Below, piece by piece: positions 1 to 64,000 of a stretch of DNA of 64,000 nucleotides; positions within the stretch are counted from its first letter, which is position 1, and each line of letters opens with the position of its first letter. The stretch covers positions 239 through 64,238 of the forward strand of contig CAZZWL010000009.1 of the NCBI GenBank assembly GCA_964657755.1, in the 5' to 3' direction. The position numbers were made by a program, and so were the translations under genes. The notes under the pieces were generated by a model, which had not been told where the DNA came from, ran no database searches, and saw only the letters and a list, made by a program, of their open reading frames with translations. This DNA is from an uncultured Rhodanobacter sp. GTDB taxonomy: Bacteria > Bacteroidota > Bacteroidia > Cytophagales > Hymenobacteraceae.

Positions 1-879
1 ATCGGCAACGACCCGCGCGGCTGGCTGCCCGTGGTGGACCCCACCCAGCGCGAAACGATGCTCTCGCTGGGGGCTTTCGCGCAGCAGCTGGAATACGCCG
101 CCGCCCACTTTGGCTACCAGTGCCGCTGGCAGGTGCTGGCCACTTCCTGCCAGGCCGCCGACGTGCTGGACGTGCGCCTCGAGCGCCGGCCCGGCCCCGC
201 CTACCCCGACCTGACCGCCCTGCTGGGCCGGCGCACCCTGCGCACAGGTTTCTCGGCCGTGCCCATTCAGCCCGCCGACGTGCAGCGGCTGACCGGCGCC
301 GAGGCCGCGCACTGCCACTTCCTACCCCCCGCCTCCGGGCCAGGGCGTTACCTGACGGCTACTACCCTGGCCGCCAACCAGCACCAGACCGCCCACGACC
401 CCGCCCAGCGCGAGCTGGCCCACTGGGTGCGCTGGGATGCCGCCGCCGTGCGGCGCCACCGCGATGGCCTCACCGCCGTCGGCATGGGCATTGAGGGGCC
501 CGCTGGCTGGCTGGTGCGGCATTTTTACGACAGTGCCCGCGTGCTCACGCCCGGCTTTCGGGCGCGCGGCCTCACGCAGGTGGCCGACCAGCTGGCCACG
601 CACGGCGGCTGGCTCGTCATCACCAGCCCCGATGAGTCGGTGACCGCCCTGCTGGCAACCGGCCGGCGGCTGGCGCGCATCTGGCTGCGGGCGAGGGCGT
701 TGAATATCGCCATTCATCCCATGACGCAGGGCCTCGAAGAAACGCCGGGCCCGGCCGGCCTGGGCCAGCGCCTGGGCCTGGGCGCGCCCGTGCAGTTTGT
801 GCTGCGCCTGGGCTACGTCGAAGGCTACGCTGCCCCCGTGAGCCCGCGCCGCCCCGTCGAGTGGTTTGTCCGGGCCTAG
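1..879 (+). CDS. Acg-family FMN-binding nitroreductase-like protein (5' end outside window)
   Basis: Frame is open from base 1. The C-terminal segment TGRRLARIWLRARALNIAIHPMTQ...QFVLRLGY...SPRRP is typical of Acg/nitroreductase proteins. Confidence 0.75.
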   Translation: MGNDPRGWLPVVDPTQRETMLSLGAFAQQLEYAAAHFGYQCRWQVLATSCQAADVLDVRLERRPGPAYPDLTALLGRRTLRTGFSAVPIQPADVQRLTGAEAAHCHFLPPASGPGRYLTATTLAANQHQTAHDPAQRELAHWVRWDAAAVRRHRDGLTAVGMGIEGPAGWLVRHFYDSARVLTPGFRARGLTQVADQLATHGGWLVITSPDESVTALLATGRRLARIWLRARALNIAIHPMTQGLEETPGPAGLGQRLGLGAPVQFVLRLGYVEGYAAPVSPRRPVEWFVRA

Positions 880-897
880 GGTGGGGTAGGGAGCGGC

Positions 898-911
898 CTG
901 ACAAACGTCAT
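898..911. promoter_or_regulatory. FNR/FixK-like palindromic box upstream of the BON gene
   Basis: cTGAC-aaac-GTCAt matches TGA(T/C)-N4-(A/G)TCA. Confidence 0.45.
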
Positions 912-1035
912 GCTTTCGGTAGCTTATCGTCAGGGCAGGGGCGGGTGGGCGCGGCGACTTTTGCGGTTGCCTTCCCGCTCGCTAGTGCAGTAGGGGCGCC
1001 ACCGCCGATTTCTCCCCCATTTCCGGATAAGTACC

Positions 1036-2463
1036 ATGCAAACCCTCGAAACCTTTGAGCAGACCCTGGAGCACGTGGCCGACGCCGACATCACGGCGGC
1101 GGTCGAGTTGTTCTTCACGACTAAAAAAGGGGTGGCCGCGCACCTGATTGACGTGGCGACCCACGAGGGCATCGTGCGGCTGACCGGCATCACCGACAAC
1201 CTGCTCTCGCGGGAGCGGGCCGAGGAAATTGCCCTGAACCTGCGCGGCGTGCGCGGGGTGGTGAACGAAATACTCATCAGCACCCCCGACGTGCCCGACG
1301 AGGAGCTGCGGCGCCACGTAGCCGACGCCCTGGCCATCGACCCCGCCACCACGGACTACAACGTGCGGGCTGCCGCCGCCGATGGAGTTATTACGCTCGC
1401 CGGCACGGTGCAGACGTGGGCCGAGAAAGAGCTGGTGCTGCGCGTGGGGCGCGGCGTGCGGGGCGTGCGCCGCCTGGTGGCCGACGACCTGCTGGTCCGC
1501 TGGGGCGAAATTCAGAACTCGGACGAGGAAATCAGCACCCAAATTCAGGAGCTGCTCGCCTGGGACATTCGGGTGAACAGCGCCCTGGTCGAAGTGCAGG
1601 TTAAGGACCGGGTGGCGTACCTGCGCGGCACCGTGGGCACGGCCGCCGAAAAGGCCCACGTGGAAGCCACGGCTTACCAGGCCGGCGCCCGCCACGTAGA
1701 TGCCCGCGAGCTGGCGGTGGCCTACTGGGCGCTGGGCCCCGAGCTGCGGCGCGACAAGCTGGCGACCCGCCCCGATGCCGACATTGCCCAGGCCGTGCGC
1801 GATGCCTTCCGCTACGACCCGCGCGTGCTCGCGGACCAGCCGCTGATAGCGGTGCACAACGGCGTGGTGACGCTGAGCGGGGCCGTGAGCAACCTGCGCG
1901 CCAAGCAGGAGGCCGAGCGCGATGCCCGCCACGTGGTGGGCGTGTGGAACGTGCACAACCTGCTGAAAGTCCGCACTAACCGCTTCATCCCCGACCTGCA
2001 CATTGGCCAGACCATCCGCGCGGCGCTGGCCCGCGACCCCTACGTGGGCCTCTGCGACTTCAGCGTGTACGTGCGCAACGGCAAGGCCCAGCTCTATGGG
2101 CAGGTGAGCAGCTACTTTGAGCAGGCGCAGGCCGGCACCGTGGCCGCGGGCGTGAATGGCGTGGCCGCAGTAGACAACTGGGTGAGTGTGCCCGGCCACT
2201 CTGGTTTTGAGGACTACCAGACGTGGGCCCGGCCGCGCCCCAATCCGGACTTTGCCCTGGCCGAGCGCATCCGCCACCGCTATTTCTGGTCGGCCAGCCT
2301 GCACAATCAGGACATTGAAGTGCTGGTTGAAAACGGCCGGGCCACCCTCACCGGCACCGTGGATACCTGGCTCGACCGCGACACGGCCGCCTACGACGCC
2401 TACAACGCCGGGGCCCGCTTCGTGGATAATGACCTGGTCCTCTCCTTCCATCACGGCCTGTAG
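1036..2463 (+). CDS. Multi-BON domain protein
   Basis: Repeated BON units (DxxI...G.V.L.G.V...A....GV..V.N.L) along 475 aa. Confidence 0.9.
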   Translation: MQTLETFEQTLEHVADADITAAVELFFTTKKGVAAHLIDVATHEGIVRLTGITDNLLSRERAEEIALNLRGVRGVVNEILISTPDVPDEELRRHVADALAIDPATTDYNVRAAAADGVITLAGTVQTWAEKELVLRVGRGVRGVRRLVADDLLVRWGEIQNSDEEISTQIQELLAWDIRVNSALVEVQVKDRVAYLRGTVGTAAEKAHVEATAYQAGARHVDARELAVAYWALGPELRRDKLATRPDADIAQAVRDAFRYDPRVLADQPLIAVHNGVVTLSGAVSNLRAKQEAERDARHVVGVWNVHNLLKVRTNRFIPDLHIGQTIRAALARDPYVGLCDFSVYVRNGKAQLYGQVSSYFEQAQAGTVAAGVNGVAAVDNWVSVPGHSGFEDYQTWARPRPNPDFALAERIRHRYFWSASLHNQDIEVLVENGRATLTGTVDTWLDRDTAAYDAYNAGARFVDNDLVLSFHHGL

Positions 2464-2560
2464 GCCGGCCCCTACCCCCTCGCCGCGGCCCAGGCCCCTG
2501 CGCCAAGGTGGCGCGGCCCGCTACTGCCCGCGCCGGTTTCACTTTTTTTACCCCTGAGCC

Positions 2561-3403
2561 ATGCCCGCTTCCCTGGTTGTGCTGACCGATTTTTACGCCG
2601 TTTCCAACCGCGCGCTTTCCTACGCGGCGGGGCTGGCCGTGCCGCTGGGTGCCCACTTGGTGCTGCTGCACGCGCGCCACGACGAGCTGCTGGCCCCCGC
2701 CGACTACGGCGACAGCTACCAAACCTGGCGCAGTGACCAAAAAACGACTTATGCGCTGCGAAAGCTGGCCACCGACCAGCCCGTGCCCACCGAGATAGCC
2801 GTGTCGGAAGACTCCCTGGCCGGGGCCGTGCGCGAGGCCGGCCAGCACCAGGCGCCGCTGCTGGTGGTGCTGGCCCGGCCCGACCCGGCCGTGGCTTCCG
2901 CGGAGCTCGTGGTCAGCACGGCCATGCGCCTGCTGCGCCGCGCGCCCTACCCCCTGTTGCTGGTGCCCGCCACCGGCTGGGATGCCGCCCCGCCCCGCCG
3001 CCTGCTGCTGGCCGTAGATGGCCAGCCGTTTCGCCTGCGCCCGCACCAGGACCTGCTGCGCCGGCTGCTGGCGGCCACCCAGGGCACGCTCGACGTGGTG
3101 CACGTGGTAGTGGAGGAAACCGCGCAGCATAGTCTGGCCCCGGTGTGGGAAACGGTGAGCGCAAACAACTTGGTGGACTCCCTGGCCGAGGGCAGCCTGC
3201 ACCAGCTGTACCAAATCACGGCAGTAGCTGGTATTTTGGAGGAGGCTGCCCGCCATCAGGCCGATATGCTGGTAGTCGTGGCCCGGCCCCACAGCCTGTT
3301 CGGCCGGCTATTTCACGCGAGCGTGACGGCGCAAATCCTGCGCGAAAGTCCCATTCCGGTGCTCATCCTGCTGGCCACAGCGCCGGGCCAGCCCCTTGGC
3401 TGA
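2561..3403 (+). CDS. Universal stress protein (tandem USP domains)
   Basis: LVVLTDFYAVSNRALSYA start, LLLAVDG second domain, and HSLFGRLFHASVTAQILRESPIPVLIL end. Confidence 0.9.
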   Translation: MPASLVVLTDFYAVSNRALSYAAGLAVPLGAHLVLLHARHDELLAPADYGDSYQTWRSDQKTTYALRKLATDQPVPTEIAVSEDSLAGAVREAGQHQAPLLVVLARPDPAVASAELVVSTAMRLLRRAPYPLLLVPATGWDAAPPRRLLLAVDGQPFRLRPHQDLLRRLLAATQGTLDVVHVVVEETAQHSLAPVWETVSANNLVDSLAEGSLHQLYQITAVAGILEEAARHQADMLVVVARPHSLFGRLFHASVTAQILRESPIPVLILLATAPGQPLG

Positions 3404-3574
3404 CGGTTGCTGCCAGCAGGGGGGGTAGGGAATGTCCGGCAAGCTGCCGGCTGGCCAGGTTTTTCATTTTTTTGCGGTCGCCGGTGGCTCTTACTCGGAA
3501 CCTGCTACCTGGCTCCCGCGCTGGTGCGGGTAGCCGCCGCTGCTGGCCCCGTAGGCCCCGCGCCCCTTGCTGCT

Positions 3575-4480
3575 ATGCTGCTCGATACCAAGCTTCCCGC
3601 GTCCTACCTCTTCCGGGGCATCCGCCCCGACCTGGTGCGGGTGCTGCTGATTTCCAGCTTCTTCCACCTGCTCAAGCTCTCGATTGGGGCCTTTTTGCCG
3701 CCCGTGCCGTTGCAGCTGCCCACCATTCTGGGCAGCCTGATTTCGCTGCTGCTGGCCTTCAAAACCAACCAGTCCTACGAGCGGTGGTGGGAGGCCCGCA
3801 AGGTGTGGGGGGCCATCGTCAACGACTCGCGCACGCTGGTGCTGCAAGCCAGCGGCTTTGTGCCCGATGCCGTGCTGGCCGCCGCCCCGTGGCCCCTGCG
3901 CGCGCTGGCCCACCGCCAGATAGCCTGGTGCTACTGTCTGGGCGAAACCCTGCGCGGCCTCGACCCCACCGCCACCCTCACCAGGTTCCTGCCCCCCGCC
4001 GAGCTAGCGTACACCCATAGTCAAGACAATAAGCCCCTGGCGCTGCTGGCCCTGCACACGGCGCAGCTCAAAAAGCTGTTTGAGCAAGGGGCTCTAAATG
4101 CCTATCAGCAGGTGCAGCTCGATGCCACGCTGGGGCGCCTCTGCGACGCGCTGGGCCAGGCCGAGCGCCTCAAGAGCACGGTGTTTCCGGCCAGCTACCG
4201 GCGGCTGGTGCATTTTTTTATCTACCTGTTTCTGCTCACGCTCTCGCTGGGACTGGTGCAGGCCATTGGGCTGTGGGAAATTCCGGTGCTGCTGACCACC
4301 GCCTCCACCTTCTTCCTGCTCGAGCGCACCGCCCGCCACTTGCAAGACCCCTTCAGCAACCAGCCCACCGATACGCCGGTCACGGCCCTGGCCCGCACCG
4401 TCGAAATTAACCTGCGCCAGCTGCTGCACGAAACCGCCGTGCCCGCGCCGCTCGCCCCCGCGGGCTTCTACTTATTGTGA
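3575..4480 (+). CDS. Bestrophin-family (YneE-like) ion channel
   Basis: SLLLAFKTNQSYERWWEARKVWGAIVNDSR and QAERLKSTVFP motifs. Start placed at ATG 3575. Confidence 0.9.
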   Translation: MLLDTKLPASYLFRGIRPDLVRVLLISSFFHLLKLSIGAFLPPVPLQLPTILGSLISLLLAFKTNQSYERWWEARKVWGAIVNDSRTLVLQASGFVPDAVLAAAPWPLRALAHRQIAWCYCLGETLRGLDPTATLTRFLPPAELAYTHSQDNKPLALLALHTAQLKKLFEQGALNAYQQVQLDATLGRLCDALGQAERLKSTVFPASYRRLVHFFIYLFLLTLSLGLVQAIGLWEIPVLLTTASTFFLLERTARHLQDPFSNQPTDTPVTALARTVEINLRQLLHETAVPAPLAPAGFYLL

Positions 4481-4583
4481 GGCCGCGGCCCAACAGCCGG
4501 CGCGGAACACAACGGCCAGGAAGGGTGGGCGGCTGGGTAGTGGCCGGCCCGCGTGGGTGGGGTGGCGGGTGGGTGGCCCGGAC

Positions 4584-5747
4584 TTATCCCAGCGCCTCAA
4601 CCGTGCCCGGTGCGCCCACCGGGGCCGGCGTGCCCACGGTTTCGGCCCGCGGAATCTCGATGGTGAACGTGCTGCCCTGGCCCTCCTGGCTGGCCACGGA
4701 AATGTGGCCGTGGTGCCACTCCACAATGGTTTTGCACAGGGCCAGGCCCAGCCCGGTGGTGGGTTCGCCGTGCAGGCCCGGCCGGCGAGCCTTGGTGAAC
4801 CGCTCGAACAGGTACGGCTGCATGGCCAGCGGAATGCCGATGCCGTCGTCCATCACCTGAATGCGGACCACGCCGGGGCCCGGCTCGATGCGCACGGCCA
4901 CGCGGCCAGCATCGGGGGTAAATTTGAGGGCGTTGCCGACCAGGTTGATGAGCACCTGCGTGAACTTGTTGACGTCGAGGTGGGCGTATATCGGCTCGGC
5001 GGGCAGCGTGTAGGTGAAGGCGTGGCCGAGTACCCGCTGGCCGGTCTGGAGCTGGTCGAGGGGCACGCGCAGCACGGCGCCCACGTCCACGCGGTCCACT
5101 TTCAGGTCGGTGTTGGCCGAGGTCAGGAACTCGAGGTTGATGAGCTCGCGAATCATTTTCACGCTGTCGCGGCTGGTGGTTTCCAGCACGCCCAGCATCT
5201 CGGGCACCTGGCTGTTGAGCGGCGAGGTCACCTCCTCCCGCAAAAACTCGGCAATCTGCTGCACCAGGATGAACGCGCCGCTCAGGTCGTGCGACAGGAT
5301 TTCGAGCGTGGCGTTTTTGCGGCTGTTGAACAGGTCGGCATTTTCCTGGTAGCGCTTCAGCACGCTGGTATCGCGCAGGGTGCCCCCGAGCAGCACCCGG
5401 CCCTGCGCATCCCGCCGGTAGGAGGGGGTGAGGCAAAACCACTGATGCGGCTGGCCCTCGTGCAGCAGGCGCACTTCTACTTCGTTGGCGGGCGGGCCCT
5501 GCTGCCACAGGGCCCAGTAGTGCGCCAGGTAGGCCCGGTCGTCGGGGTGCAGGCGCTGGAGCAAGCCCGGCAGCGCGGCGTTCACCAGCCCGCTGCTGCC
5601 GTGAAAAACCCGCTCATAGGCGGCGTTGACGAACACGACGCGGCCCGCCGTCGGGTCGTACACAAAGTTAACGTGGGTGCTGTTCTCTGCTTGGTCCAGA
5701 AAAAAATCGGCGTAATCGGGCATAGGTGCTAATTCGATGAAGGGCAA
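4584..5747 (-). CDS. PAS-domain sensor histidine kinase
   Basis: N-terminal PAS, H-box LSHDL, N-box NLVGNALKF, DDGIGI and GTGLGL-like G boxes. Confidence 0.9.
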   Translation of the reverse strand: MPFIELAPMPDYADFFLDQAENSTHVNFVYDPTAGRVVFVNAAYERVFHGSSGLVNAALPGLLQRLHPDDRAYLAHYWALWQQGPPANEVEVRLLHEGQPHQWFCLTPSYRRDAQGRVLLGGTLRDTSVLKRYQENADLFNSRKNATLEILSHDLSGAFILVQQIAEFLREEVTSPLNSQVPEMLGVLETTSRDSVKMIRELINLEFLTSANTDLKVDRVDVGAVLRVPLDQLQTGQRVLGHAFTYTLPAEPIYAHLDVNKFTQVLINLVGNALKFTPDAGRVAVRIEPGPGVVRIQVMDDGIGIPLAMQPYLFERFTKARRPGLHGEPTTGLGLALCKTIVEWHHGHISVASQEGQGSTFTIEIPRAETVGTPAPVGAPGTVEALG

Positions 5748-5901
5748 TTGGCGCGGGTGCGCGCGTGGGTGCCGCCACTAGCTGTGCCGGGGCAGTACGG
5801 CCTCCAAAAGGGGGGTAGGGGGCCCTAGAAAACCCGCCCCGCCTAGCGGGCGCGGCACGAGTGGCACAACACAAGATTACGCCGGTCCTGAAGCAGCCCC
5901 T

Positions 5902-5915
5902 ATGACGAAAATCAG
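5902..5915. promoter_or_regulatory. FNR/FixK-like box upstream of the PAS kinase
   Basis: aTGAC-gaaa-ATCAg. Confidence 0.4.
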
Positions 5916-6074
5916 CCTTCAGGGTGACAAACCACAGCTTCTGCCTAGACCAGCTGCTCATGCGCTGGTCCGACGGCGGAGCCGTCCGACCGGTTGACGC
6001 GGGAGCGAAGCCAGCGGACTGGAGCCCGTATACCTGGACTTGGAAATGGAAGTAATTAAGTAGCAACCCGAGGA

Positions 6075-6524
6075 TTACGCGTAGCTGCTGGACTCCAGCT
6101 CGTGGTGGGCCACAAAATCCAGCAGCAGCGCCAGCAGCTCGGGGCGCACGCGGGGCTGGGGGGCAAACAGTACCAGCTCGTGGGGCGTGGCGGCGGCCAG
6201 CAGCGCGTGCAGCTCCTCGGCGTTGGCCACGCGAAAGCCCATGTTCCAGTCGGCGAAGCTGCGCTCGGCGCAGGCCCCGGCGCCTACCAGGCGGCAGTGG
6301 TGGTGGCGCGGGTCGGCCACGATGCGGTCGTAGTACAGGGCCCGCACCACGTCTTCTTCGCCCTCCAGAATCTGGAAAAACCGGTCATCGGGCGTGTGCA
6401 GCAGCAGGCCCGAGAGGCGGTGCTCGCGGTTGAAGACGCGGGCCTGGTGCAGCAGGCCAGTCAGCGCCGGCGTGTCGAACGGGTGCAGGGCCTGGCTGTG
6501 ATAAAGGAGGTGATACAGGCCCAT
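6075..6524 (-). CDS. BLUF blue-light sensor domain protein
   Basis: LLYHSQA...ARVFN...SGLLL...FFQILEG...DPRH...FADWNMGF retains the BLUF Tyr/Gln/Trp/Met residues. Start placed at ATG 6524. Confidence 0.9.
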   Translation of the reverse strand: MGLYHLLYHSQALHPFDTPALTGLLHQARVFNREHRLSGLLLHTPDDRFFQILEGEEDVVRALYYDRIVADPRHHHCRLVGAGACAERSFADWNMGFRVANAEELHALLAAATPHELVLFAPQPRVRPELLALLLDFVAHHELESSSYA

Positions 6525-6658
6525 TAGTGGCAACGAGTGAAGAAAAGCCCACCGGTGGCGGCGGATACCCTGGCGGCGCTTACGGGCCGTGAAGCTACGC
6601 AAATTTACTGATAATCAAGCAGTTTTAAGCATAATAAAGTACCAGCTGGCCCGGTTGG

Positions 6659-6997
6659 CTACCCGGCGGGGGGTAGGGCGAGCCGGGCCAGCAGCTGCGC
6701 CACGATAAACTCGCCTTCGGGCAGGCCCTGCTGGCGCCACAGCTCCACGCCGCGCCGCACCAGCACGAACGCCGGTAAATCGAGCGGCGAGAAACTGTGC
6801 ACCACCACCGGGTGGCTGCCCTCGTCCACCGCGAGCACCCGCACGGCGCCTCCCAGCTGCTGCTGCAACACCCGAAGCGCCGCCAGCGTGGCCGCCCGCA
6901 CGGGCTGGGCCGTGCCCACGGGCGGCAGCAGCACCAGCAGCACCGCCGCCTCGGTGGCCGGGGGAGCGATAGGGACGGGGGGGGTAGGCGAGGGCAT
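6659..6997 (-). CDS. Thioredoxin-like fold protein without CxxC
   Basis: VRVLAVDE...LPAFVLVRRGVELWRQQG resembles the thioredoxin C-terminal half; the ORF has no cysteines. Confidence 0.55.
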   Translation of the reverse strand: MPSPTPPVPIAPPATEAAVLLVLLPPVGTAQPVRAATLAALRVLQQQLGGAVRVLAVDEGSHPVVVHSFSPLDLPAFVLVRRGVELWRQQGLPEGEFIVAQLLARLALPPAG

Positions 6998-7088
6998 GGC
7001 GGTCAGGCGGTGGGTAACAGAAAAGCTAGCTACTGGTAAAACTACTGGTTTTCTACCCCCGCCGGCATGCGTACTCAGGTTTAAGTGG

Positions 7089-7102
7089 CTGATATGTATC
7101 AT
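7089..7102. promoter_or_regulatory. FNR-like box upstream of the thioredoxin-like gene
   Basis: cTGAT-atgt-ATCAt. Confidence 0.5.
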
Positions 7103-7150
7103 GCTAGCAGAAGTAAAGCCAACCGTAATTTTTAGATAATCCGCTCCCTG

Positions 7151-8140
7151 CTACCGCCCTGAGTGGGCCGCCGAGTCGGCGGCGGCTTTCGCTTTTTGCC
7201 GGGCCTGCTTGCGGAAATAGCCGCGCAGCAGAAAATTGTGCTGTAGCGCCGCCATGCTCTGGCTGAAGCCCGCCGTGCCCTGCTGCACGTTGCGCAGGCT
7301 CAGGCGCACCTGCCGGGCGGCGGCGGTGTCGGCCAGCAGCGTGTGGGCGGGCCCCCGGCCGGCCAGCACCTGCCGCTTGAGGCCGGCCACGGTGGCGGCC
7401 AGCGTGTCGGTGGTGCGGGCCAGCTGCTGGCCGGCGTGCCCCAACTGGGTCGGCAGCTTAGTGTCCGTCAGTAAGTAGCCCAGCGGCCCCCGGCCCCGGC
7501 GCACGCCCTGCGTGAGCTGCGCCGCATCGGTAGCGGCGCGCTGCAGCTGGGCGCTGGCGGCCACGGCGTGGCCCAGGCCCTGGCGCACGCGCGCCGGCAG
7601 CTGCTGGTCGTTCAGCAATTGCCAGAGGGCGCTGGTGTCGAGCTTGGTGGTCATCCGGCGCAGGCTTTGGGTGATGACGACCAGGTTCTTGTTCGAGATG
7701 TCGAGGGTGCTGAGCATGGCATCGATGCTAGCCGGGACTTTGGTGCGCAGCACGTCGCCCGACTGCACGGGCGGGGCGGGGGTGGCCTGGGCCGTGAGGT
7801 TGATGATGGTATTGCCCACCAGCCCGTCGGTGCCCACGGCGGCCACCGCGTTTTGGCGCACAAAGCGCTGGGCATCCTTGTTGAGGCTCATGGCCACGCG
7901 CACAGTGCTGTCGTTCAGTAGGTTGATGCCCTTGACGTTGCCTATGGTGATGCCGCCCAGGCGCACGTTGTTGCCGACGAGCAGGCCCGACACGTTGCGA
8001 AAATCGGCCTGCACCACCAGACTGCGGCTGAACAGGTTTTGCTTGCGGCCCATCAGGTACAGCACGGCCAGCAGGCACCCCACGCCCAGCACCACAAACA
8101 GGCCGAGGCGCACAGAATTACCAGTGGAGTTTTGGGGCAT
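7151..8140 (-). CDS. MlaD/MCE family protein
   Basis: N-terminal TM then F.NVSGL..G..V...G..IG.V MCE motif and GTDGLVGN; coiled-coil C-terminus. Confidence 0.9.
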   Translation of the reverse strand: MPQNSTGNSVRLGLFVVLGVGCLLAVLYLMGRKQNLFSRSLVVQADFRNVSGLLVGNNVRLGGITIGNVKGINLLNDSTVRVAMSLNKDAQRFVRQNAVAAVGTDGLVGNTIINLTAQATPAPPVQSGDVLRTKVPASIDAMLSTLDISNKNLVVITQSLRRMTTKLDTSALWQLLNDQQLPARVRQGLGHAVAASAQLQRAATDAAQLTQGVRRGRGPLGYLLTDTKLPTQLGHAGQQLARTTDTLAATVAGLKRQVLAGRGPAHTLLADTAAARQVRLSLRNVQQGTAGFSQSMAALQHNFLLRGYFRKQARQKAKAAADSAAHSGR

Positions 8141-8197
8141 AACAAAGGGTCGGGGAAAAGTAATTTCGCAGGGTGTGGGACTTGCCCCGCATCCCAC

Positions 8198-8974
8198 TCA
8201 AATGAAAAAGTCGTGGACCTTCGGGTCGGGGTTCGCGCTCAGCTCGGCGTAGGTGCCTTCGGCGTAGCAGCGGCCGTCGGCGAGTAGGGCCACGCGGTCG
8301 GCGGTGAGGCGCACGCAGGCCAGGTCGTGGGAGATAATGAGGGCCGAAGTGTTATATTTCTTCTGCACCTCGCGGATGAGGTGGTCGATTTCGCGGCCCG
8401 TAATAGGGTCGAGGCCAGTGGTGGGCTCATCATATAGGATAATGTCGGGCCGCAGGATGAGCGTGCGGGCCAGCGCGATGCGCTTGCGCATACCACCCGA
8501 GAGCGCGGCGGGCAGCAGCGCGGCGGTGTTGGCCAGGCCCACGTCTTCGAGGGCCTGCTGCACCAGCTCGGTTTCCTGGGCGGGGGTGTGGGCCAGCCAC
8601 TGGCGGCGCAGCGGGAAGAGCAGGTTTTCGCGCACCGTCATGGAGTCGTAGAGCGCATTGCTTTGGAAGAGGAAGCCCAGCTTGGTGCGCAGCCGGTCGA
8701 GGCCGGCGTGGTCGAGGGTGCCCACGTCCTGGCCCAGCACCGTGATGGTGCCCGCATCGGGCCGCAGCAGGCCGATGATGCACTTGATAAGCACCGACTT
8801 GCCCGCGCCCGACTTGCCCAGCACCACAATGTTTTCGCCCCGGTTCAGCTCCAGGGAAAAGTCTTGCAGCACGTGGTTCTCGCCAAACGCCAGGCTGATG
8901 CCGGCCACCGTCAGCACGGCCTCGGCCCCGGCGGGCGGGGTAGCAGCGGGGGCCGGGGCCGGGGTAGGAAGCAT
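8198..8974 (-). CDS. MlaF-type ABC transporter ATP-binding protein
   Basis: Walker A GKSGAGKS, signature LSGGMRKR, Walker B ILYDEPTTGLDP. Confidence 0.93.
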   Translation of the reverse strand: MLPTPAPAPAATPPAGAEAVLTVAGISLAFGENHVLQDFSLELNRGENIVVLGKSGAGKSVLIKCIIGLLRPDAGTITVLGQDVGTLDHAGLDRLRTKLGFLFQSNALYDSMTVRENLLFPLRRQWLAHTPAQETELVQQALEDVGLANTAALLPAALSGGMRKRIALARTLILRPDIILYDEPTTGLDPITGREIDHLIREVQKKYNTSALIISHDLACVRLTADRVALLADGRCYAEGTYAELSANPDPKVHDFFI

Positions 8975-8993
8975 GGGGGTTTGGGAGGTGATG

Positions 8994-9079
8994 TAGAACG
9001 GAGTGGCACTCCGTTTCCAGGTGGGTGGCGTGGCCCGGCGCGTTCGGGCGGCCGCCAAACGGAGTGCCACTCCGTTCTA
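8994..9079. repeat. REP-doublet-like inverted repeat with palindromic arms
   Basis: TAGAACGGAGTGGCACTCCGTTT (8994-9016) and its exact reverse complement (9057-9079). Each arm is itself a hairpin (AACGGAGTG-g-CACTCCGTT), and the left arm begins with GTAG. Confidence 0.75.
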
Positions 9080-9082
9080 TAC

Positions 9083-9841
9083 TCAGATAAGCCCCAGGGC
9101 CGTGCTCACCAGCACGGCTACCAGGTCGAGCAGAAACACGGCCAGCGAGCCGGCCACCACGGCCGAGTTGGCGGCGCGGCCCACGCCGGCGGTGTCGTTG
9201 CTGGCGTAGTAGCCCTTGTAGCAGCTGATGAGGCCGATGGCGAAGCCGAAAAAGAAGGTTTTAATCACCGAGGGCAGCACCTGGCTGAACGTGAGGCTAC
9301 CCAGGACGCGATTGGCAAACAGCGCCAGGGTGGTCGAGCCCTGCATGTTGACGCCCGCGAAGGCGGCAAACAGCCCAATGGCATCGGAGAGCAGCGTGAG
9401 CACCGGCACCATGAGCGTGGTTGCCATTACCCGCGTGACCACCAGGTACTTAAACGGATTGGTGCCCGATACGTCCATGGCATCAATCTGCTCGGTCACG
9501 CGCATCGAGCTCAGCTCGGCCCCGATGTTGGAGCCGACCTTGCCGGCCACCATCAGGCCCGTGATGATGGGGCTCAGCTCCTGAATAATGGTGAGGCCCA
9601 CCATGACCGGAATCCACGACTCGGCCCCGAACTGCACCATGGTGGGCCGCAGCCGCAGCGTGAGCACCAGCCCCATGATAAAGCCCGTGATGCCCACCAG
9701 CGGCAGCGACTGGTACCCCACGACGTAGCACTGGTACAAAAACTCCTGCACCTCGTAGCGCGGCCGGAACCCCTCGCGGAAAAACCGCCCCGCAAACCGG
9801 GTAATGGTGCCGGTTTCGGCGAGCAGGGACGTTACGGACAC
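9083..9841 (-). CDS. MlaE family ABC transporter permease
   Basis: IQELSPIITGLMVAGKVGSNIGAELSSMRVTEQIDAM motif. Start (GTG 9841) is uncertain. Confidence 0.9.
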   Translation of the reverse strand: MSVTSLLAETGTITRFAGRFFREGFRPRYEVQEFLYQCYVVGYQSLPLVGITGFIMGLVLTLRLRPTMVQFGAESWIPVMVGLTIIQELSPIITGLMVAGKVGSNIGAELSSMRVTEQIDAMDVSGTNPFKYLVVTRVMATTLMVPVLTLLSDAIGLFAAFAGVNMQGSTTLALFANRVLGSLTFSQVLPSVIKTFFFGFAIGLISCYKGYYASNDTAGVGRAANSAVVAGSLAVFLLDLVAVLVSTALGLI

Positions 9842-10009
9842 GGTAGCAGAATAGGTGAGCAGGGGCCGGGCAAGAGGGATGGGGGAAAGCTGCCCGTCGG
9901 GCAGCGCGCAGCGAAGCCTGACGGGCAGCTCTTTACAAGCTCTCCGGGAGCGTCGCAAAAGTATCGGGACCAGCTACCCGCCCGGCATGACGTTCATTAG
10001 TCCAAATAG

Positions 10010-10023
10010 CTGATTTTTATCAG
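10010..10023. promoter_or_regulatory. FNR-like box between divergent mlaE and PAS kinase
   Basis: CTGAT-tttt-ATCAG palindrome. Confidence 0.55.
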
Positions 10024-10091
10024 GTTTGGCAACTGCGTTATGGCCGACCTTTGCCGGGAATTCTGCCCTTTCTGCGCCTCGCCCCCCGCTT

Positions 10092-11702
10092 ATGCTGCCT
10101 ACCCCCTATACCACGGTGCTCGCCGACCTGCTGTACACCCATGCGCGGGAGTTTGTGGGTATCTACGACGTGGCCCTGGGGTGGTTTACGCAGGTAAACC
10201 CCACGGCGGTGCAGCTGCTGGGCTACGCTTCGGAAGAAGAATTTCTGGCCGACCCCGACCACTCGCTGCGCACCCCACCCTGGACGGTGACCGAGTGGCG
10301 GGCGCTGTGCGAGCTAACCCAGCGCGAGGGCCACCACGAGGTAGAAACCGACATCCGGCGGCACACTGGCGAGCCGTTTCGGGCCTACCTGCGCCTGGTG
10401 TATTTCGAGATGAAAGGCCACCCCACCCTGCTGGTGTGCCTCACCGAGCACAGCCCCCTGCAACGGGCCGAGCGCGCGCTGGCCCACAGCGTGCGGCGCT
10501 TCGAGGCCGTGTTTACCAACGCCACCATCGGCATTATCGTCTGCGACAAAGTCGGTATCATGTTGTCGGCCAATGGGTTAGCGGGCGAGCTGTTTGGCTA
10601 CCCGCCGGCCGCGCTGCTGGGCCAGCGCATCGAGGTGCTGGTGCCGGCCGCCACCGGTCGCCACCACGAGCACCTGCGGGCGTCGTTCAACGCCGACCCG
10701 CAGGTGCGCAGCATGGGCGCGCACCGCGCCTTGCAGGGCCAGCGCCTCGACGGCTCCGTGTTTCCGGTCGAAGTCAGCCTGAGCTATTTTTACCTCGATG
10801 AGGAGCTGTATGTAGTGGCCTACATCCTCGATACCTCCCTCAAAAAAGCGGCCGAGCAGGAGCTGCGCGACCAGCACCAGCACGTGGCGCGCCTCAACGC
10901 CGACCTCGAGCAGAAGGTGGCCGACCGCACCCACGCCCTGCTCAACACCCTGGAGCAGCTCGAAAAGCGCGGCCAGGAGCTGGCCCTGGCTCTGGCCGCC
11001 GAGCAGGAGCTGGGCGAGCTGAAGTCGCGCTTCGTGAGCATGGCCTCGCACGAGTTTCGCACCCCGCTCACGGCGGTGCTCACCTCGGCCACGCTCATCG
11101 GCAAATACCCCGGCGGCGACCAGCAGGCCCAGCGCCTGCGGCACCTGGAGCGCATCAACACGTCGGTTAACCACCTGAATGCCATCCTCGAAGAGTTTCT
11201 GTCGGTGGGCCGCATCGAGGAAGGCAAGGTGGAAACGCACCCCGCCACCTTCGACCTGAACACGCTGCTGACCGAAACCCTGGCCGACGTGCAAAGCCTG
11301 CGCAAGCCCGGCCAAACCATTGTGCAGCAGGTGGCGTGTCCCGACCCGTTTCGCCTCGACTCGTCGCTGCTGCGCAAAATCCTGGTCAACCTGCTTTCCA
11401 ACGCCCTCAAGTATTCGGGCGAAAACGCGGCGGTTACCGTGCAAGCCACTTGTCATGACAACCAGCTGATAATCAAGGTGCAAGACCAGGGAGTTGGGAT
11501 TTCCAAAGAAGACCAGGCGCATTTGTTCGAGCGTTTTTTTCGGGCCCGCAACGTCAGCACCGTGCCCGGCACCGGGCTGGGGCTCTACATCATTGCCCGC
11601 TACCTGGAGCTGATGGGCGGCACCATCGACCTGCAAAGTGCACTGGGCCAAGGCACTACCGTTACTGTCACCATTCCCTATGAAAACCATTCTGCTGATT
11701 GA
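10092..11702 (+). CDS. PAS-PAS sensor histidine kinase (second PAS FixL-like)
   Basis: PAS with LVP...RHHEHLRASF...MG...G.RLDGSVFPVEVSLS; H-box MASHEFRTPL; NLLSNALKYS; DQGVGI; GTGLGL. Confidence 0.9.
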   Translation: MLPTPYTTVLADLLYTHAREFVGIYDVALGWFTQVNPTAVQLLGYASEEEFLADPDHSLRTPPWTVTEWRALCELTQREGHHEVETDIRRHTGEPFRAYLRLVYFEMKGHPTLLVCLTEHSPLQRAERALAHSVRRFEAVFTNATIGIIVCDKVGIMLSANGLAGELFGYPPAALLGQRIEVLVPAATGRHHEHLRASFNADPQVRSMGAHRALQGQRLDGSVFPVEVSLSYFYLDEELYVVAYILDTSLKKAAEQELRDQHQHVARLNADLEQKVADRTHALLNTLEQLEKRGQELALALAAEQELGELKSRFVSMASHEFRTPLTAVLTSATLIGKYPGGDQQAQRLRHLERINTSVNHLNAILEEFLSVGRIEEGKVETHPATFDLNTLLTETLADVQSLRKPGQTIVQQVACPDPFRLDSSLLRKILVNLLSNALKYSGENAAVTVQATCHDNQLIIKVQDQGVGISKEDQAHLFERFFRARNVSTVPGTGLGLYIIARYLELMGGTIDLQSALGQGTTVTVTIPYENHSAD

Positions 11703-12732
11703 AGACAGCGCCTTCATCCGGGAAAACACCGCCGAGCTGCTCGCGCTGGCCGGCTACGCCGTGCAAACGGCCGAAAACGGCAAAATCGGCGTCGAGCAGG
11801 CCCTGGCCGAAAAGCCCGACCTGGTGGTGTGCGACATCATGATGCCCGTGCTCGACGGCTACGGCGTGCTCCAGATTTTCAACCAGAACCCGCAGCTGTC
11901 GGGCGTGCCCTTCATCTTTCTCACCGCCAAAACCGAGCGCACCGACCAGCGCCGCGGCATGGAGCTGGGGGCTGACGACTACCTCACCAAGCCCTTCAGC
12001 GAGACGGAGCTGCTGAGCGCCATCAGCGGGCGGTTGCAGCGCTTCCAACACCTCAAGCCCGACTACGACCTGCGCACCGGCGGCCTGAATGAATTTTTGG
12101 ACGATGCCCGCGCCGTGGGCCAGCTCGAAGGCCTCTCAGCCGACCGCCGCGCCCACGCCGTGCGCCGCAAGCAGGATATTTACCACGAGGGCGATGAGCC
12201 GGCGCGGGTGTACTTCGTGCAGGCCGGCCGGGTAAAAACCGTGAAAACCACCGACGGCGGCAAGGAGCTGATAACGGGCCTGTACGGGCCCGGCGAGTTT
12301 TTTGGCTACCTGGCCCTGCTCGAGCACACCACCCACGGCGACTCGGCCGTGGCCCTCGACGACGCGGAACTGGTGTACATTCCGGCCGACGATTTTCGGC
12401 AGCTGCTGCTGCGCAACGCGGCCGTGGGCCACCAGTTCATCCGCCTGCTGGCGGGCCGCGTGCGCGAGCGTGAGCAGCAGCTGCTGGCCATGGCCTACAA
12501 CTCCATCCGCCGCCGCGTGGCCGATGTGTTGCTACACCTGCACGCGCAAACCAGCGATAATCCCGAGGCCAGCATTCAACTCGCGCGCGACGACATGGCC
12601 GCCATGGTCGGCACGGCCCCCGAGTCGCTCATTCGCACCCTGAGCGAGTTCAACCAGAGCGGCCTGATTGAGCTGACTCCCAAGAACATCCGGGTGTTGC
12701 AGCCCGAAAAGCTGCGCCGGGCGCGCTGGTAG
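11680..12732 (+). CDS. Response regulator fused to Crp/Fnr cNMP-binding and HTH domains
   Basis: REC (ILLIED...DIMMP...TAK...KPF), cNMP domain (GPGEFFG), Crp HTH (MAAMVGTAPESLIRTLSEF). Overlaps the kinase stop. Confidence 0.92.
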   Translation: MKTILLIEDSAFIRENTAELLALAGYAVQTAENGKIGVEQALAEKPDLVVCDIMMPVLDGYGVLQIFNQNPQLSGVPFIFLTAKTERTDQRRGMELGADDYLTKPFSETELLSAISGRLQRFQHLKPDYDLRTGGLNEFLDDARAVGQLEGLSADRRAHAVRRKQDIYHEGDEPARVYFVQAGRVKTVKTTDGGKELITGLYGPGEFFGYLALLEHTTHGDSAVALDDAELVYIPADDFRQLLLRNAAVGHQFIRLLAGRVREREQQLLAMAYNSIRRRVADVLLHLHAQTSDNPEASIQLARDDMAAMVGTAPESLIRTLSEFNQSGLIELTPKNIRVLQPEKLRRARW

Positions 12733-12885
12733 GGAGCCCGCTACCCCTTCGCCTGCCGGCCATGCCAGGGCTCGGGTGCGGGCAGCATTATTCCGGTTGC
12801 TGGTGAGCCGGCTGGGGCGGTGCCGCCAGCTGCCCGGGCATGGAGGCGTAGCTAGCGAGTGAGTTTTATGGATAAACGGCTACGG

Positions 12886-13134
12886 CTACTGCTTCACGGG
12901 GGCTACCTCTGACTTCGGGGCTGGTTTGCTGTCGTGCAGCATTTCGTTGCCGAGGGCTTTGGTGTTTTTTACCACTTTGGGGCCTTTGTAGGTGGCCGCG
13001 CGGTGGTCGGCGGTTTGGCGAGCGGTGGCGGCCTTGCCCTGGGGATTTACGGTCTGCGAGGTGACGGTTGGAGCCGTTTGGGCCTGAGCGGTGCTGAGCA
13101 AGGCGACGAGGACCAGGATGGGGGTAGTTTTCAT
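12886..13134 (-). CDS. Small secreted hypothetical protein (paralogue A)
   Basis: Signal peptide ending AQAQ; shares the ADHRAATYxGPKV motif with 13712-13966. Confidence 0.75.
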   Translation of the reverse strand: MKTTPILVLVALLSTAQAQTAPTVTSQTVNPQGKAATARQTADHRAATYKGPKVVKNTKALGNEMLHDSKPAPKSEVAPVKQ

Positions 13135-13173
13135 GGGGTAGTGTTAATGTGGCTGGCACGCAGCAGGATAGCT

Positions 13174-13665
13174 CTACGGGCGCACATCGGTAAAGATACC
13201 TGCGGCAAGGGTAGTGTAAGGGCCAGGAATCGAACTGCTCGCGGCGCTGACTACGGCCGAGAAAGTGCCGGAAACACCGCCCTCGCTTGTGGCTGTGAGG
13301 GCGAAAGCAGTGCCGGCAAAGGTGTACGGTGGGCTATTGCCTTTGGTATAGAGGCCAAGGTTATTTAGCTGGTAGGTGCTGGCCGCTGCGCCCGGCACCT
13401 TGTAGAGGTGCAAGATGAGCGTTTCCGCGCCCGCTCCGGGCTGCGGCGTAGTGGTGAGGCTGAGGTCCAGAAAATCGTAGCGCTGGCTGCCGATACTGCC
13501 GGCGCTGAGGGAAGCGGCTGCCCGGCAGCTTTTCGCGGTGCCATCGAGTTTGTAGCTTCCCGTACCAGCTGCCGGGGTGGCGGGGTCGTCTTTCTTGGCG
13601 CAGCCCAGCGTGCTCAGCAGCAAGGTGGCGGCTAGCAGGGGCGTTGGGAATAAGCGCAGGTTCAT
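13174..13665 (-). CDS. Hypothetical lipoprotein
   Basis: Lipobox LSTLGC followed by AKKDDPAT; beta-rich body. Confidence 0.8.
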   Translation of the reverse strand: MNLRLFPTPLLAATLLLSTLGCAKKDDPATPAAGTGSYKLDGTAKSCRAAASLSAGSIGSQRYDFLDLSLTTTPQPGAGAETLILHLYKVPGAAASTYQLNNLGLYTKGNSPPYTFAGTAFALTATSEGGVSGTFSAVVSAASSSIPGPYTTLAAGIFTDVRP

Positions 13666-13711
13666 AGCGGGTAGAGTAGGATGGTTATTGCTGGCGCGCA
13701 GCAGCTCAGCG

Positions 13712-13966
13712 TTACTTCTTTACGCGCCGTGGGCGGGATGGGAGCCCTATATCAGCAGGCTTGCTTTTTTGCACCATTTTCTGGCCCAGGGCTTTGCTGT
13801 CCTCCGTCACTTTGGGGCCTTGGTAGGTCGCGGCGCGGTGGTCAGCCGCTTTGGTCGGCTTGGGGGGGGTAGGGTTGTCGTGGGGCGTGGCCGGCGCTTG
13901 GGCCTGCGCGGTGCCGAGCAGGGCGCCGAAGCCTAGGAGTAGGAGTAGGAGGGGAAGAGTTTTCAT
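13712..13966 (-). CDS. Small secreted hypothetical protein (paralogue B)
   Basis: Signal peptide ending AQAQ; ADHRAATYQGPKV...KALG..M...SKPA. Confidence 0.75.
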   Translation of the reverse strand: MKTLPLLLLLLGFGALLGTAQAQAPATPHDNPTPPKPTKAADHRAATYQGPKVTEDSKALGQKMVQKSKPADIGLPSRPRRVKK

Positions 13967-14547
13967 GCGTTAGAGTAGTTGAAAGCAATGCGCAGCAACT
14001 TTGGCACCGGGCAGCACGAGGCGAACGTTGCCTCTAAAGAAGGGCCGATGCTGGTGAGTATTGTTACCCACCAGCAAGGTAATGCAGCTCTTCAGCTTTC
14101 CGCCGCGCACACGTCCGGCGCACTGCGTAGCGGCGCCGAGGCCAGTGCCGTAGCTTGGAGTTGGGTGGCTAATTTGCGCAGCCCGCACGAGTTGCGCTAC
14201 GGTATGGGTGACGATAGTTTCTTGGTAAGTGCCGCCGCTTACCTGGTTGAAAGACCCAATGTGAATGGTAAGTTCGGGGCCAGGCAGCGGGCCGGCCCTA
14301 CCCCCGCCAGTATGGCCGGCGCCAACGGCTAGAAGCTACTCCATGCTGTGCGCGAAACTCGCAACACCGGGCGCGCTTTGCCCAGCCGCGCGCACGCTAC
14401 CGTAGCCTGGACCCAAGCCGCTGCATTAAACCCGAGTGAGTAGTTGACCGACCTGGCCGGCGACTAAAACTGCGGCTCAACTCGGTAAAAGCCACCCCGT
14501 TGATAAATAAAAAATCCGCTCTACGGGCTGTAGAGCGGCTTTTAGAG

Positions 14548-14619
14548 TAGTCCGTAGGGGAATCGAACCCCTGTTGGTAGAATGAAAATCTACTGTCCTA
14601 ACCCCTAGACGAACGGACC
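14548..14619 (-). tRNA. tRNA-Glu(TTC)
   Basis: Reverse strand reads GGTCCGTTCGTCTAGGGGTTAGGACAGTAGA-TT-TTC-AT-TCTACCAACAGGGGTTCGATTCCCCTACGGACTA, a normal cloverleaf with no encoded CCA. Confidence 0.97.
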
Positions 14620-14638
14620 GTTTTTTGTTTTGGTGGTG

Positions 14639-14646
14639 CAAAGATA
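14639..14646 (-). promoter_or_regulatory. Bacteroidota -7 promoter element for tRNA-Glu
   Basis: Minus strand TATCTTTG matches TAnnTTTG. Confidence 0.6.
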
Positions 14647-14852
14647 CGGCGATGCCCGTTCAATCCAAACCAAGGGCTGAAAAAAACGCGTTGGCAGCAA
14701 TAAGGGCGTTGATTTTCAGCTGGAAAAAATCAACTTCGCTACCGAATACGGCCGGAAACCGTAAGAATACGCGTCTGCTGGTAGCGGGACAACGGTAAAG
14801 TCGCCAACGCCCGTACCTTCGCAGCGTGTTATCACCTGGGCTGCGGCAGTAG

Positions 14853-15890
<1,038 letters not shown>

Positions 15891-15897
15891 TTTGTAG

Positions 15898-15976
15898 TGA
15901 CAAATGACTAGGGACTAATGACTACTGTTGTTCAATGTCAGAACAGCAGTAGTCATTAGTCCCTAGTCATTTGTCA
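15898..15976. repeat. 36-bp-stem hairpin built from AATGACT-type short repeats
   Basis: TGACAAATGACTAGGGACTAATGACTACTGTTGTTC-aatgtca-GAACAGCAGTAGTCATTAGTCCCTAGTCATTTGTCA, one G-U pair. Confidence 0.85.
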
Positions 15977-15988
15977 TTAAAAAGAAGT

Positions 15989-16864
15989 ATGCCACCCATC
16001 TGTTTTATTTTCAATCCTATGGCCGGCACCGGCCGCGGGGCCGACTTTCCGGTGCTGCTCCAGCGCTACTTTGGAGGGGTAGCGGGCATTGATTACCTGC
16101 TGCGCCCCACCGAACGGCCGGGCCACGCCACGGAGCTGGCCCGCGCCGCGGCCGCAGCAGGCTGCCGGGTAGTGGTAGCCGTGGGCGGCGATGGCACCGT
16201 GAATGAAGTAGGCCAGGGCTTGCTGGGCCAGCCCGGCACGGCGCTGGGCATTGTGCCCCGCGGCTCGGGCAATGGCCTGGCCCGGCACCTGGGGGTGCCG
16301 CTGCGCCTGCCTGCCGCGTTGCGCCGGCTGCGGCAGCCCACTTTCAGCCGCATGGACGTGGGTACTATTAATGGCCACCCGTTTTTTTGCACGGCGGGGC
16401 TGGGGTTTGATGCGCACGTGAGCCAGCATTTTGCGCAGGCCGGTTCGCGGGGGCTGAGCACGTATTTGCGGGTCACCATTCGGGAGTATGGCCTCTTTCG
16501 GCCCGTGCCGATAGAGGTCGAAGCCAATGGCCAGACCTTAGCAACCGACTGCTACGTGCTGGCCTTTGCCAATGCCTCGCAGTATGGCAATAATGCCTAT
16601 ATCGCGCCGCAGGCCAACCTGCAGGACGGCCTGCTCGATATGTGCCTCATCAATGCCCTACCCCCCTGGCGGGCCGTGCAAGTGGCCCTGGGTATGGCCC
16701 TGGGCACGCTGCCGCGCACCGGCGGCGCGGCCTACCGCCACACCCAGCACGCCACGGTGCGCGCCGCCGCGCCGCTGGGCTACCACGCCGACGGCGACTA
16801 CCTGGGCCACGCCACCGAGTTTGAGCTGGGCCTGCTACCGCTGGCCTTGGAAGTGGCCGTGTGA
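15989..16864 (+). CDS. Diacylglycerol/lipid kinase family protein (YegS/BmrU)
   Basis: FIFNPMAG, VGGDGTVNEV, PRGSGNGLAR, YGNNAYIAP, HADGD. Confidence 0.92.
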   Translation: MPPICFIFNPMAGTGRGADFPVLLQRYFGGVAGIDYLLRPTERPGHATELARAAAAAGCRVVVAVGGDGTVNEVGQGLLGQPGTALGIVPRGSGNGLARHLGVPLRLPAALRRLRQPTFSRMDVGTINGHPFFCTAGLGFDAHVSQHFAQAGSRGLSTYLRVTIREYGLFRPVPIEVEANGQTLATDCYVLAFANASQYGNNAYIAPQANLQDGLLDMCLINALPPWRAVQVALGMALGTLPRTGGAAYRHTQHATVRAAAPLGYHADGDYLGHATEFELGLLPLALEVAV

Positions 16865-16970
16865 GGCTGGGGCAGGAGGGAGAGTTGGTAATTAATCAAC
16901 GGCAGGTGCAGCTAAATCAAGGGCTGACTTGTTAAGCAAATACTTCGTCCATTTTTACCCTAAAAAAGAT

Positions 16971-17759
16971 ATGTCACAGAATCTTGTGCAGGAGTTACAA
17001 GCGCAGCTGCAGCCGTTTCGGCAGCGCATGGTGGACCACTCGGTATACCGCCGCCTCGACACGCTGGCCGACTTGCGCGTGTTTATGGAGCACCACGTGT
17101 ATGCAGTCTGGGATTTTATGTCGCTGCTCAAAGCCTTGCAGCGCGAGCTAACGTGCGTGGAGCTGCCCTGGGTGCCCAAGGGCAACCCCGCCACCCGCCG
17201 CCTCATCAACGACATCGTGCTGGAGGAAGAAACCGACCTCGACCCCGAGGGCCAGCCCACCAGCCACTTCGAGCTCTACCTGCGCGCCATGCGCGAGGCC
17301 GGCGCCGACACCGCGCCCGTGCAGCGGCTGCTGGCGGCCCTGGCCAGCGGGGCCAGCGTGCCGGCCGCTCTGGCCGCCGCGCCGGCCCCGGCCAGCGTGC
17401 AGGAGTTTGTGAAGCACACCTTTGCCGTGGTGGCCGGCGGGCAGCCGCACGCCATCGCGGCGGCCTTCACCTTTGGCCGCGAAGATGTAATTCCCGACAT
17501 GTTCCGCAACCTGGTCGATGACCTGGCCCGGCGCTTTCCGGGGCAGCTCGACACATTTATCTACTACCTCAACCGCCACATCGAACTGGATGAGGACCAC
17601 CACGCGCCGCTGGCCCACCAAATGGTGCGCGACCTGTGCGGCACCGACGCCACCCGCTGGCAAGCGGCCACCGACGTGGCCCGCCAGGGCATGGCCGCCC
17701 GCGTGACCCTCTGGGATGGCATTGCCGCCGCCCTGCCGCAGCAACAGCCAGTAGCTTAG
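16971..17759 (+). CDS. DUF3050 family (heme-oxygenase-like fold) protein
   Basis: FMEHHVYAVWDFMSLLKALQ, SHFELY, FTFGRED.IP.MF, YLNRHIELD motifs. Confidence 0.85.
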   Translation: MSQNLVQELQAQLQPFRQRMVDHSVYRRLDTLADLRVFMEHHVYAVWDFMSLLKALQRELTCVELPWVPKGNPATRRLINDIVLEEETDLDPEGQPTSHFELYLRAMREAGADTAPVQRLLAALASGASVPAALAAAPAPASVQEFVKHTFAVVAGGQPHAIAAAFTFGREDVIPDMFRNLVDDLARRFPGQLDTFIYYLNRHIELDEDHHAPLAHQMVRDLCGTDATRWQAATDVARQGMAARVTLWDGIAAALPQQQPVA

Positions 17760-17772
17760 TCCGATAACGAAG

Positions 17773-18114
17773 ATGAAAAACGACCAGTCGCGCCGCCAGG
17801 GGGTAGTGTTTTCTACTAATCCCGACTTCTCTTTTCAGACGGACGAGGCTGTGGAGGCCACGACCCTACCCCCCCGCCAGCAGCAATTGCGCGTGCAGCT
17901 TGACAAAAAGCAGCGCGGCGGCAAGCAGGTGACGCTCGTCACGGGCTTCTTGGGCCGCGACGAGGACCTGCAAACCCTGGGTAAGCTTCTCAAAACCAAG
18001 TGCGGCGTAGGCGGTAGCGCCAAAGACGGCGAAATAGTGGTGCAGGGTGACCTACGCGCCAAAGTGCTCGAAATCCTACTTAAAGAAGGCTACAAAGCCA
18101 AGCAGATAGGATAA
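17773..18114 (+). CDS. SUI1/YciH translation initiation factor
   Basis: DKKQRGGKQVT...LKTKCGVGGSAKDGEIVVQGD. Confidence 0.93.
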   Translation: MKNDQSRRQGVVFSTNPDFSFQTDEAVEATTLPPRQQQLRVQLDKKQRGGKQVTLVTGFLGRDEDLQTLGKLLKTKCGVGGSAKDGEIVVQGDLRAKVLEILLKEGYKAKQIG

Positions 18115-18121
18115 AAAGTAC

Positions 18122-18201
18122 TGACTAATGTCGAGTGACTACTGACTAATGTCGTTCAATAGCCAGAACGACATTAGTCAGTAGTCACTCGACATTGGTC
18201 A
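18122..18201. repeat. 36-bp-stem hairpin of TGACTAATGTCG units; likely bidirectional terminator
   Basis: TGACTAATGTCGAGTGACTACTGACTAATGTCGTTC-aatagcca-GAACGACATTAGTCAGTAGTCACTCGACATTGGTCA, between convergent genes. Confidence 0.85.
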
Positions 18202-18208
18202 TTAACCG

Positions 18209-20878
18209 CTACTCTTCTTCCAGGGTGCTGCCGCTGCTAAGGTCTTTTTCCACGTTGCGGGGGCGGCCGGTATAGCGGGCAGTGCTGCCGCTGCTAAGGT
18301 CGGCTTTCAGCTCGTCGATGGCGTTTACTTTGGCTTGCGAGGCACTGCTGAGGTCGAGCGATACCCGGTTGGCGCGCAGGTCCAGGGCTTCGACCAGGCT
18401 GGCGCTCGAGCCATCAATGTTCAACTCAGTAGCCGAGCCAGTGAGGTCGGCCGCGCTGGCGCTGCTCATTTGCAGCTCCAGGCGCGCCACGTTCACGTCG
18501 AGGCGCGCCGTAGAAGCGCCGGAAGCTTTAAGGCGCAGGTTTCCGTCGCGAAAGCCGCTGACGTCGGCCTGGCACGCGCCGCTCAGCTCCAGGTACTGCA
18601 GGCGGGGTAGGGTCACGGTAACCAGGATGGGCTGCGTATCGGAGCCAAGCACGGATAGCCAATCGCGGTTGCGGCGGTTGCGCAGCACCAGGCGGTCGCC
18701 GTTAACATTCAGGCGCACCTCGGCCAGCTCCTCGGGGCGGCCGGCGGCTTCTACTTTGTACGAGTCGCCCTGGCGCACCAGTACCCGAAAGCCTCCAAAG
18801 GCCTCTATCTCGTTGAATTCGCCGGGGCTGGTAATGCTTTTACGGCCGGTGCCATAGTGGCTAGGGTCCGTGTTGAACCGCGAAGGTGACGTGCGCACCC
18901 GGATTTTGGGTGTGTCACCGTTGGTGTTCACGCTCACCCGCGTCTTGCTGCCGGCCACGTCCACGTTCACTACCTCGTCGTTGTCATTGTCATTGTCCGC
19001 GTCGTCGCTGCCGCCGGGGGGGCAGTCCAGGCAGGCAAACTTACCCTCGCGGGTGAAGCGGGCCCGGTAGGCGCGGTCGCCGTCAGGGCGGTGGCCGCTG
19101 GTGAAGTCATCGCCATCGAGGTGCTCGATAAAGAGCGGCGTCAACCGGTAAATCTTATTCAGCGGCAGGTGCAGCGTCAGGGTCAGCTTCTGGTCGCGGA
19201 ACGGCGCGTTGCTTTTCAGCGTCGTGCCCTGGTCAAAGATGATGGTCGAGTCGCGCTGGCTGATGTTGTAATTAATGGTCTGTTGGGCCGTGAGGCGGGC
19301 GGCCTCCTCGGTGCGGCCCCGCGCCCGAAACTCTTCTTCCACAAAGGGCGCGGTGCCGCTGTCGGCCGGAGCCAGGTTCAGGTCAACCCACTGAAAATGG
19401 TCCTCCACATTGCGCGAGTCCAGCACGATGCCGGGGCCGGCAATGGGGGTAAGGCGCACGGTGGTAGTGTAGCTGTCTTTGGCCTGAAACTCGCGGGCCA
19501 CCTGCAAGCCGGCGGCGGCCGCGCCAATGCCTCCCAGCAGCCACAAGCCCAAGAGCGATAACCCTACCGTGCGGCTTACCAGCCAGCGCCGCATAATCAG
19601 GCGTAAGCCCAGTAGTATCAAAGCCAAGGCCGGGATGCCAGTGAACAAAAACCCGGCTACCGCGCCCCAGGGCTGAATATTGCGCACTACGGAGCCAAAG
19701 CCTTGGTCCCCAAACATGAAGCCGTTATTCGTGTGCTCTACGGCCGAGAAGGGAATGATGCTGAGGGCGGCGCCCAAGGCGACGAATACCGAAACCATCC
19801 AGGCGCCGCCGACGAAAATCAGCCAGAGCCCCACCGCCCAGCGAATGAGCGTGCCCAAAAAGCTCACGGCCGGCCGCGCCCCGCGCGCCGCGCTTTCCAG
19901 GTAGGTGCCGAGCGGCCGGTTGGGGGGGGTAGGGGCCGCGTCGCCATCCAGGGCGCTGCTGCGCAGGTTGTTGTCAATGCCCGAAAGCGTGACGGCGTCG
20001 CCGCGCATCTGCATTTTTTCCGACACCGTAAGCGCCTCCGGTACCACCACCCACAAGATGATGTATATAATGATAGTGGAGCCAAACGTGAGGAAGGCGC
20101 CCAGCAGAAACAGCACCCGCACCAGCACCACATCGGTGCGGAAGTAGGCGGCCAGGCCAGCGGCCACGCCGCCCACCTTGCCGGTGTCCACGTCGCGGAA
20201 GAGCTTGCGGCCCGTTAGCGACCCGCCAAAGTCGAGCGTGTCGATGGGGGTAGGGGCATCATCGCGCTTAGGCAGCGCTATCCACAAGATGCCGTAGAGC
20301 ACCAGCACTAAGCCAGGAAAATCGAAATCGCGGTCAAATAACCCCACCCCCGGAAACGGAAAGCGGTGGCGAAATAGATTGGGCAGCAGCACCAACGCCA
20401 GGAAAATCAAGCGCACCACCAGCGGGTTCACGCGGAAATACTGGGCCAGGCCGGCACACACGCCCGCAATCTTGCGGTGCGCCAGGTCGCGGTAGAGGCG
20501 GCGGGGCTGGCCATCGGCGGCTTGGCCACCAAAGGGGGGGGTAGGGCCGGTGCTGCGGCCATAGGCCCCGCCAGCGGCCGCCGGGTCGGCGTAGGCAGCC
20601 TCTTCCTCGTCGGGCTCGGGGGCAAAGTCGCTGACGCGGCCCATCTTGGCCGTCATCTCCTCCACGTCGGCCAGGGTGATAACCTGCTTGCTTACGGAGA
20701 GGCGCGCCGAAAACAGCTCGGCAATGCGACCCTCAATATCGGCCACGATTTCTTCGTGGCCCTGGTAGCTGGCAAAGTGCGCCTTCACCTCCTGGAGGTA
20801 GCGGCTAAGTACTTCATAGCCATCATCTTCAATGTGGAAGATGAGCCCCTGCAAATTGATGCTGATGTTCTTTTTCAT
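18209..20878 (-). CDS. PspC-domain membrane protein with C-terminal DUF2807 (GIN head)-like domain
   Basis: MKKNISINLQG N-terminus, two PspC repeats (LYRD...KIAGVCAGLA; LFRD...GGVAAGLA), TM region, and a beta-helix repeat C-terminus (LSGAC.A, ASGAS.A). Confidence 0.88.
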   Translation of the reverse strand: MKKNISINLQGLIFHIEDDGYEVLSRYLQEVKAHFASYQGHEEIVADIEGRIAELFSARLSVSKQVITLADVEEMTAKMGRVSDFAPEPDEEEAAYADPAAAGGAYGRSTGPTPPFGGQAADGQPRRLYRDLAHRKIAGVCAGLAQYFRVNPLVVRLIFLALVLLPNLFRHRFPFPGVGLFDRDFDFPGLVLVLYGILWIALPKRDDAPTPIDTLDFGGSLTGRKLFRDVDTGKVGGVAAGLAAYFRTDVVLVRVLFLLGAFLTFGSTIIIYIILWVVVPEALTVSEKMQMRGDAVTLSGIDNNLRSSALDGDAAPTPPNRPLGTYLESAARGARPAVSFLGTLIRWAVGLWLIFVGGAWMVSVFVALGAALSIIPFSAVEHTNNGFMFGDQGFGSVVRNIQPWGAVAGFLFTGIPALALILLGLRLIMRRWLVSRTVGLSLLGLWLLGGIGAAAAGLQVAREFQAKDSYTTTVRLTPIAGPGIVLDSRNVEDHFQWVDLNLAPADSGTAPFVEEEFRARGRTEEAARLTAQQTINYNISQRDSTIIFDQGTTLKSNAPFRDQKLTLTLHLPLNKIYRLTPLFIEHLDGDDFTSGHRPDGDRAYRARFTREGKFACLDCPPGGSDDADNDNDNDEVVNVDVAGSKTRVSVNTNGDTPKIRVRTSPSRFNTDPSHYGTGRKSITSPGEFNEIEAFGGFRVLVRQGDSYKVEAAGRPEELAEVRLNVNGDRLVLRNRRNRDWLSVLGSDTQPILVTVTLPRLQYLELSGACQADVSGFRDGNLRLKASGASTARLDVNVARLELQMSSASAADLTGSATELNIDGSSASLVEALDLRANRVSLDLSSASQAKVNAIDELKADLSSGSTARYTGRPRNVEKDLSSGSTLEEE

Positions 20879-20947
20879 GAGAAAGGCCGCAGGCGCGAAG
20901 CGCGGCAGTTTAGGCTGAGAAAGGTTGTTTGGCGAAAAAGAGAGGCA

Positions 20948-21286
20948 TTAAGCAGGGCGGCGGGGCTGGCGAATGATGCCCACCGAGACAGCCATCTCCT
21001 CCCAAGTCTGGCGCAGCTCTTCCAAAAACTGGCGGCCGGCCGCCGTGAGCGTGTAGTACTTGCGGGGCGGCCCCGAGGTCGATTCCTTCCACACGTAGTC
21101 GAGCAGGGCGGCATTCTTGAGGCGCGTGAGCAGGGGGTAGAGGGTGCCCTCCACCACAATCATGCGGGCGGCGGTGAGCTCCTCCAGCATGTCGCTGGCG
21201 TAGGCCTCCCCGCGGCCAATAATCTCCAGGATGCAGAATTCGAGGATGCCTTTGCGCATCTGCACCTGGGTGTTCTCTAGTTTCAT
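20948..21286 (-). CDS. PadR family transcriptional regulator
   Basis: QMRKGILEFCIL...EGTLYPLLTRLK...GPPRKYY.LT..G. Confidence 0.95.
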   Translation of the reverse strand: MKLENTQVQMRKGILEFCILEIIGRGEAYASDMLEELTAARMIVVEGTLYPLLTRLKNAALLDYVWKESTSGPPRKYYTLTAAGRQFLEELRQTWEEMAVSVGIIRQPRRPA

Positions 21287-21321
21287 GGGCGGTATGGGCT
21301 AGTAGTAGGTGAGGAACGGTA

Positions 21322-21356
21322 CAAATGTACAACGGGTACTTTGTATTGCATAATAC
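21322..21356 (-). promoter_or_regulatory. padR promoter with overlapping palindrome (possible operator)
   Basis: Minus strand TACATTTG (21322-21329). Palindrome GTATT-gcat-AATAC (21343-21356) lies over the expected -33 region. Confidence 0.45.
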
Positions 21357-21583
21357 TCGGTGTAAAAATTTTTGTTGTGCTGCTTCAACTTTTTTTTAGC
21401 CTTCCCTACCCCCACCTAATTCTTTCGTCCAATGCCAGTCGCCACCAATCCTACAAACGGCATGATAAGTGCGCGCCAGCCAGCCCACTGCGGCTTTTGG
21501 GCTTCGGCGGTGCGCCTGGCTACGCACTATCCGGCAGTAACTTGCGTTGCTGCTCCATCTGATTTTTCAATTATTAGTTTGCT

Positions 21584-22729
21584 ATGCTACAACTTTCCGC
21601 TGCAAGCCGCCCCTGGGCGGTAGGGTTGGGGCTGAGTGCGCTGCTGGGGCTGGCCGCCGCGCCCGCCGCCCGCGCCCAGACCAACACGCCCAAGTACAGC
21701 AACGAGTTTCTGAACCTGGGCGCCGGCGCCCGTTCGCTGGGCATGGGCAAAACCCAGGTGAGCCTGGCCGACGACGCCACCGCCGGCTACTGGAACCCTG
21801 CCGCCCTCACCAATATCAAGGCCAAGTACGACGGCGTGCTGATGCACTCCGAGCTGTTTTCGGGGGTAGTGAAGAACGACTATGCGGCCTTCGCCATGCC
21901 GCTGGATGACAAGAGCGCCATCGGCGTGACGCTGTTGCGCTCGGGTGTGGACAACATTGCCGATACCCGCTCGCTCATCAACGAGTACGGCTACATTCAG
22001 TACGATAAAATCACGTATTTCTCGGTGGCCGACTATGCGCTGCTGCTTTCCTACGCCCGCAAGCTGGGTCCCGAGGGCCTGAGCGTGGGCGGCAGCGCCA
22101 AGGTCATTTACCGCAATGTGGGCAGCTACGCCAACGCCTACGGCTTTGGCATCGACGTGGGCCTGCAATACAACCACAAAGGCTGGCGGCTGGGCCTGAT
22201 GGCGCGCGACATCACCACCACCTTCAACGCCTGGAGCATCGACGCCGATAAGTTCAAGGCCACTACGTTTCCGGGCGAGGCCATTCCGACCAACTCAACC
22301 GAGCTGACGCTGCCGCGCCTGGTGCTGGGCGCGGGCCGGCAGTTTAAGCTGCCCGCGCAGTTCACGGCCCTGGTGGCCGTGGACCTGGAAGCCACCACCG
22401 ACGGGCAGCGCAACACGCTCATCTCGGCCAAGCCCGTGAGCGTGGACCCGCGCGCCGGGGTGGAGTTTGGCTACCGCAACCTAGCCTTCCTGCGGGGGGG
22501 GGTAGGAAATTACCAGCAAATTCAAAACTTCGATTTGCAAAAGCAGTGGAAGGGCCAGTACAGCCTGGGCGCGGGCGTGGCCATCAGCGGCCTGCGCGTG
22601 GACCTGGCCTTGTCGCGCCTCGACGTGGGCGTGCAGGGCGGCTCATCTTCCCAAACCAACTCGCTCATCGTGAGCCTGGGCTACGGCCTGGGTAGCCGGG
22701 CCGGCGCAGGGCTGCCCAGCAGCAGGTAA
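21584..22729 (+). CDS. PorV-like outer-membrane beta-barrel (PorV2-type, T9SS shuttle paralogue)
   Basis: KYSNEFLNLGAGARSLGMG...D.TAGYWNPA.L N-terminal motif; sits directly upstream of a PorU-like gene. Confidence 0.85.
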   Translation: MLQLSAASRPWAVGLGLSALLGLAAAPAARAQTNTPKYSNEFLNLGAGARSLGMGKTQVSLADDATAGYWNPAALTNIKAKYDGVLMHSELFSGVVKNDYAAFAMPLDDKSAIGVTLLRSGVDNIADTRSLINEYGYIQYDKITYFSVADYALLLSYARKLGPEGLSVGGSAKVIYRNVGSYANAYGFGIDVGLQYNHKGWRLGLMARDITTTFNAWSIDADKFKATTFPGEAIPTNSTELTLPRLVLGAGRQFKLPAQFTALVAVDLEATTDGQRNTLISAKPVSVDPRAGVEFGYRNLAFLRGGVGNYQQIQNFDLQKQWKGQYSLGAGVAISGLRVDLALSRLDVGVQGGSSSQTNSLIVSLGYGLGSRAGAGLPSSR

Positions 22730-22778
22730 GCTGCGCGTTGCTGACTACTTATACTATAGTTGACTGATTAGCTGAGCT

Positions 22779-25700
22779 ATGAATAATTACTACCCCGCTG
22801 CCTGGCAGCAGTTAGTTGATAAAATAAAAACCGGCTGCGGCGCGTGCCTGCTCGCGCTGGCCTGCCTGCTGCTGAGCCCGGCAGCGCAGGCGCAGTCGGG
22901 GCCCTACGGCAACGAATGGATAGTGCCCGGCCAGACCTATTACAAAATGAAGGTGTGGCGCGATGGCCTCTACCGCCTCGACTACGCCTACCTGAGCAAG
23001 CTCAGCGGCATCGCGGGCGTGGCCCCCACGCAGCTGCAGCTGTGGCGGCGGGGTAAGGAAGTGGCTGTGTACCAGGGCGGCAACGCTACCGCACTCGACA
23101 ACACGACTTACCTCGAATTTTACGGCCAGCGCAACGATGGCGTGCTCGACCGCGACCTGTACAAGAAGCCCGCCGACCAGTCGCACCCGTTCTACAGCTT
23201 CTACACTGATACGGCGGCCTATTTCATCACCTGGAGCGCCGGCCGGCCCGGCAAGCGCATGGCCCAGCCGGTGGCGGCGGGGGGGGCGCCGCACGCCTGG
23301 CGCATGCAATCGGTACTGAAGGTCTACAACGACTGGTACATGGACGCGCCGGGTACCGATTACTATACGTGCCTGCCGTGGCTGGAAAAGGGCGAGGGAT
23401 TTTACTCGCACTATAATTTTACCGCCTCCGCCACCAACGACAGTTTGCTACGTGCGGTGGTGACGGCTCCGGCGTCTCCTCTGCCTACCGCGGAAGTGCT
23501 GATAGTAGGGGCCAGTATTCCGGGCAGCCCGGCGGGCCGGCACGTAACCAGCGTGGGCGTTATGCCTCCGGGGGGCGCCTACCGCGAACTGGGCGTGTTG
23601 ACCTACCAAAACTTTGATTTCCGGCGCCAGCGCGCCGTTTTGCAGCGGAGTGATATCAGCAGCGCCGGCCAAGTGGAGATAAATGCCAGGGTAGTGCCCG
23701 CCCCCGGTAGCAGTGGAATACCCGATGCCTGGCGCTACGGCTTCCTGCGCCTGACTGCCCCGCAGGAAAACCGCTGGTTTGCTGACCGGCGCAGCCTGTG
23801 GTTTCAAAACGATTCTTTACTGAGCGGGCTGGCCACCTACGAGATTGATAATATCCCGGCTACGGTCAACGGCTACGATATTCAGGACCCCTGGAATGTG
23901 CAGCGCATCGCGCCTACCCCAGCCCAAACGCTGGGTAGCACGGCCCAGCGCTATGTGTACCCCAGCGCCACGAACGCGCAAACGCGCCAGCTACTGCTGG
24001 CCGACGCGGCGCGGCCACTGGTGCCCGGCGCGCCGATTGCGGTGCGTTTCCGGACTATCGACCCGGTGAAGCCCACCTTTGTCATCATCACCCATCCCAA
24101 ACTCATGAAGGCGGCGGGCACGGAGCCCAACGCGGCCCGCGCCTACGCCAGCTACCGGGCTTCGGCGGCCGGGGGGAGGTACGATACGTTGATGGTGACG
24201 TCGCCGCTGCTTTACGACCAGTTTCACTACGGTGAGCGCTCGCTGCTGGCGCTGCGGCATTTCGCGCTGTGGCTGAATGCCGCCGCGCCCGCCACCCAAA
24301 CCAAATACCTGCTGCTGCTGGGTAAGGGCTTGCAGCCCGATGCCTACTACAACGACGACTCGCCCCCCACCACGACCCTGGGCCTGTCTGCTTATGCCAC
24401 AACCCGCTATTTGGGCGACCAGGGCGTGGACCTAGTGCCTATTTCGTCGCGGGCCTCCTCGGATAATATTCTCTCCAGCGACTGGCCGCACGATGACTAC
24501 CGCGCCCGGCTACCTACCGGGCGGGTAGTTGCCGCTACCCCCCAGGAAGTGATGGACTACCTCAACAAGCTGAAGGAACACGAGGCGCTTGGGCCGGAAA
24601 GCTGGCGCAAAAACGTAGTGCACCTGGTAGGGGGTGAAAGTGCCTCGGATTTTCAGGAGTTTGGGGGCTACCTGGATAAATACAAGCAAATTATTGAGCG
24701 GCCACTATTTGGCGGGCAGGTGAAAACCTTGCGGCGCACCACGCTCGGCCTGCCGATAAGTACGTCTATCTCGACGGAGCTCAATGAGGGCCTGTCGCTT
24801 ATTTCTTATTTCGGGCACGGCTCCACCAACACCTTCGATTTAAACATCGGCGATATCAATGACCCAGTTAACAACTACCGTAACGCAGGTCGCTACCCCG
24901 TGATGATGTATGATGGCTGCGATGCGGGTGCTTGCTTTTTCAACGCCCGCTCGTTTGGGGTCAACTGGCTGCTGGCGCCTAACAAAGGTGCCATCGGAGT
25001 GTTGGCCCAGACGGACTTTGCGTACGCCTACCTACTTGACCCGGCCCAGAGCCTGCTGCACCAGCTCTTGTTTAACAACCCCGTCTGGTTTGGGCGGCCC
25101 GTGCCAGAGGTGCGCGACGAAGTAGTGCGCCGCCTGCAAGGCGCGGTGCCTTTCCTCGACGCAAATACGGGAGCAATAACTCCGGTGGGAGCCGCCAGCC
25201 TGCTGACCACGCTGTGGCAGGGCGACCCGGCGCTGCGACTCTACGCGCCCGCCAAGCCCGATTTCGTGGCCGCTGGCGTGTCGATGACGCCTACCACGGT
25301 AGTCGCTACGGCCACCAGCTTTCAGCTTAACATTGCCGTGAGCAACCCCGCGCGCATCACCTTCGACTCAATTGAGGTCCGCATTACGCGCAGCTATGCG
25401 GCGCAGAATGGCGCTGCCGCCCGCAAATCGGACATCATTCTCAGGACTTTCCGCCAGGCCTGGCAGCGCGACACCACCTACACGGTCACCATTCCCAACT
25501 CGGGCAACGTGTTCGGAACCAATAAATTTTTAGTCGAACTGGACTATCGCAACAAGGTGGCTGAGCTGAGCGAAACCAATAATTCGGCCGAGCTATCGTA
25601 CACGTTCCTGCAAGGCGGCCTCACGCAGCTCACGCCCACCGAGTTCGCGATTGTGGCCACGCCTACCCCCCGGCTGGTAGCCCAAAGCAACGACCCAGCC

Positions 25701-28043
25701 TCGGCCACGCGCGGGTATGACTTTCAGGTTGACTCCGTGGCTACGTTTGATAGCAAAGGCCTGCAGGCCAAGCTCAACGTGCAGGCGGCGGCCGTGGCCA
25801 GCTGGAACCCGGCGGCCCTGCTGCCGGCGGCCGGCCGCGACTCGGTGGTGTGGTACTGGCGTGTGCGCTTCACTACCCCCTCGGCCCAGGAGGATGGCAG
25901 CTGGAAAGTGAGCTCCTTCCGCGTTATCAGCAAAGCCCTGACGGGCGGGTGGTCGCAGAGCCACAACGGGCAATTCAACCGGGACCAACTACAAAATGTG
26001 GCGGTGTCGACGCCGGGCAACCGCTGGAAATTTGCGGATAAACAGCAGGCCTTGCAGCTGCGCACCGTGGGCGGCGGGGGCGTGGGCAGTGGTGCTACGT
26101 TCAATGTCAATAGCGGCTACGGTATTTTCACCGATGCCAGCCAAGTGCCTTTTGTGGCCGATTGTGGCATTAATTCGCCCAATCTGTTGGTAGTTGTGCT
26201 TGACGAGCATTCCCTTAAGCGCCTGACCGTTACGCAGGGCGGCCCTTACCTCACCTGCGGGCAGGGTAGCCAGATGTTCTACCACTTTGCTACCCAGAAT
26301 GACACGCTCGATAACCTCAACAACAGCGCGGCGCGGCAGGCGCAGCTCAAAACGTTTTTGAGCAACGTGCCCGATGGCGCTTACGTGGCCCTCATCAGCG
26401 AAAACCGGCTGCGCTACGCCAGCCTGCTGCCCGTGCTGGGCAATTCGTTTTCGACCGCGCTGGGCAGCCAGCTTATCACGCAGCTTAAAAACGGCGACCC
26501 GTGGGCGCTGGTGGCGCAGAAGCGCGCCAGTGGGGGCCGCCTGATTCAGGAAATGGGCCCCGACCGGAGCCTGGCCCAGGCGAGCTACGGCCAGACCGTT
26601 AGCCTGAGTACCATGCTGGCTATCCCCGGCCAGGCCGGCAGCGTCACCAGCACGCTCATCGGCCCCGCCCAGAAGTGGCAAACGCTGTACAATACCATCC
26701 GGCGCGAAACGGCCACTTCCGGCTACACGCTGGTGCTGTCGGGCGTTGATGCCACCGGCAAGGCCACGGTGCTGAACCCCAATGTGGGCCAGCAGCCCGT
26801 CGACCTGAGTGGCTACTCGACCGCTACCTACCCCTACATGCAGCTGCAGCTGGCCCTGCGCGACTCCGTGAACCGCACGCCGCCGCAGCTCAAGCAGTGG
26901 CTCATCACCTACAAGGGCTTGCCCGAGGGCGTGGTGCGCCGCGACCTGGTAGCCACGGCCGTGTATGACACGGCGCGGCTTAAAAGCCAGGCCCTTAACA
27001 CGGGGGTTATTAGCTTCCCGGTAAAGTTTGATAACGTGTCGCAGGAGGCCTTTGCCAGCCGCTTGTTGGTGCAGGTGCAGCTTATGAACGTGGCTACGGG
27101 CCTGCCAGTGGCCAGCACTACCAAGCTGCTGACGGCCCCCCGCGACCTGGGCGCCAACGACAGCGTGCTGACCGTGACCGTGAGCCTGAACGTGAAGGGT
27201 CTGTTCGGCCGGTTCGTGCCGCGCGTGTTCGTCAATCCGTCAGTTAGCCCACCGCTGGTACAGCAGCCCGAGCTTTATTACTTTAATAATGAGCTGGTGC
27301 TGAATGCCTTTACCATCCTGGATAGCAGCGTGCCGCCTACCCTCGACGTGGCCGTTGATGGCCGCCACATCCTGGATGGCGAGCTGGTGTCGCCCACACC
27401 GGTGGTCAGCATCCAGCTGAAAGACAGCGATAAAGTGCGCCACATCACGAAGGCGTCCAACTTTACGGTGTTTTTGCAGGGCCCCGGCCAGGCCACCGCC
27501 ACCGCCATCGACGTGAATGGCCCGCTGGTGCATTTCAGCGTGGACAGCACGGCCGGCAGCGTAGCCCGACTAGAGTTCAACCCCAGCAAGCTGGCCGATG
27601 GCGTATACACGCTGCGCGTGCAGGGCCGCAACGGGGCCAGTGCCAGCGCCGCCGCCCAGGACTTCCAGGTGAAATTTGAGGTGGTGAATGCCTCGACTAT
27701 TACCAACGTCTTTCCCTACCCCAACCCCGTGACCAGCAAGGCGCGCTTCGTGTTTACGGTGACGGGCCAGGAGCTGCCGCGCAACATGAAAATCCAGATT
27801 ATGACCCTCACCGGCCGGGTCGTGCGCGAGATTTTCATGAGTGAGCTCGGGCCGCTGCACATCGGCAACAACATCACGGACTATGCCTGGGACGGCACCG
27901 ACCAGTACGGCGACCGCCTGGCCAACGGCACCTACCTCTACCGCGTCTCGCTCGACCAGTCTGGCGGCACGTTCGAGCGGCGCGCCACGGCCGGCGACCA
28001 GGCCTTCAAAAACGACTGGGGCAAGTTGGTGCTGCTACGATAG
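22779..28043 (+). CDS. C25 (gingipain-like) peptidase, PorU2-type T9SS sortase paralogue
   Basis: YGNEWI N-terminus, SYFGHG and YDGC catalytic His/Cys, CARDB-like region, and T9SS-type C-terminal domain (YPNP...IMTLTGRVV...NGTYLYR). Confidence 0.87.
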   Translation: MNNYYPAAWQQLVDKIKTGCGACLLALACLLLSPAAQAQSGPYGNEWIVPGQTYYKMKVWRDGLYRLDYAYLSKLSGIAGVAPTQLQLWRRGKEVAVYQGGNATALDNTTYLEFYGQRNDGVLDRDLYKKPADQSHPFYSFYTDTAAYFITWSAGRPGKRMAQPVAAGGAPHAWRMQSVLKVYNDWYMDAPGTDYYTCLPWLEKGEGFYSHYNFTASATNDSLLRAVVTAPASPLPTAEVLIVGASIPGSPAGRHVTSVGVMPPGGAYRELGVLTYQNFDFRRQRAVLQRSDISSAGQVEINARVVPAPGSSGIPDAWRYGFLRLTAPQENRWFADRRSLWFQNDSLLSGLATYEIDNIPATVNGYDIQDPWNVQRIAPTPAQTLGSTAQRYVYPSATNAQTRQLLLADAARPLVPGAPIAVRFRTIDPVKPTFVIITHPKLMKAAGTEPNAARAYASYRASAAGGRYDTLMVTSPLLYDQFHYGERSLLALRHFALWLNAAAPATQTKYLLLLGKGLQPDAYYNDDSPPTTTLGLSAYATTRYLGDQGVDLVPISSRASSDNILSSDWPHDDYRARLPTGRVVAATPQEVMDYLNKLKEHEALGPESWRKNVVHLVGGESASDFQEFGGYLDKYKQIIERPLFGGQVKTLRRTTLGLPISTSISTELNEGLSLISYFGHGSTNTFDLNIGDINDPVNNYRNAGRYPVMMYDGCDAGACFFNARSFGVNWLLAPNKGAIGVLAQTDFAYAYLLDPAQSLLHQLLFNNPVWFGRPVPEVRDEVVRRLQGAVPFLDANTGAITPVGAASLLTTLWQGDPALRLYAPAKPDFVAAGVSMTPTTVVATATSFQLNIAVSNPARITFDSIEVRITRSYAAQNGAAARKSDIILRTFRQAWQRDTTYTVTIPNSGNVFGTNKFLVELDYRNKVAELSETNNSAELSYTFLQGGLTQLTPTEFAIVATPTPRLVAQSNDPASATRGYDFQVDSVATFDSKGLQAKLNVQAAAVASWNPAALLPAAGRDSVVWYWRVRFTTPSAQEDGSWKVSSFRVISKALTGGWSQSHNGQFNRDQLQNVAVSTPGNRWKFADKQQALQLRTVGGGGVGSGATFNVNSGYGIFTDASQVPFVADCGINSPNLLVVVLDEHSLKRLTVTQGGPYLTCGQGSQMFYHFATQNDTLDNLNNSAARQAQLKTFLSNVPDGAYVALISENRLRYASLLPVLGNSFSTALGSQLITQLKNGDPWALVAQKRASGGRLIQEMGPDRSLAQASYGQTVSLSTMLAIPGQAGSVTSTLIGPAQKWQTLYNTIRRETATSGYTLVLSGVDATGKATVLNPNVGQQPVDLSGYSTATYPYMQLQLALRDSVNRTPPQLKQWLITYKGLPEGVVRRDLVATAVYDTARLKSQALNTGVISFPVKFDNVSQEAFASRLLVQVQLMNVATGLPVASTTKLLTAPRDLGANDSVLTVTVSLNVKGLFGRFVPRVFVNPSVSPPLVQQPELYYFNNELVLNAFTILDSSVPPTLDVAVDGRHILDGELVSPTPVVSIQLKDSDKVRHITKASNFTVFLQGPGQATATAIDVNGPLVHFSVDSTAGSVARLEFNPSKLADGVYTLRVQGRNGASASAAAQDFQVKFEVVNASTITNVFPYPNPVTSKARFVFTVTGQELPRNMKIQIMTLTGRVVREIFMSELGPLHIGNNITDYAWDGTDQYGDRLANGTYLYRVSLDQSGGTFERRATAGDQAFKNDWGKLVLLR

Positions 28044-28055
28044 GTAGCAAGGTGA

Positions 28056-28110
28056 CAGTCCCAAAAAGGGGGGTAGTACCATACGGTGCTACCCCCCCTT
28101 TTTGGGACTG
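28056..28110. terminator. Bidirectional terminator made from an inverted GGGGGTAG pair
   Basis: CAGTCCCAAAAAGGGGGGTAGTACC-atac-GGTGCTACCCCCCCTTTTTGGGACTG between convergent porU2 and folA. Confidence 0.8.
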
Positions 28111-28122
28111 ATAAGGCCTGTT

Positions 28123-28620
28123 TTACCGCCGCCGCAGCGTCACGAAGCTGTAGGCGAGCGCGTTTTTAGCGTCGGGCTCGTGGCGCTCGCGGGTTTCCTC
28201 GCGCCAGTCGGTGGGCGAGAGGGTAGGGAAGAAGGTATCGCCATCGGGCACGGTGGTGTGCACTTCGGTGAGGTACACGATATCAGCGGCGGGTAGGGCC
28301 TGGCGGTAGATTTCGCCCCCGCCAATGATGCAAACCTCCTCGCCGCCGGGCTGCGCGGCGGCCAGCGCCAACGCCTCGGGCAGCGAGTTGGCCAGCAGCA
28401 CGCCCGCCGGCGCCGGCCAGCTGGGCGTGCTGGTAATCACGATATTGGCCCGGCTGGGCAGGGGCCGCCCAATGCTCTCAAACGTGCGCCGGCCCATCAC
28501 GACGGGGTGGCCCAGGGTATGCAGCTTAAAGTGCTTAAGGTCGGCCGGCAGGTGCCAGGGCAACTGGCCCTGCCGGCCGATTACGCCATTCTCAGCGGCA
28601 GCTACGATAATAGAAACCAT
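28123..28620 (-). CDS. folA: Dihydrofolate reductase
   Basis: VIG..GQLPWHLPADLKHFK, VMGRRTFESIGRPLP.R.N, IIGGGEIY, GDTFFP. Confidence 0.96.
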   Translation of the reverse strand: MVSIIVAAAENGVIGRQGQLPWHLPADLKHFKLHTLGHPVVMGRRTFESIGRPLPSRANIVITSTPSWPAPAGVLLANSLPEALALAAAQPGGEEVCIIGGGEIYRQALPAADIVYLTEVHTTVPDGDTFFPTLSPTDWREETRERHEPDAKNALAYSFVTLRRR

Positions 28621-28696
28621 ATTTTCAATGAGCAATTAACAGTGAGCAAGTAGCAATTGTGAAAAGCTCCTCACAACCCGCTGAGTTTTCCCGTGC

Positions 28697-29635
28697 TTAA
28701 TTTAATTCCAGCTTAGTGCCGCGCAAAAACTCCTCGGTCGTGAGGCGTTTTTTGCCTTCGAGCTGCACTTCGAGCAGGTCGAGCCAGCCGTTGGGGGTAG
28801 CCACGCGCAGGTGGTGGCGGCCGTCGGTGGCCCAAGTACCGGTCGCGGCGGTGGTGGTTCCATCCGGTGCAATCTGGGCGCGGTATACTTTGAGGCCGCG
28901 GCCATCGGGCAGAGTGGTGTAGGCGGCGGGCGCGGGCGCCAGGCCCCGCACCTGGTTTACCAGCTCGGCGGCGGGGCGCTGAAAATCGAGCCGGCCGGTT
29001 TCCTTGGTCAGCTTGGGAGCGGGGCGCAGGTGGGGGGTAGGGGGCTGCGGCGTGCTGGGCGCGGTGCCCGCGGCGATGGCCTCCACCGTGCGCCGGGCCA
29101 GCGCCGCGCCCGCCACCTTCAGCTTGTCATACAAAGAGCCAAAATCGTCGGTCGGCTCGATGACAATTTTATCCTGCAAAATGAGGTCGCCGGTATCAAT
29201 CTCGTGGCGCAGGAAAAAGCTGCTGACGCCCGTTTCCTGGTCGCCGTGCATCAGGGCCCAGTTGATGGGCGCCGCGCCGCGGTACTGCGGCAGCAGCGAG
29301 GCGTGGATATTGACCGAGCCCAAGCGCGGCATATTCCACACGGTTTCGGGCAGCATACGAAAGGCCACTACTACCTGCAAGTCGGCCGCGTAGCCTTTCA
29401 GCTCGGCCTGAAAAGCCGCGTCCTTGAGGTTGGTGGGTTGCAGCACGGGTAGGCCGTGGGCCAGCGCCGCCGCCTTCACGGCCGAGGCCTGCAGCTGCCG
29501 CCCGCGCCCGGCGGGCCGGTCGGGCCCGGTGAGCACGGCCACCACCTGCGCCTCGGGCAGCGTGAGCAGGGTTTCGAGGGTCGGCACGGCGAAGTCGGGC
29601 GTGCCCATAAAGATGATGCGAAGGGGAGCGGGCAT
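28697..29635 (-). CDS. fmt: Methionyl-tRNA formyltransferase
   Basis: IIFMGTPDFA, NIHASLLPQYRGAAPI, HEIDTGD. Start placed at ATG 29635. Confidence 0.96.
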   Translation of the reverse strand: MPAPLRIIFMGTPDFAVPTLETLLTLPEAQVVAVLTGPDRPAGRGRQLQASAVKAAALAHGLPVLQPTNLKDAAFQAELKGYAADLQVVVAFRMLPETVWNMPRLGSVNIHASLLPQYRGAAPINWALMHGDQETGVSSFFLRHEIDTGDLILQDKIVIEPTDDFGSLYDKLKVAGAALARRTVEAIAAGTAPSTPQPPTPHLRPAPKLTKETGRLDFQRPAAELVNQVRGLAPAPAAYTTLPDGRGLKVYRAQIAPDGTTTAATGTWATDGRHHLRVATPNGWLDLLEVQLEGKKRLTTEEFLRGTKLELN

Positions 29636-29687
29636 AGGTAGCAGAAGACATGGAGGGCACATAAGCAATGGCTCAGGCCGCCGGTTC

Positions 29688-30911
29688 TTATTTTTCAGGA
29701 TATAACAAATACTTTTTGCGCAGCACCTTGAACTGCCCCAGCCCCGGCTGCCAGCTGGCCCGGATGCTGGCCTCGGAGCGGCCCGCCACCACCTGCGCCC
29801 GCAGCGAGTCGGTGCCGGCCAGCTGCTCAAAATACTTCGTGAAGAAATGCGCTTTATCGGTGCTTTGCTGGTAAAAATCAAGCAGATAGCGCACGCTGAA
29901 AAACTCGGCCGGCTCGCCGGGCGCGGGTTGGTGCAGGTCGAGGCCGTAACAGAGTTGGCCATTCAGCGGAGGGGTAGGGGAGCCGGCGTTGGGGCGGGGA
30001 GTGAATTGGTAGGGCCGCGTGGCGGGCTGCGTGGGGGCCCCTATTACCTCAAATGGCTGGTCGGTGCCGCGCCCCACGCTCACGTTGGTGCCTTCAAGCA
30101 GGCACGCGCTGGGGTACAGCGCCACGGCCCGCGCGGTGGGCAGGTTGGGCGATGGGGGCACCGGCAGGGGGTAGGGCGTGGCGTGGGTGTAGCCGCCCGC
30201 CACCGGCACCACCGTGAGCGGGCAGGTGCGGCCGCCGGCCAGCCACTTTTCGCCGTTCAGCATCCGGGCCAGTTCGCCCACCGTGAGGCCGTGGCAGATG
30301 GGCAGCGGGTCGAGGCCCACGAACGAGCGGTGCCTGGCCTCCAGCACGGGGCCGTCGACCACCGCGCCGTTGGGGTTGGGGCGGTCGAGCACCACCACGG
30401 CTTTGCCCTGCTCGGCGGCGGCTTCCATCACGTAGTGCAGCGTGCTGATGAAGGTGTAGAAGCGCGTGCCCACGTCCTGGATATCAAATACCAGCACGTC
30501 CACGTCGGCCAGCATCTCGGGGGTAGGCTTCTTGGTTTTGCCGTACACCGAGCGCACGGGCACGCCGGTGCGGGCATCGCGGCCGTCGGCGATGGTGGCC
30601 CCGTCGGCCGCTTCCCCCCGAAAGCCGTGCTCGGGCGCGAAGATGGCCGTTAGGTTGACGCCCAGCGTTTTGAGCGTGTCCACCAGGTAGGTGTTGCCAA
30701 TGCGCGAGGTCTGGTTCACGACCAGGCCCACGCGCTTGCCGCGCAAGCCGGGCAGGTAGCGGCCTAGCTGCGCCGCGCCCACCACTAGCGGCCGGGCGGG
30801 GGGGATAGGGCGGGCCGCCGGAGCCGGGCGGCTGGCGGGCACGTCGGCGCTGGCCTCGCCGTGGGGGGAGCAGGCGCCGAGGCCGGCCGCCACGAAAATC
30901 CATTTCATCAT
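29688..30911 (-). CDS. DUF1343 / NamZ exo-beta-N-acetylmuramidase family lipoprotein
   Basis: GLVVNQTS, IFAPEHGFRG, FDIQDVGTRFYTF, LDRPNP, PSPNLP, SVGRGT. Confidence 0.9.
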   Translation of the reverse strand: MMKWIFVAAGLGACSPHGEASADVPASRPAPAARPIPPARPLVVGAAQLGRYLPGLRGKRVGLVVNQTSRIGNTYLVDTLKTLGVNLTAIFAPEHGFRGEAADGATIADGRDARTGVPVRSVYGKTKKPTPEMLADVDVLVFDIQDVGTRFYTFISTLHYVMEAAAEQGKAVVVLDRPNPNGAVVDGPVLEARHRSFVGLDPLPICHGLTVGELARMLNGEKWLAGGRTCPLTVVPVAGGYTHATPYPLPVPPSPNLPTARAVALYPSACLLEGTNVSVGRGTDQPFEVIGAPTQPATRPYQFTPRPNAGSPTPPLNGQLCYGLDLHQPAPGEPAEFFSVRYLLDFYQQSTDKAHFFTKYFEQLAGTDSLRAQVVAGRSEASIRASWQPGLGQFKVLRKKYLLYPEK

Positions 30912-30993
30912 GGCCCAAAAGTACCGTTGTTCGTAAGAAGCGCCCGGCTTGCCGGGCGCAACGCCCAGCGCGGCCGTAGCTTTACCGCCACTC

Positions 30994-32208
30994 GTGAATA
31001 CCGCCCGCTACATATCGCGCCGCATGGATGGCGCCGACACCGGCTCCTTTACCCATTCCGTTACGCGAATTGCTACGGTCAGCATTGCCCTGGGCATTGC
31101 CGTGATGATGGTATCGTTCTCCATCCTGCACGGCTTTCGCGAGCAGATTCAGAACAAGATTTTCTCGTTTGGCGCCCACTTGCAGCTCTCTCGCTACGAC
31201 ACCAACAACTCGCTCGAAGTAGCGCCCATCTCCGAGCCCCAGCTGCGGCGCGCGCTGGCCCGCTACCCCCAGGTGGCCTCCGTGCAGCCCTTCGCCCGCA
31301 AAACGGCCATCATCAAAACCCCCGACGAGGTGCTCGGCGTGGTGCTCAAGGGCGTGAGCGAGCGCCACAGCCCCAGTTCGATGCGCCAGAATATGGTGGC
31401 CGGCAAGTTTATCGCCTTCGCCGATTCGGCGGCCAGCAACGATATCGTCATCTCCCGAAAAATCGCCGATAAGCTGCGCCTCCAGGTGGGTAGCAAAGCG
31501 CTGTTCTACTTCATTCAGCAGCCGCCGCGGGTGCGCCCATTTCGGGTGTCGGGCATCTACCAAACGGGCCTCGATGAGTTCGACGAGGTATACGTGCTCG
31601 GCGACCTGCGCCAGATTCAGGAGCTCAACGCCTGGCCCGATTCGCTGGTGGGCGGCCTCGAAGTGCGCCTGCGCGACTTTGCGCGCCTCGACCGCACCTT
31701 CGACCAGTTCTACGAGCAACTGCCCTACGAGGTGCGCATCGAAAAAATAACGGACCAGTACGCCCAGCTCTTCGACTGGCTCAACCTGCTGAACCGGAAC
31801 GTGATTATCTTCTTGATACTCATTATTTTCGTCGCCACCTTCAACATGGTCGCCACCATTTTCATCATGATTCTGGAGCGTACCAAGATGATTGGTATTC
31901 TGAAAGCAGTAGGCGCCACCGACAACCAAATTCGCGAGATGTTCTTCTTCCGCGGGCTGTCCATCACCCTCAAAGGGCTCGTCATTGGCAATGTCATCGC
32001 CTTAGGTTTCTGCGCGTTGCAGTATTACTTCCGCATCATCCCGCTCGACCCCGAGAACTACTACATGGACCGCGTGCCCATTGCCTGGGACCCCACCGTG
32101 ATGGTGCTGCTTAACGTGGCTACGCTGGTCGCCTCCATTCTGTCGGTGCTCATTCCTACCTACATGATTGCCCGCATCAAACCCATGGTAGCCATCCGTT
32201 TCGACTAA
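30994..32208 (+). CDS. LolC/E (FtsX/MacB) family ABC permease
   Basis: N-terminal TM, large periplasmic domain, ILERTKMIGILKAVGA, three C-terminal TMs. GTG start inferred. Confidence 0.9.
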   Translation: MNTARYISRRMDGADTGSFTHSVTRIATVSIALGIAVMMVSFSILHGFREQIQNKIFSFGAHLQLSRYDTNNSLEVAPISEPQLRRALARYPQVASVQPFARKTAIIKTPDEVLGVVLKGVSERHSPSSMRQNMVAGKFIAFADSAASNDIVISRKIADKLRLQVGSKALFYFIQQPPRVRPFRVSGIYQTGLDEFDEVYVLGDLRQIQELNAWPDSLVGGLEVRLRDFARLDRTFDQFYEQLPYEVRIEKITDQYAQLFDWLNLLNRNVIIFLILIIFVATFNMVATIFIMILERTKMIGILKAVGATDNQIREMFFFRGLSITLKGLVIGNVIALGFCALQYYFRIIPLDPENYYMDRVPIAWDPTVMVLLNVATLVASILSVLIPTYMIARIKPMVAIRFD

Positions 32209-32503
32209 AGCTTAGGCCGGGGGGTAGGGGGCAAAACCTGGGTAATTCACCGCCTGTTTAGCCTGGTTGCCAGCCGCTAAAAGCCGCCTGTAAAGCAGGA
32301 AATCAATTTTTTAACTCCGTATACTGCCACCTCCTTTTTTAGCGTTTACTCGACACAAAGCGGCCGTTGGCCGATGAAAGAGGGGGTAGGGGGTGAAAAA
32401 AACCGTATCTTGCGGGTCCAAACAAGGCATTCTTCTAATTCGGGCGCATGCAACCAACTTGCTGCCCCCCTGCCTCTCAAGGGTATCACAACTTTCTTTT
32501 TTC

Positions 32504-33595
32504 ATGAAAAACCTCGTTCTACGAGCAAGCCAGTATATGCTGGCACTGGTGCTACTAGCCAGCCTGGGCCTCAGCAGCTGCAAGTCTTCCGATTCTACCA
32601 CCGTATTGGGCAACTGGACCTCCTCCAGCACGTTTAGCGGCGCCGCTCGCAGCAATGCCGTTAGTTTCGTCATCAATGGCGTGGCCTACGTGGGCACCGG
32701 CGTCGATGCCAATGCTAAGAAATACGGTGATTTTTATTCCCTAAACCCAGCTACCGGCGGCTGGACCAAGGTGACAGCCATGCCTCTTGCCGCTGGCTTA
32801 CGCTACAACGCCGTCGCTTTTGCGGCCGCTGGTAAGGGCTACGTAGGCACTGGCTATGACGGCACTAACCTGCTAAGCGATTTCTGGCAGTTTGACCCCG
32901 CTGGCAGTACGACCACTACGGTTGGTACCGTCGTTACGACGACTGTCGGCAGCTGGAAGCGGGTAGCCGACTTCCCAACTCCCAACGGAACGGGGCGCTA
33001 CGGCGCGGTAGCCGCCAGCATCAGTGACATTGGTTACGTGGGCACCGGCTATGATGGCAATAACCAGAACGACTTCTATAAGTATGACCCTACTGCTAAC
33101 ACTTGGACGGCCCTGACGGCTGGTTTTCCTGGTACCAAGCGTATTGGGGCAACTGCTTTCGTTATCAACGGCCAGATGTTCCTGGGCACCGGTATCAATA
33201 ATAACTTGTACGTGACGGATTTCTGGGCGTATAATCCAGTAGGCAGCGGTACCTGGACGCAGAAGCGTAACCTAGCCAATATCAGCAATTCGACTGAGTC
33301 CTACGATTACAGCGCCGTGGCGCGGGCCTATGCCTCTTCCTTCGTAATTGGTAACATTGGCTACGTAACGGTGGGTAGCAACAGCGCGGTGCGCACCGAC
33401 TGCCAGGCCTACGACCCCACCCTGGACACTTGGACGGCTACCAATCCTTTCACGTTCACTGGTGGTGGCGGGGCTGGGCGCAATTCGGCGGTATCGTTTA
33501 GTATTGGCAACTACGGCTACGTAGGTACGGGCTATAATGGCAGCCAACGTTTTGATGATTTCTGGAAATTTGACCCCAGTGCAGCACAGCAATAA
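32504..33595 (+). CDS. Kelch-repeat lipoprotein
   Basis: Lipobox LSSC. Repeated R..A.AF.I...GYVG.G....DF..YDP..W units. Confidence 0.9.
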   Translation: MKNLVLRASQYMLALVLLASLGLSSCKSSDSTTVLGNWTSSSTFSGAARSNAVSFVINGVAYVGTGVDANAKKYGDFYSLNPATGGWTKVTAMPLAAGLRYNAVAFAAAGKGYVGTGYDGTNLLSDFWQFDPAGSTTTTVGTVVTTTVGSWKRVADFPTPNGTGRYGAVAASISDIGYVGTGYDGNNQNDFYKYDPTANTWTALTAGFPGTKRIGATAFVINGQMFLGTGINNNLYVTDFWAYNPVGSGTWTQKRNLANISNSTESYDYSAVARAYASSFVIGNIGYVTVGSNSAVRTDCQAYDPTLDTWTATNPFTFTGGGGAGRNSAVSFSIGNYGYVGTGYNGSQRFDDFWKFDPSAAQQ

Positions 33596-34981
33596 CGCGC
33601 GGGCCAGCCGGCGCCGGGCTTCCTCCTGGGGCCGGCTGCCCTTTGCCTTACTAGCCGCGCTGGTGTTCCTGGCCGCCGGCTGCTCGAAGGACATTGGTAA
33701 TATTGGCGTTGGCCTCTGCCCGATGCGCAGGCCAACACGGGTGCGTATCTGATTGATACCGTAACTATCCGCGCCTCCACGGTGCTGCGCGACTCGGTAG
33801 TGACCTCCAACTCAGCCAACCTGCTGGTGGGCCGCTACACCGACCCGCAGCTGGGCACGCTCACCGCCAAAAGCTTTTTCCAGGTGGGCCTCACGGATGC
33901 GTTTAATCCCGACGCCACCTTCGTGTACGACTCCACGACGCTGGTGCTGCGCACGGCTACGCCTACTAAGCCCGACAGCTACATCTACGGCGACAGCACC
34001 AAAACTCAGGCCCTCTTTGAGGTGCACCCGATAACGCCGATTAACCCTATCTCGACGACTAAGGTATCTTTCGCTTCGCCCAAGCTCACCAGCATCAGCT
34101 ACGACTCGACTACGCTACTCAACCGCCCTGCTGGGGGAGGCACGGTTGGGATGGCCCCGCGGGGACGCATCCGGCCCACGCAGGGCACTATTCGGTTGCC
34201 TTTGCTCGATAATTTTGGTCGTAGCTTACTGCTAGCGGGTCAGACCGGCCGTATTACTACGCAAGACCAATTTGATGCTTTCATGCCGGGCCTGGCACTG
34301 ACCCCGGCGCCCGGCGACGACGCAACCATTGTTCGGCTGAATGCCACGGCCAGCGACGCTGCGCTGCTGCTCTACTACCACGACCCAACCAACCCGACGG
34401 CGGTGCTTACCAGCACGTTCTCGCTAACGAGCGTCAACCGGCACTTTTACCAGGTGAAGGCTGGTCGCAGCACGGGGGCCATCAAAAAGCTGCCCACCAC
34501 GTCGCTTCAATCTGTTGATGCCTCCCTCACCGGTATGAACACGGTAGTGGAAGGCGCTCTGGGCCTGCAAACCCGTTTGGAGTTCCCCTACCTCACCGAC
34601 TTGCAGCAGTTTGGCGCCAACCTCACCGTCACCAATGCCCAGATTACGGCGCTAGTGCCGACGACCACGCTGTCGCCGTTTGTGCCCGTGCCGCCCAGCC
34701 TCACGGTTAGCCTCACGGATGCCAGCAACCACCCCACCACTACCTATTTGTCTGGCGTGACGTATACCTCGGGCGTGTCGTCAACTACCGGTATTGAGCA
34801 AGGCTCGTACAACTGGATAGTAACCAGCTACGTGCAGGCAGTCATCAACCGGACTATTCCGAACAATGGCTTCCTGGTGTCGTCCGCCTCGCCCTCGCTG
34901 CCTAACCGCGTAATATTGGGCGGCCCACGTAACACGACCAATAAGATTGCGCTACGGATATATTTTATTACGGTGAAATAG
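33570..34981 (+). pseudogene. DUF4270-like lipoprotein with an apparent frameshift near 33715
   Basis: The lipoprotein signal (ALLAALVFLAAGC-SKDIGNIGVGL) is in one frame and the mature domain (PDAQANTGAYLIDTVTIRAST...LLVGRYTDPQLG) is in another frame closed upstream by TAA 33698-33700. Start position is uncertain. Confidence 0.7.
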
Positions 34982-35010
34982 ACTCCGGCTTTCTTATGTT
35001 GGCCGCCGCG

Positions 35011-35057
35011 AAGGGGGGTAGCAATTGTCGCGCATCGCGGCAATTGCTACCCCCCTT
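35011..35057 (+). terminator. Terminator made from an inverted GGGGGTAG pair
   Basis: AAGGGGGGTAGCAATTGTCGCG-cat-CGCGGCAATTGCTACCCCCCTT. Confidence 0.75.
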
Positions 35058-35113
35058 TATTATTATCTGCTAAAATAGACAACTAAGCCTACCCCTCTCG
35101 CTGTTTAAAGAGG

Positions 35114-35842
35114 GTGCCTGACCTACCTGCCGCCTCCGCCGCCCGCCCCGACCTGCTGCGCGTTTCCTACGACGACTACCGCGCCCTGCCCGCCATTGCT
35201 AACTCCGACCTGTCGCGCCTGCGCGATGCCCTCGACGGCCGCCCGCCGCGCACCGATTCGGGCTCGGGCGCGTTGAGTTTCGGCACAGCCTTCCACACGG
35301 CCCTGCTGGAGCCGGCCGACTATCAGCCCGGCCAGCCCGGCCTCAACGACACCCTCATCTGGTGGCTAGTCGAAGGCGTGAAGCTGAATACGGAGTTGAG
35401 TCGCCTGCTCGAACAGGGCGTGACCGAGCGTAGCGCCGTGTTTAGCGAGCCTACTACCGGCACCCTGTGCAAGCTGCGCGCCGACCTGGTGCTCAACCAG
35501 CCCGGCGAGCCCTACACCGTAGTTGATTTCAAAACAACGTTGGCCCGCGACGCCGACCACTTTCGGCTGCAATGCAGCCACTACGACTACGACCGCCAAG
35601 CGGCCTTTTACCTCGATGCCCTCCGGGCCGACCGCTTCCTGCTGGTGGGCGTGCAAAAAGTCGAGCCCTTCGGCGTATTCCCCCTCGAAGTGCCCGCCGC
35701 TATGCTGGCCGAAGGCCGTAGCAAGTATATGCACCTCCTAAAGTTGCTGCGTGCGCCCGCCACCGCGCCCGCCTACCGGGCCGAAGCCGTGCAGGCCGCC
35801 GCCGCCGCGCTGAGCTACGGCAGCGCTTCGGCTGGCCAATAA
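35114..35842 (+). CDS. PD-(D/E)XK nuclease-like protein (RecE/ExoVIII/DUF3799-like)
   Basis: YDDYRA...SDL, FGTAFH..LLEP, E...F..P.TG.LCKLRADL, VDFKTT, YDYDRQAAFY. Confidence 0.8.
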   Translation: MPDLPAASAARPDLLRVSYDDYRALPAIANSDLSRLRDALDGRPPRTDSGSGALSFGTAFHTALLEPADYQPGQPGLNDTLIWWLVEGVKLNTELSRLLEQGVTERSAVFSEPTTGTLCKLRADLVLNQPGEPYTVVDFKTTLARDADHFRLQCSHYDYDRQAAFYLDALRADRFLLVGVQKVEPFGVFPLEVPAAMLAEGRSKYMHLLKLLRAPATAPAYRAEAVQAAAAALSYGSASAGQ

Positions 35843-35875
35843 CTACCCCTAGCACTGCGCACGCTGGGGGTAGTT
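35841..35875. terminator. Bidirectional hairpin from an inverted CTACCCC/GGGGTAG pair
   Basis: AACTACCCCTAGC...GCTGGGGGTAGTT between convergent genes. Confidence 0.65.
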
Positions 35876-35884
35876 TGTTGATAA

Positions 35885-36889
35885 TCAGAAGCCAGCCAGG
35901 CCATTAGCGGCTAGCTCGCGTAGTAGTTGCCGCAGGCCGGCCGGTTCCCGTAGCTGCCGCGCCAAATGTTCCAGATAGTCCGTTTCGGCGCGCAGGTCGC
36001 GCTTAATCTGGCGCAGGCGGGTGCGCTGCTGCTTCTCGGTGCCACTCCAGGGCTCATCGGCCACGGGGCGTTGCGCGGTGGCCAGCTGCTGGGCCAATTG
36101 CGCGTGCTGCTGCGTCAGCGCGGTGGTATAGCGCCGGAGCAAGGCGTCGGCTTCGGGGCTGGGCGAGGGGGTAGGCGACTCACTGGAGGCCAGCAGCGCG
36201 AGCAGCGCCGCCAAATCGCCCGCCGCGTAGGCGGCCGTGATGCGCTGCATCAGGGCCGTTTGGGCCTGTTGGGTGGCGGCATCAGCCCGGGCCGCGCGGT
36301 CGGGGTGGTGCAGGCGAGCCAGCTGGCGGTAAGCCGCCTTCGTGTTTTGAAGCAATGACTGTTCTTCCGTCTCAGCGGCTTGTGCCTGGGTAGCGCGCTG
36401 CTGGCGGCGCGCTCGGGCGGCGGCGGCGGCCCGTTCGTGGGGTAGGGTGGTCGGGTCATCAGGTTCGGCTGGCGGTGGGGGGGTAGGGGTTTGCGTCTCC
36501 TCGAGCACGGGCGGGGCGGGTGCGTAGCGAGCCAACAATTCGCTCTCATCCTCGCCAAAGCGCCTTTCCAGGCTGCGCGCGTTGTGCACCAGCAGCTCCG
36601 TCACCTGCACCTGCTCGGCGCGGTTGAGGTACCCAGTGGTCAGGGCCAATTCGAGCGGCGCATACAGCGCGCGGCGAGCCGCTACGGCCGCCGCTGCCAC
36701 CGGCCCCACCTGCCGCCAGTACGACTGGCGAGTGGCGGCCTGTGCCGCCCGCAGTGTACTCAGCTGCGCCCGCAAAGCTTCAATAGCCGCCATCGCCTCG
36801 CGAAAAGCGTGCTGCGCCGGCGAACCAACGCTAGTCGCCGCCGCCCGGTCGGGCAGCCATTGGCGCTCAAGAAAAGAAAAGTCAGTCAC
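35885..36889 (-). CDS. Helical protein with internal J-domain-like segment
   Basis: KAAYRQLARLHHPDR...MQRITAAY..GDL contains the HPD motif and is flanked by coiled coils. Confidence 0.75.
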   Translation of the reverse strand: MTDFSFLERQWLPDRAAATSVGSPAQHAFREAMAAIEALRAQLSTLRAAQAATRQSYWRQVGPVAAAAVAARRALYAPLELALTTGYLNRAEQVQVTELLVHNARSLERRFGEDESELLARYAPAPPVLEETQTPTPPPPAEPDDPTTLPHERAAAAARARRQQRATQAQAAETEEQSLLQNTKAAYRQLARLHHPDRAARADAATQQAQTALMQRITAAYAAGDLAALLALLASSESPTPSPSPEADALLRRYTTALTQQHAQLAQQLATAQRPVADEPWSGTEKQQRTRLRQIKRDLRAETDYLEHLARQLREPAGLRQLLRELAANGLAGF

Positions 36890-37050
36890 AGGCTACAAAA
36901 ATAACTCGTAGCTTAATTAAGCGCGTCTTACCAGTGCTACTACCAACTTTCAATGAGCAATTAATTGCTGGATGCTTAATTAATTAAATCCCATCAATTT
37001 CGACGGTTTTGTCCTTTCAAAAAATAATTAAAAAATTATTGAACGAATAG

Positions 37051-37081
37051 TTGCATACGTAAAATAATTGCCCCACCTTTG
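37051..37081 (+). promoter_or_regulatory. Putative sigma-A promoter of the Ro60/Y RNA/RtcB locus
   Basis: TTG (37051) ... CACCTTTG (37074-37081), one mismatch to TAnnTTTG, 20-nt spacing, in AT-rich DNA. Confidence 0.5.
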
Positions 37082-37102
37082 TCACACTAAACCTTCAACG
37101 CC

Positions 37103-37198
37103 ATGTACCGCCACCTGATAAGCCTTTGCAATTCGGATAAAAAGCAGCCAGAAAAGCTGCCCCGGCTCGGTACGTATGCCTGATTTTAGCTTCCGCTA
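37103..37198 (+). CDS. Putative leader peptide 1 (MYRHLISLCNSDKKQPEKLPGSVRMPDFSFR)
   Basis: 31-codon ORF just after the promoter, ending 12 nt before an intrinsic terminator. Confidence 0.5.
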
Positions 37199-37210
37199 AA
37201 ACTGTCGCCG

Positions 37211-37240
37211 CCCGAGCCCTTGAAGCTCGGGTTTTTTGTT
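37211..37240 (+). terminator. Intrinsic terminator 1 in the rsr leader
   Basis: CCCGAGC-ccttgaa-GCTCGGG followed by TTTTTTGTT. Confidence 0.8.
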
Positions 37241-37276
37241 GTTAGCCGGTTATCAGCCGCTTAGCTCATTCCTTCG

Positions 37277-37369
37277 ATGCCCAATTACCGCCCTAGTTTC
37301 CTGCCTGTGTATAGTCAGCTGCAGTTCGGCCTGGCCGGGCGGCATCCAATACCCCGTGGTTTTTCTTAG
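37277..37369 (+). CDS. Putative leader peptide 2 (MPNYRPSFLPVYSQLQFGLAGRHPIPRGFS)
   Basis: 30-codon ORF between terminator 1 and terminator 2. Confidence 0.45.
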   Translation: MPNYRPSFLPVYSQLQFGLAGRHPIPRGFS

Positions 37370-37417
37370 TGTGTGCCCTGCCGATAACTAATCGGTGAGC
37401 CCTTCGCGAAAGTAAAA

Positions 37418-37445
37418 GCCCGGTCCTGAACACCGGGTTTTTTTG
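37418..37445 (+). terminator. Intrinsic terminator 2 in the rsr leader
   Basis: CCCGGT-cctgaac-ACCGGG followed by TTTTTTTG. Confidence 0.8.
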
Positions 37446-37568
37446 TATTCATTTCACAAATAAAAAGTAATTTTTATTTGATTGGGAAAGGTGCGCCTAA
37501 TGCCAATTAGTAATTAATTAATCGGTAATTAATTACCACCCATTTCCCACCCAGTATTCTTTTTTGTA

Positions 37569-39098
37569 ATGCGTTTCAACCTCAATTTTCGCGGCAACGC
37601 CGCGCTGGTTCGCAACCACGAAAACGCGCCGGCTTTTGCCCTCACCCCGGCTCAGGAGCTGTACGCCGCCGTAGCGACGGCCGCCCTTAGCGACCAGTTC
37701 TACGAGTCGGCCAACACCCGCCTGGCCCGCCTGCGCGAGTTGGTGGCCCGCAGCGACCCGCAGTTTGTGGTCCGGCTGGCCGTGTATGCCCGCGAGCAGC
37801 TCTACCTGCGTTCGGTGCCGTTGGTGCTGGCCATAGAATTGGCCCGCATTCACCGGGGCGATAACCTGGTGAGCCGCTTAGTGGCGCGGGTGGTGCAGCG
37901 CGCCGACGAAATCCCCGAACTACTGGCCTTTTACGCCCAGGCCAATGGCCGTACCGGGGCGAAAGTCCTGGGTCGGCTTTCCAAGCAGATGCAGCATGGT
38001 CTGGCCCTGGCGTTCAATAAATTCGACGCCTACCAGCTGGCCAAGTACGACCGCGACGGCGCGGCCGTGCGCCTCCGCGATGCCCTGTTCCTGGTGCACC
38101 CCAAGCCCCGCGACGAGGCGCAGCAGGCGGTATTCAATCAGCTCGTGGCTGGCACGCTGCCGGTGCCCTACACCTGGGAAACCGAGCTGTCGGCCGCTGG
38201 GCAGGTGGCCTACCCCTCGCCCGCCGAGCGGCAGGCGGCTCTCACTCGCACTTGGGAAACGCTGGTGGCCAGCCGCCGCCTGGGCTACATGGCCTTGCTG
38301 CGCAACCTGCGCAACTTGCTGGAAGCCAACGTAAGCGCCGATACGCTGGCCCTGGCCGGCGCCACCCTCGCCGATGCCGGCCAGGTGGCCCGCGCCCGGC
38401 AATTGCCCTTCCGCTTCCTGGCCGCCTACCGCGAGGTGTTGGCCCTGGAAGCGGGCGCGGCGCCCCCGGTGCTGGCCGCGCTGGAGGCCGCCATTGGGGC
38501 CAGTGCCCGCAACCTGTGCGGTTTCGGGGCCGACACCCGCGTGGTGGTGGCCTGCGACGTATCGGGCTCGATGCAGCAACCTATTTCGCCGCGCAGCAAA
38601 GTGCTGCTCTACGACGTGGGCCTGGTGCTGGGCATGTTGCTGCAAAGCCGCTGCCAGCACGTAGTTACCGGCATCTTCGGCAACACCTGGAAGCGGGTGG
38701 CGCTGCCCCAGGGCCAGGTGCTGCGCAACGTGCAGGAGCTGTACCGGCGCGAGGGGGAGGTGGGCTACGCCACCAACGGCCACCTTGTGGTGCAGGACCT
38801 GCGCCAACGCCGCGAGGTAGTGGATAAGGTGATGATTTTCACCGATTGCCAGCTCTGGGATAGTGCCGGGCAAGGTAACACGCTGGCTCAGGAATGGGCC
38901 GCCTACCGCGCCAACGTGGCGCCCCAGGCTCGCCTCTACCTCTTTGACCTGGCCGGCCACGGTACCGCCCCGCTCGACGTGCGCGCCGAGCACGGCGTGG
39001 CCCTCATCGCCGGCTGGTCGGATAAAATCTTCGACGTGCTCGCCGCCCTCGAAACGGGGGGTAGCGCGCTCACCGAAATCGAAAAAATTGAGCTGTAA
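37569..39098 (+). CDS. rsr: Ro60/Rsr TROVE-domain RNA-binding protein with vWA domain
   Basis: AVYAREQLYLRS.P, KYDR...VRLRDALFLVHPKP, YTWETELS, LGYMALLRNLRN, vWA MIDAS-like DVSGSM, IFTDCQ. Confidence 0.95.
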   Translation: MRFNLNFRGNAALVRNHENAPAFALTPAQELYAAVATAALSDQFYESANTRLARLRELVARSDPQFVVRLAVYAREQLYLRSVPLVLAIELARIHRGDNLVSRLVARVVQRADEIPELLAFYAQANGRTGAKVLGRLSKQMQHGLALAFNKFDAYQLAKYDRDGAAVRLRDALFLVHPKPRDEAQQAVFNQLVAGTLPVPYTWETELSAAGQVAYPSPAERQAALTRTWETLVASRRLGYMALLRNLRNLLEANVSADTLALAGATLADAGQVARARQLPFRFLAAYREVLALEAGAAPPVLAALEAAIGASARNLCGFGADTRVVVACDVSGSMQQPISPRSKVLLYDVGLVLGMLLQSRCQHVVTGIFGNTWKRVALPQGQVLRNVQELYRREGEVGYATNGHLVVQDLRQRREVVDKVMIFTDCQLWDSAGQGNTLAQEWAAYRANVAPQARLYLFDLAGHGTAPLDVRAEHGVALIAGWSDKIFDVLAALETGGSALTEIEKIEL

Positions 39099-39363
39099 AA
39101 ACCAAGCGGCCCGGCCGGGCAATAAAGCGGAAACCCCGGCCAGTTGCGTTAGTCAAGAGCTAGGTTACGAATAAATTAATTTTATTCGGCTTCACTAAAT
39201 CTGGCAAACTAATTGTTCTACTCTTTATACGAATCTGTTCTATGATTCCCGACTTAGGCAAACGGCTGACCCCTTAATGGCAGCCGCTGGCCGGAACGGC
39301 TACCCGCCGGGGCCCTGTTTGCTCCGGCGGCCCGTTCCAAACCAGTCCCCAACTCCCTCTCTT

Positions 39364-39476
39364 TCAGGTGCCGTAGGCTCGGCGTTACTTCGTGGTTGTC
39401 GGCGCAAGCCGTAGGGTTCGAATCCCACTGCTGCTATTTCGGTAGCAGTAGATACGCTGGCCGCTTGTCGCCCTGA
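39364..39476 (+). ncRNA. Y RNA-like unit 1 (permuted class II tRNA mimic, no D arm)
   Basis: GGTGCCGTAG ... CGCTTGTCGCCC terminal element, TACTTCG, variable arm CGGC-gcaa-GCCG, T arm GGGTTCGAATCCC, hairpin-closed acceptor CTGCTGCTA/TAGCAGTAG. Confidence 0.75.
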
Positions 39477-39504
39477 ATTTGGAGCTGCTGATTTTTTTCT
39501 GGTG

Positions 39505-39646
39505 AAACCGGGTGCCATCGCGCAGCCATCCTTCGCTCCTTTTTGGGTTGGTCGCGGGTTCGACTCCCGAAGTAGCGTTGCGTAAGTAATGCCGCGTTTG
39601 CGCAGGGGTAGGGCCAGCCCGTGGCTGCCAATTATTGCCCCGGTTT
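39505..39646 (+). ncRNA. Y RNA-like unit 2 (degenerate)
   Basis: Outer stem AAACCGGG/CCCGGTTT, TGCCATCG variant, inner stem GCAGCCA/TGGCTGC, TCCTTCG, T arm CGGGTTCGACTCCCG. Confidence 0.65.
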
Positions 39647-39714
39647 TTCAGAAATTATTCTGCCGTTTTCCGAGCAATTAATTAATTATTCGGAATAAAA
39701 TTTCAAGCACTAAA

Positions 39715-39856
39715 CAGCGGGTGCTGTAGGCGGGCCATCCTTCGGAAGTTGTGCCGCAAGGTGTGCAGGTTCAAGTCCTGCCCCAGGGCTTGCCCTAGGT
39801 GGCGAAATTAGTAGACGCGCTCCTCAATAGCCGGCCTGCCGCTTGTTGCCCCGCTG
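39715..39856 (+). ncRNA. Y RNA-like unit 3 (permuted tRNA-Leu-like mimic)
   Basis: CAGCGGG/CCCGCTG outer stem, TCCTTCG, variable arm GCC-gcaa-GGT, T arm GCAGGTTCAAGTCCTGC, then D arm GGTGGCGAAATTAGTAGACGCGC, and 3' CGCTTGTTGCCC. Confidence 0.8.
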
Positions 39857-39865
39857 CTTATTTTT

Positions 39866-40017
39866 AATCTAGTTGGGTGCCGTAGCCCGGCCATACTTCG
39901 ACTCTTAATCGCCAGGTCGCGGGTTTGAATCCCGCTGGCCGCTGCTTTGGTAGCGGCTGTAGCTCAGTCAGGTAGAGCAGGATATGGCGGCTGGGCGCTT
40001 GTTGCCCCAACTAGATT
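39866..40017 (+). ncRNA. Y RNA-like unit 4 (permuted tRNA-Lys(CTT)-like mimic)
   Basis: AATCTAGTTGGG/CCCAACTAGATT outer stem, TGCCGTAG, TACTTCG, GACTCTTAATC anticodon loop, T arm GCGGGTTTGAATCCCGC, acceptor TGGCCGC/GCGGCTG, D arm TAGCTCAGTCAGGTAGAGC, CGCTTGTTGCCC. Confidence 0.85.
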
Positions 40018-40028
40018 TAGCTTACTAC

Positions 40029-40161
40029 TACCGGTGCCGTAGGTGCGCCTTACTTCGTTCGATACGGTGCGGTCGCGGGTTCGATTCCCGTTCGTGGGTC
40101 CGGCCCACGGTAGCTCAGTTGGCTAGAGCACATTCAGTGGTGCGCCGCTTGTTGCCCGGTA
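40029..40161 (+). ncRNA. Y RNA-like unit 5 (permuted class I tRNA mimic)
   Basis: TACCGG/CCGGTA outer stem, TGCCGTAG, TACTTCG, T arm CGGGTTCGATTCCCG, acceptor CGTGGG/CCCACG, D arm TAGCTCAGTTGGCTAGAGC, CGCTTGTTGCCC. Confidence 0.85.
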
Positions 40162-40292
40162 TTTTTTAATTAATTTTTCACGCGTACTAATTCGTTTTTT
40201 ATGTCCAGAAATACACCCATCTCCGACCCATTTATATGGCCTATTCACCCACCTAATTCGGCGGCCGGAATTTCGGGCCGCGCCCTTGGCAC

Positions 40293-41600
40293 ATGGCCAA
40301 CCGCAACAAACCTTTATCGGCTCAGGCGCGCACGGCGCTGCGGGCTGCCGCTGCCCTAGCGCAGCATTTGCCCTGGCAAAAATGGCCGCCGGCCCGCCAG
40401 GTAGCGTTTATCTTTTCACCCGATGCCGCGCAGGTTATCGGCGCCCAGGCCGAGCCGCATTCGGCCCTGGCGCAGCTGCACCGCCACTGCGTGGCCACCC
40501 GCACCGGCAATGAGCAGGGGCGCATCCGCCACTTCCTCAGCCAGCTTATCAAGTGCCGAACCCGGCTGCTGGACCGCCCCGAGCTGGCTCCGGCCCTGGC
40601 GCACCTGGGCCTGCACTACGCCCACCGGGTGCGCGAAGTAGCCAGCTGGCAGCCGCGCTCCAAAAACGTTTTTTACCAGCTCGACAGCTTAATTCGCCAC
40701 CTTTTTGACCAGTTTGGCGATGTGCCGGGTTGGGTGCTCAATGGCTGGGGTAGGGCGCCCGAGCAGCCCACGGGCGTCGACCTCACGCTGCTTCTTTTGC
40801 ACCTGGGTAGGGGCCAGGCGCTGCGGAGTTTCGCGGGTTTGCCCGTGCCGCTCACCAAGCGCTTGGAGCACGGCTTGCGGCAGGCCCCGGACGGCTGCAC
40901 GTTCCAAGAAGCCTACCGCTACGCCCAACTGGCGGCCCGCGACGCAACCGAGTGGCTGGGCGTAGTGCTCGACTCGCGGCTGGGTCGCGAGCCCATCGGC
41001 CCCGACGATGCGCTGTGGCTGGCGGTGCTCGACCTGTTTCGGGCCGAGCCGGAGGTCGATGCCTGGCAATTTGGCCCGGTGTGCGACTGGATTCACTTCC
41101 GCCGCCGCGTGGGCAGCCTGGCCGAGCCGGCGCAGCCCAACTTCTCGCTGCGGGGCCGCAGCCTGGCCTCGCTGCTGGCGCACACCGCGCGCTGGCATCG
41201 CACGCTAAACCCAGCCCGGCGCAACCCGCGCTTTCAGGAGCTGCTGGCGGCCGTGTGGCCGGGGCTGGCGGTGCCCGATTTTGCGGGCGGCGACGGCGAG
41301 TGGGTCCACATCCGGCAGCTGCGCAGCTACCCCGAATTGCTCGACGAAGGCCGCCACATGCACCACTGCGTGGCCTCCTACGTGCACCAGTGCAAGCGTG
41401 GGCGGCGGGGTATCTATTCACTCACCTTCAACGGCGGCCGGATGCTGACCCTCGAAGTCACGCCCGAATACCAGCTGGTGCAGGTCCGTGGCAAGTACAA
41501 CCGCCGCCCTACCCCCCTCGAGCGCCACTGGCTTGCCCACTGGCTCCGAAAGGAGCGCCTCACGGCCGCCGACCGGGTGTGGGAGGGCGTTTTCGACTAA
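40293..41600 (+). CDS. PcfJ-like domain protein
   Basis: C-terminal L..EG..MHHCVASY...IYSL...LTLEV...QVRGKYN motif characteristic of PcfJ-like proteins. Confidence 0.85.
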   Translation: MANRNKPLSAQARTALRAAAALAQHLPWQKWPPARQVAFIFSPDAAQVIGAQAEPHSALAQLHRHCVATRTGNEQGRIRHFLSQLIKCRTRLLDRPELAPALAHLGLHYAHRVREVASWQPRSKNVFYQLDSLIRHLFDQFGDVPGWVLNGWGRAPEQPTGVDLTLLLLHLGRGQALRSFAGLPVPLTKRLEHGLRQAPDGCTFQEAYRYAQLAARDATEWLGVVLDSRLGREPIGPDDALWLAVLDLFRAEPEVDAWQFGPVCDWIHFRRRVGSLAEPAQPNFSLRGRSLASLLAHTARWHRTLNPARRNPRFQELLAAVWPGLAVPDFAGGDGEWVHIRQLRSYPELLDEGRHMHHCVASYVHQCKRGRRGIYSLTFNGGRMLTLEVTPEYQLVQVRGKYNRRPTPLERHWLAHWLRKERLTAADRVWEGVFD

Positions 41601-41616
41601 AAACCACCACCCACCT

Positions 41617-41678
41617 GCGGTGCCGTAGCGCCGTCTGCCATCGCTTGAAAACCGACCGCTGGCGCGCCTCTTCTCTGC
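41617..41678 (+). ncRNA. Short Y-like unit 6 (no T or D arm)
   Basis: GGTGCCGTAG, inner stem GCGCC/GGCGC, and a loop containing CTTGAAAACC (Ser-TGA anticodon-loop-like). The 3' motif is degenerate. Confidence 0.45.
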
Positions 41679-41682
41679 TTTT

Positions 41683-41780
41683 ATTCAAGTTGCCGGATGC
41701 CGTAGGCCCGCGTTCCTTCGACCTGTCACGTCGCCTTTTGGCCCGACGCGGGCCGCCTGTCGCTCCGGCAATTTTTGAAT
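41683..41780 (+). ncRNA. Short Y-like unit 7 (no T or D arm)
   Basis: TTGCCGGA/TCCGGCAA outer stem, TGCCGTAG, perfect inner stem GGCCCGCGT/ACGCGGGCC, TCCTTCG, 3' CGCCTGTCGC. Confidence 0.65.
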
Positions 41781-41794
41781 TAGGCTGATTAAAA

Positions 41795-41908
41795 AGCCGC
41801 TGGAACGTCATTCCGAGCTTGTCGAGGAATCTCGCTCGCTTCGTTGAACGATACCCGAACGGCCTGGGCGAGATTCCTCGGCAAGCTCGGAATGACGTTC
41901 CAGCGGCT
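41795..41908. repeat. REP/MITE-like inverted repeat (GTCATTCCGAG type)
   Basis: 41-bp arms AGCCGCTGGAACGTCATTCCGAGCTTGTCGAGGAATCTCGC / GCGAGATTCCTCGGCAAGCTCGGAATGACGTTCCAGCGGCT with one G-U pair. Confidence 0.8.
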
Positions 41909-41959
41909 GTCCGCATGCCAATTCATCATTCCAAATACCCCATTCTAAATCTCAAACTA

Positions 41960-43360
41960 ATGGCTTCTATTTTACGGGGCAATGACTTGCGGCAGCTCGG
42001 GTTTCCCGAGGGCCGCGCTATCGGGCTGGCGCTGGCGCAGTTGCAGCGCAAAGAACACAAGCGCCTGACCCAGGCCGACCAGCTCGAATTGCTGAAAGCA
42101 ATTCTGGCGACGCCCACCGATTTTCTTACCGACCTGGCCTGGAGCCACACCGCCGCCGCGCTGCTACCCCCCGTGTCGCGGCACATCGAGCTGGTGGCGC
42201 GCAAGCCCTACGTCACCTTCGGCGCCGAACACATCGACGCCGGGGCGGTGCACCAGATGGAAACCGCCATGAAGCTGCCCGTGACCGTGGCCGGCGCCCT
42301 CATGCCCGACGCCCACCACGGCTACGGCCTGCCCATCGGCGGCGTGCTGGCCACCGATAACGCCGTGATTCCCTACGCCGTGGGCGTGGACATTGGCTGC
42401 CGCATGGCCCTCTCGGTGTATGACCTGCCGGCCAAGTACCTCACCCAGCGCGTGCAGGAAGTGCGCCACCTGCTGCTCGAAAACACCCGTTTCGGTAGCG
42501 GCCGCAGCTGGGAGCGGGGCCAGCGCCTCGACCACGCCGTGCTGCACAGCGACACGTTCCAGGCCATTCCGTTTCTGAAAAACAAGCTCGACCGCGCCGC
42601 TGAGCAGGTGGGCACGTCGGGCTCGGGCAACCACTTCGTGGAGTTCGGGATTGTGGAAATCATCGACCCAGCCAACGAGTTGGCCCTACCCCCCGGTCAG
42701 TACGTGGGCGTGCTCTCGCACTCGGGCTCGCGGGGGCTGGGCGCGGGCATTGCCGAGCACTATACCAAGCTCGCCAAAGACGTGTGCCAGCTGCCCGCCG
42801 AGGCGCAAAACCTGGCCTGGCTGGGCCTCGACACCGAGGCCGGCCAGGAATACTGGGCCGCCATGAACCTGGCCGGCGACTACGCCTCGGCTTGCCACGA
42901 CCAGATTCACCGTCGGCTAGCGCGCGCCTTGGGCGAAAAGCCGCTGGCGAAAGTGGAAAACCACCACAACTTCGCCTGGAAGGAGCGCCTGGCCGATGGC
43001 CGCGAGGTCATCACGCACCGCAAGGGCGCTACCCCGGCCGGCGCGGGCGTGCTCGGCATTATTCCCGGCTCCATGACGGCCCCCGGCTTCATTGTGCGGG
43101 GTAGGGGCGCGGCGGCGTCGCTGGCTTCGGCCTCGCACGGGGCGGGCCGGCTGCTGTCGCGCACCCGCGCCAAGGCCGAAATCGGCGAAGCCGACCTACG
43201 CCGGCAGCTTGCCGACCACGGCGTGGAGCTGCTCGGCGGTGGCCTCGACGAAGCCCCACAGGCCTACAAAGACATCCACACCGTGATGGCCAGCCAGCGC
43301 GAATTAGTGGATGTGCTCGGCTCCTTCACGCCCAGAATCGTGCGGATGGATGGTGCTTGA
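41960..43360 (+). CDS. rtcB: RtcB family RNA ligase with N-terminal extension
   Basis: MPDAHHGYGLPIGG, VDIGC, GSGNHF, SHSGSRG, NHHNF, HRKGA, IPGSM, SHGAG, DEAPQAYK. Start placed at ATG 41960. Confidence 0.96.
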   Translation: MASILRGNDLRQLGFPEGRAIGLALAQLQRKEHKRLTQADQLELLKAILATPTDFLTDLAWSHTAAALLPPVSRHIELVARKPYVTFGAEHIDAGAVHQMETAMKLPVTVAGALMPDAHHGYGLPIGGVLATDNAVIPYAVGVDIGCRMALSVYDLPAKYLTQRVQEVRHLLLENTRFGSGRSWERGQRLDHAVLHSDTFQAIPFLKNKLDRAAEQVGTSGSGNHFVEFGIVEIIDPANELALPPGQYVGVLSHSGSRGLGAGIAEHYTKLAKDVCQLPAEAQNLAWLGLDTEAGQEYWAAMNLAGDYASACHDQIHRRLARALGEKPLAKVENHHNFAWKERLADGREVITHRKGATPAGAGVLGIIPGSMTAPGFIVRGRGAAASLASASHGAGRLLSRTRAKAEIGEADLRRQLADHGVELLGGGLDEAPQAYKDIHTVMASQRELVDVLGSFTPRIVRMDGA

Positions 43361-43449
43361 AAAAAAGTTCCACCTAGGTAAATCCACTGAGCTTAATCAT
43401 TGCGTAAAGTACCATAGGCTCGCCAGAGCCGTGTTTTCATAGCTCAGGA

Positions 43450-43479
43450 AAGCCCGCTGCCTTTGGCTGCGGGTTTTTT
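43450..43479 (+). terminator. Intrinsic terminator after rtcB
   Basis: AAGCCCGCTGCC-ttt-GGCTGCGGG-TTTTTT. Confidence 0.7.
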
Positions 43480-43574
43480 ATTGCCCTGAATAACGAGTCT
43501 GCGCCGCCAAAGCCGTCAGCTTCCGCGTCTTCTGCGCCCTCTGCGGGCTAAAACTACCCGAACGACGGCGATGC

Positions 43575-44114
43575 TTAAGCCGGCCCCGCGCCTGCGGGCG
43601 GGGGCAGCACGCGCACGGCATCGCCCACGCGCAGACGGCCGCCCTGGGCAATGTGCGCCGTGAGGCCGCCGTGCCCGCGCATGGCGTTGTAGCCGCCGGG
43701 CCCCAGCTCCTCCTCCATGCGCGAGCAGGGATGGCACTCGCCCGTAATATCCAGAATTACTTCGTCGCCGATTTGAATTTGCCGGCCCTTGAGCGCCAGT
43801 AGGTTGAGGCCACTCACCACCAGGTTGCGGCGCAGGCGGCCGGGCGCTACCGGCTCAGGCAGCCCCAGAAAGCCCGCCACCGCCGCCAAGTGCTCCTGCT
43901 GAATCAGTGTAAGCTGGCGCTTGCCGCCGGCCTTGGGGCTGGCGTGGTCGCCGGCCAGGTGCCGGTCGGTAATTACGTCGGCTTCCACTACTGATTCCAG
44001 CTCGGCGCGGCGGGCCGGGCGCCGGCCTATCCACTCCAGCCGGCCCGCCTGGGGTAAGGTAGCTAGTAGCCGCGCCACCGTCGATTTATCATCACCAAAA
44101 AACGGAAATGCCAT
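43575..44114 (-). CDS. MOSC domain protein
   Basis: RQLTLIQ.EH, LRRNLVVSG.NL, C.PCSRM, MRGHGG.TA. Confidence 0.92.
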   Translation of the reverse strand: MAFPFFGDDKSTVARLLATLPQAGRLEWIGRRPARRAELESVVEADVITDRHLAGDHASPKAGGKRQLTLIQQEHLAAVAGFLGLPEPVAPGRLRRNLVVSGLNLLALKGRQIQIGDEVILDITGECHPCSRMEEELGPGGYNAMRGHGGLTAHIAQGGRLRVGDAVRVLPPPAGAGPA

Positions 44115-44181
44115 AGAGTAGGGCAAGCGTTAGTTTACCAGAAAAAGTTGAGATACGGCAAGCGAAAGCTTATCCGATAGA

Positions 44182-44646
44182 CTATAATTCGTCGGGCGTG
44201 CCAAAACCCTCCCGAATTTCGGGGTGGCTAATTTGCCCTCCCAGGTTGCCGGCGCGCGCCAGCAGCCCAAAGCTGAGCACCGCGCCCAGCAGCGTGAGGC
44301 CCACCAGCAGCCGCACCCGCGCCGCCCGCTGCTGCAACTGCATGATACTGAGTAGCGCCAGCGTGCTGGTGGCCACCAACACCCAGTAGCCCGCCCGCGC
44401 CGCCTGCGCGTGGGTTTGAATAAGCGCCTGGCTCACGCGGGGCATATTTTGCACCACCTTGGCCGCACCAGCGCCCGTGAGCTGAGCCGGTAGGCCCACC
44501 GCCACCGCCAGCACTAGCGCCCATAGTCCCGCCCGCAGCAGCGCGTCCTGCCGCTGCACCAGGCCCGCTGCCAGCAGCAGGCTGCCCGCCAACGCCCCAA
44601 AAATGGGCGCATGATTAAAAATGAGGTGCCAGTGCGCTTGGTTCAT
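44182..44646 (-). CDS. Membrane protein (DUF2231-like)
   Basis: H.H...NH.PI.G, TG..A, H...A, G..GGQI.HPEIR; four TM segments. Confidence 0.6.
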   Translation of the reverse strand: MNQAHWHLIFNHAPIFGALAGSLLLAAGLVQRQDALLRAGLWALVLAVAVGLPAQLTGAGAAKVVQNMPRVSQALIQTHAQAARAGYWVLVATSTLALLSIMQLQQRAARVRLLVGLTLLGAVLSFGLLARAGNLGGQISHPEIREGFGTPDEL

Positions 44647-44703
44647 GGGGGTAGGGCGTGGTGGCCGCCCTCCCCGCAAAAATAGGGAGCGCCCGGCCGC
44701 GGG

Positions 44704-45174
44704 CTAGTCGTTGCGGTGGGCGGCTAGCTTTTCGTGGTGGTTATCCTCGGCTTCTTCCACCGAATGCGTTTCGCCCAGGTCGTTGTCTGCCTTGGCCTTC
44801 TCAGCTAGTAAACAATAGAACTGGTGAATAAGTCGGATTTCTTCCTCCGAAAAATCCTGCGCGTTAATGAGGCGGTTGCTCGCGCCTTTGGTGGCGGCCA
44901 GTAACTCATTCAGTTTGAGGTGCAACACCAGCGAGTCCTTGTTTTGGGCCCGCTGAATGAGAAACACCATCAAAAAGGTGATGATGGTAGTACCCGTATT
45001 GATGACGAGCTGCCAGGTTTCGGAGTAATGAAACAATGGCCCGGTCACGGCCCACAGCAGAATAATTCCTACTGCACCAATAAAAACGGCGGTCGAGCCC
45101 GCTACCTTGGTCGTTTGCTCGGCAAATCGCCCAAAAAATGACTTTTTGCCGAAAACTTTGGGTGCGTCAGACAT
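44704..45174 (-). CDS. Low-affinity iron permease (Fet4-like) family protein
   Basis: WAVTGPLFHYSETWQLVINTGTTIITFLMVFLIQ..QN.D...LHLKLNEL. Confidence 0.9.
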   Translation of the reverse strand: MSDAPKVFGKKSFFGRFAEQTTKVAGSTAVFIGAVGIILLWAVTGPLFHYSETWQLVINTGTTIITFLMVFLIQRAQNKDSLVLHLKLNELLAATKGASNRLINAQDFSEEEIRLIHQFYCLLAEKAKADNDLGETHSVEEAEDNHHEKLAAHRND

Positions 45175-45288
45175 AAAAAACGGGGTAGGAAAAGTAAACG
45201 CGCGTCGGCTACCTTCTTGCCAATTAGCGCGTAAGGTTCGGGCCAACTAATTAATTCCAGGTGAGGAGCCGCAAAAAACGGTGACAGG

Positions 45289-45319
45289 TTTGAAAAAACG
45301 GCGAAGCGTAGTACATTTG
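45289..45319 (+). promoter_or_regulatory. Sigma-A promoter of tRNA-Leu
   Basis: TTTG (45289-45292), 19-nt spacer, TACATTTG (45312-45319). Confidence 0.6.
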
Positions 45320-45383
45320 CACCCGCTTCGCCGCCTCAGCGAAGCCGGCCCCGCGGCCGAATCTGAGTTGCCAATTACCTTTT

Positions 45384-45465
45384 GCGCACGTGGTGAAACT
45401 GGTAGACACGCCATCTTGAGGGGGTGGTGCCTTCGGGTGTGGGAGTTCGAATCTCCCCGCGCGCA
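45384..45465 (+). tRNA. tRNA-Leu(GAG)
   Basis: GCGCACGTGGTGAAACTGGTAGACACG-CCATC-TT-GAG-GG-GGTGG, long variable arm, GGAGTTCGAATCTCC, CGCGCGC-A. Confidence 0.95.
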
Positions 45466-45473
45466 CGCAAAGC

Positions 45474-45503
45474 AAAAAGCCCGCCGTTAGGTGGGCTTTT
45501 TTT
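45474..45503. terminator. Bidirectional terminator between tRNA-Leu and NFACT
   Basis: AAAAAGCCCGCC-gtta-GGTGGGCTTTTTTT. Confidence 0.75.
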
Positions 45504-45511
45504 GTGGCTGG

Positions 45512-47071
45512 CTATTTCTCAAACGGATTGCCGGGTACTACCAGCACCACGCGCTCCCGCTCGACCAGCACCTGGCCGGGTAGCGAACCCTTGGGCTTGC
45601 GCACAAATTTCTTGGGCGTCACCGTCACCGGGCACAGCGAGTCGTGCTGGCGGCGCGAGTACCAGCCCGCCAGCTGCGCCGCATGCTCCACCACCGGCTC
45701 GGGCACCGGCTGCCCCGCCCGGTGCCGAATGACCACGTGCGAGCCGCTCACGTCCTTGGCGTGCAGCCACAGGTCGTCTTTATGCGCGTATTTCTGGGTT
45801 AGCAGGTCGTTATTCTGCGCGTTGCGCCCCACCAAGATGGTAAAGCCCTGGTCCTCAAATACCTTGAACGGCAGCTCAGTAGCCGCCTTGGCGAGGGGGG
45901 TAGGGTCGAGGGCGTGCAGCTTGCGCCAGGCGCGCAGGCCGCGCAGCTCGGCCAGCGCGGGTTGGGTATCCAGCTCCTCCAGCAGCTCGAGGGCTTGCAA
46001 GGCTTCCGCCTCGCGGCCGGCTACCCGGCCTTGCAGCTGGCGCTCCTCAATTTGCTGGTTCTTGGCTTTGCGGTACAGGTTTTCGGCGGTACGCTGGGGC
46101 TTTTCGAGCGGCTTCAGTTTGAGCACCACCGGCTCATTGGTATAAAAATCTATTACCTCCACCTGGGCCGCGCCCGGCGCAATGGTGTGCAGATTGGCCA
46201 TAATCAGGTCGGCGCGGTGGCGGTAGCCCGCCTCGTGGGCCAGCGCGTGCAGGCGCTGGCCCGCCAGGTGCGCGCTGGTGCTGGCCTCGTCGGCGCGGCG
46301 CGTCAGCAGCTGGCGCAGCTGGCGGCGCTCAGTTTCGAGGGCGCGGCGGGCCAGCGCCAGCGGCACGAAGCGCCGCAGCGCGCCAATGGGGTCAGCACCG
46401 GGCAGCGTATCGAGCACTTCGCCCAGTGCCACCAGGCTCAGGCGCGTTCGCCCGTCGAGGTAGATGATATAGTAGTGCGCCGGGCTCTCCAGCTCCGCGA
46501 GTAGTTCGGTGGCGAGCTGCTGCTTTAGCGCGGCCGGGGCTGGGTCATAGCCGCGCTGCTCGCGCAGGAAGCGCGCCGGCAGGTCGGCCAGCGCGGGCGG
46601 CAGCTTGCCGGCTTCGCCAATAACCAAGGGGGTAGGGGCCGCCGGCACCAGGTCGGCATCGGTGGCGTAGCGCTGGTGAAATAGCTGGGCCGCCGCCGGG
46701 CCAGGCCGAAAAATAGCGTTCGGCCGCGGGCCGTACAGCTTGAAAACCAGCGTGGCGGCGTCCTCCACAAACGTAAATTGCAGCACCCTGTCCTGCGGCC
46801 ACGCCTCCACGCGGGCTACCGTGCGGCCCAGCAACTCGGGTAATAAATCCACTGAGTTTTGACGGGCCCGATGGAAGGACTCGGGTAGGGATAAAGCTGG
46901 GAAAGCCGCACCCAGTTGCGCTTTCAGCCAAAACTCGGCCCCGGCTTCGTTCAGCAAGCCCACCACCAGCTCATCTTTCTCCTGCGAAAAGCAGCTGGCC
47001 ACGCGGTAGCCCCGCAGCCGCTCGGTAAGGGCCGGGGCCAGCTGGCGCAGGAAATAGTAGTTGGTGTGCAT
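45512..47071 (-). CDS. NFACT (FbpA/RqcH-like) RNA-binding protein
   Basis: CFSQEKDEL N-terminus; NFACT-R domain ILVGRNAQNNDLLT...DLWLHAKDVSGSHVVI...AA.LAGWYS. Confidence 0.9.
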   Translation of the reverse strand: MHTNYYFLRQLAPALTERLRGYRVASCFSQEKDELVVGLLNEAGAEFWLKAQLGAAFPALSLPESFHRARQNSVDLLPELLGRTVARVEAWPQDRVLQFTFVEDAATLVFKLYGPRPNAIFRPGPAAAQLFHQRYATDADLVPAAPTPLVIGEAGKLPPALADLPARFLREQRGYDPAPAALKQQLATELLAELESPAHYYIIYLDGRTRLSLVALGEVLDTLPGADPIGALRRFVPLALARRALETERRQLRQLLTRRADEASTSAHLAGQRLHALAHEAGYRHRADLIMANLHTIAPGAAQVEVIDFYTNEPVVLKLKPLEKPQRTAENLYRKAKNQQIEERQLQGRVAGREAEALQALELLEELDTQPALAELRGLRAWRKLHALDPTPLAKAATELPFKVFEDQGFTILVGRNAQNNDLLTQKYAHKDDLWLHAKDVSGSHVVIRHRAGQPVPEPVVEHAAQLAGWYSRRQHDSLCPVTVTPKKFVRKPKGSLPGQVLVERERVVLVVPGNPFEK

Positions 47072-47079
47072 AGATACTG

Positions 47080-47586
47080 CTAAAAATTATAAGGCACTTT
47101 TCGCAGCTGAAGTATTTCTGATAAAAAACGGCGAGATTTACGCTCTTCGTGTTTGTATAAAAAGGCAAAAAGTAGCATTCCTACTAAACCGAAAGTGGGT
47201 AAGATGATTACCCCGCTAAGATTTCCCGTCGTGTTATAATTTAACAACACAAAGCCAAGAAAAATCAGCAAGAACAGCAACATAAATCTCCAGGCAACCT
47301 GACTAGCTCGGTTTGGCTGGTACGTCAGTTTTATTCGGCTCCCCTTCGTGGTGCTATCGCGCACGGTCGTTATTACCCCCGAAATTTCCAGCAGTGAATT
47401 TCCTCTACCAACTCCTGCGGCTAAAATCAAGTTAAAGCCTGCTTCGGTCACTTTCCCGTAATAAAGTGCATCAGGTTGTGGTGGCAAAATTTGCCAGCTG
47501 GCAGGCATTGATGTTGATGAAATATGGCTCTGTAGTGTAGTCCGAATTTCGTTTGACTTGAGCGGCGAGTACAAGTCCTCCGTCAT
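47080..47586 (-). CDS. AT-rich hypothetical membrane protein
   Basis: 168-aa ORF with two C-terminal TM segments; markedly lower GC than its neighbours. Confidence 0.65.
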   Translation of the reverse strand: MTEDLYSPLKSNEIRTTLQSHISSTSMPASWQILPPQPDALYYGKVTEAGFNLILAAGVGRGNSLLEISGVITTVRDSTTKGSRIKLTYQPNRASQVAWRFMLLFLLIFLGFVLLNYNTTGNLSGVIILPTFGLVGMLLFAFLYKHEERKSRRFLSEILQLRKVPYNF

Positions 47587-47627
47587 AAAACACCCGTCAG
47601 TTTAAGTCTTTCGCAATAACAGTCGCC

Positions 47628-48395
47628 CTACCCCTCCACCACCAGCCCATCGTAGGCCAGCCGCACCCAGGGGGGTAGGGTGGCCTCTACCTCGCGGTGG
47701 CGACCCAGCTGGTGGCTGATATGGGTGAGGTAAGCCCGGCGCGGCTTCAACTCCTCCAGAATAGCGACGGCCTCGCCCAAGGTGAAGTGTGAGATGTGTG
47801 GCTCGTGGCGTAGCGCGTTGAGCACGATGGTGTCGGCCCCGCGCAGCTGGTCCATCGTACTGTCCGGCAGCTGGTTAGCATCCGTCAGGTAAGCCAGGCC
47901 ACCGATGCGGAAGCCCAGCACGGGCAGCTTGTAGTGCAGGGCGCGCAGCGGCTGCACGGCTAGGCCCAGCATCTCAAACGGCTGCTGGTCGTCGGTGATG
48001 GGGTGCAGGCTCACTTGCGGCACGCCGGGGTACTTATGCTCGGTAAAAACGTAGGCAAATTCCTGTTTAAGCTGGGCCAGCACTCGGGGCTCGGCAAAAA
48101 CGGGCATTTCCTGCTGCTGCCGAAAGTTGAAGGCCCGCACGTCATCGAGACCCGCCGTGTGGTCTTTGTGCTCGTGCGTGAACAGGATACCGTCGAGCCG
48201 GCTGATGTGGGCGCGCAGCATTTGCTGCCGGAAGTCAGGACCCGTATCAATCACTAGGCTGCGGCCGGCTACCTCCAAATGCACTGATACGCGCAACCGC
48301 TGGTCGCGAAAGTCGAGCGAGCGGCACACCGGGCAGGAGCACCCTATCATCGGCACTCCCGACGAAGTACCCGTGCCCAAAAAAGTAAGTTTCAT
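47628..48395 (-). CDS. MBL-fold metallo-hydrolase (PhnP-like)
   Basis: FLGTGTSSGVP.IGC.C.VC, IDTGPDFRQQ, THEHKDH.AG.DD, SHF, THISH. Confidence 0.92.
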   Translation of the reverse strand: MKLTFLGTGTSSGVPMIGCSCPVCRSLDFRDQRLRVSVHLEVAGRSLVIDTGPDFRQQMLRAHISRLDGILFTHEHKDHTAGLDDVRAFNFRQQQEMPVFAEPRVLAQLKQEFAYVFTEHKYPGVPQVSLHPITDDQQPFEMLGLAVQPLRALHYKLPVLGFRIGGLAYLTDANQLPDSTMDQLRGADTIVLNALRHEPHISHFTLGEAVAILEELKPRRAYLTHISHQLGRHREVEATLPPWVRLAYDGLVVEG

Positions 48396-48400
48396 GCCTG

Positions 48401-48485
48401 AAAAGCCGTTAGCTGAAAGCTGTGGGCCGTTAGCTTTCTTCCAGAATGAAAGCTAACGGCCCACAGCTTTCAGCTAACGGCTTTT
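48401..48485. repeat. Perfect 38-bp-stem hairpin with repeated GCCGTTAGCT units
   Basis: AAAAGCCGTTAGCTGAAAGCTGTGGGCCGTTAGCTTTC-ttccagaat-GAAAGCTAACGGCCCACAGCTTTCAGCTAACGGCTTTT. Confidence 0.85.
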
Positions 48486-48494
48486 TAAAAGGAA

Positions 48495-48881
48495 TTAGCC
48501 CACATACTGCCGCACTACCCGCACCAGCGCGTCAAAATCCAGTGGCTTGGGTAAGTAATCAGTAATACCGGCCTCGCGGAATTGCTCTAAGGAGTAATTA
48601 TTGGCGTTGCCAGTGATGGCAATAACGGGTAGCTGATTGATGCGCGAATCGGCGTGGCCTCGGATGTCCTTCGTGCATTCCAAGCCGTTTCTTACTGGAA
48701 TATTTATGTCCATCAGTACGCCGTCCACTTGGTGGCTTTCCAGTTGGCGCAACACTTCGCCCCCATTTTTGGCAAGTATGATTTTGTACTTCTGCTGTTC
48801 CAATATTTTGCGGGTCAAGCTTAAAATAACGGAGCTATCCTCGGCAATCAGAATGGTTTTGGGTTGAGATTCGGAATCCAT
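48495..48881 (-). CDS. Single-domain response regulator
   Basis: ILIAEDS, LMDINIP..NG, ITGNA, LPKPLD. Confidence 0.92.
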   Translation of the reverse strand: MDSESQPKTILIAEDSSVILSLTRKILEQQKYKIILAKNGGEVLRQLESHQVDGVLMDINIPVRNGLECTKDIRGHADSRINQLPVIAITGNANNYSLEQFREAGITDYLPKPLDFDALVRVVRQYVG

Positions 48882-48977
48882 GAAAGAGATGCGGTAGTAG
48901 TGAGCGAAGAAAGGTTATAACAGGAATAAATAATAAGCAATAAATTCTTTTAAATGTCAATAATATTCTTGTAAAGT

Positions 48978-51900
48978 TTATTCAATAGCGGCAAGTATGG
49001 CTGGATACTGGTTAACAAACTGCTCAAATAGCTGCCCCAAATCGGCCAAACCCTTAGTCAGAGAATCAGTTTCCCGATTCTTGATGGCTTGCTCCAGCGC
49101 CAGTGCTTTAGCAGCCAGGTGGGTAAGACCCAGCGTGCCCGCCGTCCCCTTTAGCTGATGAAAGAATGGGTGCAGGCCGTCGAGGTTTTCCTCGGCCCAG
49201 CAGGCATTGGCTTGTGCGAGGAGGGTAGTCGTTTCTTCCACAAACTCGCTGTAGAGCTCCGCGGCAAACCCATCGCCGCCTAACTGGTGCAGCTGCGCCA
49301 GCACTTCGGGGTCGATGATGGCGGGGGGGGTAGGGGCGGCCACTTCGGCAAGTGGCCGCGGGCCATTGACCCAGCGGGCCAGGGTTTCGGCTAGCTGCTG
49401 GTGCTTCACGGGCTTAGCCAGGTAGTCATCGAGACCGGCTTTCACGAAGCGCACCGCATCATCGGGCATCGAATAGGCCGTCATGGCTACGATAGGCGGG
49501 CTCGCCGCCCCCAATTGCGCCTTGATGGCGCGGGTGGCGGCAATGCCGTCGAGGCCCGGCATTTGAATGTCCATCAGGATGAGCTGGTAGGCGGCATTCG
49601 GGGCCGTGGCGCGGGCAATGGCTTCGTAGCCATCGCTGGCTACTTCAACGTGGCAGTTGAGTTTGGCCAGCAGGCGAGCCGCCACCTTTTGGTTGATGGC
49701 GTTGTCATCGACGAGTAATATCCGGGCTGCTTCGCCAGTAAATGCAGCATCGGTGAAGGGAGCGGCGGGAGGAGTCGGGAGCGCGGCCGGTGCGGGGGCC
49801 GGGTCGGCCGTAAGTACCTGGCACCGAATGGTAAACCAGAAGACGCTGCCCTCGCCGGTATTGGAAAGCACCCCGATAGTGCCCCCCAGCAGCTCCGCCA
49901 ATTCCTTGCTGATGGCCAGGCCCAGCCCCGTGCCACCATAAGCCTTGCTGGGGGTAGTATCGAGCTGCGTGAAACTGGTGAACAGGCGGGCCGCATCATT
50001 GGGCGAAATACCAATGCCCGAATCCTGCACCGCAAACCGCAACGTACAATACTCGCCTTCCGTGCGCACCAGCGAGGCTACCACGTTTACCGTGCCCTGC
50101 ACCGTAAACTTGATGGCGTTGGCCACCAAGTTGGCCAGAATCTGGAGAAGCCGCGTTTCGTCCGTAACGATAAACGTCGGAGTTTCCGGCGTAACGAGGT
50201 AGTTGAAGCGAATATTTTTCTGGTTGGCTCGGTAGGAGAACAGCGCGCTCAGGCGGTCGAGTAGCGGCACCAGCGCCAGCGGCGCTTCGTGCAGGCGCAT
50301 CTTACCAGCCTGAATCTTCGACAGGTCTAGAATGTCGTTCAGAATGGTGAGCAGGGCCTCGGAGCTCGTGCGCAGCGTATCAACATAGTCGGCCTGCTCA
50401 GTATTGAGGATGGTTTGGCCCAGCAGGTCAATCATCCCAATAATACCGTTCATGGGCGTACGCAGCTCGTGGCTCATATTGGCCAAAAACTGCGTTTTCG
50501 CATCGGAGGCGGCTTCTGCCTCTTCCTTAGCCAAGCGCAAGTCGTCCTGAATGCGCCGAATCTCGGTGATATCGCGCACAATGCCTTCGGTGCCGAAAGC
50601 AGTGCGGCGGGCATTCACGAGCACGCTTACGGCATGGCCGTCGTGGTGGCGCAACTGCGTCTCAAAGTTGCGCAGTTCCCCGTGCTTACGCAACTCAACC
50701 AGCAAATTTCTGTGCTGCTCAGGCTGCAGATACACGTGGTCAATGGGGTAGTTCAGCGCTTCGGTAGGGTTATAGCCGAGCACTTCCCGCACCGACGGAC
50801 TCAGGATGGTAAAGCGTCCTTCGCGGTCAGTGCGGTAATAAATGTCTTGGAAAGACTCAAATATGGAGCGAAATTTTTCTTCCTGCGCTGCCAACACCAA
50901 CTGCGAGTTTTTTGTAGCGGTGATATCCTGTGCCTGCGCCGTAATCTCCTCAAATGAACCGTCGGGCAAATATATAGGAGCCAGCGAAACGTTTAGCCAC
51001 ACATCAGGACCTCTGCTCCTACGTAGCGCGACTTCAAACTGTTGCGCCTCGCCCCGGCTGGCTGCCTGGTAGCTGCTGCGAAACAATGTGCGGGTTCCTT
51101 CCTCGGTAAGGGCAATATCCGACTCTATAAGATTGAGACCCTGGGTAGGCAGCGCGCCATTACGGTGCAGGTAAAAGTCAGCGTAGTTGCGGTTAAACGA
51201 TACCAGATAGCCACTCCGGTCTACGTTCCACATGAGCTGATTGCCGCTCTCAAAAATGGCGTTGAGGCGGGCGTTCTGGAGTGCCAGGTGTTCTTCTTGT
51301 CGCTTGCGGTCGATGGCCAGCGCTACCTGGCCCGAAATGAAGTGCAGAATATCGAGGTCGGCGGGCGTGTACAAGTCGGCCCGGTCGTATTCCTGCACCG
51401 CCAGCACCCCGATAGTGCGGTCGCCCACGCTCAGCGGCGAAGCCAGCAGCACGGCCGGCAGGCGGCCAAATGCCGTGAGTTCACCGGTTCGCATCAGGCG
51501 CAGCAAATCGGCCTTGGTAAAGTACAGCGGCTGCCCTTGCTCAATAACGTATTCGGTCACGCCCATCGAGAAAGGCCGCCCATCGCCCTGCTCAAAGTAG
51601 GCGTGCTGGTCCACGTAGTACACGAACTGCAGCTCCGTGCGGGCATCGTCGCAGAGCGAGATAAAAATATTATTCGTTTCGATAACCTTGCCCAGTTCGC
51701 GGTGAATAGCGCCGTAGAGAGCGGGTAGGTCGTGGGCCGAAATGGCCAGGTTGGCAATGCTATAGTAGACTTTTTGCAGGCGCTCGGCTTTAATACGGTC
51801 CGTAATGTCGTGCAGCACGGCCCGGGCGCTGGGCAGGCGGCCGGGCTGCTGCTCGCTGCTCACCGAGCCGATGAGGTGCACGGGCCGGCCCGCCTTGGTT

Positions 51901-52559
51901 AGCAGCACGGTTTCGAGCTTGTTCAGGGCCTGGCCCTCGTAGAGGCGCCGCAGCTGGTAGAGCAGTTTGGCCCGGTAGTAGGGGTGCACCACATCGGTAA
52001 AGGGCCGGCCCATGAGCTCCTCTTCGGTGTAGCCTAACTTTTCCTGCCCCGCGCGGTTCACGAATAGCAGCACGTTGGTGGCGCTCAGGTGCAGTATCAG
52101 GTCGTGCGAACTATCAAAAAACTCGCGCAGGTACGCTGGCTCGGGCATTGCCAGCTGGGTTCCGGCACCGGGCTGGGCCCCTTTGGGTAGCACGTGGCCC
52201 GCCGTCCACATCCCCACAATATCACCCTGCTCGTCCAGTACTAGGTTGCATTGCCACTGCAGGGTAAGCAGGCTGCCATCTTTGGCGGCCAGTTCCGATT
52301 CGTAGTAGGGTGGGCAAGGCTCGTCGCCGGCCAGGATGCGCCGGGTTTTGGCTTGCCGCTCAGCTTGCTGGGCGCGAGGTAATAATTTAGAAGCCGCCTG
52401 ACCTACTAGCTCGGCCTGGTCGTAGCCGCTGAGGTTAAGTAGCGTATTATTTGCTTCCACAACCAGGCCGTCGCGGTCAATTACCACGTAGGCCAGCTGC
52501 AGCTGGTCGAGCATGAGAGCGGTAGCCGGTAATATCGATACCGGAGAAGAAGATTGCAT
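48978..52559 (-). CDS. Hybrid sensor kinase (PAS-PAS-GAF-PAS-PAS-HisKA-HATPase-REC-HPt)
   Basis: FLANMSHELRTPMNG, NLVANAIKFT, DSGIGI, GGTGLGL, LMDIQMP, HPt FHQLKGTAG. Confidence 0.93.
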   Translation of the reverse strand: MQSSSPVSILPATALMLDQLQLAYVVIDRDGLVVEANNTLLNLSGYDQAELVGQAASKLLPRAQQAERQAKTRRILAGDEPCPPYYESELAAKDGSLLTLQWQCNLVLDEQGDIVGMWTAGHVLPKGAQPGAGTQLAMPEPAYLREFFDSSHDLILHLSATNVLLFVNRAGQEKLGYTEEELMGRPFTDVVHPYYRAKLLYQLRRLYEGQALNKLETVLLTKAGRPVHLIGSVSSEQQPGRLPSARAVLHDITDRIKAERLQKVYYSIANLAISAHDLPALYGAIHRELGKVIETNNIFISLCDDARTELQFVYYVDQHAYFEQGDGRPFSMGVTEYVIEQGQPLYFTKADLLRLMRTGELTAFGRLPAVLLASPLSVGDRTIGVLAVQEYDRADLYTPADLDILHFISGQVALAIDRKRQEEHLALQNARLNAIFESGNQLMWNVDRSGYLVSFNRNYADFYLHRNGALPTQGLNLIESDIALTEEGTRTLFRSSYQAASRGEAQQFEVALRRSRGPDVWLNVSLAPIYLPDGSFEEITAQAQDITATKNSQLVLAAQEEKFRSIFESFQDIYYRTDREGRFTILSPSVREVLGYNPTEALNYPIDHVYLQPEQHRNLLVELRKHGELRNFETQLRHHDGHAVSVLVNARRTAFGTEGIVRDITEIRRIQDDLRLAKEEAEAASDAKTQFLANMSHELRTPMNGIIGMIDLLGQTILNTEQADYVDTLRTSSEALLTILNDILDLSKIQAGKMRLHEAPLALVPLLDRLSALFSYRANQKNIRFNYLVTPETPTFIVTDETRLLQILANLVANAIKFTVQGTVNVVASLVRTEGEYCTLRFAVQDSGIGISPNDAARLFTSFTQLDTTPSKAYGGTGLGLAISKELAELLGGTIGVLSNTGEGSVFWFTIRCQVLTADPAPAPAALPTPPAAPFTDAAFTGEAARILLVDDNAINQKVAARLLAKLNCHVEVASDGYEAIARATAPNAAYQLILMDIQMPGLDGIAATRAIKAQLGAASPPIVAMTAYSMPDDAVRFVKAGLDDYLAKPVKHQQLAETLARWVNGPRPLAEVAAPTPPAIIDPEVLAQLHQLGGDGFAAELYSEFVEETTTLLAQANACWAEENLDGLHPFFHQLKGTAGTLGLTHLAAKALALEQAIKNRETDSLTKGLADLGQLFEQFVNQYPAILAAIE

Positions 52560-52650
52560 AGAGGGCGAAAAACGCTCGTTGGGCACTGGTTTTTTCAGCG
52601 GCGCACCAGCGGGGTTAGTTTTGGGCTGAATTTACGACGGCCATGTCATT

Positions 52651-53868
52651 TTGTATTCCTGCGTGCCCAAATTAGTTGACCGGCCGCGGCCACACCTCGT
52701 GGTAGCGGTTACCACCGACCTCAGCTACGACCAGCGGATGCAGCGCATTTGCGGCAGCCTGGCGCGGGCCGGCTACGTAGTGCAGCTGGTGGGCTGGCAG
52801 CGCCCGGCCTCGGTGCCGCTGGCCTCGCAGCCCTACGCCCAGCACCGGCTGCGGGGGTGGTTTCAGCACGGAAAGCTGTTTTATCTCGAATATAACCTGC
52901 GGCTGCTGAGCTATTTGCTGCGCCAGCGGGCCGCCGCCTGGGGGTGCGCCGACCTCGACGCCGCCCTACCCATCTGGCTGCGGGCCAGGCTTGGTAGCCA
53001 GCCGTTTGTGTACGACGCCCACGAGCTTTTTACGGAAGTGCCCGAAGTGGTGGCCCGGCCCCGCGTGCAGCGCGCGTGGCAGTGGGTAGAGAATTTTATT
53101 GTGCCCCGCGCCCAGCTGCGCTACACCGTGGGCCCGGCGCTGGCGCGGCTTTTTGAGCAGCGGCACCCCGGCTGCCCGTTTGCCGTGGTGCGCAACGTGG
53201 CGCTGGCCCCGCAGGGGGGGGTAGGGGCCGGCGCCCTCGCCGCTGCCAGCGGCACCGTGGGCCCCGTCGCCGCGCCCGCCCCGGCCACGTTGCTCTATCA
53301 GGGAGCCCTCAACGTGGGTCGGGGCCTGGCCGAGCTGCTGGCGGCCATGCCGCAGGTGCCGGCCCGGCTGGTAATCTGCGGCGAGGGCGACTGCTCGGCG
53401 GCCCTGCGGGCGCAGGCCGCGCGGCTGGGGCTACTGGCGGCGCCGCCTACGGTGGGGCAGGTCGAGTTTCGGGGCTACGTGCTGCCCGCTGTGCTGCGGG
53501 TGCTCACGGCCCAGGCCACGGTGGGCATCATGCTGCTCGAAAACACGGGCCTGAGCTATTACTACTCGCTGGCTAATAAGTTCTTCGACTACGTGCAGGC
53601 CGGTATTCCGCAGCTGTGCGTCGATTTTCCGGAGTACCGCGCCCTCAACGCGCAGTATGAGGTGGCCGTGCTGGTGCCCGACCTGGCGCCCGCTACGCTG
53701 GTGGCTGCCCTGGCCCGGCTGCTGCCGGCCGGCCGGCCCGGCCCCTACTACGAGCGGCTGGCCGCCAACTGCCGCCGCGCCCGTGCCGAGTGGAGCTGGC
53801 AGCAAGAAGAAAAAAAGCTGGTTCAGCTCTACAATGACTTGCTGGGAGTAGAGCCGGAAAAAGGGTAG
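52651..53868 (+). CDS. Glycosyltransferase (GT4/GT-B)
   Basis: VTTDLSYDQRM.RI, YDAHELF.E, LYQGALN.GRGL, NKFFDY..AG.P. Confidence 0.88.
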   Translation: MYSCVPKLVDRPRPHLVVAVTTDLSYDQRMQRICGSLARAGYVVQLVGWQRPASVPLASQPYAQHRLRGWFQHGKLFYLEYNLRLLSYLLRQRAAAWGCADLDAALPIWLRARLGSQPFVYDAHELFTEVPEVVARPRVQRAWQWVENFIVPRAQLRYTVGPALARLFEQRHPGCPFAVVRNVALAPQGGVGAGALAAASGTVGPVAAPAPATLLYQGALNVGRGLAELLAAMPQVPARLVICGEGDCSAALRAQAARLGLLAAPPTVGQVEFRGYVLPAVLRVLTAQATVGIMLLENTGLSYYYSLANKFFDYVQAGIPQLCVDFPEYRALNAQYEVAVLVPDLAPATLVAALARLLPAGRPGPYYERLAANCRRARAEWSWQQEEKKLVQLYNDLLGVEPEKG

Positions 53869-53963
53869 CTCGGGCAGTAGGTAGCCGGGTTTTGGGTGGT
53901 AGAAGTAGCTTCGTAGGCTTTTTACCTTGTGATTACGGCCAGCCCGCGCTCGCCGGACTACCC

Positions 53964-54887
53964 ATGTTACCTCCCGAAATACTGTCCCGCCCGGCACCGA
54001 CCCCCGCCGATGCGCGCCCCGTGCTGCTGGCCGTGGCCGGCCCCACCGCCGTGGGCAAAACGGCACTCACTGTGGCCCTGGCCCAGCAGCTGGGCACGGA
54101 AATAATATCGGCCGACTCGCGCCAGTTCTTTCGCGAAATGAGCATTGGCACCGCCAAGCCTACTTTGGCCGAGAGGCAGGGGGTAGGGCACCACTTCGTT
54201 GATTCGCACAGCATTACGGAGGACTATAGCGCCGGCCGCTTCGCGGCTGAAGCGGAGGCGCGGCTGGCCCGGCTGTTTGAAAAGCACGCCGTGGTTATCG
54301 CCACGGGCGGCTCGGGGCTGTACTTGCAGGCCCTCACCGATGGCCTCGACGAGCTGCCCGCCGTGCCGCCCGCCGTGCGCCAGCAGCTACGGCACGAGCT
54401 GCAAACCCACGGCCTACCCCCCTTGGTGGCCGAGCTGGCGCGCCTCGACCCCGTGGCCCACGCCCGCCTCGACCTGCAAAACCATCAGCGCGTGCTGCGC
54501 GCCCTGGAAGTGACGCGCGGTACCGGCCGGCCGTTTTCCAGCTTTCACCAGGGGCCGGCGGCCTTGGCGGCTACTGCGGCGGCCCGGCCCTGGCGCGTAG
54601 TGAAAGTGGCCCTGACCCGCCCCCGCGAAGAGCTTTACCAGCGCATCGACCAGCGCGTACTGCACATGCTCGACGCTGGGCTGGTGGCCGAGGTCGAAGC
54701 GCTACTGCCCTACCGCCACCACCAGGCGCTGCAAACCGTGGGCTACCAGGAAATATTCGGCTACCTCGACGGGGCCTATGCCTACGCCGAGGCCGTGCGC
54801 CTGCTCCAGCGCAACACCCGCCACTACGCCAAGCGCCAGCTCACCTGGCTCCGCCGCGACCCAGGCTACGCTTGGGTCGAATTATGA
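53964..54887 (+). CDS. miaA: tRNA dimethylallyltransferase
   Basis: GPTAVGKT, SADSRQ, IGTAKP, GGSGLY, TVGYQE, TRHYAKRQLTW. Confidence 0.97.
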   Translation: MLPPEILSRPAPTPADARPVLLAVAGPTAVGKTALTVALAQQLGTEIISADSRQFFREMSIGTAKPTLAERQGVGHHFVDSHSITEDYSAGRFAAEAEARLARLFEKHAVVIATGGSGLYLQALTDGLDELPAVPPAVRQQLRHELQTHGLPPLVAELARLDPVAHARLDLQNHQRVLRALEVTRGTGRPFSSFHQGPAALAATAAARPWRVVKVALTRPREELYQRIDQRVLHMLDAGLVAEVEALLPYRHHQALQTVGYQEIFGYLDGAYAYAEAVRLLQRNTRHYAKRQLTWLRRDPGYAWVEL

Positions 54888-54960
54888 ATCAGGAATTAGG
54901 AATTGAAACTGCGGAAGCTATGCTAAATCAGCGCTCCAATTCATAATTCCTAATTTATAC
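54882..54960. repeat. Imperfect hairpin of GAATTA-type short repeats between convergent miaA and pfkA
   Basis: ATTATGAATCAGGAATTAGGAATTG ... CAATTCATAATTCCTAATTTAT; supplies the miaA TGA. Confidence 0.5.
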
Positions 54961-55932
54961 TTAAACTGACAGGATTTCTACCATTCGCATAAAGCTCTGG
55001 TTGATGACTTTACGCTTGTTGATGGTGTCGTCGAAGGGCGTGTACATGAGCTTGCGGTCCACGATGCCAGCCATCACGTTCTTCATGCCGTTGAGCAGGC
55101 CCTCCACGGCCGCGATGCCGAGCTGCGAGGCCAGCAGGCGGTCGGAGGCCGTGGGCGAGCCCCCGCGCTGAATGTGGCCCACAATCGTGACGCGCGTATC
55201 GAGCTGCGGGATGGCTTCCTTCACGCGCTTGGCCACTTTGTGCACGTTGCCTTCTTCCTCGCCCTCGGCTACGATGACGATAAACGAAGTTTTGTGGCGC
55301 GCATAGCTGCTTTGCAGCGACTCGATAACGGCCTCCACGCTCATGGCCGTTTCGGGCACCATCACGATTTCGGCCCCGCCGCCGATGGCGCACGGAATGG
55401 CGATGTAGCCCGAATCACGACCCATTACCTCCACAAAAAAGCAGCGGTCGTGCGAGTCGGCCGTGTCGCGAATTTTATCGATGGCCTCCAGCGCCGTGTT
55501 CACGGCCGTGTCGTAGCCAATGGTGTAGTCGGTGCCGTAGAGGTCGTTGTCGATGGTGCCCGGCGCGCCTACCGTCGGAATGCCAAATTCTTTCTCAAAA
55601 ATGCTGGCGCCCGTGAAGGTGCCATTGCCCCCAATGGCCACCAGGCCCTCGATGCCGTGGTTCGTCAGCTGGTCAAAAGCCTCCTGGCGGCCTTCTTTGG
55701 TCATAAATTTCTGCGAGCGGGCTGACTTCAGAATCGTGCCCCCGCGCTGCACCGTATTCGAAACCGAAGCCGAATCCATGCGTACAAATTCGCCCTTAAT
55801 CATGCCGCTGTAGCCGCGCATGATGCCGTAAACCTCAATGCCGTGGTACACGCCCGCCCGCACCACTGCCCGCAGGCAGGCGTTCATGCCGGGAGCATCG
55901 CCCCCACTGGTAAAAACTCCAATTCTCTTCAT
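54961..55932 (-). CDS. pfkA: ATP-dependent 6-phosphofructokinase
   Basis: TSGGDAPGMN, GGTILKSAR, IGGNGT, TIDND, EVMGR.SG, GHIQRGG. Confidence 0.97.
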   Translation of the reverse strand: MKRIGVFTSGGDAPGMNACLRAVVRAGVYHGIEVYGIMRGYSGMIKGEFVRMDSASVSNTVQRGGTILKSARSQKFMTKEGRQEAFDQLTNHGIEGLVAIGGNGTFTGASIFEKEFGIPTVGAPGTIDNDLYGTDYTIGYDTAVNTALEAIDKIRDTADSHDRCFFVEVMGRDSGYIAIPCAIGGGAEIVMVPETAMSVEAVIESLQSSYARHKTSFIVIVAEGEEEGNVHKVAKRVKEAIPQLDTRVTIVGHIQRGGSPTASDRLLASQLGIAAVEGLLNGMKNVMAGIVDRKLMYTPFDDTINKRKVINQSFMRMVEILSV

Positions 55933-56156
55933 AATCAAAATGCAGCTAAAGCGCCCGGAGCCAACCTTCACGTCGGCTTACCCGCCGCAAAGGTCGTAAG
56001 GCCGCCGCACTTGCCGGACGGGCACGGGCTATTTAAGTCCGACATTTTTGCGTTTGCTGCGTAAAAGGCCCGGTGGTAGCCCAGTATACGCTTGGTTATT
56101 AGGTTTTTTTTGCCTACTTTTCGCTATCCCATCACCCACCTTCACTCTCTATCCCC

Positions 56157-56603
56157 ATGTTTGGTTTTTTCGAAAACGAGCAGGCCAAAAAAATAAAAGG
56201 CCACCTCTGCAACCTCGCGGCCCTGGCCAAGGCCGACGGCCACGTCGACGACCGGGAAATGAATTTTATCATTACCGTTGGCAAGAAAAACGGCGTGGGA
56301 GCCAGCGAGGTGCGCAAGCTCGTAGCCGGCAACTCCAACTGCATCTCCGACCTGCCCAGCAATGACTCGGAGCGTTTTGACCAGATTTTTGACCTAGTGG
56401 ATATGATGCTGGCCGATGGCATCGTGGACGAAACGGAAATGGACTTTTGCATTATGATGGCCGAAAAGCTGGGCTTCCGCCAGGCTATCGTGGGCGTGCT
56501 GGTGCGCAAAATATCGCAAGGCGTGAAAGACGCCGTGCCCCGCGAGCGCATTAAGGATGAAAGCCTCTCGTTCCTGAATTATAACACGCTACCCCAGCGG
56601 TAG
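56157..56603 (+). CDS. TerB-like family protein
   Basis: LAKADGHVDDRE and MMLADGIVDE.E...MAEKLGF. Confidence 0.8.
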   Translation: MFGFFENEQAKKIKGHLCNLAALAKADGHVDDREMNFIITVGKKNGVGASEVRKLVAGNSNCISDLPSNDSERFDQIFDLVDMMLADGIVDETEMDFCIMMAEKLGFRQAIVGVLVRKISQGVKDAVPRERIKDESLSFLNYNTLPQR

Positions 56604-56605
56604 TA

Positions 56606-56738
56606 TCTGAACCACGGATTCTGTGAACGCAAGAAAGGTTACCCAGTTGGGTAGCCTTTTTAGGTAAATGACCTTAGCCAGAAAGTCGTACACAAAATCC
56701 GTGAAATCCGAAAAATCCGGATGAATCCGTGGTTCAGA
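56606..56738. repeat. MITE-like element with 15-bp terminal inverted repeats
   Basis: TCTGAACCACGGATT ... AATCCGTGGTTCAGA with internal AAATCCG tandem repeats. Confidence 0.65.
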
Positions 56739-57921
56739 CAGTGCCAATGGCGCGCAGCAGCCCAGCCAGCGCCGCGTCAATCTCGGCCTCGGTGATGGTG
56801 AGCGGCGGCGCGATGCGCAGCGAGTTGTCGCAGAATAAAAACCAGTCGGTCAGGATACCTTCCTCGGCCAGGGCGCGGTCGATAATGGGCTTTAGCACCT
56901 CAAACGAGTCGAATTCCACGGCCATCAGCAGGCCGCAGTTGCGCACCGCCCGGATGGCCGGGTGCCGCAGCCCGGCGCGCAGGCGCGCCGCCTTGGCCGC
57001 CACGTCCGCCAGCAGGTTTTCTTCCTGAATAACCTGGAGCGTGGCCAGCGCCGCCGCGCAGCTCACCGGGTGCCCGCCGAAGGTGGTGCAATGCCCCAGA
57101 ATCGGGTTGGTCTGGAAACCTACCATAATCTCGGGCGACGAGATGAAGGCCCCAATCGGCATGCCGCCGCCCATGCCCTTGGCGCACACCAGGATGTCGG
57201 GCACCACCCCAAACTGCTCGAACGCCCACTGCGTGCCCGTGCGCCCAAAGCCGCACTGAATCTCATCCAAGATGAGGAGCGCGCCTACCTCGGTGCAGCG
57301 CGCCCGCACGGCGGCTAGGTAGCCGGGCAGGGGTAGGCGCACGCCGGCCTCGCCCTGCACGGTTTCGAGCACCACGGCGGCCGTGTGCTTGGTAATTAAC
57401 GCTAAGTCGGCCAGCTCGTTATAACGCAGGTGCGTCACGTCGGGCAGCAGCGGCCGGTAGCTGTTCTTGAACCCCTCGGAGCCGGTGATGGACAGTGCCC
57501 CGTGCGTGGAGCCGTGGTAAGCCTGGAGAGCCGACACCAGGCCCGTGCGGCCGGTGTGGCGCTTGGCTAGCTTGAGCGCGCCCTCAATGGCCTCGGTGCC
57601 CGAGTTAGTGAAGTACACCGTGTCGAGCGGGGGGGGTAGGGTGGCGGCCAGCGCGTGGGCCAGCCGGGCGGGCGGGGCCTGCACCAGCTCGCCGTACACC
57701 ATCAGGTGCAGGTATTTATCGAGCTGGTCCTGAATGGCTTGCAGCACCCGCGGGTGCCGATGCCCCACGTTGCTGACCCCGATGCCCGAAATTAAATCCA
57801 GGATGGGGCGGCCTTCCGGCGTGTACATATACACGCCCTCGGCCCGCTCAATTTCCAGCAGCAGCGGAAAATCGGACGTTTGGGCCTGGTGGCGGAGAAA
57901 AAGCTGGCGGGGCGTAAGCAT
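56734..57921 (-). CDS. Class III PLP-dependent aminotransferase (ArgD-like)
   Basis: DLISGIGVS.VGH, FTNSGTEA.EGA.KLA, YHG, E.VQGE.G, DEIQCGFGRTG, AKGMGGG. Confidence 0.93.
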   Translation of the reverse strand: MLTPRQLFLRHQAQTSDFPLLLEIERAEGVYMYTPEGRPILDLISGIGVSNVGHRHPRVLQAIQDQLDKYLHLMVYGELVQAPPARLAHALAATLPPPLDTVYFTNSGTEAIEGALKLAKRHTGRTGLVSALQAYHGSTHGALSITGSEGFKNSYRPLLPDVTHLRYNELADLALITKHTAAVVLETVQGEAGVRLPLPGYLAAVRARCTEVGALLILDEIQCGFGRTGTQWAFEQFGVVPDILVCAKGMGGGMPIGAFISSPEIMVGFQTNPILGHCTTFGGHPVSCAAALATLQVIQEENLLADVAAKAARLRAGLRHPAIRAVRNCGLLMAVEFDSFEVLKPIIDRALAEEGILTDWFLFCDNSLRIAPPLTITEAEIDAALAGLLRAIGTV

Positions 57922-57967
57922 AACGCCCGCAAAGGTACCGCCGGCGCCGGGGAGGGGGTAGGGCCAG

Positions 57968-58456
57968 CTAGGGCTCCGTAACGGGGGCCGCGCCGGCCGG
58001 CCGCCCAGCCACGCGCTGCAATACCTCTTTGGTGAAGTCGCGCTCGGCCTGGTACAGCTGCGCCAGCTGGCGCAGACTCAGGACCTTCTGGGCGTGCTCG
58101 AAGTAGTCTTTTTCCAGATTGAGCTGCTGCTGGCGAAGGGCAAAATCCTGGTTGAAATTATCACGCAGCTGGGCGTCGCTCAGGCCGGGGTTGTCGGCGT
58201 CGCGGCGCAGCAAACGGGTCGAGCGGTTCAGCTCGCGGCGCTTGGCCACAAAGTCATTGTACATGGGCCAGAAGCGCTGGGCCTGGTCCTGCGTCAGGGT
58301 CAGGCGCGAGGTGATAAAGGCAATTTTGGCGTTGTCGAGCTGGTTGAGGCGCCCGCCCTGGCCCAGCCGGGCGCGCCCCTGCGCCTGCGCCGGCTGGCTG
58401 GCCAGCAGCATAGTCAGGCACCAGCCAGTTAGTAGAAAAAGTCGTAAGCTATTCAT
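57968..58456 (-). CDS. Secreted helical protein (Spy/CpxP-like), ECF-sigma associated
   Basis: Signal peptide, then AKIAFIT..L.LT..QA..FWP.YN. Confidence 0.65.
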   Translation of the reverse strand: MNSLRLFLLTGWCLTMLLASQPAQAQGRARLGQGGRLNQLDNAKIAFITSRLTLTQDQAQRFWPMYNDFVAKRRELNRSTRLLRRDADNPGLSDAQLRDNFNQDFALRQQQLNLEKDYFEHAQKVLSLRQLAQLYQAERDFTKEVLQRVAGRPAGAAPVTEP

Positions 58457-58474
58457 AGCAAGTAAGTAAAGGGG

Positions 58475-58927
58475 CTAAAGCAGCGGGCCGTCCTCAGTGG
58501 GCTGGGCGTCGAGCGCCTCGGTCAGCTCAGTGGGTGAAGAGTGTAAATACTGCCGCGTGATGCCCAGGTGGCGCGTGGGCAGCTCGGCCAGGTCGAGCAT
58601 ATCCACGTGGGTTTCGCCGCTGGTCAGGTAATCTACCAGCTGCTGCTGCGGCACGGCATCAAGCGCCAGGGAGGGGGTAGCGCTGCCCAGTGGGGCACTG
58701 CCCAGCCACATAGAGGCCGCAAACGTGCCCAGCAGCACCGTCGAGGCCAGGCCAGTGCGCACATACATGGGCGCCTGCCACAGCCAAGCCAGCAGCGGCC
58801 GGCGCGCCGGCACCGCCACCTGCGCCATAATGCGCGTGGGCAGCTGCTCGAAATAGCCCGCCGGCGGACTGCTCAGCGGCTGCGGCCCGCGGCGCGGATG
58901 CTGGTCGAGGCGAAAAGGAGTTTTCAT
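58475..58927 (-). CDS. Probable anti-sigma factor (single TM)
   Basis: PPAGYFEQLP.RIM motif, then a TM segment; lies directly downstream of an ECF sigma. Confidence 0.65.
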   Translation of the reverse strand: MKTPFRLDQHPRRGPQPLSSPPAGYFEQLPTRIMAQVAVPARRPLLAWLWQAPMYVRTGLASTVLLGTFAASMWLGSAPLGSATPSLALDAVPQQQLVDYLTSGETHVDMLDLAELPTRHLGITRQYLHSSPTELTEALDAQPTEDGPLL

Positions 58928-58957
58928 GAACAGTAGATGGAAAAACAGACCAAAAGT

Positions 58958-59530
58958 TTAATCCGCTTCGTCGGTGAAAGGGCCCAGGTCGTCGGCGGTA
59001 GTGACGTATTCCTCGACTTTGCGGGCGGCGTGGTGGTAGCTGGCTTTCAGGGCGCCCACGCTGGTGCCCGTCACCTCGGCCATCTGCTCGTAGGGCATCT
59101 CGTCGTAGTAGCGCAGGTTGAACACCAGCCGCTGTTTGTCGGGCAGCCGCAAAATGGCCCGTTGCAGCTTCAGCTCAATCTCGTCGCCGGCCACGGCGGG
59201 GTCGGCCTCCAGCTTGGCCGCCAGCTCGGCTCCCACGTCGTTGAGGGGTAGGAAAAATTTGCGCCGCTTGCTCTGCAAAAAGCTCAGGCACTCGTTGGTC
59301 GCGATGCGGTAAATCCAGGTGAACAGCTGGGCATCCTGCCGAAAATTATCCAGGTTTTTCCACACCTTCACGAACACGTCCTGCGTCAGGTCGTCGGCAT
59401 CATCGTGGTCCACCACCATCTTGCGCACGTGCCAATACACCTTCTGCTGATACTTGCGTACCAGCTGGTTAAAGGCCAGGTTGCGACTGGCCGGCTCGTG
59501 AAACTTAGCGAGGATTTCGTGGTCTTCCAA
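58958..59530 (-). CDS. ECF RNA polymerase sigma factor
   Basis: DADDLTQDVF.K.W, FTWIYRIATNE, LPDKQRLVF.LRYY..M.Y, GALKASYHHA. Confidence 0.94.
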   Translation of the reverse strand: MEDHEILAKFHEPASRNLAFNQLVRKYQQKVYWHVRKMVVDHDDADDLTQDVFVKVWKNLDNFRQDAQLFTWIYRIATNECLSFLQSKRRKFFLPLNDVGAELAAKLEADPAVAGDEIELKLQRAILRLPDKQRLVFNLRYYDEMPYEQMAEVTGTSVGALKASYHHAARKVEEYVTTADDLGPFTDEAD

Positions 59531-59607
59531 ACGCGGAATGGGGGCGATTGTGCGGGTTGGACGCCGGAAGGGGGGTAGGGTTTAACGCGCTGCCTGGTAC
59601 GGCTAGC

Positions 59608-61029
59608 TCACCGCCCAAAAATGCTCAACGAAGTCGTCTGCGCCGAGCGAACGGTGAAGTTGCGCACGTCCGTAAACTTGCTGCCGTTGCTGGTGGCCGT
59701 GCGAAAAACCAGCCGGTACGCGCCCGGCTGCATCGCCAGGTTGAGCTTGCTGCTGCTCTCGGGCAGGTTATAAATCCAGGTCTGCGACTCGTCGTCGTTG
59801 AGCTTGTAAATGCTGCCGAAGCCCTTCAAATCGGAGGTAATATTGAGCGTGCCCGGCGCGGCGTAGCTCACGGTAGCGGTCTGGCCCTGGTGCACGGTCA
59901 CGCGCTCGATGCTGCGCGGCAGCGTCAGAATTTCTACTTCGTAGGTGCCGGCCAGCAGCTTCTGGCGGCTGCCAAAGGGTAGGGATAGCCCGGTAGCCGG
60001 GCTGCCCGCCGCTCGCACCACCGCCTGCACCGCCCCGCCGTAGGGGTTAGGCGAGATATTGGCCGGCTGCAAGTGTAGCGTACCCTGCGGCGTCTTGAAG
60101 TTCAGGACGTTGGTGCGGCCCGCCTTGATGGGAATATTGGCCTGCCGAATGGCGGGCACCGTGTTGATAATGAGGTCGTAGCTCTGCAGCGCGTCGATAT
60201 CGACCACGTCGGCCTTGCCCTGGGCGTCGCGATAGTGCACGTAGTTGTACTCCGGCTGCCCGGTCACGTTATTCACAAACGTCATGTTCACGTTTGACTC
60301 CACGGGTCGGCCGGCTTCGTCGGTCAGGTTCACGGCCACGCTGGTTTTGGCCAGCGTCTGGGCAATCACGTCGTTGAGCACCGTCTGGAAAGTCTTGACC
60401 TCGGCCGCGTTGTAATACTTACCCAGGCATTCGAGCGAACGCCCAAAGTCCTTCTCCGCCCCAATCCCAATCACGAACGGCTTCAAAAAAACGCGCTTGC
60501 GCTGCAACGCCAGCGACGCCGCGCAGGGGTCGCCCTTGCACGACTCTACCCCGTCGGTGATGAGCAGCAGCACGTTGCGCGAGGTTTTATCCTGCGGAAA
60601 GTCCTTGGCCGACTGCTCCAGCGAGTACGTAATGGGCGTGTTGCCCTGCGCCTTCAGCGTCTTGAGCCGCGCCTTGATGGCGGCCGCATTCTTAGGCGCA
60701 AAGGGCACTTCGAGGCGCGAGTCCTCGCAGTTTTGCTCGGCATTGGGGTGCTGGTGGCCGTACACGCGCAGTCCGAGCTCCAGGTTGGGGTAGGCGTTGA
60801 GCGAGTCGGCCATCTTGGCCAGCAAGCGCTTAGCCACCTCCCAGCGCGGCTTGCCTTCCCAGGGCGCCATCATCGAGCCCGACGCGTCGAGCAGAAATAG
60901 AATGCGCGTGACCTTGGGCTTCTCCGGCGGTGCGTTCTGCGCCCGGCCTGGCAGCGTAGAAAATAATAGCACGCAACCCAGCAGTAAGCGGATTGCATAA
61001 GCAGCAAAAGGTCTGAGCGGGAATAACAT
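59608..61029 (-). CDS. Secreted vWA-domain protein
   Basis: FLLDASGSM MIDAS, GNTPI, LITDG.E.C.GDPC. Confidence 0.88.
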   Translation of the reverse strand: MLFPLRPFAAYAIRLLLGCVLLFSTLPGRAQNAPPEKPKVTRILFLLDASGSMMAPWEGKPRWEVAKRLLAKMADSLNAYPNLELGLRVYGHQHPNAEQNCEDSRLEVPFAPKNAAAIKARLKTLKAQGNTPITYSLEQSAKDFPQDKTSRNVLLLITDGVESCKGDPCAASLALQRKRVFLKPFVIGIGAEKDFGRSLECLGKYYNAAEVKTFQTVLNDVIAQTLAKTSVAVNLTDEAGRPVESNVNMTFVNNVTGQPEYNYVHYRDAQGKADVVDIDALQSYDLIINTVPAIRQANIPIKAGRTNVLNFKTPQGTLHLQPANISPNPYGGAVQAVVRAAGSPATGLSLPFGSRQKLLAGTYEVEILTLPRSIERVTVHQGQTATVSYAAPGTLNITSDLKGFGSIYKLNDDESQTWIYNLPESSSKLNLAMQPGAYRLVFRTATSNGSKFTDVRNFTVRSAQTTSLSIFGR

Positions 61030-61110
61030 CGGCGAAATTTACGCCGCTAGCGCGAGTTTAGCGCCGCTTAATTCGCGCGACTGTGGAGCCGTACTTCGTG
61101 CCGTTAGCTC

Positions 61111-61314
61111 TTACATAAATTCCCCAGGCTTGCGGGTGCGTTGCTCATAGTAGAAAATAAGTGCTGTCAATACTTCAAACTCATCGCGTAAGTCTTGGCT
61201 TGGCGAGGCGTAAGCCTGCACGGCTATCAACTCATCCAGCCGCAGGTGTGCTTGAACTAGCTCCTCATTGGAGCGAATTGGCGACACGGTCGTAATCGTT
61301 TGAAGCGCTAGCAT
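61111..61314 (-). CDS. HigA-like antitoxin N-terminal domain lacking HTH
   Basis: PIRSNEE...RLDELI...DEFEVL..LI..YE resembles the HigA N-terminus; only 67 aa; follows a HigB gene. Confidence 0.6.
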   Translation of the reverse strand: MLALQTITTVSPIRSNEELVQAHLRLDELIAVQAYASPSQDLRDEFEVLTALIFYYEQRTRKPGEFM

Positions 61315-61325
61315 AAAGCAAAAGG

Positions 61326-61619
61326 TTAAATAGTAGTGACGTCAAGTCGGTCGTACTCGCTGTGCGTGCCAATAAACCGAATAAATATCGTGCGTACCCG
61401 GTATATTATCAAGACCACCAGCCGGTATTTATTGCCGCCAATGTTAAAAACTACCCGGTCGTTGGCCACCACCGAGGCATTGGGGTAAACGGCTTTCAAC
61501 TCGTTCGGCGTTCCCCAATCTGCCTGCTCTACGGTCGTTATCCATTGGCTAAGGCTAGCGCGGGCATCGGGGTAGGTTTCGATGAACTCCCGTAGCGGCT
61601 GTAGCTTAATGATGACCAT
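61326..61619 (-). CDS. higB: Type II toxin HigB (RelE superfamily)
   Basis: W...ELK..YPNAS...DRVVFNIGGNKYRLVV...FIRFIGTHSEYD. Confidence 0.9.
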   Translation of the reverse strand: MVIIKLQPLREFIETYPDARASLSQWITTVEQADWGTPNELKAVYPNASVVANDRVVFNIGGNKYRLVVLIIYRVRTIFIRFIGTHSEYDRLDVTTI

Positions 61620-61670
61620 GCTGGTTTAATAAAATAATTACTTTAATCTACCTCCAACAGAGCTTTCGCC

Positions 61671-61949
61671 TCACATCATTCCATAAACATACTGTACTTG
61701 TTTGTCAGCGTCATTTTCATCGTAACCACCATTAACCAGCTGCTTCTTATACGCTTTCGCCTCTTGTCTTAACCTACGTTGTTTTTTGAAATGCTTGACT
61801 TTTTCATCAATTTTAGTAATAATCCATATTAGAAACAGTGAGCCGTAAATTAAATACGATAAAAAAACTTCAAATTTACTTGGATGACCATAATATCCTC
61901 CACGTAATAGAAGTGAGTGGTAAGCTAGTAATATGATGCACATCATCAA
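61671..61949 (-). CDS. AT-rich small membrane hypothetical protein
   Basis: 92-aa ORF with TM segment(s) in very AT-rich DNA. Confidence 0.5.
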   Translation of the reverse strand: MMMCIILLAYHSLLLRGGYYGHPSKFEVFLSYLIYGSLFLIWIITKIDEKVKHFKKQRRLRQEAKAYKKQLVNGGYDENDADKQVQYVYGMM

Positions 61950-62064
61950 TAGAAAGTGCTTGAATTGTTGACTTTAATTAATATACTAAATTCTAAAAGC
62001 AAAACCCCCGCGCCAGCCTTTCAGCCAACACGGGGATTATTGAAAATTGGCGACTGCCAAACTA

Positions 62065-63330
62065 CTACATATTCTTCACAATCTCCTCGCCGAACTCGCT
62101 CGTTTTGAGGAGGGTAGCGCCTTCCATCTGGCGCTCGAAGTCGTAGGTGACGCGCTTGCTGGCGATGGCGGCTTCGAGGCCCTTGTTGATGAGGGCGGCG
62201 GCTTCTTTCCAGCCCAGGTGCTCCAGCATCATCACGCCCGAGAGAATAACCGAGCCGGGGTTCACCTTGTCCTGGTTGGCGTACTTGGGCGCGGTGCCGT
62301 GGGTAGCCTCGAAGATGGCGTGGCCAGTGAGGTAGTTGATGTTGGCGCCCGGCGCGATGCCGATGCCACCCACGATGGCGGCCAGCGCGTCGGAGATGTA
62401 GTCACCGTTCAAGTTGAGGGTAGCGACTACCGAGTACTCGGCGGGGCGCAGCAGAATCTGCTGCAAAAAGGCATCGGCGATGCTGTCTTTGATGATGAGC
62501 TTGCCTTGCTCCTGGGCTTGCTTTTGCAGGGCGTCGGCTACTGATACGCCTTGTTTGGCCACGATTTTATCGTACTGCGCCCAGGTGAAAACCTTGGCGC
62601 CAAACTCCTTCTCGGCTAGCTCGTAGCCCCAGGTTTTGAATGCGCCTTCGGTAAATTTCATGATGTTGCCCTTGTGCACCAGCGTCACCGATGGTAGCTT
62701 GTGCTCCAGGGCATACTTAATGGCGGCGCGCACGAGGCGCTCGGTGCCTTCCTTCGACACCGGCTTAATGCCGAACGACGACGACTCCGGGAAGCGAATT
62801 TTCTTCACGCCCATCTCGTCTTGCAAAAATTCGAGCATTTTTTGGGCCTGCGGCGTGCCGTTCATGTACTCGATGCCGGCGTAGATGTCCTCCGTATTCT
62901 CACGAAAGATGACCATATTGGTCAGCTCCGGGTGCTTCACGGGCGAAGGCACGCCGTCGTAGTAGCGCACGGGGCGCACGCAGGCGTACAGGTCCAGCTC
63001 CTGGCGCAGGGCCACGTTCAGCGAGCGAATGCCGCCGCCCACGGGGGTAGTGAGCGGGCCTTTAATGCCCACCAGATATTCGCGGAAGGCGTCCAGGGTT
63101 TCGGTGGGAAGCCAGTTGTTGAGTTGCTTGAAGGCTTTTTCACCGGCCAGCACTTCCTTCCATACCAGCTTCCTTTTGCCGCCGTAGGCTTTTTCTACCG
63201 CGGCATCAAATACGAGCTGCGAGGCGCGCCAAATGTCCGGACCCGTGCCGTCGCCCTCAATGTAGGGGATAGTTGGTTGGTCGGGTACGTTCAGCTTGCC
63301 ATTTTTAATGGTGATTTTCTGCTCTGCCAT
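62065..63330 (-). CDS. icd: NADP-dependent isocitrate dehydrogenase
   Basis: [62 protein letters not shown]. Confidence 0.98.
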
Positions 63331-63385
63331 GAGGAAAAAGGTTGTCTATTAGTCGTTATTCAGGTTCGGGTGGGAAGAAGAGTAG

Positions 63386-63467
63386 TGACTAATGACTAGT
63401 GATTAATGACTGCGAATACTCAAAAGGGTATTGGCGCATTACCTGATTAGTCACTAGTCATTCATCA
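63386..63467. repeat. Imperfect hairpin of TGACTAA-type short repeats
   Basis: TGACTAATGACTAGTGATTAAT ... ATTAGTCACTAGTCATTCATCA. Confidence 0.65.
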
Positions 63468-63480
63468 TTAGTTAGTAATT

Positions 63481-64000
63481 TCAGTAGCCGAAAATCTCTT
63501 TCAGGGTCAGTTGTTGCACGGTGCCGTACTTGGCCAACTCCTTGAAATTCAGCCGGTCCTTGGAGCCGATAACCAGGATAACCTGGTTCTGCCCCCGGAT
63601 TTTAGCCTGCTGAAATTTCTGTAATTCGGCAAACGTCATGTTCTGGGTTTGGTCGTACACGTCGCGGCGCAGGTCGTAGTCGAGGCCCAGGCGGCGCGCC
63701 CGCTCGTAGCTGAGCAGCACGCCCTCGTGCGTGATGCGGTCGGTGGCAATGCTGTTGCGGATGCTCTGCTTGGCGATGGCCAGGTTGGCGTCGGCCAGCG
63801 GCATGTCGGTGAGTAGGCCTTCCATGCCGGCCATCGCCTCGGGCAGCTTGTCGCTCTGCGTGCCGATGTAGCTAAGAATGTAGTTTGAGCGACCCGTCTT
63901 ATCAGCGTTCGCGTAGCGCGACATGGCCGAGTAGGCTAGGGCCTTGCTCTCGCGCAGGTCCTGAAACACGATGCTACCCATGCCGCCGCCGAAGTACTCG
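63481..64000 (-). CDS. M16 (insulinase-like) peptidase, C-terminal part (5' end outside window)
   Basis: EYFGGGMGSIVFQ.LRESKALAYS...YIGTQ.DK, typical of the Bacteroidota M16 C-terminal domain. Confidence 0.88.
   Translation of the reverse strand, partial: EYFGGGMGSIVFQDLRESKALAYSAMSRYANADKTGRSNYILSYIGTQSDKLPEAMAGMEGLLTDMPLADANLAIAKQSIRNSIATDRITHEGVLLSYERARRLGLDYDLRRDVYDQTQNMTFAELQKFQQAKIRGQNQVILVIGSKDRLNFKELAKYGTVQQLTLKEIFGY

Follow-up and report, generated by a model that had tools for sequence, protein, structure and literature searches.

The region downstream of rsr in this Hymenobacter locus is best read as an operon-borne array of YrlA-class Y RNA genes that probably serves the Rsr protein encoded just upstream. 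We place the probability of this reading, which is drawn from sequence comparison, at about 85%. The RNA family itself is known; in this locus it takes the form of a large array, two of whose units are complete rewired tRNAs, and Rfam misses these genes at its own thresholds. A preliminary description of this DNA had recognized YrlA-type features in five tandem units, and that assignment is now supported by the rsr/rtcB gene context, sub-threshold matches to the YrlA family model, the basal-stem signature, covariation and co-occurrence with Rsr.

Organization of the locus

Within the window, that is, the whole 64,000-nucleotide stretch that was analysed, the locus runs on one strand in the order rsr, five-unit array, PcfJ-like gene, short unit and rtcB, and the identical gene order recurs across Hymenobacter loci. 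Its features are given below; the predicted Y RNA units were scored with R1, a covariance model made in this analysis.

37569-39098, plus strand: rsr, encoding a Ro60/Rsr homologue of 509 aa (Pfam TROVE, E 6e-26, and vWA_Ro60, E 1e-6, both above cut-off)
39258-39345, plus strand: structured leader of two hairpins, directly preceding unit 1 (MFE -47.8 kcal/mol, z = -4.6)
39363-39477, plus strand: predicted Y RNA unit 1 (R1 81.8 bits, E 1e-19)
39505-39646, plus strand: predicted Y RNA unit 2 (R1 74.3 bits, E 9e-18)
39715-39856, plus strand: predicted Y RNA unit 3 (R1 91.6 bits)
39868-40015, plus strand: predicted Y RNA unit 4 (R1 120.2 bits; Rfam YrlA 36.3 bits, E 5e-6)
40029-40161, plus strand: predicted Y RNA unit 5 (R1 116.6 bits; Rfam YrlA 35.7 bits)
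40293-41600, plus strand: PcfJ-like gene, 435 aa (Pfam PcfJ, E 8e-15)
~41616-41680, plus strand: degenerate short Y-like unit (5' GGUGCCGUAG retained, 3' motif gone; pattern match at 41620)
41688-41773, plus strand: predicted Y RNA unit 6, short, hairpin-type, YrlB-like (R1 55.7 bits, E 7e-13; MFE z = -3.4)
41819-43360, plus strand: rtcB RNA ligase, longest open reading frame (Pfam RtcB, E 4e-82, residues 146-508)

The rsr gene ends at 39098 and the first array unit begins at 39363, so that the array lies on the same strand as the TROVE gene and within ~4 kb of it. The rsr product matches the Ro60 structure of Thermus phage phiLo (9l5y) over its full length (E 7e-26) and scores only 27 bits against the NCBIfam Rsr equivalog, and it is therefore a divergent member of its family. 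At least 18 Hymenobacter loci have this leader immediately before their first array unit, and 6 of its 26 predicted pairs show changes on both sides; an E-value-mode search of Rfam returned no match to it. A sigma-70-type promoter scan, made with a tool that does not cover Bacteroidota promoters, found no site on the plus strand, and a sigma-54-like TGGCAG-N-TGGC read from the leader sequence was rejected, its spacing being wrong by one base.

Of 81 loci, 27, mostly from Hymenobacter, have the PcfJ-like gene either next to rsr or in the interval from array to rtcB. The product of this gene matches neither NCBIfam nor PADLOC models, and its AlphaFold model (pLDDT 85.5) has no significant fold match in the PDB; the best, at E 0.17, is a weak GNAT-like resemblance of the C-terminal domain. 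The rtcB gene follows rsr and the array in 63 of the 81 loci. In its longest open reading frame here, the RtcB domain is preceded by ~100 or more residues.

Shared architecture of the units

All motifs that had been described for the five units were recovered, and together they define one architecture: GGUGCCGUAG, an inner stem, ACUUCG, a T arm, a closed acceptor hairpin and CGCUUGUUGCCC. The 5' motif reads GGTGCCGTAG in four units, with GGTGCCATCG in unit 2 and GGTGCTGTAG in unit 3. The element (A/T)T(A/C)CTTCG, a GGTTCGAATCC-like T loop and a hairpin-closed acceptor stem are present in all five, the acceptor hairpins having 3-4-nt closing loops and stems of up to 10 bp. The 3' motif CGCTTGT(T/C)GCCC is found in four units and is, as had been noted, degenerate in unit 2 (CCAATTATTGCCCC). 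Each unit is enclosed by its own outer stem: TTCAGG/CCTGAA in unit 1, AAACCGGG/CCCGGTTT in unit 2, CAGCGGG/CCCGCTG in unit 3, TCTAGTTGGG/CCCAACTAGA in unit 4 and TACCGG/CCGGTA in unit 5. The T loop reads UUCAA in unit 3, UUUGA in unit 4 and UUCGA in the other three units, and GG occurs in the D loop of both unit 4 and unit 5; these T- and D-loop letters would be target nucleotides of the tRNA modification enzymes TruB and DusA.

The basal stem bears the signature GNCG(A/U)AG ... CUUG, its Ro60-type motif pair being GCCGUAG/CUUGUUGC. In YrlA RNAs the 5' basal strand carries GNCGAA(N0-1)G (Chen 2014, PMC4201824). GCCGUAG has U for the first A of this motif and is identical in nearly all of 65 homologous units; we regard it as a putative lineage variant of GNCGAA(N)G.

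A loose form of the 3'-motif pattern has six occurrences in the 64-kb window, and five of these fall inside the array. The preliminary description had proposed a new covariance model, and R1 assigns the five units 74-120 bits (E 1e-17 to 1e-29); over the whole 5.6-Mb genome it gives six matches, all in this locus, the sixth being unit 6, 1.5 kb downstream. The rarity of the motif, these E-values and the genome-wide specificity together argue that the shared architecture is not due to chance. The five units are thus real, and the count of five needs an addition, namely the short unit 6 and the degenerate unit at ~41616-41680.

As had been predicted, standard scanners pass the array by: ARAGORN calls no tRNA in the region as it stands, and Rfam at gathering thresholds returns nothing there. 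The suggested search with the Rfam YrlA model (RF02553) succeeded in part. In E-value mode, units 4 and 5 give full-length matches of 36.3 and 35.7 bits (E ~5e-6), below the gathering score of 69 bits, and units 1-3 give none at E up to 10. One other, weak YrlA-like match in the genome, on a second contig, was discarded as a Pro-Arg tandem tRNA pair, a type of false positive of which Chen et al. had warned (PMC4201824).

Structure of individual units

Unit 1 combines the Ro60-type stem with a class II-like variable-arm hairpin bearing a GCAA loop, a T arm and a 10-bp closed acceptor hairpin that shows compensatory changes relative to its orthologue at a related locus, L007; it has no D arm. 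Unit 2 carries divergent Ro60-type motifs (GCCAUCG/CAAUUAUUGCC) and, given these, may bind Rsr weakly or not at all. Its T arm is followed by a 7-bp hairpin with a GUAA loop and by an imperfect D-like segment in which three of four stem pairs form. Orthologues of unit 2 are present at L007 (5934-6078) and at another locus, L017 (6756-6904), where the hairpin has a completely different sequence and keeps its pairing.

Unit 3 has the classical YrlA layout, that is, a class II variable arm, T arm, closed acceptor stem and 3-bp D stem; its anticodon-stem equivalent, CUCCU/GGAAG, continues into the Ro60 stem, and the anticodon loop is absent. Its D arm matches tRNA-Leu(CAG) of the same genome at 22 of 23 positions, its variable arm and T arm match tRNA-Leu(CAA) at 28 of 34, and the top matches of both halves are Leu isoacceptors. 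Judged by these matches, the body of unit 3 is clearly tRNA-Leu-like, and this is the only unit clearly assignable to one tRNA species. Assignment of units 1, 2 and 5 to one species each was considered and dropped: their halves fit different tRNAs about equally well.

Units 3, 4 and 5 are spaced by only 11-13 nt. On its Ro60-type stem, unit 4 carries an anticodon hairpin, CGA-CUCUUAA-UCG (39899-39911, anticodon-like loop 39902-39908), a T arm, a closed acceptor stem and a D arm. Once it is rotated and freed of the Ro60 stem, ARAGORN folds it into a full cloverleaf tRNA-Lys(CUU), and its D arm and loop are Lys-like. T-loop position 56 of this unit is U in place of C. Unit 5 likewise has an anticodon hairpin, UCG-UUCGAUA-CGG (40055-40067, anticodon-like loop 40058-40064), on a Ro60-type stem, and un-permuted it gives an ARAGORN cloverleaf with anticodon CGA. 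In both units the Ro60 stem enters between nucleotides 28 and 29. Both are complete circularly permuted tRNAs, anticodon arm included.

The claim that every unit holds a circularly permuted tRNA module therefore stands for units 4 and 5; the module of unit 3 has no anticodon loop, that of unit 1 has no D arm, and unit 2 is degenerate. The D arm does follow the T arm in units 3-5, as described, and the order T arm, closed acceptor, D arm with tRNA tertiary nucleotides is found in units 3-5, partly in unit 2, and in neither unit 1, which has no D arm, nor unit 6.

Unit 6, just upstream of rtcB, has no tRNA module, and its family, marked by CUUCGACCUGUCACGUCG, recurs before rtcB in many loci. The neighbouring degenerate unit is not matched by R1 even at E up to 10; its L007 orthologue (~8040-8115) retains both motifs.

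Covariation and tRNA-likeness across the family

The stems had been said to differ in sequence between units and yet stay paired, and comparison of 65 homologous units bears this out. Twenty pairs covering the outer stem, GC clamp, inner stem and T stem are formed in 93.7% of cases versus 38-52% in slid controls, 14 of the 20 show changes on both sides, and the covariation score of 0.544 (versus ~0.1) was reached by none of 500 shuffles. Units are more similar to units of other species (identity 0.67-0.97) than to their own array mates (0.36-0.56), unit types persist as orthologues across the genus, and compensatory changes are seen even against L007, which is 95% identical.

Resemblance to tRNA was measured on 63 comparable units picked on their T, acceptor and D stems only. 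U8 is present in 57 and A14 in 58 of the 63, and the Levitt pair 15-48 is GC in 39 and AU in 14. Anticodon-stem pairs 29-41, 30-40 and 31-39 form in 53-56 units, and pairs 27-43 and 28-42, which are split by the permutation, form in 58. Units 4 and 5, like 53-58 of the 63 comparable units from related loci, have a 5-bp stem topped by an anticodon-like loop of 7 nt that includes U33 and R37. Loops that exactly match the anticodon loops of real tRNAs (Pro, Asn, Gln, Lys, His, Glu) are enriched, and from one orthologue to another the triplet changes while U33 and R37 are constant. These direct pair counts with slid controls replaced an ARAGORN grid search over un-permutations, in which anticodon-region shuffles were still called in 82-86 units versus 98 real ones, so that the search was too permissive; real and shuffled units came apart only among calls backed by at least 30 grid points (63 versus 17-19).

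Distribution and co-occurrence with Rsr

Among 121 genomes of the genus, 87 carry units: 85 combine Rsr with units and 34 have neither; no Rsr-positive genome lacks units, and two Rsr-negative genomes carry one unit each. Two genomes that retain no more than fragments of Rsr hold three units each. The number of units per genome ranges from 1 to 11 with a median of 6; an array of five, which had been called unusual, is thus ordinary in this genus. In 80 related loci all matches to the 5' motif lie on the rsr strand, and related units adjoin rsr in Flavobacterium, Pontibacter, Chitinophaga and Saprospiraceae loci.

Alternative explanations

The units could act mainly in cis, as stem-plus-U-tract terminators or attenuators that meter read-through from rsr into the PcfJ-like gene and rtcB, their tRNA-like parts being incidental. 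The array does lie between co-oriented genes. Runs of at least four T follow the basal stem in 43% of 171 units versus a background of 9.5%, and here five to six T come directly after the stem in units 2, 3, 5 and 6, with seven T ~15 nt past unit 1. A terminator role is compatible with a Y RNA role, the two not being exclusive. As the main explanation it is nevertheless improbable, since a terminator needs neither the invariant GGUGCCGUAG/CUUGUUGCCC internal loop nor the invariant ACUUCG, and has no need of conserved tRNA tertiary nucleotides or of a covarying split anticodon stem; unit types are, moreover, orthologous across species, and their presence tracks Rsr and not just RtcB. Extremely improbable is the suggestion that the units are decaying tRNA-derived repeats or pseudogenes, functionless at present. 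The degenerate motifs of unit 2, the lost 3' motif of the 41616-41680 unit and U56 in unit 4 would fit such decay, but strong covariation, near-invariant motifs over 65 units and many species, orthologous types that persist in the genus and near-perfect co-occurrence with Rsr all speak against it.

The complete cloverleaves raise a further account, in which the units are circularly permuted tRNA genes that mature to working tRNAs in a Cyanidioschyzon merolae-like manner, a process that would join the ends, excise the Ro60-type stem and open the acceptor loop. RtcB is encoded next door and could join the ends; units 4 and 5 are perfect cloverleaves once un-permuted; the assembly's only tRNA-Lys(CUU) called by ARAGORN is an odd one of 88 nt; and the YrlA of Mycobacterium smegmatis is cut by RNase P and receives CCA (PMC4201824). 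The anticodon, however, is not conserved: unit 4 orthologues show CUU, UUU, GAG, GCG, UCG, GUU and UCC on one constant body, and such drift rules out a fixed decoding identity. In many units a D arm or an anticodon loop is missing entirely, the acceptor hairpins are closed by 3-4-nt loops on stems of up to 10 bp, and no splicing endonuclease for such a junction is known in bacteria. Taken together, these points make maturation to working tRNAs very improbable.

Proposed function

In the favoured reading as a Y RNA array, the units would be transcribed, with rsr or just after it, probably as one or a few polycistronic RNAs, and the precursor would be cut to pieces of ~115-150 nt. The basal helix, GGUGCCGUAG ... 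CGCUUGUUGCCC, would be the counterpart of the YrlA GNCGAA(N)G/CUUG pair and of the animal Y RNA GGUCCGA, and would dock on the outer face of the Rsr ring. The distal tRNA-shaped module may then recruit, or compete for, tRNA-recognizing proteins, different units addressing different tRNA types. Because RtcB is a neighbour, the most likely role would be surveillance, decay or repair of damaged tRNA.

A more specific and rather unlikely proposal is that the array constitutes a library of tRNA baits, displayed on Ro60 to tRNA-damaging enzymes. The units would offer the bodies of different tRNA species, and those like units 4 and 5 their anticodon loops as well, to anticodon nucleases, whether these come from competitors, from phages or from the cell's own stress response. 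They might serve as competitive decoys or, alternatively, as sentinels whose cleavage leaves a 2',3'-cyclic phosphate that is sensed before the co-encoded RtcB reseals the break. Turnover of triplets with fixed U33 and R37, enrichment of real-tRNA loops and a large, variable unit number would be expected from such an arms race. Competitive inhibition of an anticodon nuclease was among the possibilities that Hughes et al. 2020 (PMC7790460) could only list. This lineage provides a sharper handle, with ~six conserved mimics per genome that are modelled on different tRNA types, several of them full cloverleaves with anticodon-like loops, and with RtcB, the ligase that seals broken anticodon loops, encoded beside them; these properties make the decoy or sentinel idea directly testable. 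The current Rfam YrlA model, moreover, misses a large branch of the family.

Comparison with known systems

In Cyanidioschyzon merolae, as in some other algae and archaea, circularly permuted tRNA genes are matured to functional tRNAs with fixed anticodons. The units resemble these genes in that the 3' tRNA half precedes the 5' half and the acceptor ends are joined by a short linker; they differ in the drift of the anticodon between orthologues and in new ends that bear a Ro60-type stem.

The closest relatives are the YrlA RNAs known from Salmonella Typhimurium, M. smegmatis and mycobacteriophages (PMC4201824; RF02553), for which precedents are given by Chen 2014 (PMC4201824), Wang 2018 (bioRxiv 10.1101/312249), which contains the structure, and a phage Ro60-Yrl complex (PMC12135203). 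Like YrlA, the units adjoin rsr on the same strand with rtcB in the locus, and their ends form a basal helix whose 3' strand carries CUUG and whose 5' strand carries G-N-C-G-(A/U)-A-G, here in its putative lineage variant. The distal module keeps the tRNA tertiary nucleotides and the succession of T arm, closed acceptor stem-loop and D arm, and some units share the long class II-like variable arms of many YrlAs. Unlike YrlA, they reach about half the Rfam gathering score (36 versus 69 bits), carry GCCGUAG in place of GNCGAA(N)G and have an extra invariant ACUUCG at the junction. Salmonella YrlA (structure 6cu1) has no anticodon loop, whereas units 4 and 5 have a hairpin with a 7-nt loop and a split stem; unit 3 fits the Salmonella-type layout, CUCCU/GGAAG being followed by an internal loop. 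The locus holds 5-6 units, with up to 11 in the genus, as against one YrlA and one YrlB in the species studied.

Unit 6 resembles YrlB of Salmonella and M. smegmatis and Yrn2 of Deinococcus radiodurans, being a long hairpin with a Ro60-type internal loop, a small distal loop region and no tRNA module, in an operon shared with a tRNA-like Y RNA. Beyond the lineage's basal motif no sequence kinship with YrlB or Yrn2 was found, and unit 6 has its own conserved loop, ACCUGUCACGUCG. Deinococcus makes Yrn2, tRNA-Asp and Yrn1 as a single precursor (PMC4201824). The proposed arrangement, with a conserved bulged helix as the dock for Ro60 and a variable distal module as the tether for an effector, would parallel both the Yrn1-Rsr-PNPase complex (RYPER) of Deinococcus and the Y RNA-Ro60 complexes of animals. 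Unlike Deinococcus Yrn1, which has PNPase-binding loops at this position, the units described here present near-complete tRNAs as their distal modules.

A probable Y RNA array with conserved architecture

The + strand segment 39363-40161 contains five units of 115-148 nt each, separated by spacers of 11-68 nt and situated within the following locus:

37569-39098, + strand: rsr, encoding a Ro60/Rsr homologue with Pfam TROVE and vWA_Ro60 domains
39258-39345, directly upstream of unit 1: conserved two-hairpin leader
40293-41600, + strand, downstream of the array: PcfJ-like gene
~41616-41680, ~10 nt upstream of unit 6: degenerate short unit with the 5' motif kept and the 3' motif lost
41688-41773, between the PcfJ-like gene and rtcB: unit 6, a short hairpin-type unit without a tRNA module
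41819-43360, + strand, downstream of the array and the PcfJ-like gene: rtcB, encoding RtcB

In all five units the two ends form an outer stem of unit-specific sequence, accompanied by a common bulged U and G-C/C-G clamp, internal-loop strands CGUAG (5') and CUUGUU (3'), and an inner stem of 6-8 bp that is again unit-specific. The element (A/U)U(A/C)CUUCG follows, then a T arm and a hairpin-closed acceptor stem. The shared architecture put forward in the preliminary description, with stems that differ in sequence yet remain paired, is confirmed. Of the six matches to a loose 3'-motif pattern across the 64-kb window, five fall within units. As had been anticipated for tRNA scanners, ARAGORN called no tRNA in the array region; nor did any Rfam model match there at gathering thresholds.

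We fetched rsr loci from 80 other genomes and aligned 60 further units, picked by motif pattern, with the five window units. In this alignment GGUGCCGUAG, ACUUCG and CG-CUUGUUGCCC show little or no variation, and the stems vary. Covariation was tested on 20 named pairs from the outer stem, clamp, inner stem and T stem. Paired cells amount to 93.7%, versus 38-52% with the 3' partner slid by 1-3 columns, and 14 of the 20 pairs show changes on both sides. The covariation score of 0.544, compared with 0.08-0.13 for slid and 0.167 for shuffled alignments, was reached by none of 500 shuffles, bearing out the covariation previously proposed. Relative to the closest related locus (95% identical), compensatory changes are also present in the acceptor hairpin of unit 1 and in that of unit 4. 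A new covariance model, R1, built from the 65 aligned units, detects all five units at 74-120 bits and yields 438 matches in the window plus 80 loci at E up to 0.01.

CGUAG (39372-39376) and CUUCG (39388-39392) are near-complementary (4/5 pairs, central U-U), as are the equivalent positions in every unit. By sequence, the two could pair with each other in place of the inner stem, as an alternative hairpin; both motifs never vary, so covariation is uninformative on this hairpin. CUUCG also shifts in register by 0-2 nt against the anticodon hairpin from one unit type to another, suggesting that it is read as sequence and not as part of a helix.

The Rfam YrlA model, run in E-value mode, gives a family signal: it aligns end to end with units 4 (36.3 bits) and 5 (35.7 bits) at E ~5e-6, scores below, and about half of, the gathering score of 69. 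A weaker full-length YrlA match elsewhere in the genome was rejected as a tandem tRNA-Pro/tRNA-Arg pair, an artefact of YrlA searches described by Chen et al. (PMC4201824).

Distribution and genomic context

Across the whole 5.6-Mb assembly R1 finds six matches, every one at the rsr locus. The original count of five falls short of the whole array, which also includes unit 6 and the degenerate short unit; the former has orthologues with a conserved loop at the same position in many loci, and the latter is intact in the closest relative. R1 matches (E up to 1e-4) occur in 87 of 121 genomes of the genus, with 1-11 units per genome and a median of 6 (hand count of the table), so that an array of five, which had been supposed unusual, is normal in this genus. 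With a 5'-motif HMM, each Hymenobacter locus shows 3-9 matches, without exception on the strand of rsr. Rsr is encoded in 85 of the 121 genomes and units accompany it in 85/85; two genomes have one unit each without Rsr, and 34 have neither. In two genomes rsr survives only as fragments (matches of 62-98 residues, interrupted in one genome by a stop codon) beside three weaker-scoring units each, and these loci look like decaying ones. Window units share 0.67-0.97 identity with units of other species versus 0.36-0.56 with their array mates, indicating that the unit types are old paralogues and not recent duplicates.

The Rsr protein aligns along its entire length with the solved Ro60 of Thermus phage phiLo (E 7e-26), and its best matches are from Hymenobacter, with strain UV11 at 95% identity. 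The PcfJ-like gene recurs in 27 of 81 rsr/Y RNA/rtcB loci, either upstream of rsr or between array and rtcB; its product has a confident predicted fold (pLDDT 85.5) and no significant match in PDB, NCBIfam or PADLOC. The RtcB ORF places ~100-145 residues before the Pfam RtcB domain (residues 146-508). Since tblastn shows ~467-473 residues conserved in relatives, part of this N-terminal extension is real.

At least 18 Hymenobacter loci carry the two-hairpin leader immediately before their first array unit, with some compensatory changes. No model in Rfam matches the element, whose role could be that of a leader, a processing signal or a regulatory RNA. AT-rich palindromes, TTCCGAGCAATTAATTAATTATTCGGAA and relatives with TTAATTAATT, lie after rsr (39168-39188), between units 2 and 3 (39668-39695) and after unit 5 (40166-40179); they may serve as sites for protein binding or be related to promoters. 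At 37414-37442 on the + strand, ~125 nt 5' of the rsr start, lies a strong, terminator-like hairpin with a run of Ts.

Runs of at least four Ts follow the basal stem in 43% of units versus 9.5% in background sequence, an excess that suggests 3' tails or terminator-like ends. Units 3, 4 and 5 lie too close together for each to have a promoter of its own, which makes a polycistronic precursor likely.

tRNA-like modules and split anticodon stems

The permuted tRNA module previously ascribed to every unit is complete in two of them. Rotated at the acceptor loop and with the Ro60-type stem (the basal helix) removed, units 4 and 5 fold into complete ARAGORN cloverleaves, whose anticodons are CUU and CGA, respectively. 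Unit 3 resembles tRNA-Leu: its D arm is identical to that of the genome's tRNA-Leu(CAG) at 22/23 positions, and its variable and T arms to tRNA-Leu(CAA) at 28/34. In unit 1 a class II-like variable-arm hairpin accompanies a T arm and a closed acceptor of 10 bp, and the D arm is missing. The module of unit 2 comprises a T arm, a hairpin of 7 bp and an imperfect D-like segment; the Ro60-type motifs of this unit are divergent.

Units 4 and 5 have a split anticodon stem: the strand entering from the Ro60-type stem supplies nt 29-31, and the dinucleotide that follows the D arm and N26 supplies nt 27-28. As ARAGORN grid searches are permissive, this layout was tested by direct pair counts in 63 units from all loci, selected only on good T, acceptor and D stems. 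Of these, 56 units form pair 31-39, 53 form 30-40 and 56 form 29-41. Each of the split pairs, 28-42 and 27-43, is formed by 58 units, with several types of base pair at each position. The corresponding counts for slid or contiguous controls are 3-40 of 63. Y32, U33 and R37 are present in 58, 56 and 57 units.

The anticodon-like loop is constant in shape among orthologues, and its triplet varies freely. Sixteen of 71 loops are identical to a real 7-nt tRNA anticodon loop (Pro, Asn, Gln, Lys, His or Glu) of the window's genome, versus 4.7 expected for random triplets (maximum 12 in 2000 trials). The assembly has two tRNA-Lys(UUU) genes, and its sole ARAGORN call for tRNA-Lys(CUU) is an odd 88-nt sequence (C35:36343-36430) unlike a normal tRNA; a Lys(CUU)-type anticodon loop is present in unit 4.

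Proposed function and comparison with known Y RNAs

We identify the units as Y RNAs with a probability of about 0.85. Rival readings of the units as purely cis-acting terminators, as permuted tRNA genes that are functional, or as dead repeats fit poorly with the pattern of conservation, the drift of the anticodons and the co-occurrence with Rsr. The best-supported reading is that of putative Rsr-bound Y RNAs, whose tRNA-shaped ends would recruit, or compete for, tRNA-recognising proteins belonging to an RtcB-linked tRNA damage pathway. In an extension of one of the options considered by Hughes et al. (PMC7790460), the units might lure anticodon nucleases as baits or decoys, with RtcB resealing them; this proposal fits the anticodon-loop findings, and we consider it improbable.

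As putative Rsr-associated Y RNAs, the units can be set beside characterized systems. The Deinococcus Yrn2-tRNA-Yrn1 transcript provides an analogue for the polycistronic precursor (PMC4201824). Unit 3 resembles the Salmonella YrlA structure, in that its anticodon-stem equivalent, CUCCU/GGAAG, continues into the Ro60-type stem. Published YrlA is described as having no anticodon loop (bioRxiv 10.1101/312249), whereas units 4 and 5 present an anticodon-like loop on a split stem, a layout that therefore looks new on the literature examined.

Follow-up and report, generated by a model that had tools for sequence, protein, structure and literature searches.

The stretch from position 39364 to 39856 of the analyzed window, i.e., the whole 64,000 nucleotides of DNA under study, quite probably represents the front part of a paralogous array of YrlA-type Y RNA genes, co-oriented with rsr and rtcB, in which the inner module of unit 3 is a copy of a tRNA-Leu body and unit 1 belongs to a class that has no D arm and no isotype identity. 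YrlA RNAs (Rfam RF02553) have been described in Salmonella Typhimurium, Mycobacterium smegmatis and about 250 other bacteria and phages (Chen et al. 2014, PMC4201824; Wang et al. 2018, bioRxiv 10.1101/312249, PDB 6cu1). They are Ro60-bound tRNA mimics whose acceptor stem is closed and whose anticodon loop is absent (PMC4201824; bioRxiv 10.1101/312249).

The stretch covers units 1-3 of five tandem units, which are placed between rsr, encoding the Ro60 ortholog, and a PcfJ-like gene followed by rtcB (Table 1). All five (39363-40160) are located on the plus strand like rsr and within about 4 kb of its end at 39098. The rsr product has its nearest named relatives in Hymenobacter species, with identities of up to 95%, and the same-strand placement of the units next to rsr was seen in at least 24 named species of this genus. 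At the corresponding site of genome G018 and of other sister loci the PcfJ-like gene is missing and rtcB directly follows the array; the gene is an insertion between Y units 5 and 6. The two short Y-like units downstream of it both begin with (G/A)TGCCGTAG, and the arrays of G018, G001, G004 and G012 end with matching short units.

Table 1 Features of the Y RNA locus in the window.
Feature	Position	Strand	Evidence
rsr (Ro60 ortholog, TROVE and Ro60 vWA domains, 509 aa)	37569..39098	+	Pfam TROVE E = 6.4e-26, vWA_Ro60 E = 1.2e-6
Y RNA unit 1 (class A)	39363..39477	+	sequence, MFE fold
Unit 1, 4-bp hairpin CGGC-GCAA-GCCG	39400-39411	+	sequence
Unit 1, 3-bp T-like hairpin GGG-TTCGAAT-CCC	39414-39426	+	sequence
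Unit 1, 10-bp acceptor-like hairpin	39428-39451	+	MFE fold
Y RNA unit 2 (class E)	39507..39645	+	sequence, fold
Y RNA unit 3, tRNA-Leu mimic	39715..39856	+	isotype scores, tRNA-Leu(CAG) alignments, ARAGORN, covariation, D-arm 22-mer
Unit 3, variable arm GCC-GCAA-GGT	39753-39762	+	sequence; 3 bp and GCAA loop
Unit 3, T arm GCAGG-TTCAAGT-CCTGC, 5 bp	39765-39781	+	sequence
Unit 3, acceptor stem, 7 bp, CUUG-closed	39782-39788 / 39793-39799	+	
Unit 3, D arm, 3-bp stem and 11-nt loop	39802-39818	+	
Unit 3, D-arm string GGTGGCGAAATTAGTAGACGCGC	39798-39820	+	sequence
Y RNA unit 4 (class C), class I tRNA mimic	39870..40013	+	Rfam YrlA 36.3 bits, E = 6.3e-6
Unit 4, anticodon-like hairpin CGA-CUCUUAA-UCG	39899-39911	+	
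Y RNA unit 5 (class D), canonical YrlA-like class I mimic	40030..40160	+	Rfam YrlA 35.7 bits, E = 9.5e-6
PcfJ-like gene, between Y units 5 and 6	40293..41600	+	Pfam PcfJ E = 8.3e-15
Two short Y-like units without T or D arms	41617-41680, 41693-41770 (41617..41770)	+	sequence
rtcB RNA ligase	41819..43360	+	Pfam RtcB E = 4.4e-82

The units share an outer scaffold, composed of 5′ GGUGCCGUAG followed by CUUCG and of 3′ GCUUGUUGCCC; within the array the 5′ motif was counted five times, the 3′ motif four times and the T loop five times. If the analogy to known Y RNAs holds, the scaffold forms the Ro60-binding helix. The proposed Ro60 contact is a 5′ motif, GNCGAAN0-1G, in the terminal helix (Chen et al. 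2014, PMC4201824). GCCGUAG in units 1, 4 and 5 is one base off this motif (A to U), unit 3 carries GCUGUAG and unit 2 GCCAUCG. In the covariation analysis of orthologs the putative Ro helix was 93-95% paired. The inner module consists of tRNA parts in permuted order, i.e., T arm, acceptor stem closed by a loop, and D arm; this complete order was found in units 3, 4 and 5, and units 1 and 2 have no D arm. The Rfam YrlA model scored units 4 and 5 at about half of its gathering score of 69 and gave no match to units 1-3 in a search at E ≤ 10, so that Rfam cannot classify these three. In the native-order array, neither ARAGORN nor Rfam detected a tRNA.

On the evidence of its sequence, unit 3 is a strong tRNA-Leu mimic. 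Isotype scores were obtained by local alignment against the genome's own 40 tRNAs. The top three tRNAs for unit 3 were all Leu isoacceptors (72, 60 and 56) with the best non-Leu tRNA at 35, and each half of the unit, the variable arm plus T arm as well as the D arm, scored highest against tRNA-Leu. Collinear homology to tRNA-Leu(CAG) covers two segments, one starting in the anticodon-stem 3′ strand, with GGAAG aligned against GGCAG, and reaching the T arm, the other spanning positions 8-27. The 22-base D-arm core, GTGGCGAAATTAGTAGACGCGC, is identical in 21 of 22 positions to the genome's tRNA-Leu(CAG) (contig 28) and tRNA-Leu(UAG) (contig 63). With the tRNA-Leu(GAG) of the window itself (45384-45466), to which the original prediction had likened this arm, it shares 18 of 22. 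A search of the 5.6-Mb genome for the Leu D-arm 22-mer, allowing up to three mismatches, retrieved only three tRNA-Leu genes and unit 3. The combined tRNA similarity score of the unit was 75, as compared to 33 ± 3 (maximum 45) for 500 shuffles, and together with the rarity of the 22-mer this places the likeness beyond chance. The variable-arm sequence CCGCAAGGTGTG is found in unit 3, tRNA-Leu(CAG) and tRNA-Leu(CAA) and is absent from the other three isoacceptors. By itself, this 12-mer was discarded as evidence, as it has two unrelated genomic copies and is not significant; what matters is its position beside the T arm.

The hallmarks of a class II tRNA-Leu, a Leu-type 3-bp D stem with a long loop and a long variable arm adjoining the T arm, are present in unit 3, and ARAGORN folded the permuted unit, supplied with an anticodon loop, into a class II cloverleaf. 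Because we added the anticodon loops of permuted units 3 and 5 ourselves, the labels 'Leu(cag)' and 'Met(cat)' returned by ARAGORN are uninformative and the fold alone counts. Unit 3 resembles the class II tRNA-Leu of the same genome in its D arm, in size and sequence of its variable arm, in its T arm and in its 7-bp acceptor stem. It differs in that these parts are permuted and embedded in a predicted Ro-binding stem, whose strands lie outside the variable, T, acceptor and D elements, and in that features of a mature tRNA are missing: the acceptor end is closed by CUUG and has no CCA end, a Ro stem takes the place of the anticodon loop, and G18 is changed to A. G18 is a universally conserved nucleotide of the tRNA elbow. 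Its exchange is the sole D-arm mismatch of the window's unit 3, so that this copy may fold less well; GG is kept in 27 of 30 orthologs. The arms, hairpins and D-arm string which the original prediction had listed for units 1 and 3 were each found where it had placed them, and its assignment of unit 3 as Leu-like was borne out by isotype score, D arm and permuted fold alike.

To follow the array beyond this genome, 151 Hymenobacter genomes were scanned with two covariance models, R1 and R2, the latter built on true Ser-like units. R1 detected arrays in 110 genomes and an ortholog of the Leu-like unit 3 in about 41, excluding G049, whose unit is Ser-like by R2. In named species the Leu-like unit is always located downstream of rsr on the same strand, and Leu-like units also occur in other families of the Cytophagales. 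Across 30 unit 3 orthologs, 90.6% of cells were paired versus 75.2% in shuffles and 31 of 40 pairs showed two-sided changes, values that none of 500 shuffles attained. Both Ro stems, the variable arm (all three pairs), the T arm and the acceptor stem are backed by covariation; as in tRNA-Leu, the D stem does not vary, and the acceptor stem keeps 7 bp with its sequence turning over. Pairs of a hand-drawn anticodon stem for this class were weakly supported (52-76% paired), and this stem is not claimed. As far as can be read from these alignments, the Leu-like unit is kept under selection across the genus. For its variable-arm plus T-arm half a non-Leu isotype scored best in 13 of 29 orthologs, so that the Leu identity of the class depends chiefly on its D arm and arm architecture.

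Unit 1 had been predicted to be Ser-like. Besides the hairpins of Table 1 it contains a predicted Ro-binding closing stem, the CUUCG motif and a conserved UGGU. The 10-bp hairpin is followed by AUACGC, which leads directly into the closing stem, so that the unit has no D arm. A Ser-type D arm (GUGGC.GAGUGGU.GAA) together with Ser-type variable and T arms was sought in unit 1 and not found. Isotype scores were flat (Pro 43, Lys 42, Ser 41), ARAGORN detected nothing in the permuted unit, and R2 gave no match in this genome at E ≤ 1e-19. On these grounds the Ser-like assignment was rejected, and unit 1 is instead a separate D-armless class with T-like, acceptor-like and hypervariable hairpins and without isotype identity. 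The hypervariable hairpin of this class measures 4-12 bp in 13 of 15 folded units, the remaining two having been mis-segmented by the script, and in three genomes of one subclade it reproduces the tRNA-Asn anticodon arm exactly over 19 nt. It behaves like an anticodon-arm position, not a variable arm. The single-stranded UGGU, which is kept in unit 1 orthologs, could fill the role of G18-G19.

Unit 2 lacks a canonical D arm; its Ro motif (GGUGCCAUCG) is degenerate, its T arm contains GGUUCGACUCC, and its 7-bp hairpin is capped by GUAA. Orthologs of it occur in G021, G015, G004, G016 and G001. Its T arm is weakly Asp-type (54 against 40). Permuted unit 2 was, like permuted unit 1, not recognized by ARAGORN, and neither has a cloverleaf reading. 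The permuted units 4 and 5 each gave a 74-nt class I cloverleaf, in agreement with the class I character predicted for them; unit 5, which has no anticodon loop, was folded with the supplied one, and unit 4, with a terminal TACCA as the sole addition, was called tRNA-Lys(CUU). The stem of the unit 4 hairpin covaries in orthologs (GCA/UGC, CGA/UCG, GCG/CGC), its 'anticodon' varies freely (UUU, CUU, UCG, UCC, GUG, UUG), and the Ro stem interrupts the anticodon stem. D-armless 'tRNAs' reported by ARAGORN over unit 4 orthologs in sister loci were read as partial cloverleaves, composed of the anticodon-like hairpin and the T arm, and not as genes.

Ser-like units do exist in about 32 sister genomes according to R2, with none in this genome. 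Of the true Ser-like units, those in three genomes reached scores of 65-68 (margins 22-29) and those in two genomes 52-54 (margins 7-8). Further units resemble tRNA-Lys or tRNA-Asp and keep anticodon loops that agree, and the make-up of the arrays, which hold 5-8 units each, differs between species. The original prediction had proposed that the units stem from different tRNA isotypes, to be probed by re-permutation in silico and by comparison of repertoires across Hymenobacter genomes. Re-permutation succeeded for units 3, 4 and 5 and failed for units 1 and 2, and the repertoires were found to differ in composition among genomes. That different units resemble different isotypes is supported in general by the Leu-, Ser-, Lys- and Asp-like units of the genus, whereas a Ser-like unit 1 is not supported. 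A repertoire of isotype mimics therefore holds for the genus, and duplication of the scaffold with replacement of tRNA modules fits best, because all units share one Ro-binding scaffold.

It is improbable that the five units are instead plain duplicates of one ancestral YrlA and that unit 3 looks Leu-like by convergence or chance, with no descent from tRNA-Leu. The common Ro-binding scaffold and CUUCG agree with a single ancestor, as does the variable-arm plus T-arm half that is not Leu-best in 13 of 29 orthologs, and the Leu D loop, which is mostly conserved in tRNA-Leu across all bacteria, might in principle be recreated if a class II fold were selected for. However, convergence would have to reproduce nearly the entire D arm of the genome's own tRNA-Leu, a CCGCAAGGTGTG common to tRNA-Leu(CAG) and tRNA-Leu(CAA) but not to the other three isoacceptors, and an alignment that extends into the 3′ strand of the anticodon stem. 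Ser-, Asp- and Lys-like units in which D arm, T arm and anticodon loop agree on one isotype, and the exact tRNA-Asn anticodon-arm copy, likewise argue against it. That units 1 and 3 are functionless, decaying tRNA remnants, i.e., pseudogenes or rearranged fragments, is very unlikely. Signs of erosion are the T stem of just 3 bp and the missing D arm of unit 1, the degenerate Ro motif of unit 2, the G18 exchange in the window's unit 3 and a broken T stem in the ortholog of G019, but orthologs are found at the same rsr-adjacent position in dozens of species, every helix is kept by compensatory change, and the length of the acceptor stem is constant despite sequence turnover.

In vivo, RNase P cuts the YrlA of M. 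smegmatis, which also acquires CCA (PMC4201824). In this manner, the units could also be circularly permuted tRNA genes of the type found in the red alga Cyanidioschyzon, processed to chargeable tRNAs by an RNase P cut in the acceptor loop and addition of a CCA tail, as suggested by the order of T arm, acceptor and D arm, permuted as in the algal genes, and by the complete tRNA-Lys(CUU) cloverleaf of permuted unit 4. We give this reading the least credence of all, since units 3 and 4 have no intact anticodon arm (a Ro stem replaces the anticodon loop of unit 3 and interrupts the anticodon stem of unit 4, whose 'anticodon' triplet is unconserved in orthologs), the acceptor loop has just 4 nt, and the equivalent of position 73 is C in the inspected copies instead of the A73 required by LeuRS (E. 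coli LeuRS identity).

The most likely ancestor of unit 3 is a gene resembling tRNA-Leu(CAG). The unit could have arisen where two tandem tRNA-Leu genes adjoin, or when a tRNA-Leu gene recombined into a Y scaffold already present. The units cannot decode, because their acceptor end is closed and an anticodon is lacking. Ro60 would hold the scaffold, and the exposed module may act as a tether or decoy for proteins that recognize tRNA shape, which for unit 3 would be proteins recognizing a class II or Leu-type shape, presumably in the setting of RtcB-dependent RNA repair. We know of no partner protein specific for a Leu-type module. A more far-reaching idea, which we regard as unlikely, is that Ro60-linked arrays form a panel of tRNA decoys or sensors resolved by isotype. 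With Ro60 as the handle, each unit would display the body of a single tRNA species (Leu, Ser, Lys, Asp, Asn) and in some cases its anticodon loop as well. Attackers or enzymes specific for tRNAs, e.g., anticodon nucleases, class II-specific factors or RtcB, would be captured or reported isotype by isotype, and pieces copied from tRNA genes would re-tool the panel.

YrlA RNAs have been viewed as generic mimics of tRNA shape with one highly conserved class I-type elbow. To judge by the units described here, Y RNAs can imitate particular tRNAs, beyond general tRNA shape: mimicry can be isotype-specific, with Leu-type and Ser-type class II bodies faithfully kept throughout the genus and beyond. 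If partner proteins read isotype-specific parts, the Leu-, Ser- and class I-like units could reveal effectors of YrlA and a link to RtcB-dependent repair. Surviving intermediates, i.e., the anticodon-like loop and the copied anticodon arm, make an origin of Y RNAs from a tRNA dimer directly testable. The dimeric-tRNA model for YrlA (Sim and Wolin 2018, cited in bioRxiv 10.1101/312249) matches the exact layout seen here, with the T arm from an upstream tRNA, the D arm from a downstream one and the spacer closing the acceptor, and unit 4 retains an anticodon arm, as the model predicts for the upstream partner. The two halves of each isotype-specific unit derive from one isotype and the acceptor is a true 7-bp helix, which points to a tandem duplicate or a permutation of one tRNA gene and not to two unrelated neighbors.

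Unit 1 is comparable to Yrn1 of Deinococcus radiodurans, which tethers PNPase (Chen et al. 2013, 2014), in that it has a T arm without a full D arm and an additional stem-loop that may be depicted as an anticodon-like arm. The likeness is one of layout; the hairpin length is hypervariable in the unit 1 class, and 'some D-loop features' were reported in Yrn1 (Chen et al. 2014, PMC4201824). With published YrlA RNAs the units share the location near rsr (<4 kb), here additionally next to rtcB, a putative GNCGAA-like Ro motif in the outer stem (here GCCGUAG), the T arm 5′ of the D arm, the loop-closed acceptor and, in units 3 and 5, the lack of an anticodon loop. The array is of the YrlA kind, although Rfam YrlA scores are below gathering or absent. 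Unlike S. Typhimurium YrlA, unit 4 keeps an anticodon-like loop, and 5-8 tandem units per locus contrast with the one or two published or, in D. radiodurans, a maximum of four small RNAs. Variable loops long enough for duplexes, 'characteristic of class II tRNAs', are already known from many YrlAs (PMC4201824; bioRxiv 10.1101/312249). What sets the present units apart are bodies with the D arm of a particular class II tRNA: the T and D stems of published YrlAs are described as class I-type and extremely conserved (GUAGCUCA...GAGC), whereas unit 3 carries a tRNA-Leu D arm and sister units carry a tRNA-Ser D arm.

The array consists of five tandem Y units, all on the + strand, in the intergenic region between rsr, which encodes the Ro60 ortholog, and a PcfJ-like gene followed by rtcB. 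The window belongs to the genus Hymenobacter, and its Ro60 shares 95% identity with that of Hymenobacter sp. UV11. All five units begin at the 5' end with GGTGCCGTAG or a close variant and carry a T loop of the form GGTTCRANTCC, and four of them end in CTTGTYGCCC at the 3' end. Against the Rfam YrlA model, units 4 and 5 reach 36 bits (E about 1e-5), which is below the gathering score of 69, and units 1-3 yielded no match. A motif (A/C)CUUCG is found in all units 3' of the second Ro stem (39385-40060), the Ro stems being the outer helices taken as Ro60-binding by analogy with known Y RNAs.

Features of the rsr locus and its Y RNA array, with two Ser-like units from sister genomes
Feature	Position	Description
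Two-hairpin RNA element	39237-39335	about 95 nt, conserved, + strand; between rsr stop codon and unit 1
rsr	37569-39098	Ro60 ortholog, 509 aa; Pfam TROVE and Ro60 vWA domains; upstream of array
Unit 1, GCAA hairpin	39400-39411	CGGC-GCAA-GCCG
Unit 1, T-like hairpin	39414-39426	three pairs, GGG-TTCGAAT-CCC
Unit 1, UUCG-capped hairpin	39428-39451	ten pairs
Unit 3, variable arm	39753-39762	GCC-GCAA-GGT
Unit 3, T arm	39765-39781	perfect, 5 bp
Unit 3, acceptor stem		7 bp, CCCAGGG/CCCTAGG, one A-C mismatch, CTTG loop; then U-G
Unit 3, D arm	39802-39818	3 bp and 11-nt loop
Unit 4, anticodon-like hairpin	39899-39911	CGA-CUCUUAA-UCG
PcfJ-like gene	40293-41600	Pfam; downstream of array
Short Y-like units (two)	41617-41680 and 41693-41770	no T or D arms; between PcfJ-like gene and rtcB
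rtcB	41819-43360	downstream of array, after PcfJ-like gene
Ser-like units, examples	G021:C79:84676-84823 and G015:C78:7049-7195	Ser-type D arm, 5-6-bp variable arm, Ser-type T arm

The conserved element 5' of unit 1 has the form CGGCUGACC..GGCAGCCG plus GGAACGG-(variable hairpin)-CCGUUCC and, of 13 sister arrays, 11 have it 5' of their first unit. In the RNAalifold prediction it forms 21 pairs, seven of them with compensatory changes; it has no match in Rfam and may act as a signal for processing or be an ncRNA in its own right. The pair of short Y-like units also ends the arrays of several sister genomes, there lacking the intervening PcfJ-like gene.

The original prediction described unit 1 as a Ser-like and unit 3 as a Leu-like mimic of class II tRNAs, and the sequence strings it quoted are all found in place. 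The tRNAs of the genome were taken by ARAGORN, and each unit was scored against each tRNA in two halves, one comprising the variable arm and the T arm and the other positions 8 to 31, including the D arm. For unit 3, the three best tRNAs are all Leu isoacceptors (72, 60 and 56), compared with 35 for the best other isotype. Leu is the best match for each half, with a total of 75 versus 33 ± 3 (maximum 45) in 500 shuffles. Its D arm is identical to those of tRNA-Leu(CAG) and tRNA-Leu(UAG) at 21 of 22 positions and to that of the window's tRNA-Leu(GAG) at 18 of 22. A search of the 5.6-Mb assembly with the Leu D-arm 22-mer, allowing up to three mismatches, recovered only three tRNA-Leu genes and unit 3. 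Alignment with tRNA-Leu(CAG) takes in the anticodon stem's 3' strand (GGAAG versus GGCAG) and runs on across the variable arm into the T arm. When unit 3 was permuted to the order acceptor 5' strand, D arm, artificially supplied anticodon loop, variable arm, T arm and acceptor 3' strand, ARAGORN drew a class II cloverleaf whose variable arm is long. The likeness of unit 3 to tRNA-Leu is far above chance, and the scores, the D arm and the permuted cloverleaf together bear out the Leu assignment. The sole D-arm difference is a change of G18, an invariant elbow nucleotide of tRNA, to A; the GG is kept in 27 of 30 orthologs. Elsewhere in the window, ARAGORN calls tRNA-Leu(GAG) at 45384-45466, and a gathering-threshold Rfam scan of the whole window reports tRNA-Glu only.

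Helices of the Leu-like class are under purifying selection. Across 30 aligned Leu-like orthologs, paired cells make up 90.6%, compared to 75.2% in shuffles, and 31 of 40 pairs show changes on both sides; none of 500 shuffles reached the observed pairing and covariation values, and slid controls dropped to 36-45% paired. Support was obtained for each of the variable arm, the T arm, the 7-bp acceptor stem and both Ro stems. The 3-bp D stem is invariant, as in tRNA-Leu, and hand-drawn anticodon-stem pairs are weak (52-76% paired).

The serine identity proposed for unit 1 did not hold up. Its isotype scores against the genome's own tRNAs are flat (Pro 43, Lys 42, Ser 41), ARAGORN recognized no tRNA in the permuted unit, and the class taken together has no isotype preference. 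Unit 1 lacks a D arm, since AUACGC passes straight from the UUCG-capped hairpin into the closing stem. Of the 13 sister arrays read, 11 begin with a unit of this class, and in the remaining two such a unit stands second. CUUCG is common to these units, as are a conserved YUGGU in single-stranded form, a hairpin, a T-like hairpin with a 3-bp GGG/CCC stem, a hairpin resembling an acceptor stem, and AUACGCC; speculatively, YUGGU might stand in for G18-G19 of the D loop. Only the window and its two nearest relatives have a first hairpin as short as 4 bp; in the other ten units, those segmented correctly by script, it measures 8-12 bp. In three sister genomes, G004, G074 (locus L025) and G086 (locus L046), this hairpin reproduces the anticodon arm of tRNA-Asn exactly (ATCTGACTGTTAATCAGAG), over 19 nt in G004 and with identical sequence in the other two. 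The hairpin there occupies the place of the anticodon arm, not that of the variable arm, and the match is direct evidence for the copying of tRNA gene fragments into Y units.

Unit 4 was permuted by taking out the Ro stem and the distal portion of the acceptor hairpin, with a terminal TACCA as the sole addition. The result is a complete 74-nt cloverleaf labelled tRNA-Lys(CUU) by ARAGORN, in which the Ro stem had been inserted between tRNA positions 28 and 29. Among unit 4 orthologs, covariation is seen in the 3-bp stem of the hairpin (GCA/UGC, CGA/UCG, GCG/CGC), U33 and purine 37 are constant, and the 'anticodon' is variable, UUU being the commonest.

The 13 sister arrays, located by DNA search of same-genus genomes, contain four to eight units each in recurring classes: the D-armless first unit, the unit 2, Leu-like, Ser-like, unit 4 and unit 5 classes, a class without a hairpin 5' of the T arm, and short Y RNAs without a tRNA domain. 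Ser-like units carry GUGGCUGAGUGGUYRAAAGC as their D arm, and their variable and T arms are near those of tRNA-Ser(CGA); three genomes give margins of 22-29 and two give 7-8. Of 151 genus genomes sampled, R1, a covariance model of the Leu-like class, detected arrays in 110 (one to eight matches each), with a high-scoring Leu-like unit in about 41 of the 151 after subtraction of one Ser-like cross-hit; in named species this unit is always 3' of rsr on the same strand. R2, the corresponding model of the Ser-like class, found a Ser-like unit in about 32 of the 151, about nine of which also have a Leu-like unit, and none in the window's genome. These counts indicate that both make-up and order of the repertoire vary between species. 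The notion of a repertoire of isotype mimics therefore stands at genus level and for the Leu-like unit 3, and falls for unit 1.

Beyond the genus, R1 matched in 41 of 133 genera of the order, with Leu-type D arms in at least two other families. Further units outside the genus are Lys-like (loop CUUUUAA) or Asp-like, with a CUGUCAC loop (anticodon GUC) and an Asp-type D arm. In one Asp-like unit from another Cytophagales family (L054:2151-2286), the CUGUCAC loop, variable loop, T arm and D arm all fit tRNA-Asp, 22 above the next isotype. Three metagenome bins named 'Janthinobacterium lividum' (L060, L064 and L065) contain rsr loci of the Hymenobacter type, whose Ro60 shares 86-88% identity with that of the window; the bins are probably mislabelled or contaminated.

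In Y RNAs a terminal helix binds Ro60 and an effector module is presented; YrlA modules adopt the tRNA L-shape fold and are acted on by TruB, by DusA and, in M. smegmatis, also by RNase P, and rtcB often adjoins rsr-yrlA loci (PMC4201824; bioRxiv 10.1101/312249; PMC7790460). Unit 3 probably mimics the body of class II tRNA-Leu while tethered to Ro60, and most likely derives from a tRNA-Leu(CAG)-like gene. At the junction of a tandem pair of one tRNA gene, the T arm would be followed by the 7-bp acceptor hairpin and then by the D arm, exactly the arrangement observed; a dimeric-tRNA origin model is cited by Wang et al. (bioRxiv 10.1101/312249). Some partner protein may read the isotype-specific surfaces. 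None of these Y RNAs can decode: their acceptor end is closed, and an anticodon is missing from unit 3.

According to Wang et al., long variable loops 'characteristic of class II tRNAs' are present in many YrlAs (bioRxiv 10.1101/312249), so the class II-like arm by itself is not new. The literature searched gave no account of YrlA-type RNAs with Leu-type or Ser-type D arms, of YrlA-type units retaining anticodon loops, or of five- to eight-unit arrays with species-specific repertoires. The layout of unit 1 is similar to that of D. radiodurans Yrn1, which likewise lacks a full D arm (PMC4201824). Whereas S. Typhimurium YrlA has no anticodon loop (bioRxiv 10.1101/312249), unit 4 retains an anticodon-like one, and the Leu-like and Ser-like units differ from the published view of YrlA as carrying one class I-type, extremely conserved T/D elbow.

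Follow-up and report, generated by a model that had tools for sequence, protein, structure and literature searches.

Unit 4 of a Y RNA array in a Hymenobacter genome very probably encodes a YrlA-class Y RNA in which the tRNA-like domain is a circularly permuted cloverleaf complete with a Lys-type anticodon arm. The unit occupies positions 39866–40017 (+) of the window, the 64,000-nucleotide stretch of DNA analyzed here, and is one of five tandem YrlA-type Y RNAs in the interval from rsr, which encodes Ro60, to rtcB. Taken as a whole, this structure together with a decoy role is our best explanation of unit 4, and we give the combination about an even chance of being correct.

The rsr gene (37569–39098, +), recognized by matches to the TROVE and Ro60 vWA domains, encodes the presumed protein partner, and the rtcB RNA ligase gene (41819–43360, +) lies in the same orientation as the array. 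Unit 4 starts 768 nt downstream of rsr on the same strand, inside the 4 kb within which YrlA RNAs are expected, and no ORF of 80 or more amino acids overlaps it. Applied to 81 sources, namely the window plus 80 related rsr loci that are almost all from Bacteroidota, a covariance model found 385 units; within the 3 kb fetched beyond each gene, nearly all units are on the rsr strand. Flavobacterium johnsoniae is among the bacteria with related units. In these 3-kb flanks, rtcB is present in at least 56 of the 80 related loci and is nearly always downstream of the array. Units bearing the anticodon-like hairpin described below also occur in arrays adjoining Ro60 genes of Xanthomonas, Caulobacter and Gordonia phages. 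Public phage records annotate such units as tRNA genes.

The proposal of a first-pass annotation that unit 4 is a YrlA-type Y RNA is borne out by the adjoining rsr gene and by an Rfam YrlA match (36.3 bits, E = 5.8e-6), which stays below the gathering threshold of 69 bits; the model has no positions for the hairpin, and the alignment is forced there. T and D stem-loops that carry the invariant nucleotides of tRNA and flank a closed acceptor-like stem-loop are found by cmscan, by covariation and in the cloverleaf, as in other YrlAs. At the site of the 5′ motif of YrlAs, GNCGAAN0–1G (described, together with YUAY, in PMC4201824), the unit has GCCGUAG (G-N-C-G-U-A-G), which is conserved in related units and is a putative Ro60 contact.

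The limits of unit 4 coincide exactly with a 9-bp outer stem (AATCTAGTT/AACTAGATT), evident in the sequence and in the minimum free energy (MFE) structure, in which AAUCUAGUU (39866–39874) pairs with AACUAGAUU (40009–40017). Unit-specific outer stems are general, averaging 5.5 contiguous pairs compared with 1.2 in the control. Next comes the lower Y stem (helix 1), whose 5′ strand (39875–39885) carries the conserved GGGUGCCGUAG motif, presumably contacted by Ro60/Rsr; G39875–G39877 and G39879–C39880 pair with 40004–40008, and U39878 is bulged. In the upper Y stem (helix 2), CCCGGCC (39886–39892) pairs with GGCUGGG (39989–39995). These three stems, outer, lower and upper, make up the Y stem with its conserved GUGCCGUAG...CGCUUGUUGCCCC module. 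On its 5′ side, a junction linker, AUACUU (39893–39898), contains the YUAY motif that is conserved in YrlA alignments (PMC4201824); the 3′ side (39982–40008), delimited by alignments and helices, consists of the linker AUAU(GGC), GGCUGGG, the conserved internal loop CGCUUGUU and GCCCC (40004–40008).

Enclosed by the Y stem is a complete cloverleaf in circularly permuted order, the Y stem being inserted between tRNA positions 28 and 29. The module begins with a 3-bp hairpin (39899–39911; helix 3) that we assign as an anticodon-arm mimic from de-permutation, pairing, position and loop rules. Its stem, CGA/UCG (39899–39901 and 39909–39911), corresponds to tRNA positions 29–31/39–41 and closes the loop CTCTTAA (39902–39908), numbered C32-U33-C34-U35-U36-A37-A38, with the triplet CUU (CTT) at 39904–39906. 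C42 and C43 (39912–39913) follow and pair with G28 and G27 (39981 and 39980; helix 4), completing a split 5-bp anticodon stem of G27G28/C42C43 (2 bp) and CGA/UCG (3 bp) capped by the 7-nt CUCUUAA. The variable region is AGGUC (AGGTC in the DNA; 39914–39918), with C48 free for a Levitt pair with G15, and the T arm, GCGGG-UUUGAAU-CCCGC (39919–39935; helix 5), has U56 in place of the canonical C56. The acceptor equivalent (39936–39959; helix 6) is a closed 10-bp hairpin, UGGCCGCUGC-UUUG-GUAGCGGCUG, found in the sequence and the MFE structure, that has no free 3′ end, CCA or discriminator. It comprises the acceptor 3′ strand TGGCCGC (39936–39942) and 5′ strand GCGGCTG (39953–39959); the intervening TGCTTTGGTA is not a loop, as TGC/GTA adds three pairs and leaves only the tetraloop TTTG. 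The segment 39960–39979, delimited by cmscan and the cloverleaf, contains U8 and A9 (TA, 39960–39961), the D arm GCUC-AGUCAGGUA-GAGC (GCTC-AGTCAGGTA-GAGC, 39962–39978), in which A14, G15, G18, G19 and A21 are all present, and A26; G27 and G28 (39980–39981), the proximal anticodon stem, end the module. The T arm, closed acceptor hairpin and D arm carry the nucleotides needed for an L-shape.

When the Y stem is shed and the canonical order restored, ARAGORN calls a tRNA-Lys(ctt) with all four arms paired and two G-U pairs in the acceptor stem. The first-pass annotation had described a near-complete tRNA-Lys(CTT) opened beside the anticodon and re-joined at the acceptor ends. All of the elements it named (CGA-CTCTTAA-TCG, variable region, T arm, acceptor strands and D arm) are where it placed them, and the module is indeed permuted; however, the chain is interrupted in the anticodon stem itself, where its 5′ strand is broken between positions 28 and 29, and the supposed acceptor linker is base-paired. 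The retained Lys-type loop that it emphasized is also present and, with it, an anticodon-arm mimic, unlike in the Salmonella YrlA whose solved structure "lacks the anticodon loop" (10.1101/312249).

Is the hairpin a real element of the RNA? Compensatory changes occur in every helix, the Y stem and helices 5–7 included. In 150 units, the lower Y stem is 99.7% paired with compensatory changes; the upper Y stem is 96% paired with double changes at six of its seven pairs, the T arm is 99.5% paired, and all 10 pairs of the acceptor hairpin covary. The 3-bp hairpin itself is 92.7% paired with covariation at 3/3 pairs, and the 27–28:42–43 helix is 97.6% paired with both pairs covarying, compared with 40–49% pairing in slid controls for these two elements. 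In a positional scan, 97 of 260 related units have a 3-bp/7-nt hairpin ending exactly 7 nt 5′ of the T stem; most other offsets and loop sizes give roughly 2–15%. Across Bacteroidota rsr loci, the hairpin is kept with compensatory changes.

Folding of the single sequence does not form the 3-bp hairpin (MFE of −72.8 kcal/mol versus −66.4 kcal/mol for the cloverleaf); in the ensemble, the outermost pair has a probability of 0.015 and the two inner pairs about 0.26–0.28. RNAalifold does not predict the hairpin either. Because the helix is so short, we treat these null results as uninformative, and the hairpin stands as a predicted element for which the support is comparative only. The possibility that the loop is buried in another structure was also considered: its nucleotides have unpaired probabilities of 0.68–0.98 in the single-sequence ensemble and form a hairpin loop in the comparative structure, so the loop is not buried.

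It could be argued that the hairpin is the published "V" stem-loop of YrlAs, an analog of the tRNA variable arm, and that its likeness to an anticodon loop is coincidental. Chen et al. equate the extra stem-loop of other YrlAs, which starts at YUAY, with the variable arm (PMC4201824). However, the hairpin of unit 4 lies 5′ of C42C43, which pair with G27G28, and a separate 5-nt AGGUC with C48 comes after it. Its position exactly 7 nt 5′ of the T stem and its 7-nt loop with Y32, U33 and R37 also speak against a variable arm, as does the presence in class-II-like units, such as unit 3 of this array, of a distinct variable arm immediately 5′ of the T stem. We consider this identification very unlikely.

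How close is unit 4 to an actual tRNA-Lys? The de-permuted module has the 5-bp anticodon stem and 7-nt Lys loop of a canonical tRNA-Lys; it has neither a contiguous cloverleaf with a free acceptor end nor a body akin to that of the organism's own tRNA-Lys. With the loop masked, the body is 72% identical to the genome's tRNA-Lys(TTT), which is present in two copies, versus 81% identical to its tRNA-Gly(TCC). A tRNA-Lys(CTT) is absent from the genome, and none was found in five relatives, four of which are assembled in 1–4 contigs. As an identity or origin, the label tRNA-Lys(CTT) given by the first-pass annotation is not supported, although as a description of the de-permuted cloverleaf it holds. 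The unit is Lys by its loop only; its T and D arms are generic YrlA arms, and the body is not Lys-specific.

ARAGORN does not call unit 4 in the native sequence, and the Rfam tRNA model matches 39887–39943 only as a D-arm-less alternative fold, with 25.2 bits (cut-off 29). We reject this fold, which uses CCGGCCA of the Y stem as the acceptor 5′ strand, because orthologs with other acceptor sequences (e.g., CGGAAGC) cannot form it and because the Y stem covaries. ARAGORN "tRNA-Arg/Gln" calls in two relatives resemble the same type of D-arm-less fold.

A tandem pair of tRNA-Lys(TTT) genes scores 50 bits against the unit model (R1) over model positions 26–110, which could suggest that unit 4 is a decaying, functionless relic of such a pair, made of the 3′ part of one copy and the 5′ part of the next. 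Descent from this pair is not supported, as the masked body is nearer tRNA-Gly than tRNA-Lys and the T and D arms are those of YrlAs in general. Against the relic explanation there are also the 385 units at related rsr loci, which with few exceptions lie on the same strand as rsr, and the covariation in every helix, the Y stem among them; conservation and covariation together effectively refute it.

Another explanation, which we regard as highly improbable, is that unit 4 is a cryptic permuted tRNA gene. Here the Y stem would be removed, RtcB would circularize the remainder, and RNase P and 3′ processing would open the acceptor to give a functional tRNA-Lys(CUU), as in the red alga Cyanidioschyzon merolae. 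In favor, the unit has the topology of a permuted tRNA gene, the genome lacks a tRNA-Lys(CUU), rtcB is adjacent, and M. smegmatis YrlA undergoes RNase P cleavage and CCA addition. Nonetheless, the acceptor helix runs unbroken for 10 bp up to a tetraloop and has the equivalent of position 73 base-paired, no excision junction motif was seen, and the body has no Lys-specific features. Moreover, the triplet is unstable among species and includes stop-type and A34 forms.

What is conserved is the architecture of the anticodon loop, with Lys-type loops predominating, and not the CUU triplet. Among 77 units, Y32 is found in 74, U33 in 73 and R37 in 70, and positions 34–36 are free. Strictly taken, this loss of CUU is the outcome that the first-pass annotation named as refuting its reading, namely a loop that orthologous units do not conserve: the nearest relative, with an Rsr 95% identical, has GCA-CUUUUAU-UGC with the triplet UUU. 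Lys-type loops predominate (28 of 47 orthologs, about half), and the other orthologs include Arg-, Gln-, Glu-, His-, Asn-, Gly- and Leu-like triplets. On a 47-taxon Rsr tree, the triplet has changed at least 24 times, and sister genomes have exchanged complete hairpin cassettes. The unit is thus not tied to Lys: the genus ancestrally had UUU, and the CUU of unit 4 arose recently by a single base change, on a hairpin cassette that has been replaced.

These data bear on the main competitor of a target mimic, a generic shape mimic in which the hairpin only completes a tRNA-shaped body for a partner that recognizes architecture (e.g., PNPase, RtcB or a processing enzyme) and the irrelevant triplet drifts. 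We consider this possible, if somewhat unlikely. Entropy at positions 34–36 (1.2–1.45 bits) is close to that of freely covarying stem positions, and U33 and A37 are constrained. Some triplets have no natural counterpart: A34 is present in 11 of the 77 units, and UUA is a stop anticodon according to ARAGORN. The unit shares its T and D arms with the YrlA family as a whole, and many units of the same arrays carry no hairpin at all, having, for example, CUUCGGGUC immediately 5′ of the T arm. The variation at positions 34–36, unnatural triplets included, fits neutral drift as well as it fits an arms race.

Several features are nevertheless difficult to reconcile with an irrelevant triplet. Among 41 distinct loops, seven exactly match an anticodon loop of one of the genome's own tRNAs (Lys, Asn, Pro twice, His, Glu and Gln), compared with 1.8 expected from column shuffling (p about 0.0015). 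As in real tRNAs, position 37 covaries with position 36; nearly all G37 loops have G36 (Pro-/Leu-type triplets), like most G37-bearing tRNAs of the genome. Positions 32 and 38 switch along with the triplet (CUNNNAA versus UUNNNAU). In close pairs, the triplet positions differ at 28% compared with 10.5% in the remainder of the unit (Fisher p = 0.002), a roughly 3-fold faster change.

An improbable but not unreasonable alternative is that the loop recruits to Ro60, or titrates, a housekeeping enzyme that reads anticodons, such as an aminoacyl-tRNA synthetase or a loop-modification enzyme. Y RNAs are known to link Ro60 with effectors, as D. radiodurans Y RNA tethers Ro60 to PNPase, Salmonella YrlA is a substrate of TruB and DusA, and the loops contain known determinants (U36-A37 in unit 4, G36-G37 in Pro- and Leu-type units). 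However, an essential, conserved partner predicts a conserved triplet in each orthologous unit, contrary to the 24 or more changes within one genus, and the genome has no tRNA-Lys(CUU).

The role we regard as most likely, though we hold it tentatively, is that of a target mimic, with which RNases directed at anticodon loops would be competitively inhibited, decoyed or baited as part of a Ro60/RtcB RNA-damage response. The first-pass annotation had likewise suggested a decoy or sensor; mimicry of whole 7-nt loops, the fast triplet turnover and the occurrence in phages lend this idea some indirect support. The five paralogous units would be transcribed together with rsr and rtcB, and Rsr would bind the Y stem. 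Because the L-shaped module has no free acceptor end, it would not be aminoacylatable and would instead present its anticodon arm to proteins recognizing anticodon loops. If the loop were nicked, both pieces would still be joined through the ~21-bp Y stem, and the co-encoded RtcB could reseal them. The locus and its surroundings yielded no anticodon nuclease, and NCBIfam scans of the neighboring genes and promoter and terminator scans revealed nothing on a partner nuclease.

Across the arrays, loops of Lys, Pro, Asn, Arg, Gln, Glu, His and Leu types are found. A more speculative extension, which we think rather unlikely, is that every such array, in Bacteroidota as in several phages, serves as a panel of anticodon-arm decoys or baits tethered to Ro60, with each unit displaying the loop of a tRNA attacked by anticodon nucleases. 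Nicked decoys, held together by the Y stem, would be resealed by RtcB or passed to Ro60/PNPase, and an arms race with toxins and phages would drive the rapid turnover of triplets and cassettes.

What the tRNA-like domain does in bacterial Y RNAs has been a question since 2014. Hughes et al. (2020) raised the possibility that this domain of YrlA is a competitive inhibitor of an anticodon nuclease, and a RecA-dependent anticodon nuclease did not cleave Salmonella YrlA (PMC7790460). Since the solved Salmonella RNA has no anticodon loop, such ideas could only be indirect. In unit 4, and in hundreds of related units from Bacteroidota and from the Ro60 loci of phages, a bona fide anticodon arm is part of the mimic, with loops that follow tRNA rules, are often exact copies of real tRNA loops and have triplets that change fast between close species. 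These RNAs provide a handle for asking whether enzymes directed at anticodon loops bind or cut them and whether RtcB reseals them.

Among known systems, the closest is YrlA itself (RF02553; Salmonella Typhimurium, PDB 6CU1; Chen et al., 2014; Wang et al., 2018), which shares with unit 4 the rsr-Y RNA-rtcB locus, the Ro-binding stem made by the 5′ and 3′ ends, the circularly permuted order, near-identical T and D arms, the closed acceptor-like stem-loop and YUAY. Unit 4 differs in that its 3-bp/7-nt hairpin brings the anticodon stem to 5 bp and supplies a canonical anticodon loop, which the solved Salmonella RNA lacks; it also differs in its 10-bp acceptor hairpin and in being one of five to seven tandem paralogs of differing tRNA-like features. 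Deinococcus radiodurans Yrn1, which tethers Rsr to PNPase, is Ro60-bound, with a T-arm-like stem-loop and a modeled potential 5-bp "anticodon arm," but has a 6-nt loop, a doubtful D arm and another order of arms relative to the ends.

In the permuted tRNA genes of C. merolae and the two-piece tmRNA genes of alpha-proteobacteria, the 3′ part is encoded upstream of the 5′ part, and processing yields a free, chargeable acceptor end. The topology of unit 4, as read from its sequence, matches that of the C. merolae genes, with the 3′ portion first and the acceptor ends adjacent in the transcript across a short spacer. However, its acceptor helix is closed, the break is filled by the Ro-binding stem, and there is no hint of tRNA maturation. 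Finally, tRNA-Lys is a classic target of anticodon nucleases such as PrrC and PARIS. Phage T4 Pnk and Rnl repair PrrC-cut tRNA-Lys, and phage tRNAs resist cleavage or replace cleaved host tRNAs, as T5 tRNA-Lys does against PARIS. Unit 4 resembles these countermeasures in its Lys-type loop, the RNA ligase (RtcB) of its locus and its phage relatives; but where T4 and T5 deploy repair enzymes or chargeable tRNAs, unit 4 would be a non-chargeable mimic that is presumably bound by Ro60.

The window derives from a Hymenobacter genome; among named relatives, Hymenobacter sp. UV11 is the closest (95% identity in Rsr). The window's rsr gene (37569–39098), whose product is a Ro60 orthologue bearing TROVE and Ro60 vWA domains, a gene for a PcfJ-like protein (40293–41600) and the RtcB gene (41819–43360) all lie on the + strand; the 1.2 kb between the first two contains no ORF of ≥80 amino acids and holds five tandem Y-RNA-like units. 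A covariance model (R1) built from 21 genus orthologues scored unit 4 (39875–40008) at 141 bits, unit 5 (40032–40158) at 92, unit 3 (39719–39852) at 58, unit 2 (39510–39641) at 47 and unit 1 (39366–39474) at 42. The Rfam YrlA model matches units 4 and 5 with E ~1e-5; although this is under its gathering score, the context and architecture of unit 4 place it among the YrlA-type Y RNAs. In the window and 80 related rsr loci, almost all from Bacteroidota, R1 found 385 units, of which outer stems are a general feature, and at least 56 of the 80 loci, as fetched, contain RtcB. Elsewhere in the window's own genome R1 matches only tandem tRNA genes. For the genome's two tRNA-Lys(TTT) genes, in tandem 65 nt apart (contig C212, 3141–3357), the T arm of copy 1 and the D arm of copy 2 together reach 50 bits, a type of false positive against which Chen et al. 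(2014; PMC4201824) warned.

Other features of the locus were also observed. The PcfJ-like gene occurs in 26 of the 80 rsr loci, downstream of the Y array in 9 and directly upstream of rsr in 17. Between this gene and rtcB are two short Y-like units (41621–41766), both beginning TGCCGTAG; the second (41695–41766; R1, 38.6 bits) has neither T nor D arm and is therefore a candidate YrlB-like partner. The first upstream small ORF (37103–37183; MYRHLISLCNSDKKQPEKLPRLGTYA) encodes a peptide kept in at least 10 relatives (consensus MY..LS.RNSDKxQPERLP.LGT). Its Lys, Gln, Pro, Glu, Leu and Arg codons correspond to tRNA identities imitated by the Y units, a match that may be coincidental.

Every sequence element that the first-pass annotation had listed for unit 4 was found where it had been placed, and the way in which they connect needs revision. 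TGCTTTGGTA, described as a linker, instead contributes TGC/GTA pairs that bring the acceptor helix, with its UUUG cap, to 10 bp, and the break, thought to lie beside the anticodon loop, falls within the anticodon stem, in its 5′ strand. The D arm is followed by A26 and then by G27 and G28 (39980–39981), which pair with C43 and C42 (39913 and 39912). Because the Y stem, the presumed Ro60-binding site, branches off after G28 and its 5′ strand re-enters at C29 G30 A31 (39899–39901), the anticodon stem consists of 2 + 3 bp about a three-way junction. With the Y stem removed and tRNA order restored, ARAGORN calls unit 4 a tRNA-Lys(ctt) whose cloverleaf is clean: each of the four arms is paired, and the acceptor stem includes two G-U pairs. 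The L-shape nucleotides U8, A14, G15/C48, G18, G19 and U54/A58 are present, the sole exception being U56 for C56. Among 99 units de-permuted in this way, 77 passed the pairing check and ARAGORN called 78 as tRNAs. That unit 4 is a cryptic permuted tRNA gene is highly improbable.

Does the anticodon hairpin (CGA-CUCUUAA-UCG, 39899–39911) form? Energy-based folding of unit 4 leaves it unformed (MFE −72.8 kcal/mol versus −66.4 for the cloverleaf), with pair probabilities of 0.015 for the outermost pair and ~0.26–0.28 for the inner two, and the RNAalifold prediction also lacks it. The energy-based prediction leaves the loop unburied, with loop-base unpaired probabilities of 0.68–0.98. Comparative sequence evidence argues strongly for the hairpin. 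In 150 model-aligned units it is 92.7% paired, with double changes at all three pairs (stem variants GCA/UGC, GCG/CGC, CGA/UCG and UCG/CGA), and the 27–28:42–43 helix is 97.6% paired with both pairs covarying; slid controls gave 40–49%. The same A-U to G-C exchange appears in an unfitted MAFFT alignment of genus orthologues. An independent positional scan for a 3-bp stem and 7-nt loop ending exactly 7 nt (2 nt plus the 5-nt variable region) before the T stem was positive in 97 of 260 units, compared to ~2–15% at most other offsets and loop sizes.

The loops resemble those of genuine tRNAs. Of the 77 units that parsed cleanly, 74 have a pyrimidine at position 32, 73 a U at position 33 and 70 a purine at position 37; positions 34–36 are free. 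Across all 7 nt, 7 of 41 distinct loops equal real anticodon loops of the window's genome (Lys CUUUUAA, Asn CUGUUAA, Pro UUUGGGA and UUCGGGA, His UUGUGAU, Glu UUUUCAU and Gln UUUUGAU), where column shuffling gives a mean of 1.8 (p ~0.0015). Nearly all loops with G37 have G36 before it (Pro- and Leu-type triplets), as do most G37-bearing tRNAs of this genome. Chen et al. (2014) described a 'V' (variable-arm) stem-loop in many YrlAs, located upstream of the T stem-loop, and the hairpin could be its equivalent. However, it sits 5′ of C42C43 and is followed by a separate variable region; together with the anticodon-loop features, this position makes the 'V' stem-loop a very unlikely explanation.

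The assignment as tRNA-Lys(CTT) holds for the loop only: with the loop masked, the body has tRNA-Gly(TCC) as its closest match (81%, versus 72% for tRNA-Lys(TTT)). Its T and D arms match the conserved ones of all YrlAs. The window's genome encodes two tRNA-Lys(TTT) genes, and tRNA-Lys(CTT) was found neither there nor in five relatives, of which four are assembled in 1–4 contigs. Nor is the CUU triplet (39904–39906) conserved in the orthologous units of 47 Hymenobacter-clade loci, which carry UUU (20), CUU (8), UCG, GUU, UUG, UCU, UUC, GCG, ACG, GUG and more, with at least 24 changes by parsimony on the Rsr tree. As UUU is found in all major clades, it is likely ancestral. In the nearest relative the hairpin reads GCA-CUUUUAU-UGC, and 6 of the 14 differences between the two unit-4 copies fall within the 13-nt hairpin and an adjoining 1-nt indel. 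Over 13 close pairs, 11 of 39 triplet positions differ, versus 151 of 1437 in the rest of the unit (p = 0.002), and in two pairs the whole hairpin is swapped within a remainder that is 93–96% identical.

Sister loci in which the 13-nt block has been exchanged include L068 (5681–5808) and L069 (5551–5678), and the window's unit 4 and L031 (5304–5438); one such exchange is GCA-CUUUUAA-UGC versus CGA-UUUUGAU-UCG. These sequences suggest cassette-like turnover rather than point mutation. Since entropy at positions 34–36 (1.2–1.45 bits) is close to that of covarying stem positions and unnatural triplets occur, the triplet may also have changed by drift. The main rival reading, that the unit is a generic shape mimic with a drifting triplet, draws on these two features, and we regard it as somewhat unlikely.

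Other units are built differently. Unit 3 shares its variable arm (CCGCAAGGTGT) and its D arm (TGGCGAAATTAGTAGACGC) with the genome's tRNA-Leu(CAG); as its 3-bp/7-nt hairpin (GCT-CCTCAAT-AGC, 39819–39831) follows the D arm, its Y stem appears to branch from the anticodon-stem strand opposite to that used in unit 4. Its loop differs by one base in the nearest relative (C to T at 39825). Units of another type in relatives (L034, 6702–6830; L037, from 5424; L077, from 6331) contain TCTGACTGTTAATCAGA, 17 nt identical to the whole anticodon arm of the window genome's tRNA-Asn(GTT), with TCTGGTGAAA before and a T arm after; these seem not to share the permutation of unit 4.

The units' architecture, its conservation and their association with rsr and rtcB are established, and that they are relics is scarcely credible. 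Rsr would bind the GUGCCGUAG/CGCUUGUUGCCCC stem, and the outer stem would be the point of excision from a polycistronic transcript. The L-shaped module would not be chargeable and would therefore display its anticodon arm to proteins. It might serve as a tether to an anticodon-reading enzyme, which we consider quite unlikely. We tentatively favor, with rather less than even confidence, a target mimic for anticodon-directed RNases, an extension of the proposal that YrlA may be a competitive inhibitor of an anticodon nuclease (Hughes et al., 2020; PMC7790460). A nick in the loop of such a mimic would not separate the RNA, since the Y stem (~21 bp) would grip both pieces, and RtcB, encoded next door, could act on the nicked unit. 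The first-pass observation is confirmed, and its interpretation is supported in part.

Related arrays occur in phages. In Xanthomonas phage Bolivar, Caulobacter phage CcrColossus and Gordonia phage VanLee, 3–7 units precede the Ro60 gene, some with hairpins (CGA-CUGUUAA-UCG in Bolivar and CcrColossus, GC-CUUCUAA-GC in VanLee) and others without, like the Salmonella RNA. Part of the VanLee hairpin unit is annotated in GenBank as tRNA-Arg(tct) (L146, 2129–2261) and part of a CcrColossus unit as tRNA-Gln (L145, 1630–1788); both of these calls beside Ro60 are probably mis-annotated YrlA-type mimics. Downstream of the TROVE gene of Bacteroides phage crAss001, there is a 144-nt Rfam tRNA match (L147, 3977–4120; 46.6 bits) in which both acceptor strands, the D arm and the T arm are normal and a GGTGTAGAATAGAGTTACTTC Y-RNA motif replaces the anticodon arm. 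Its sequence suggests a Ro-binding chimera in tRNA order, without permutation, and a second similar element lies near 4290–4370.

In the literature covered, we found no paper on anticodon-loop mimicry in YrlAs, and in Salmonella YrlA the anticodon loop is absent (10.1101/312249). What sets unit 4 apart from characterized YrlAs is its complete anticodon arm and its place among five to seven diverse paralogues in one array.
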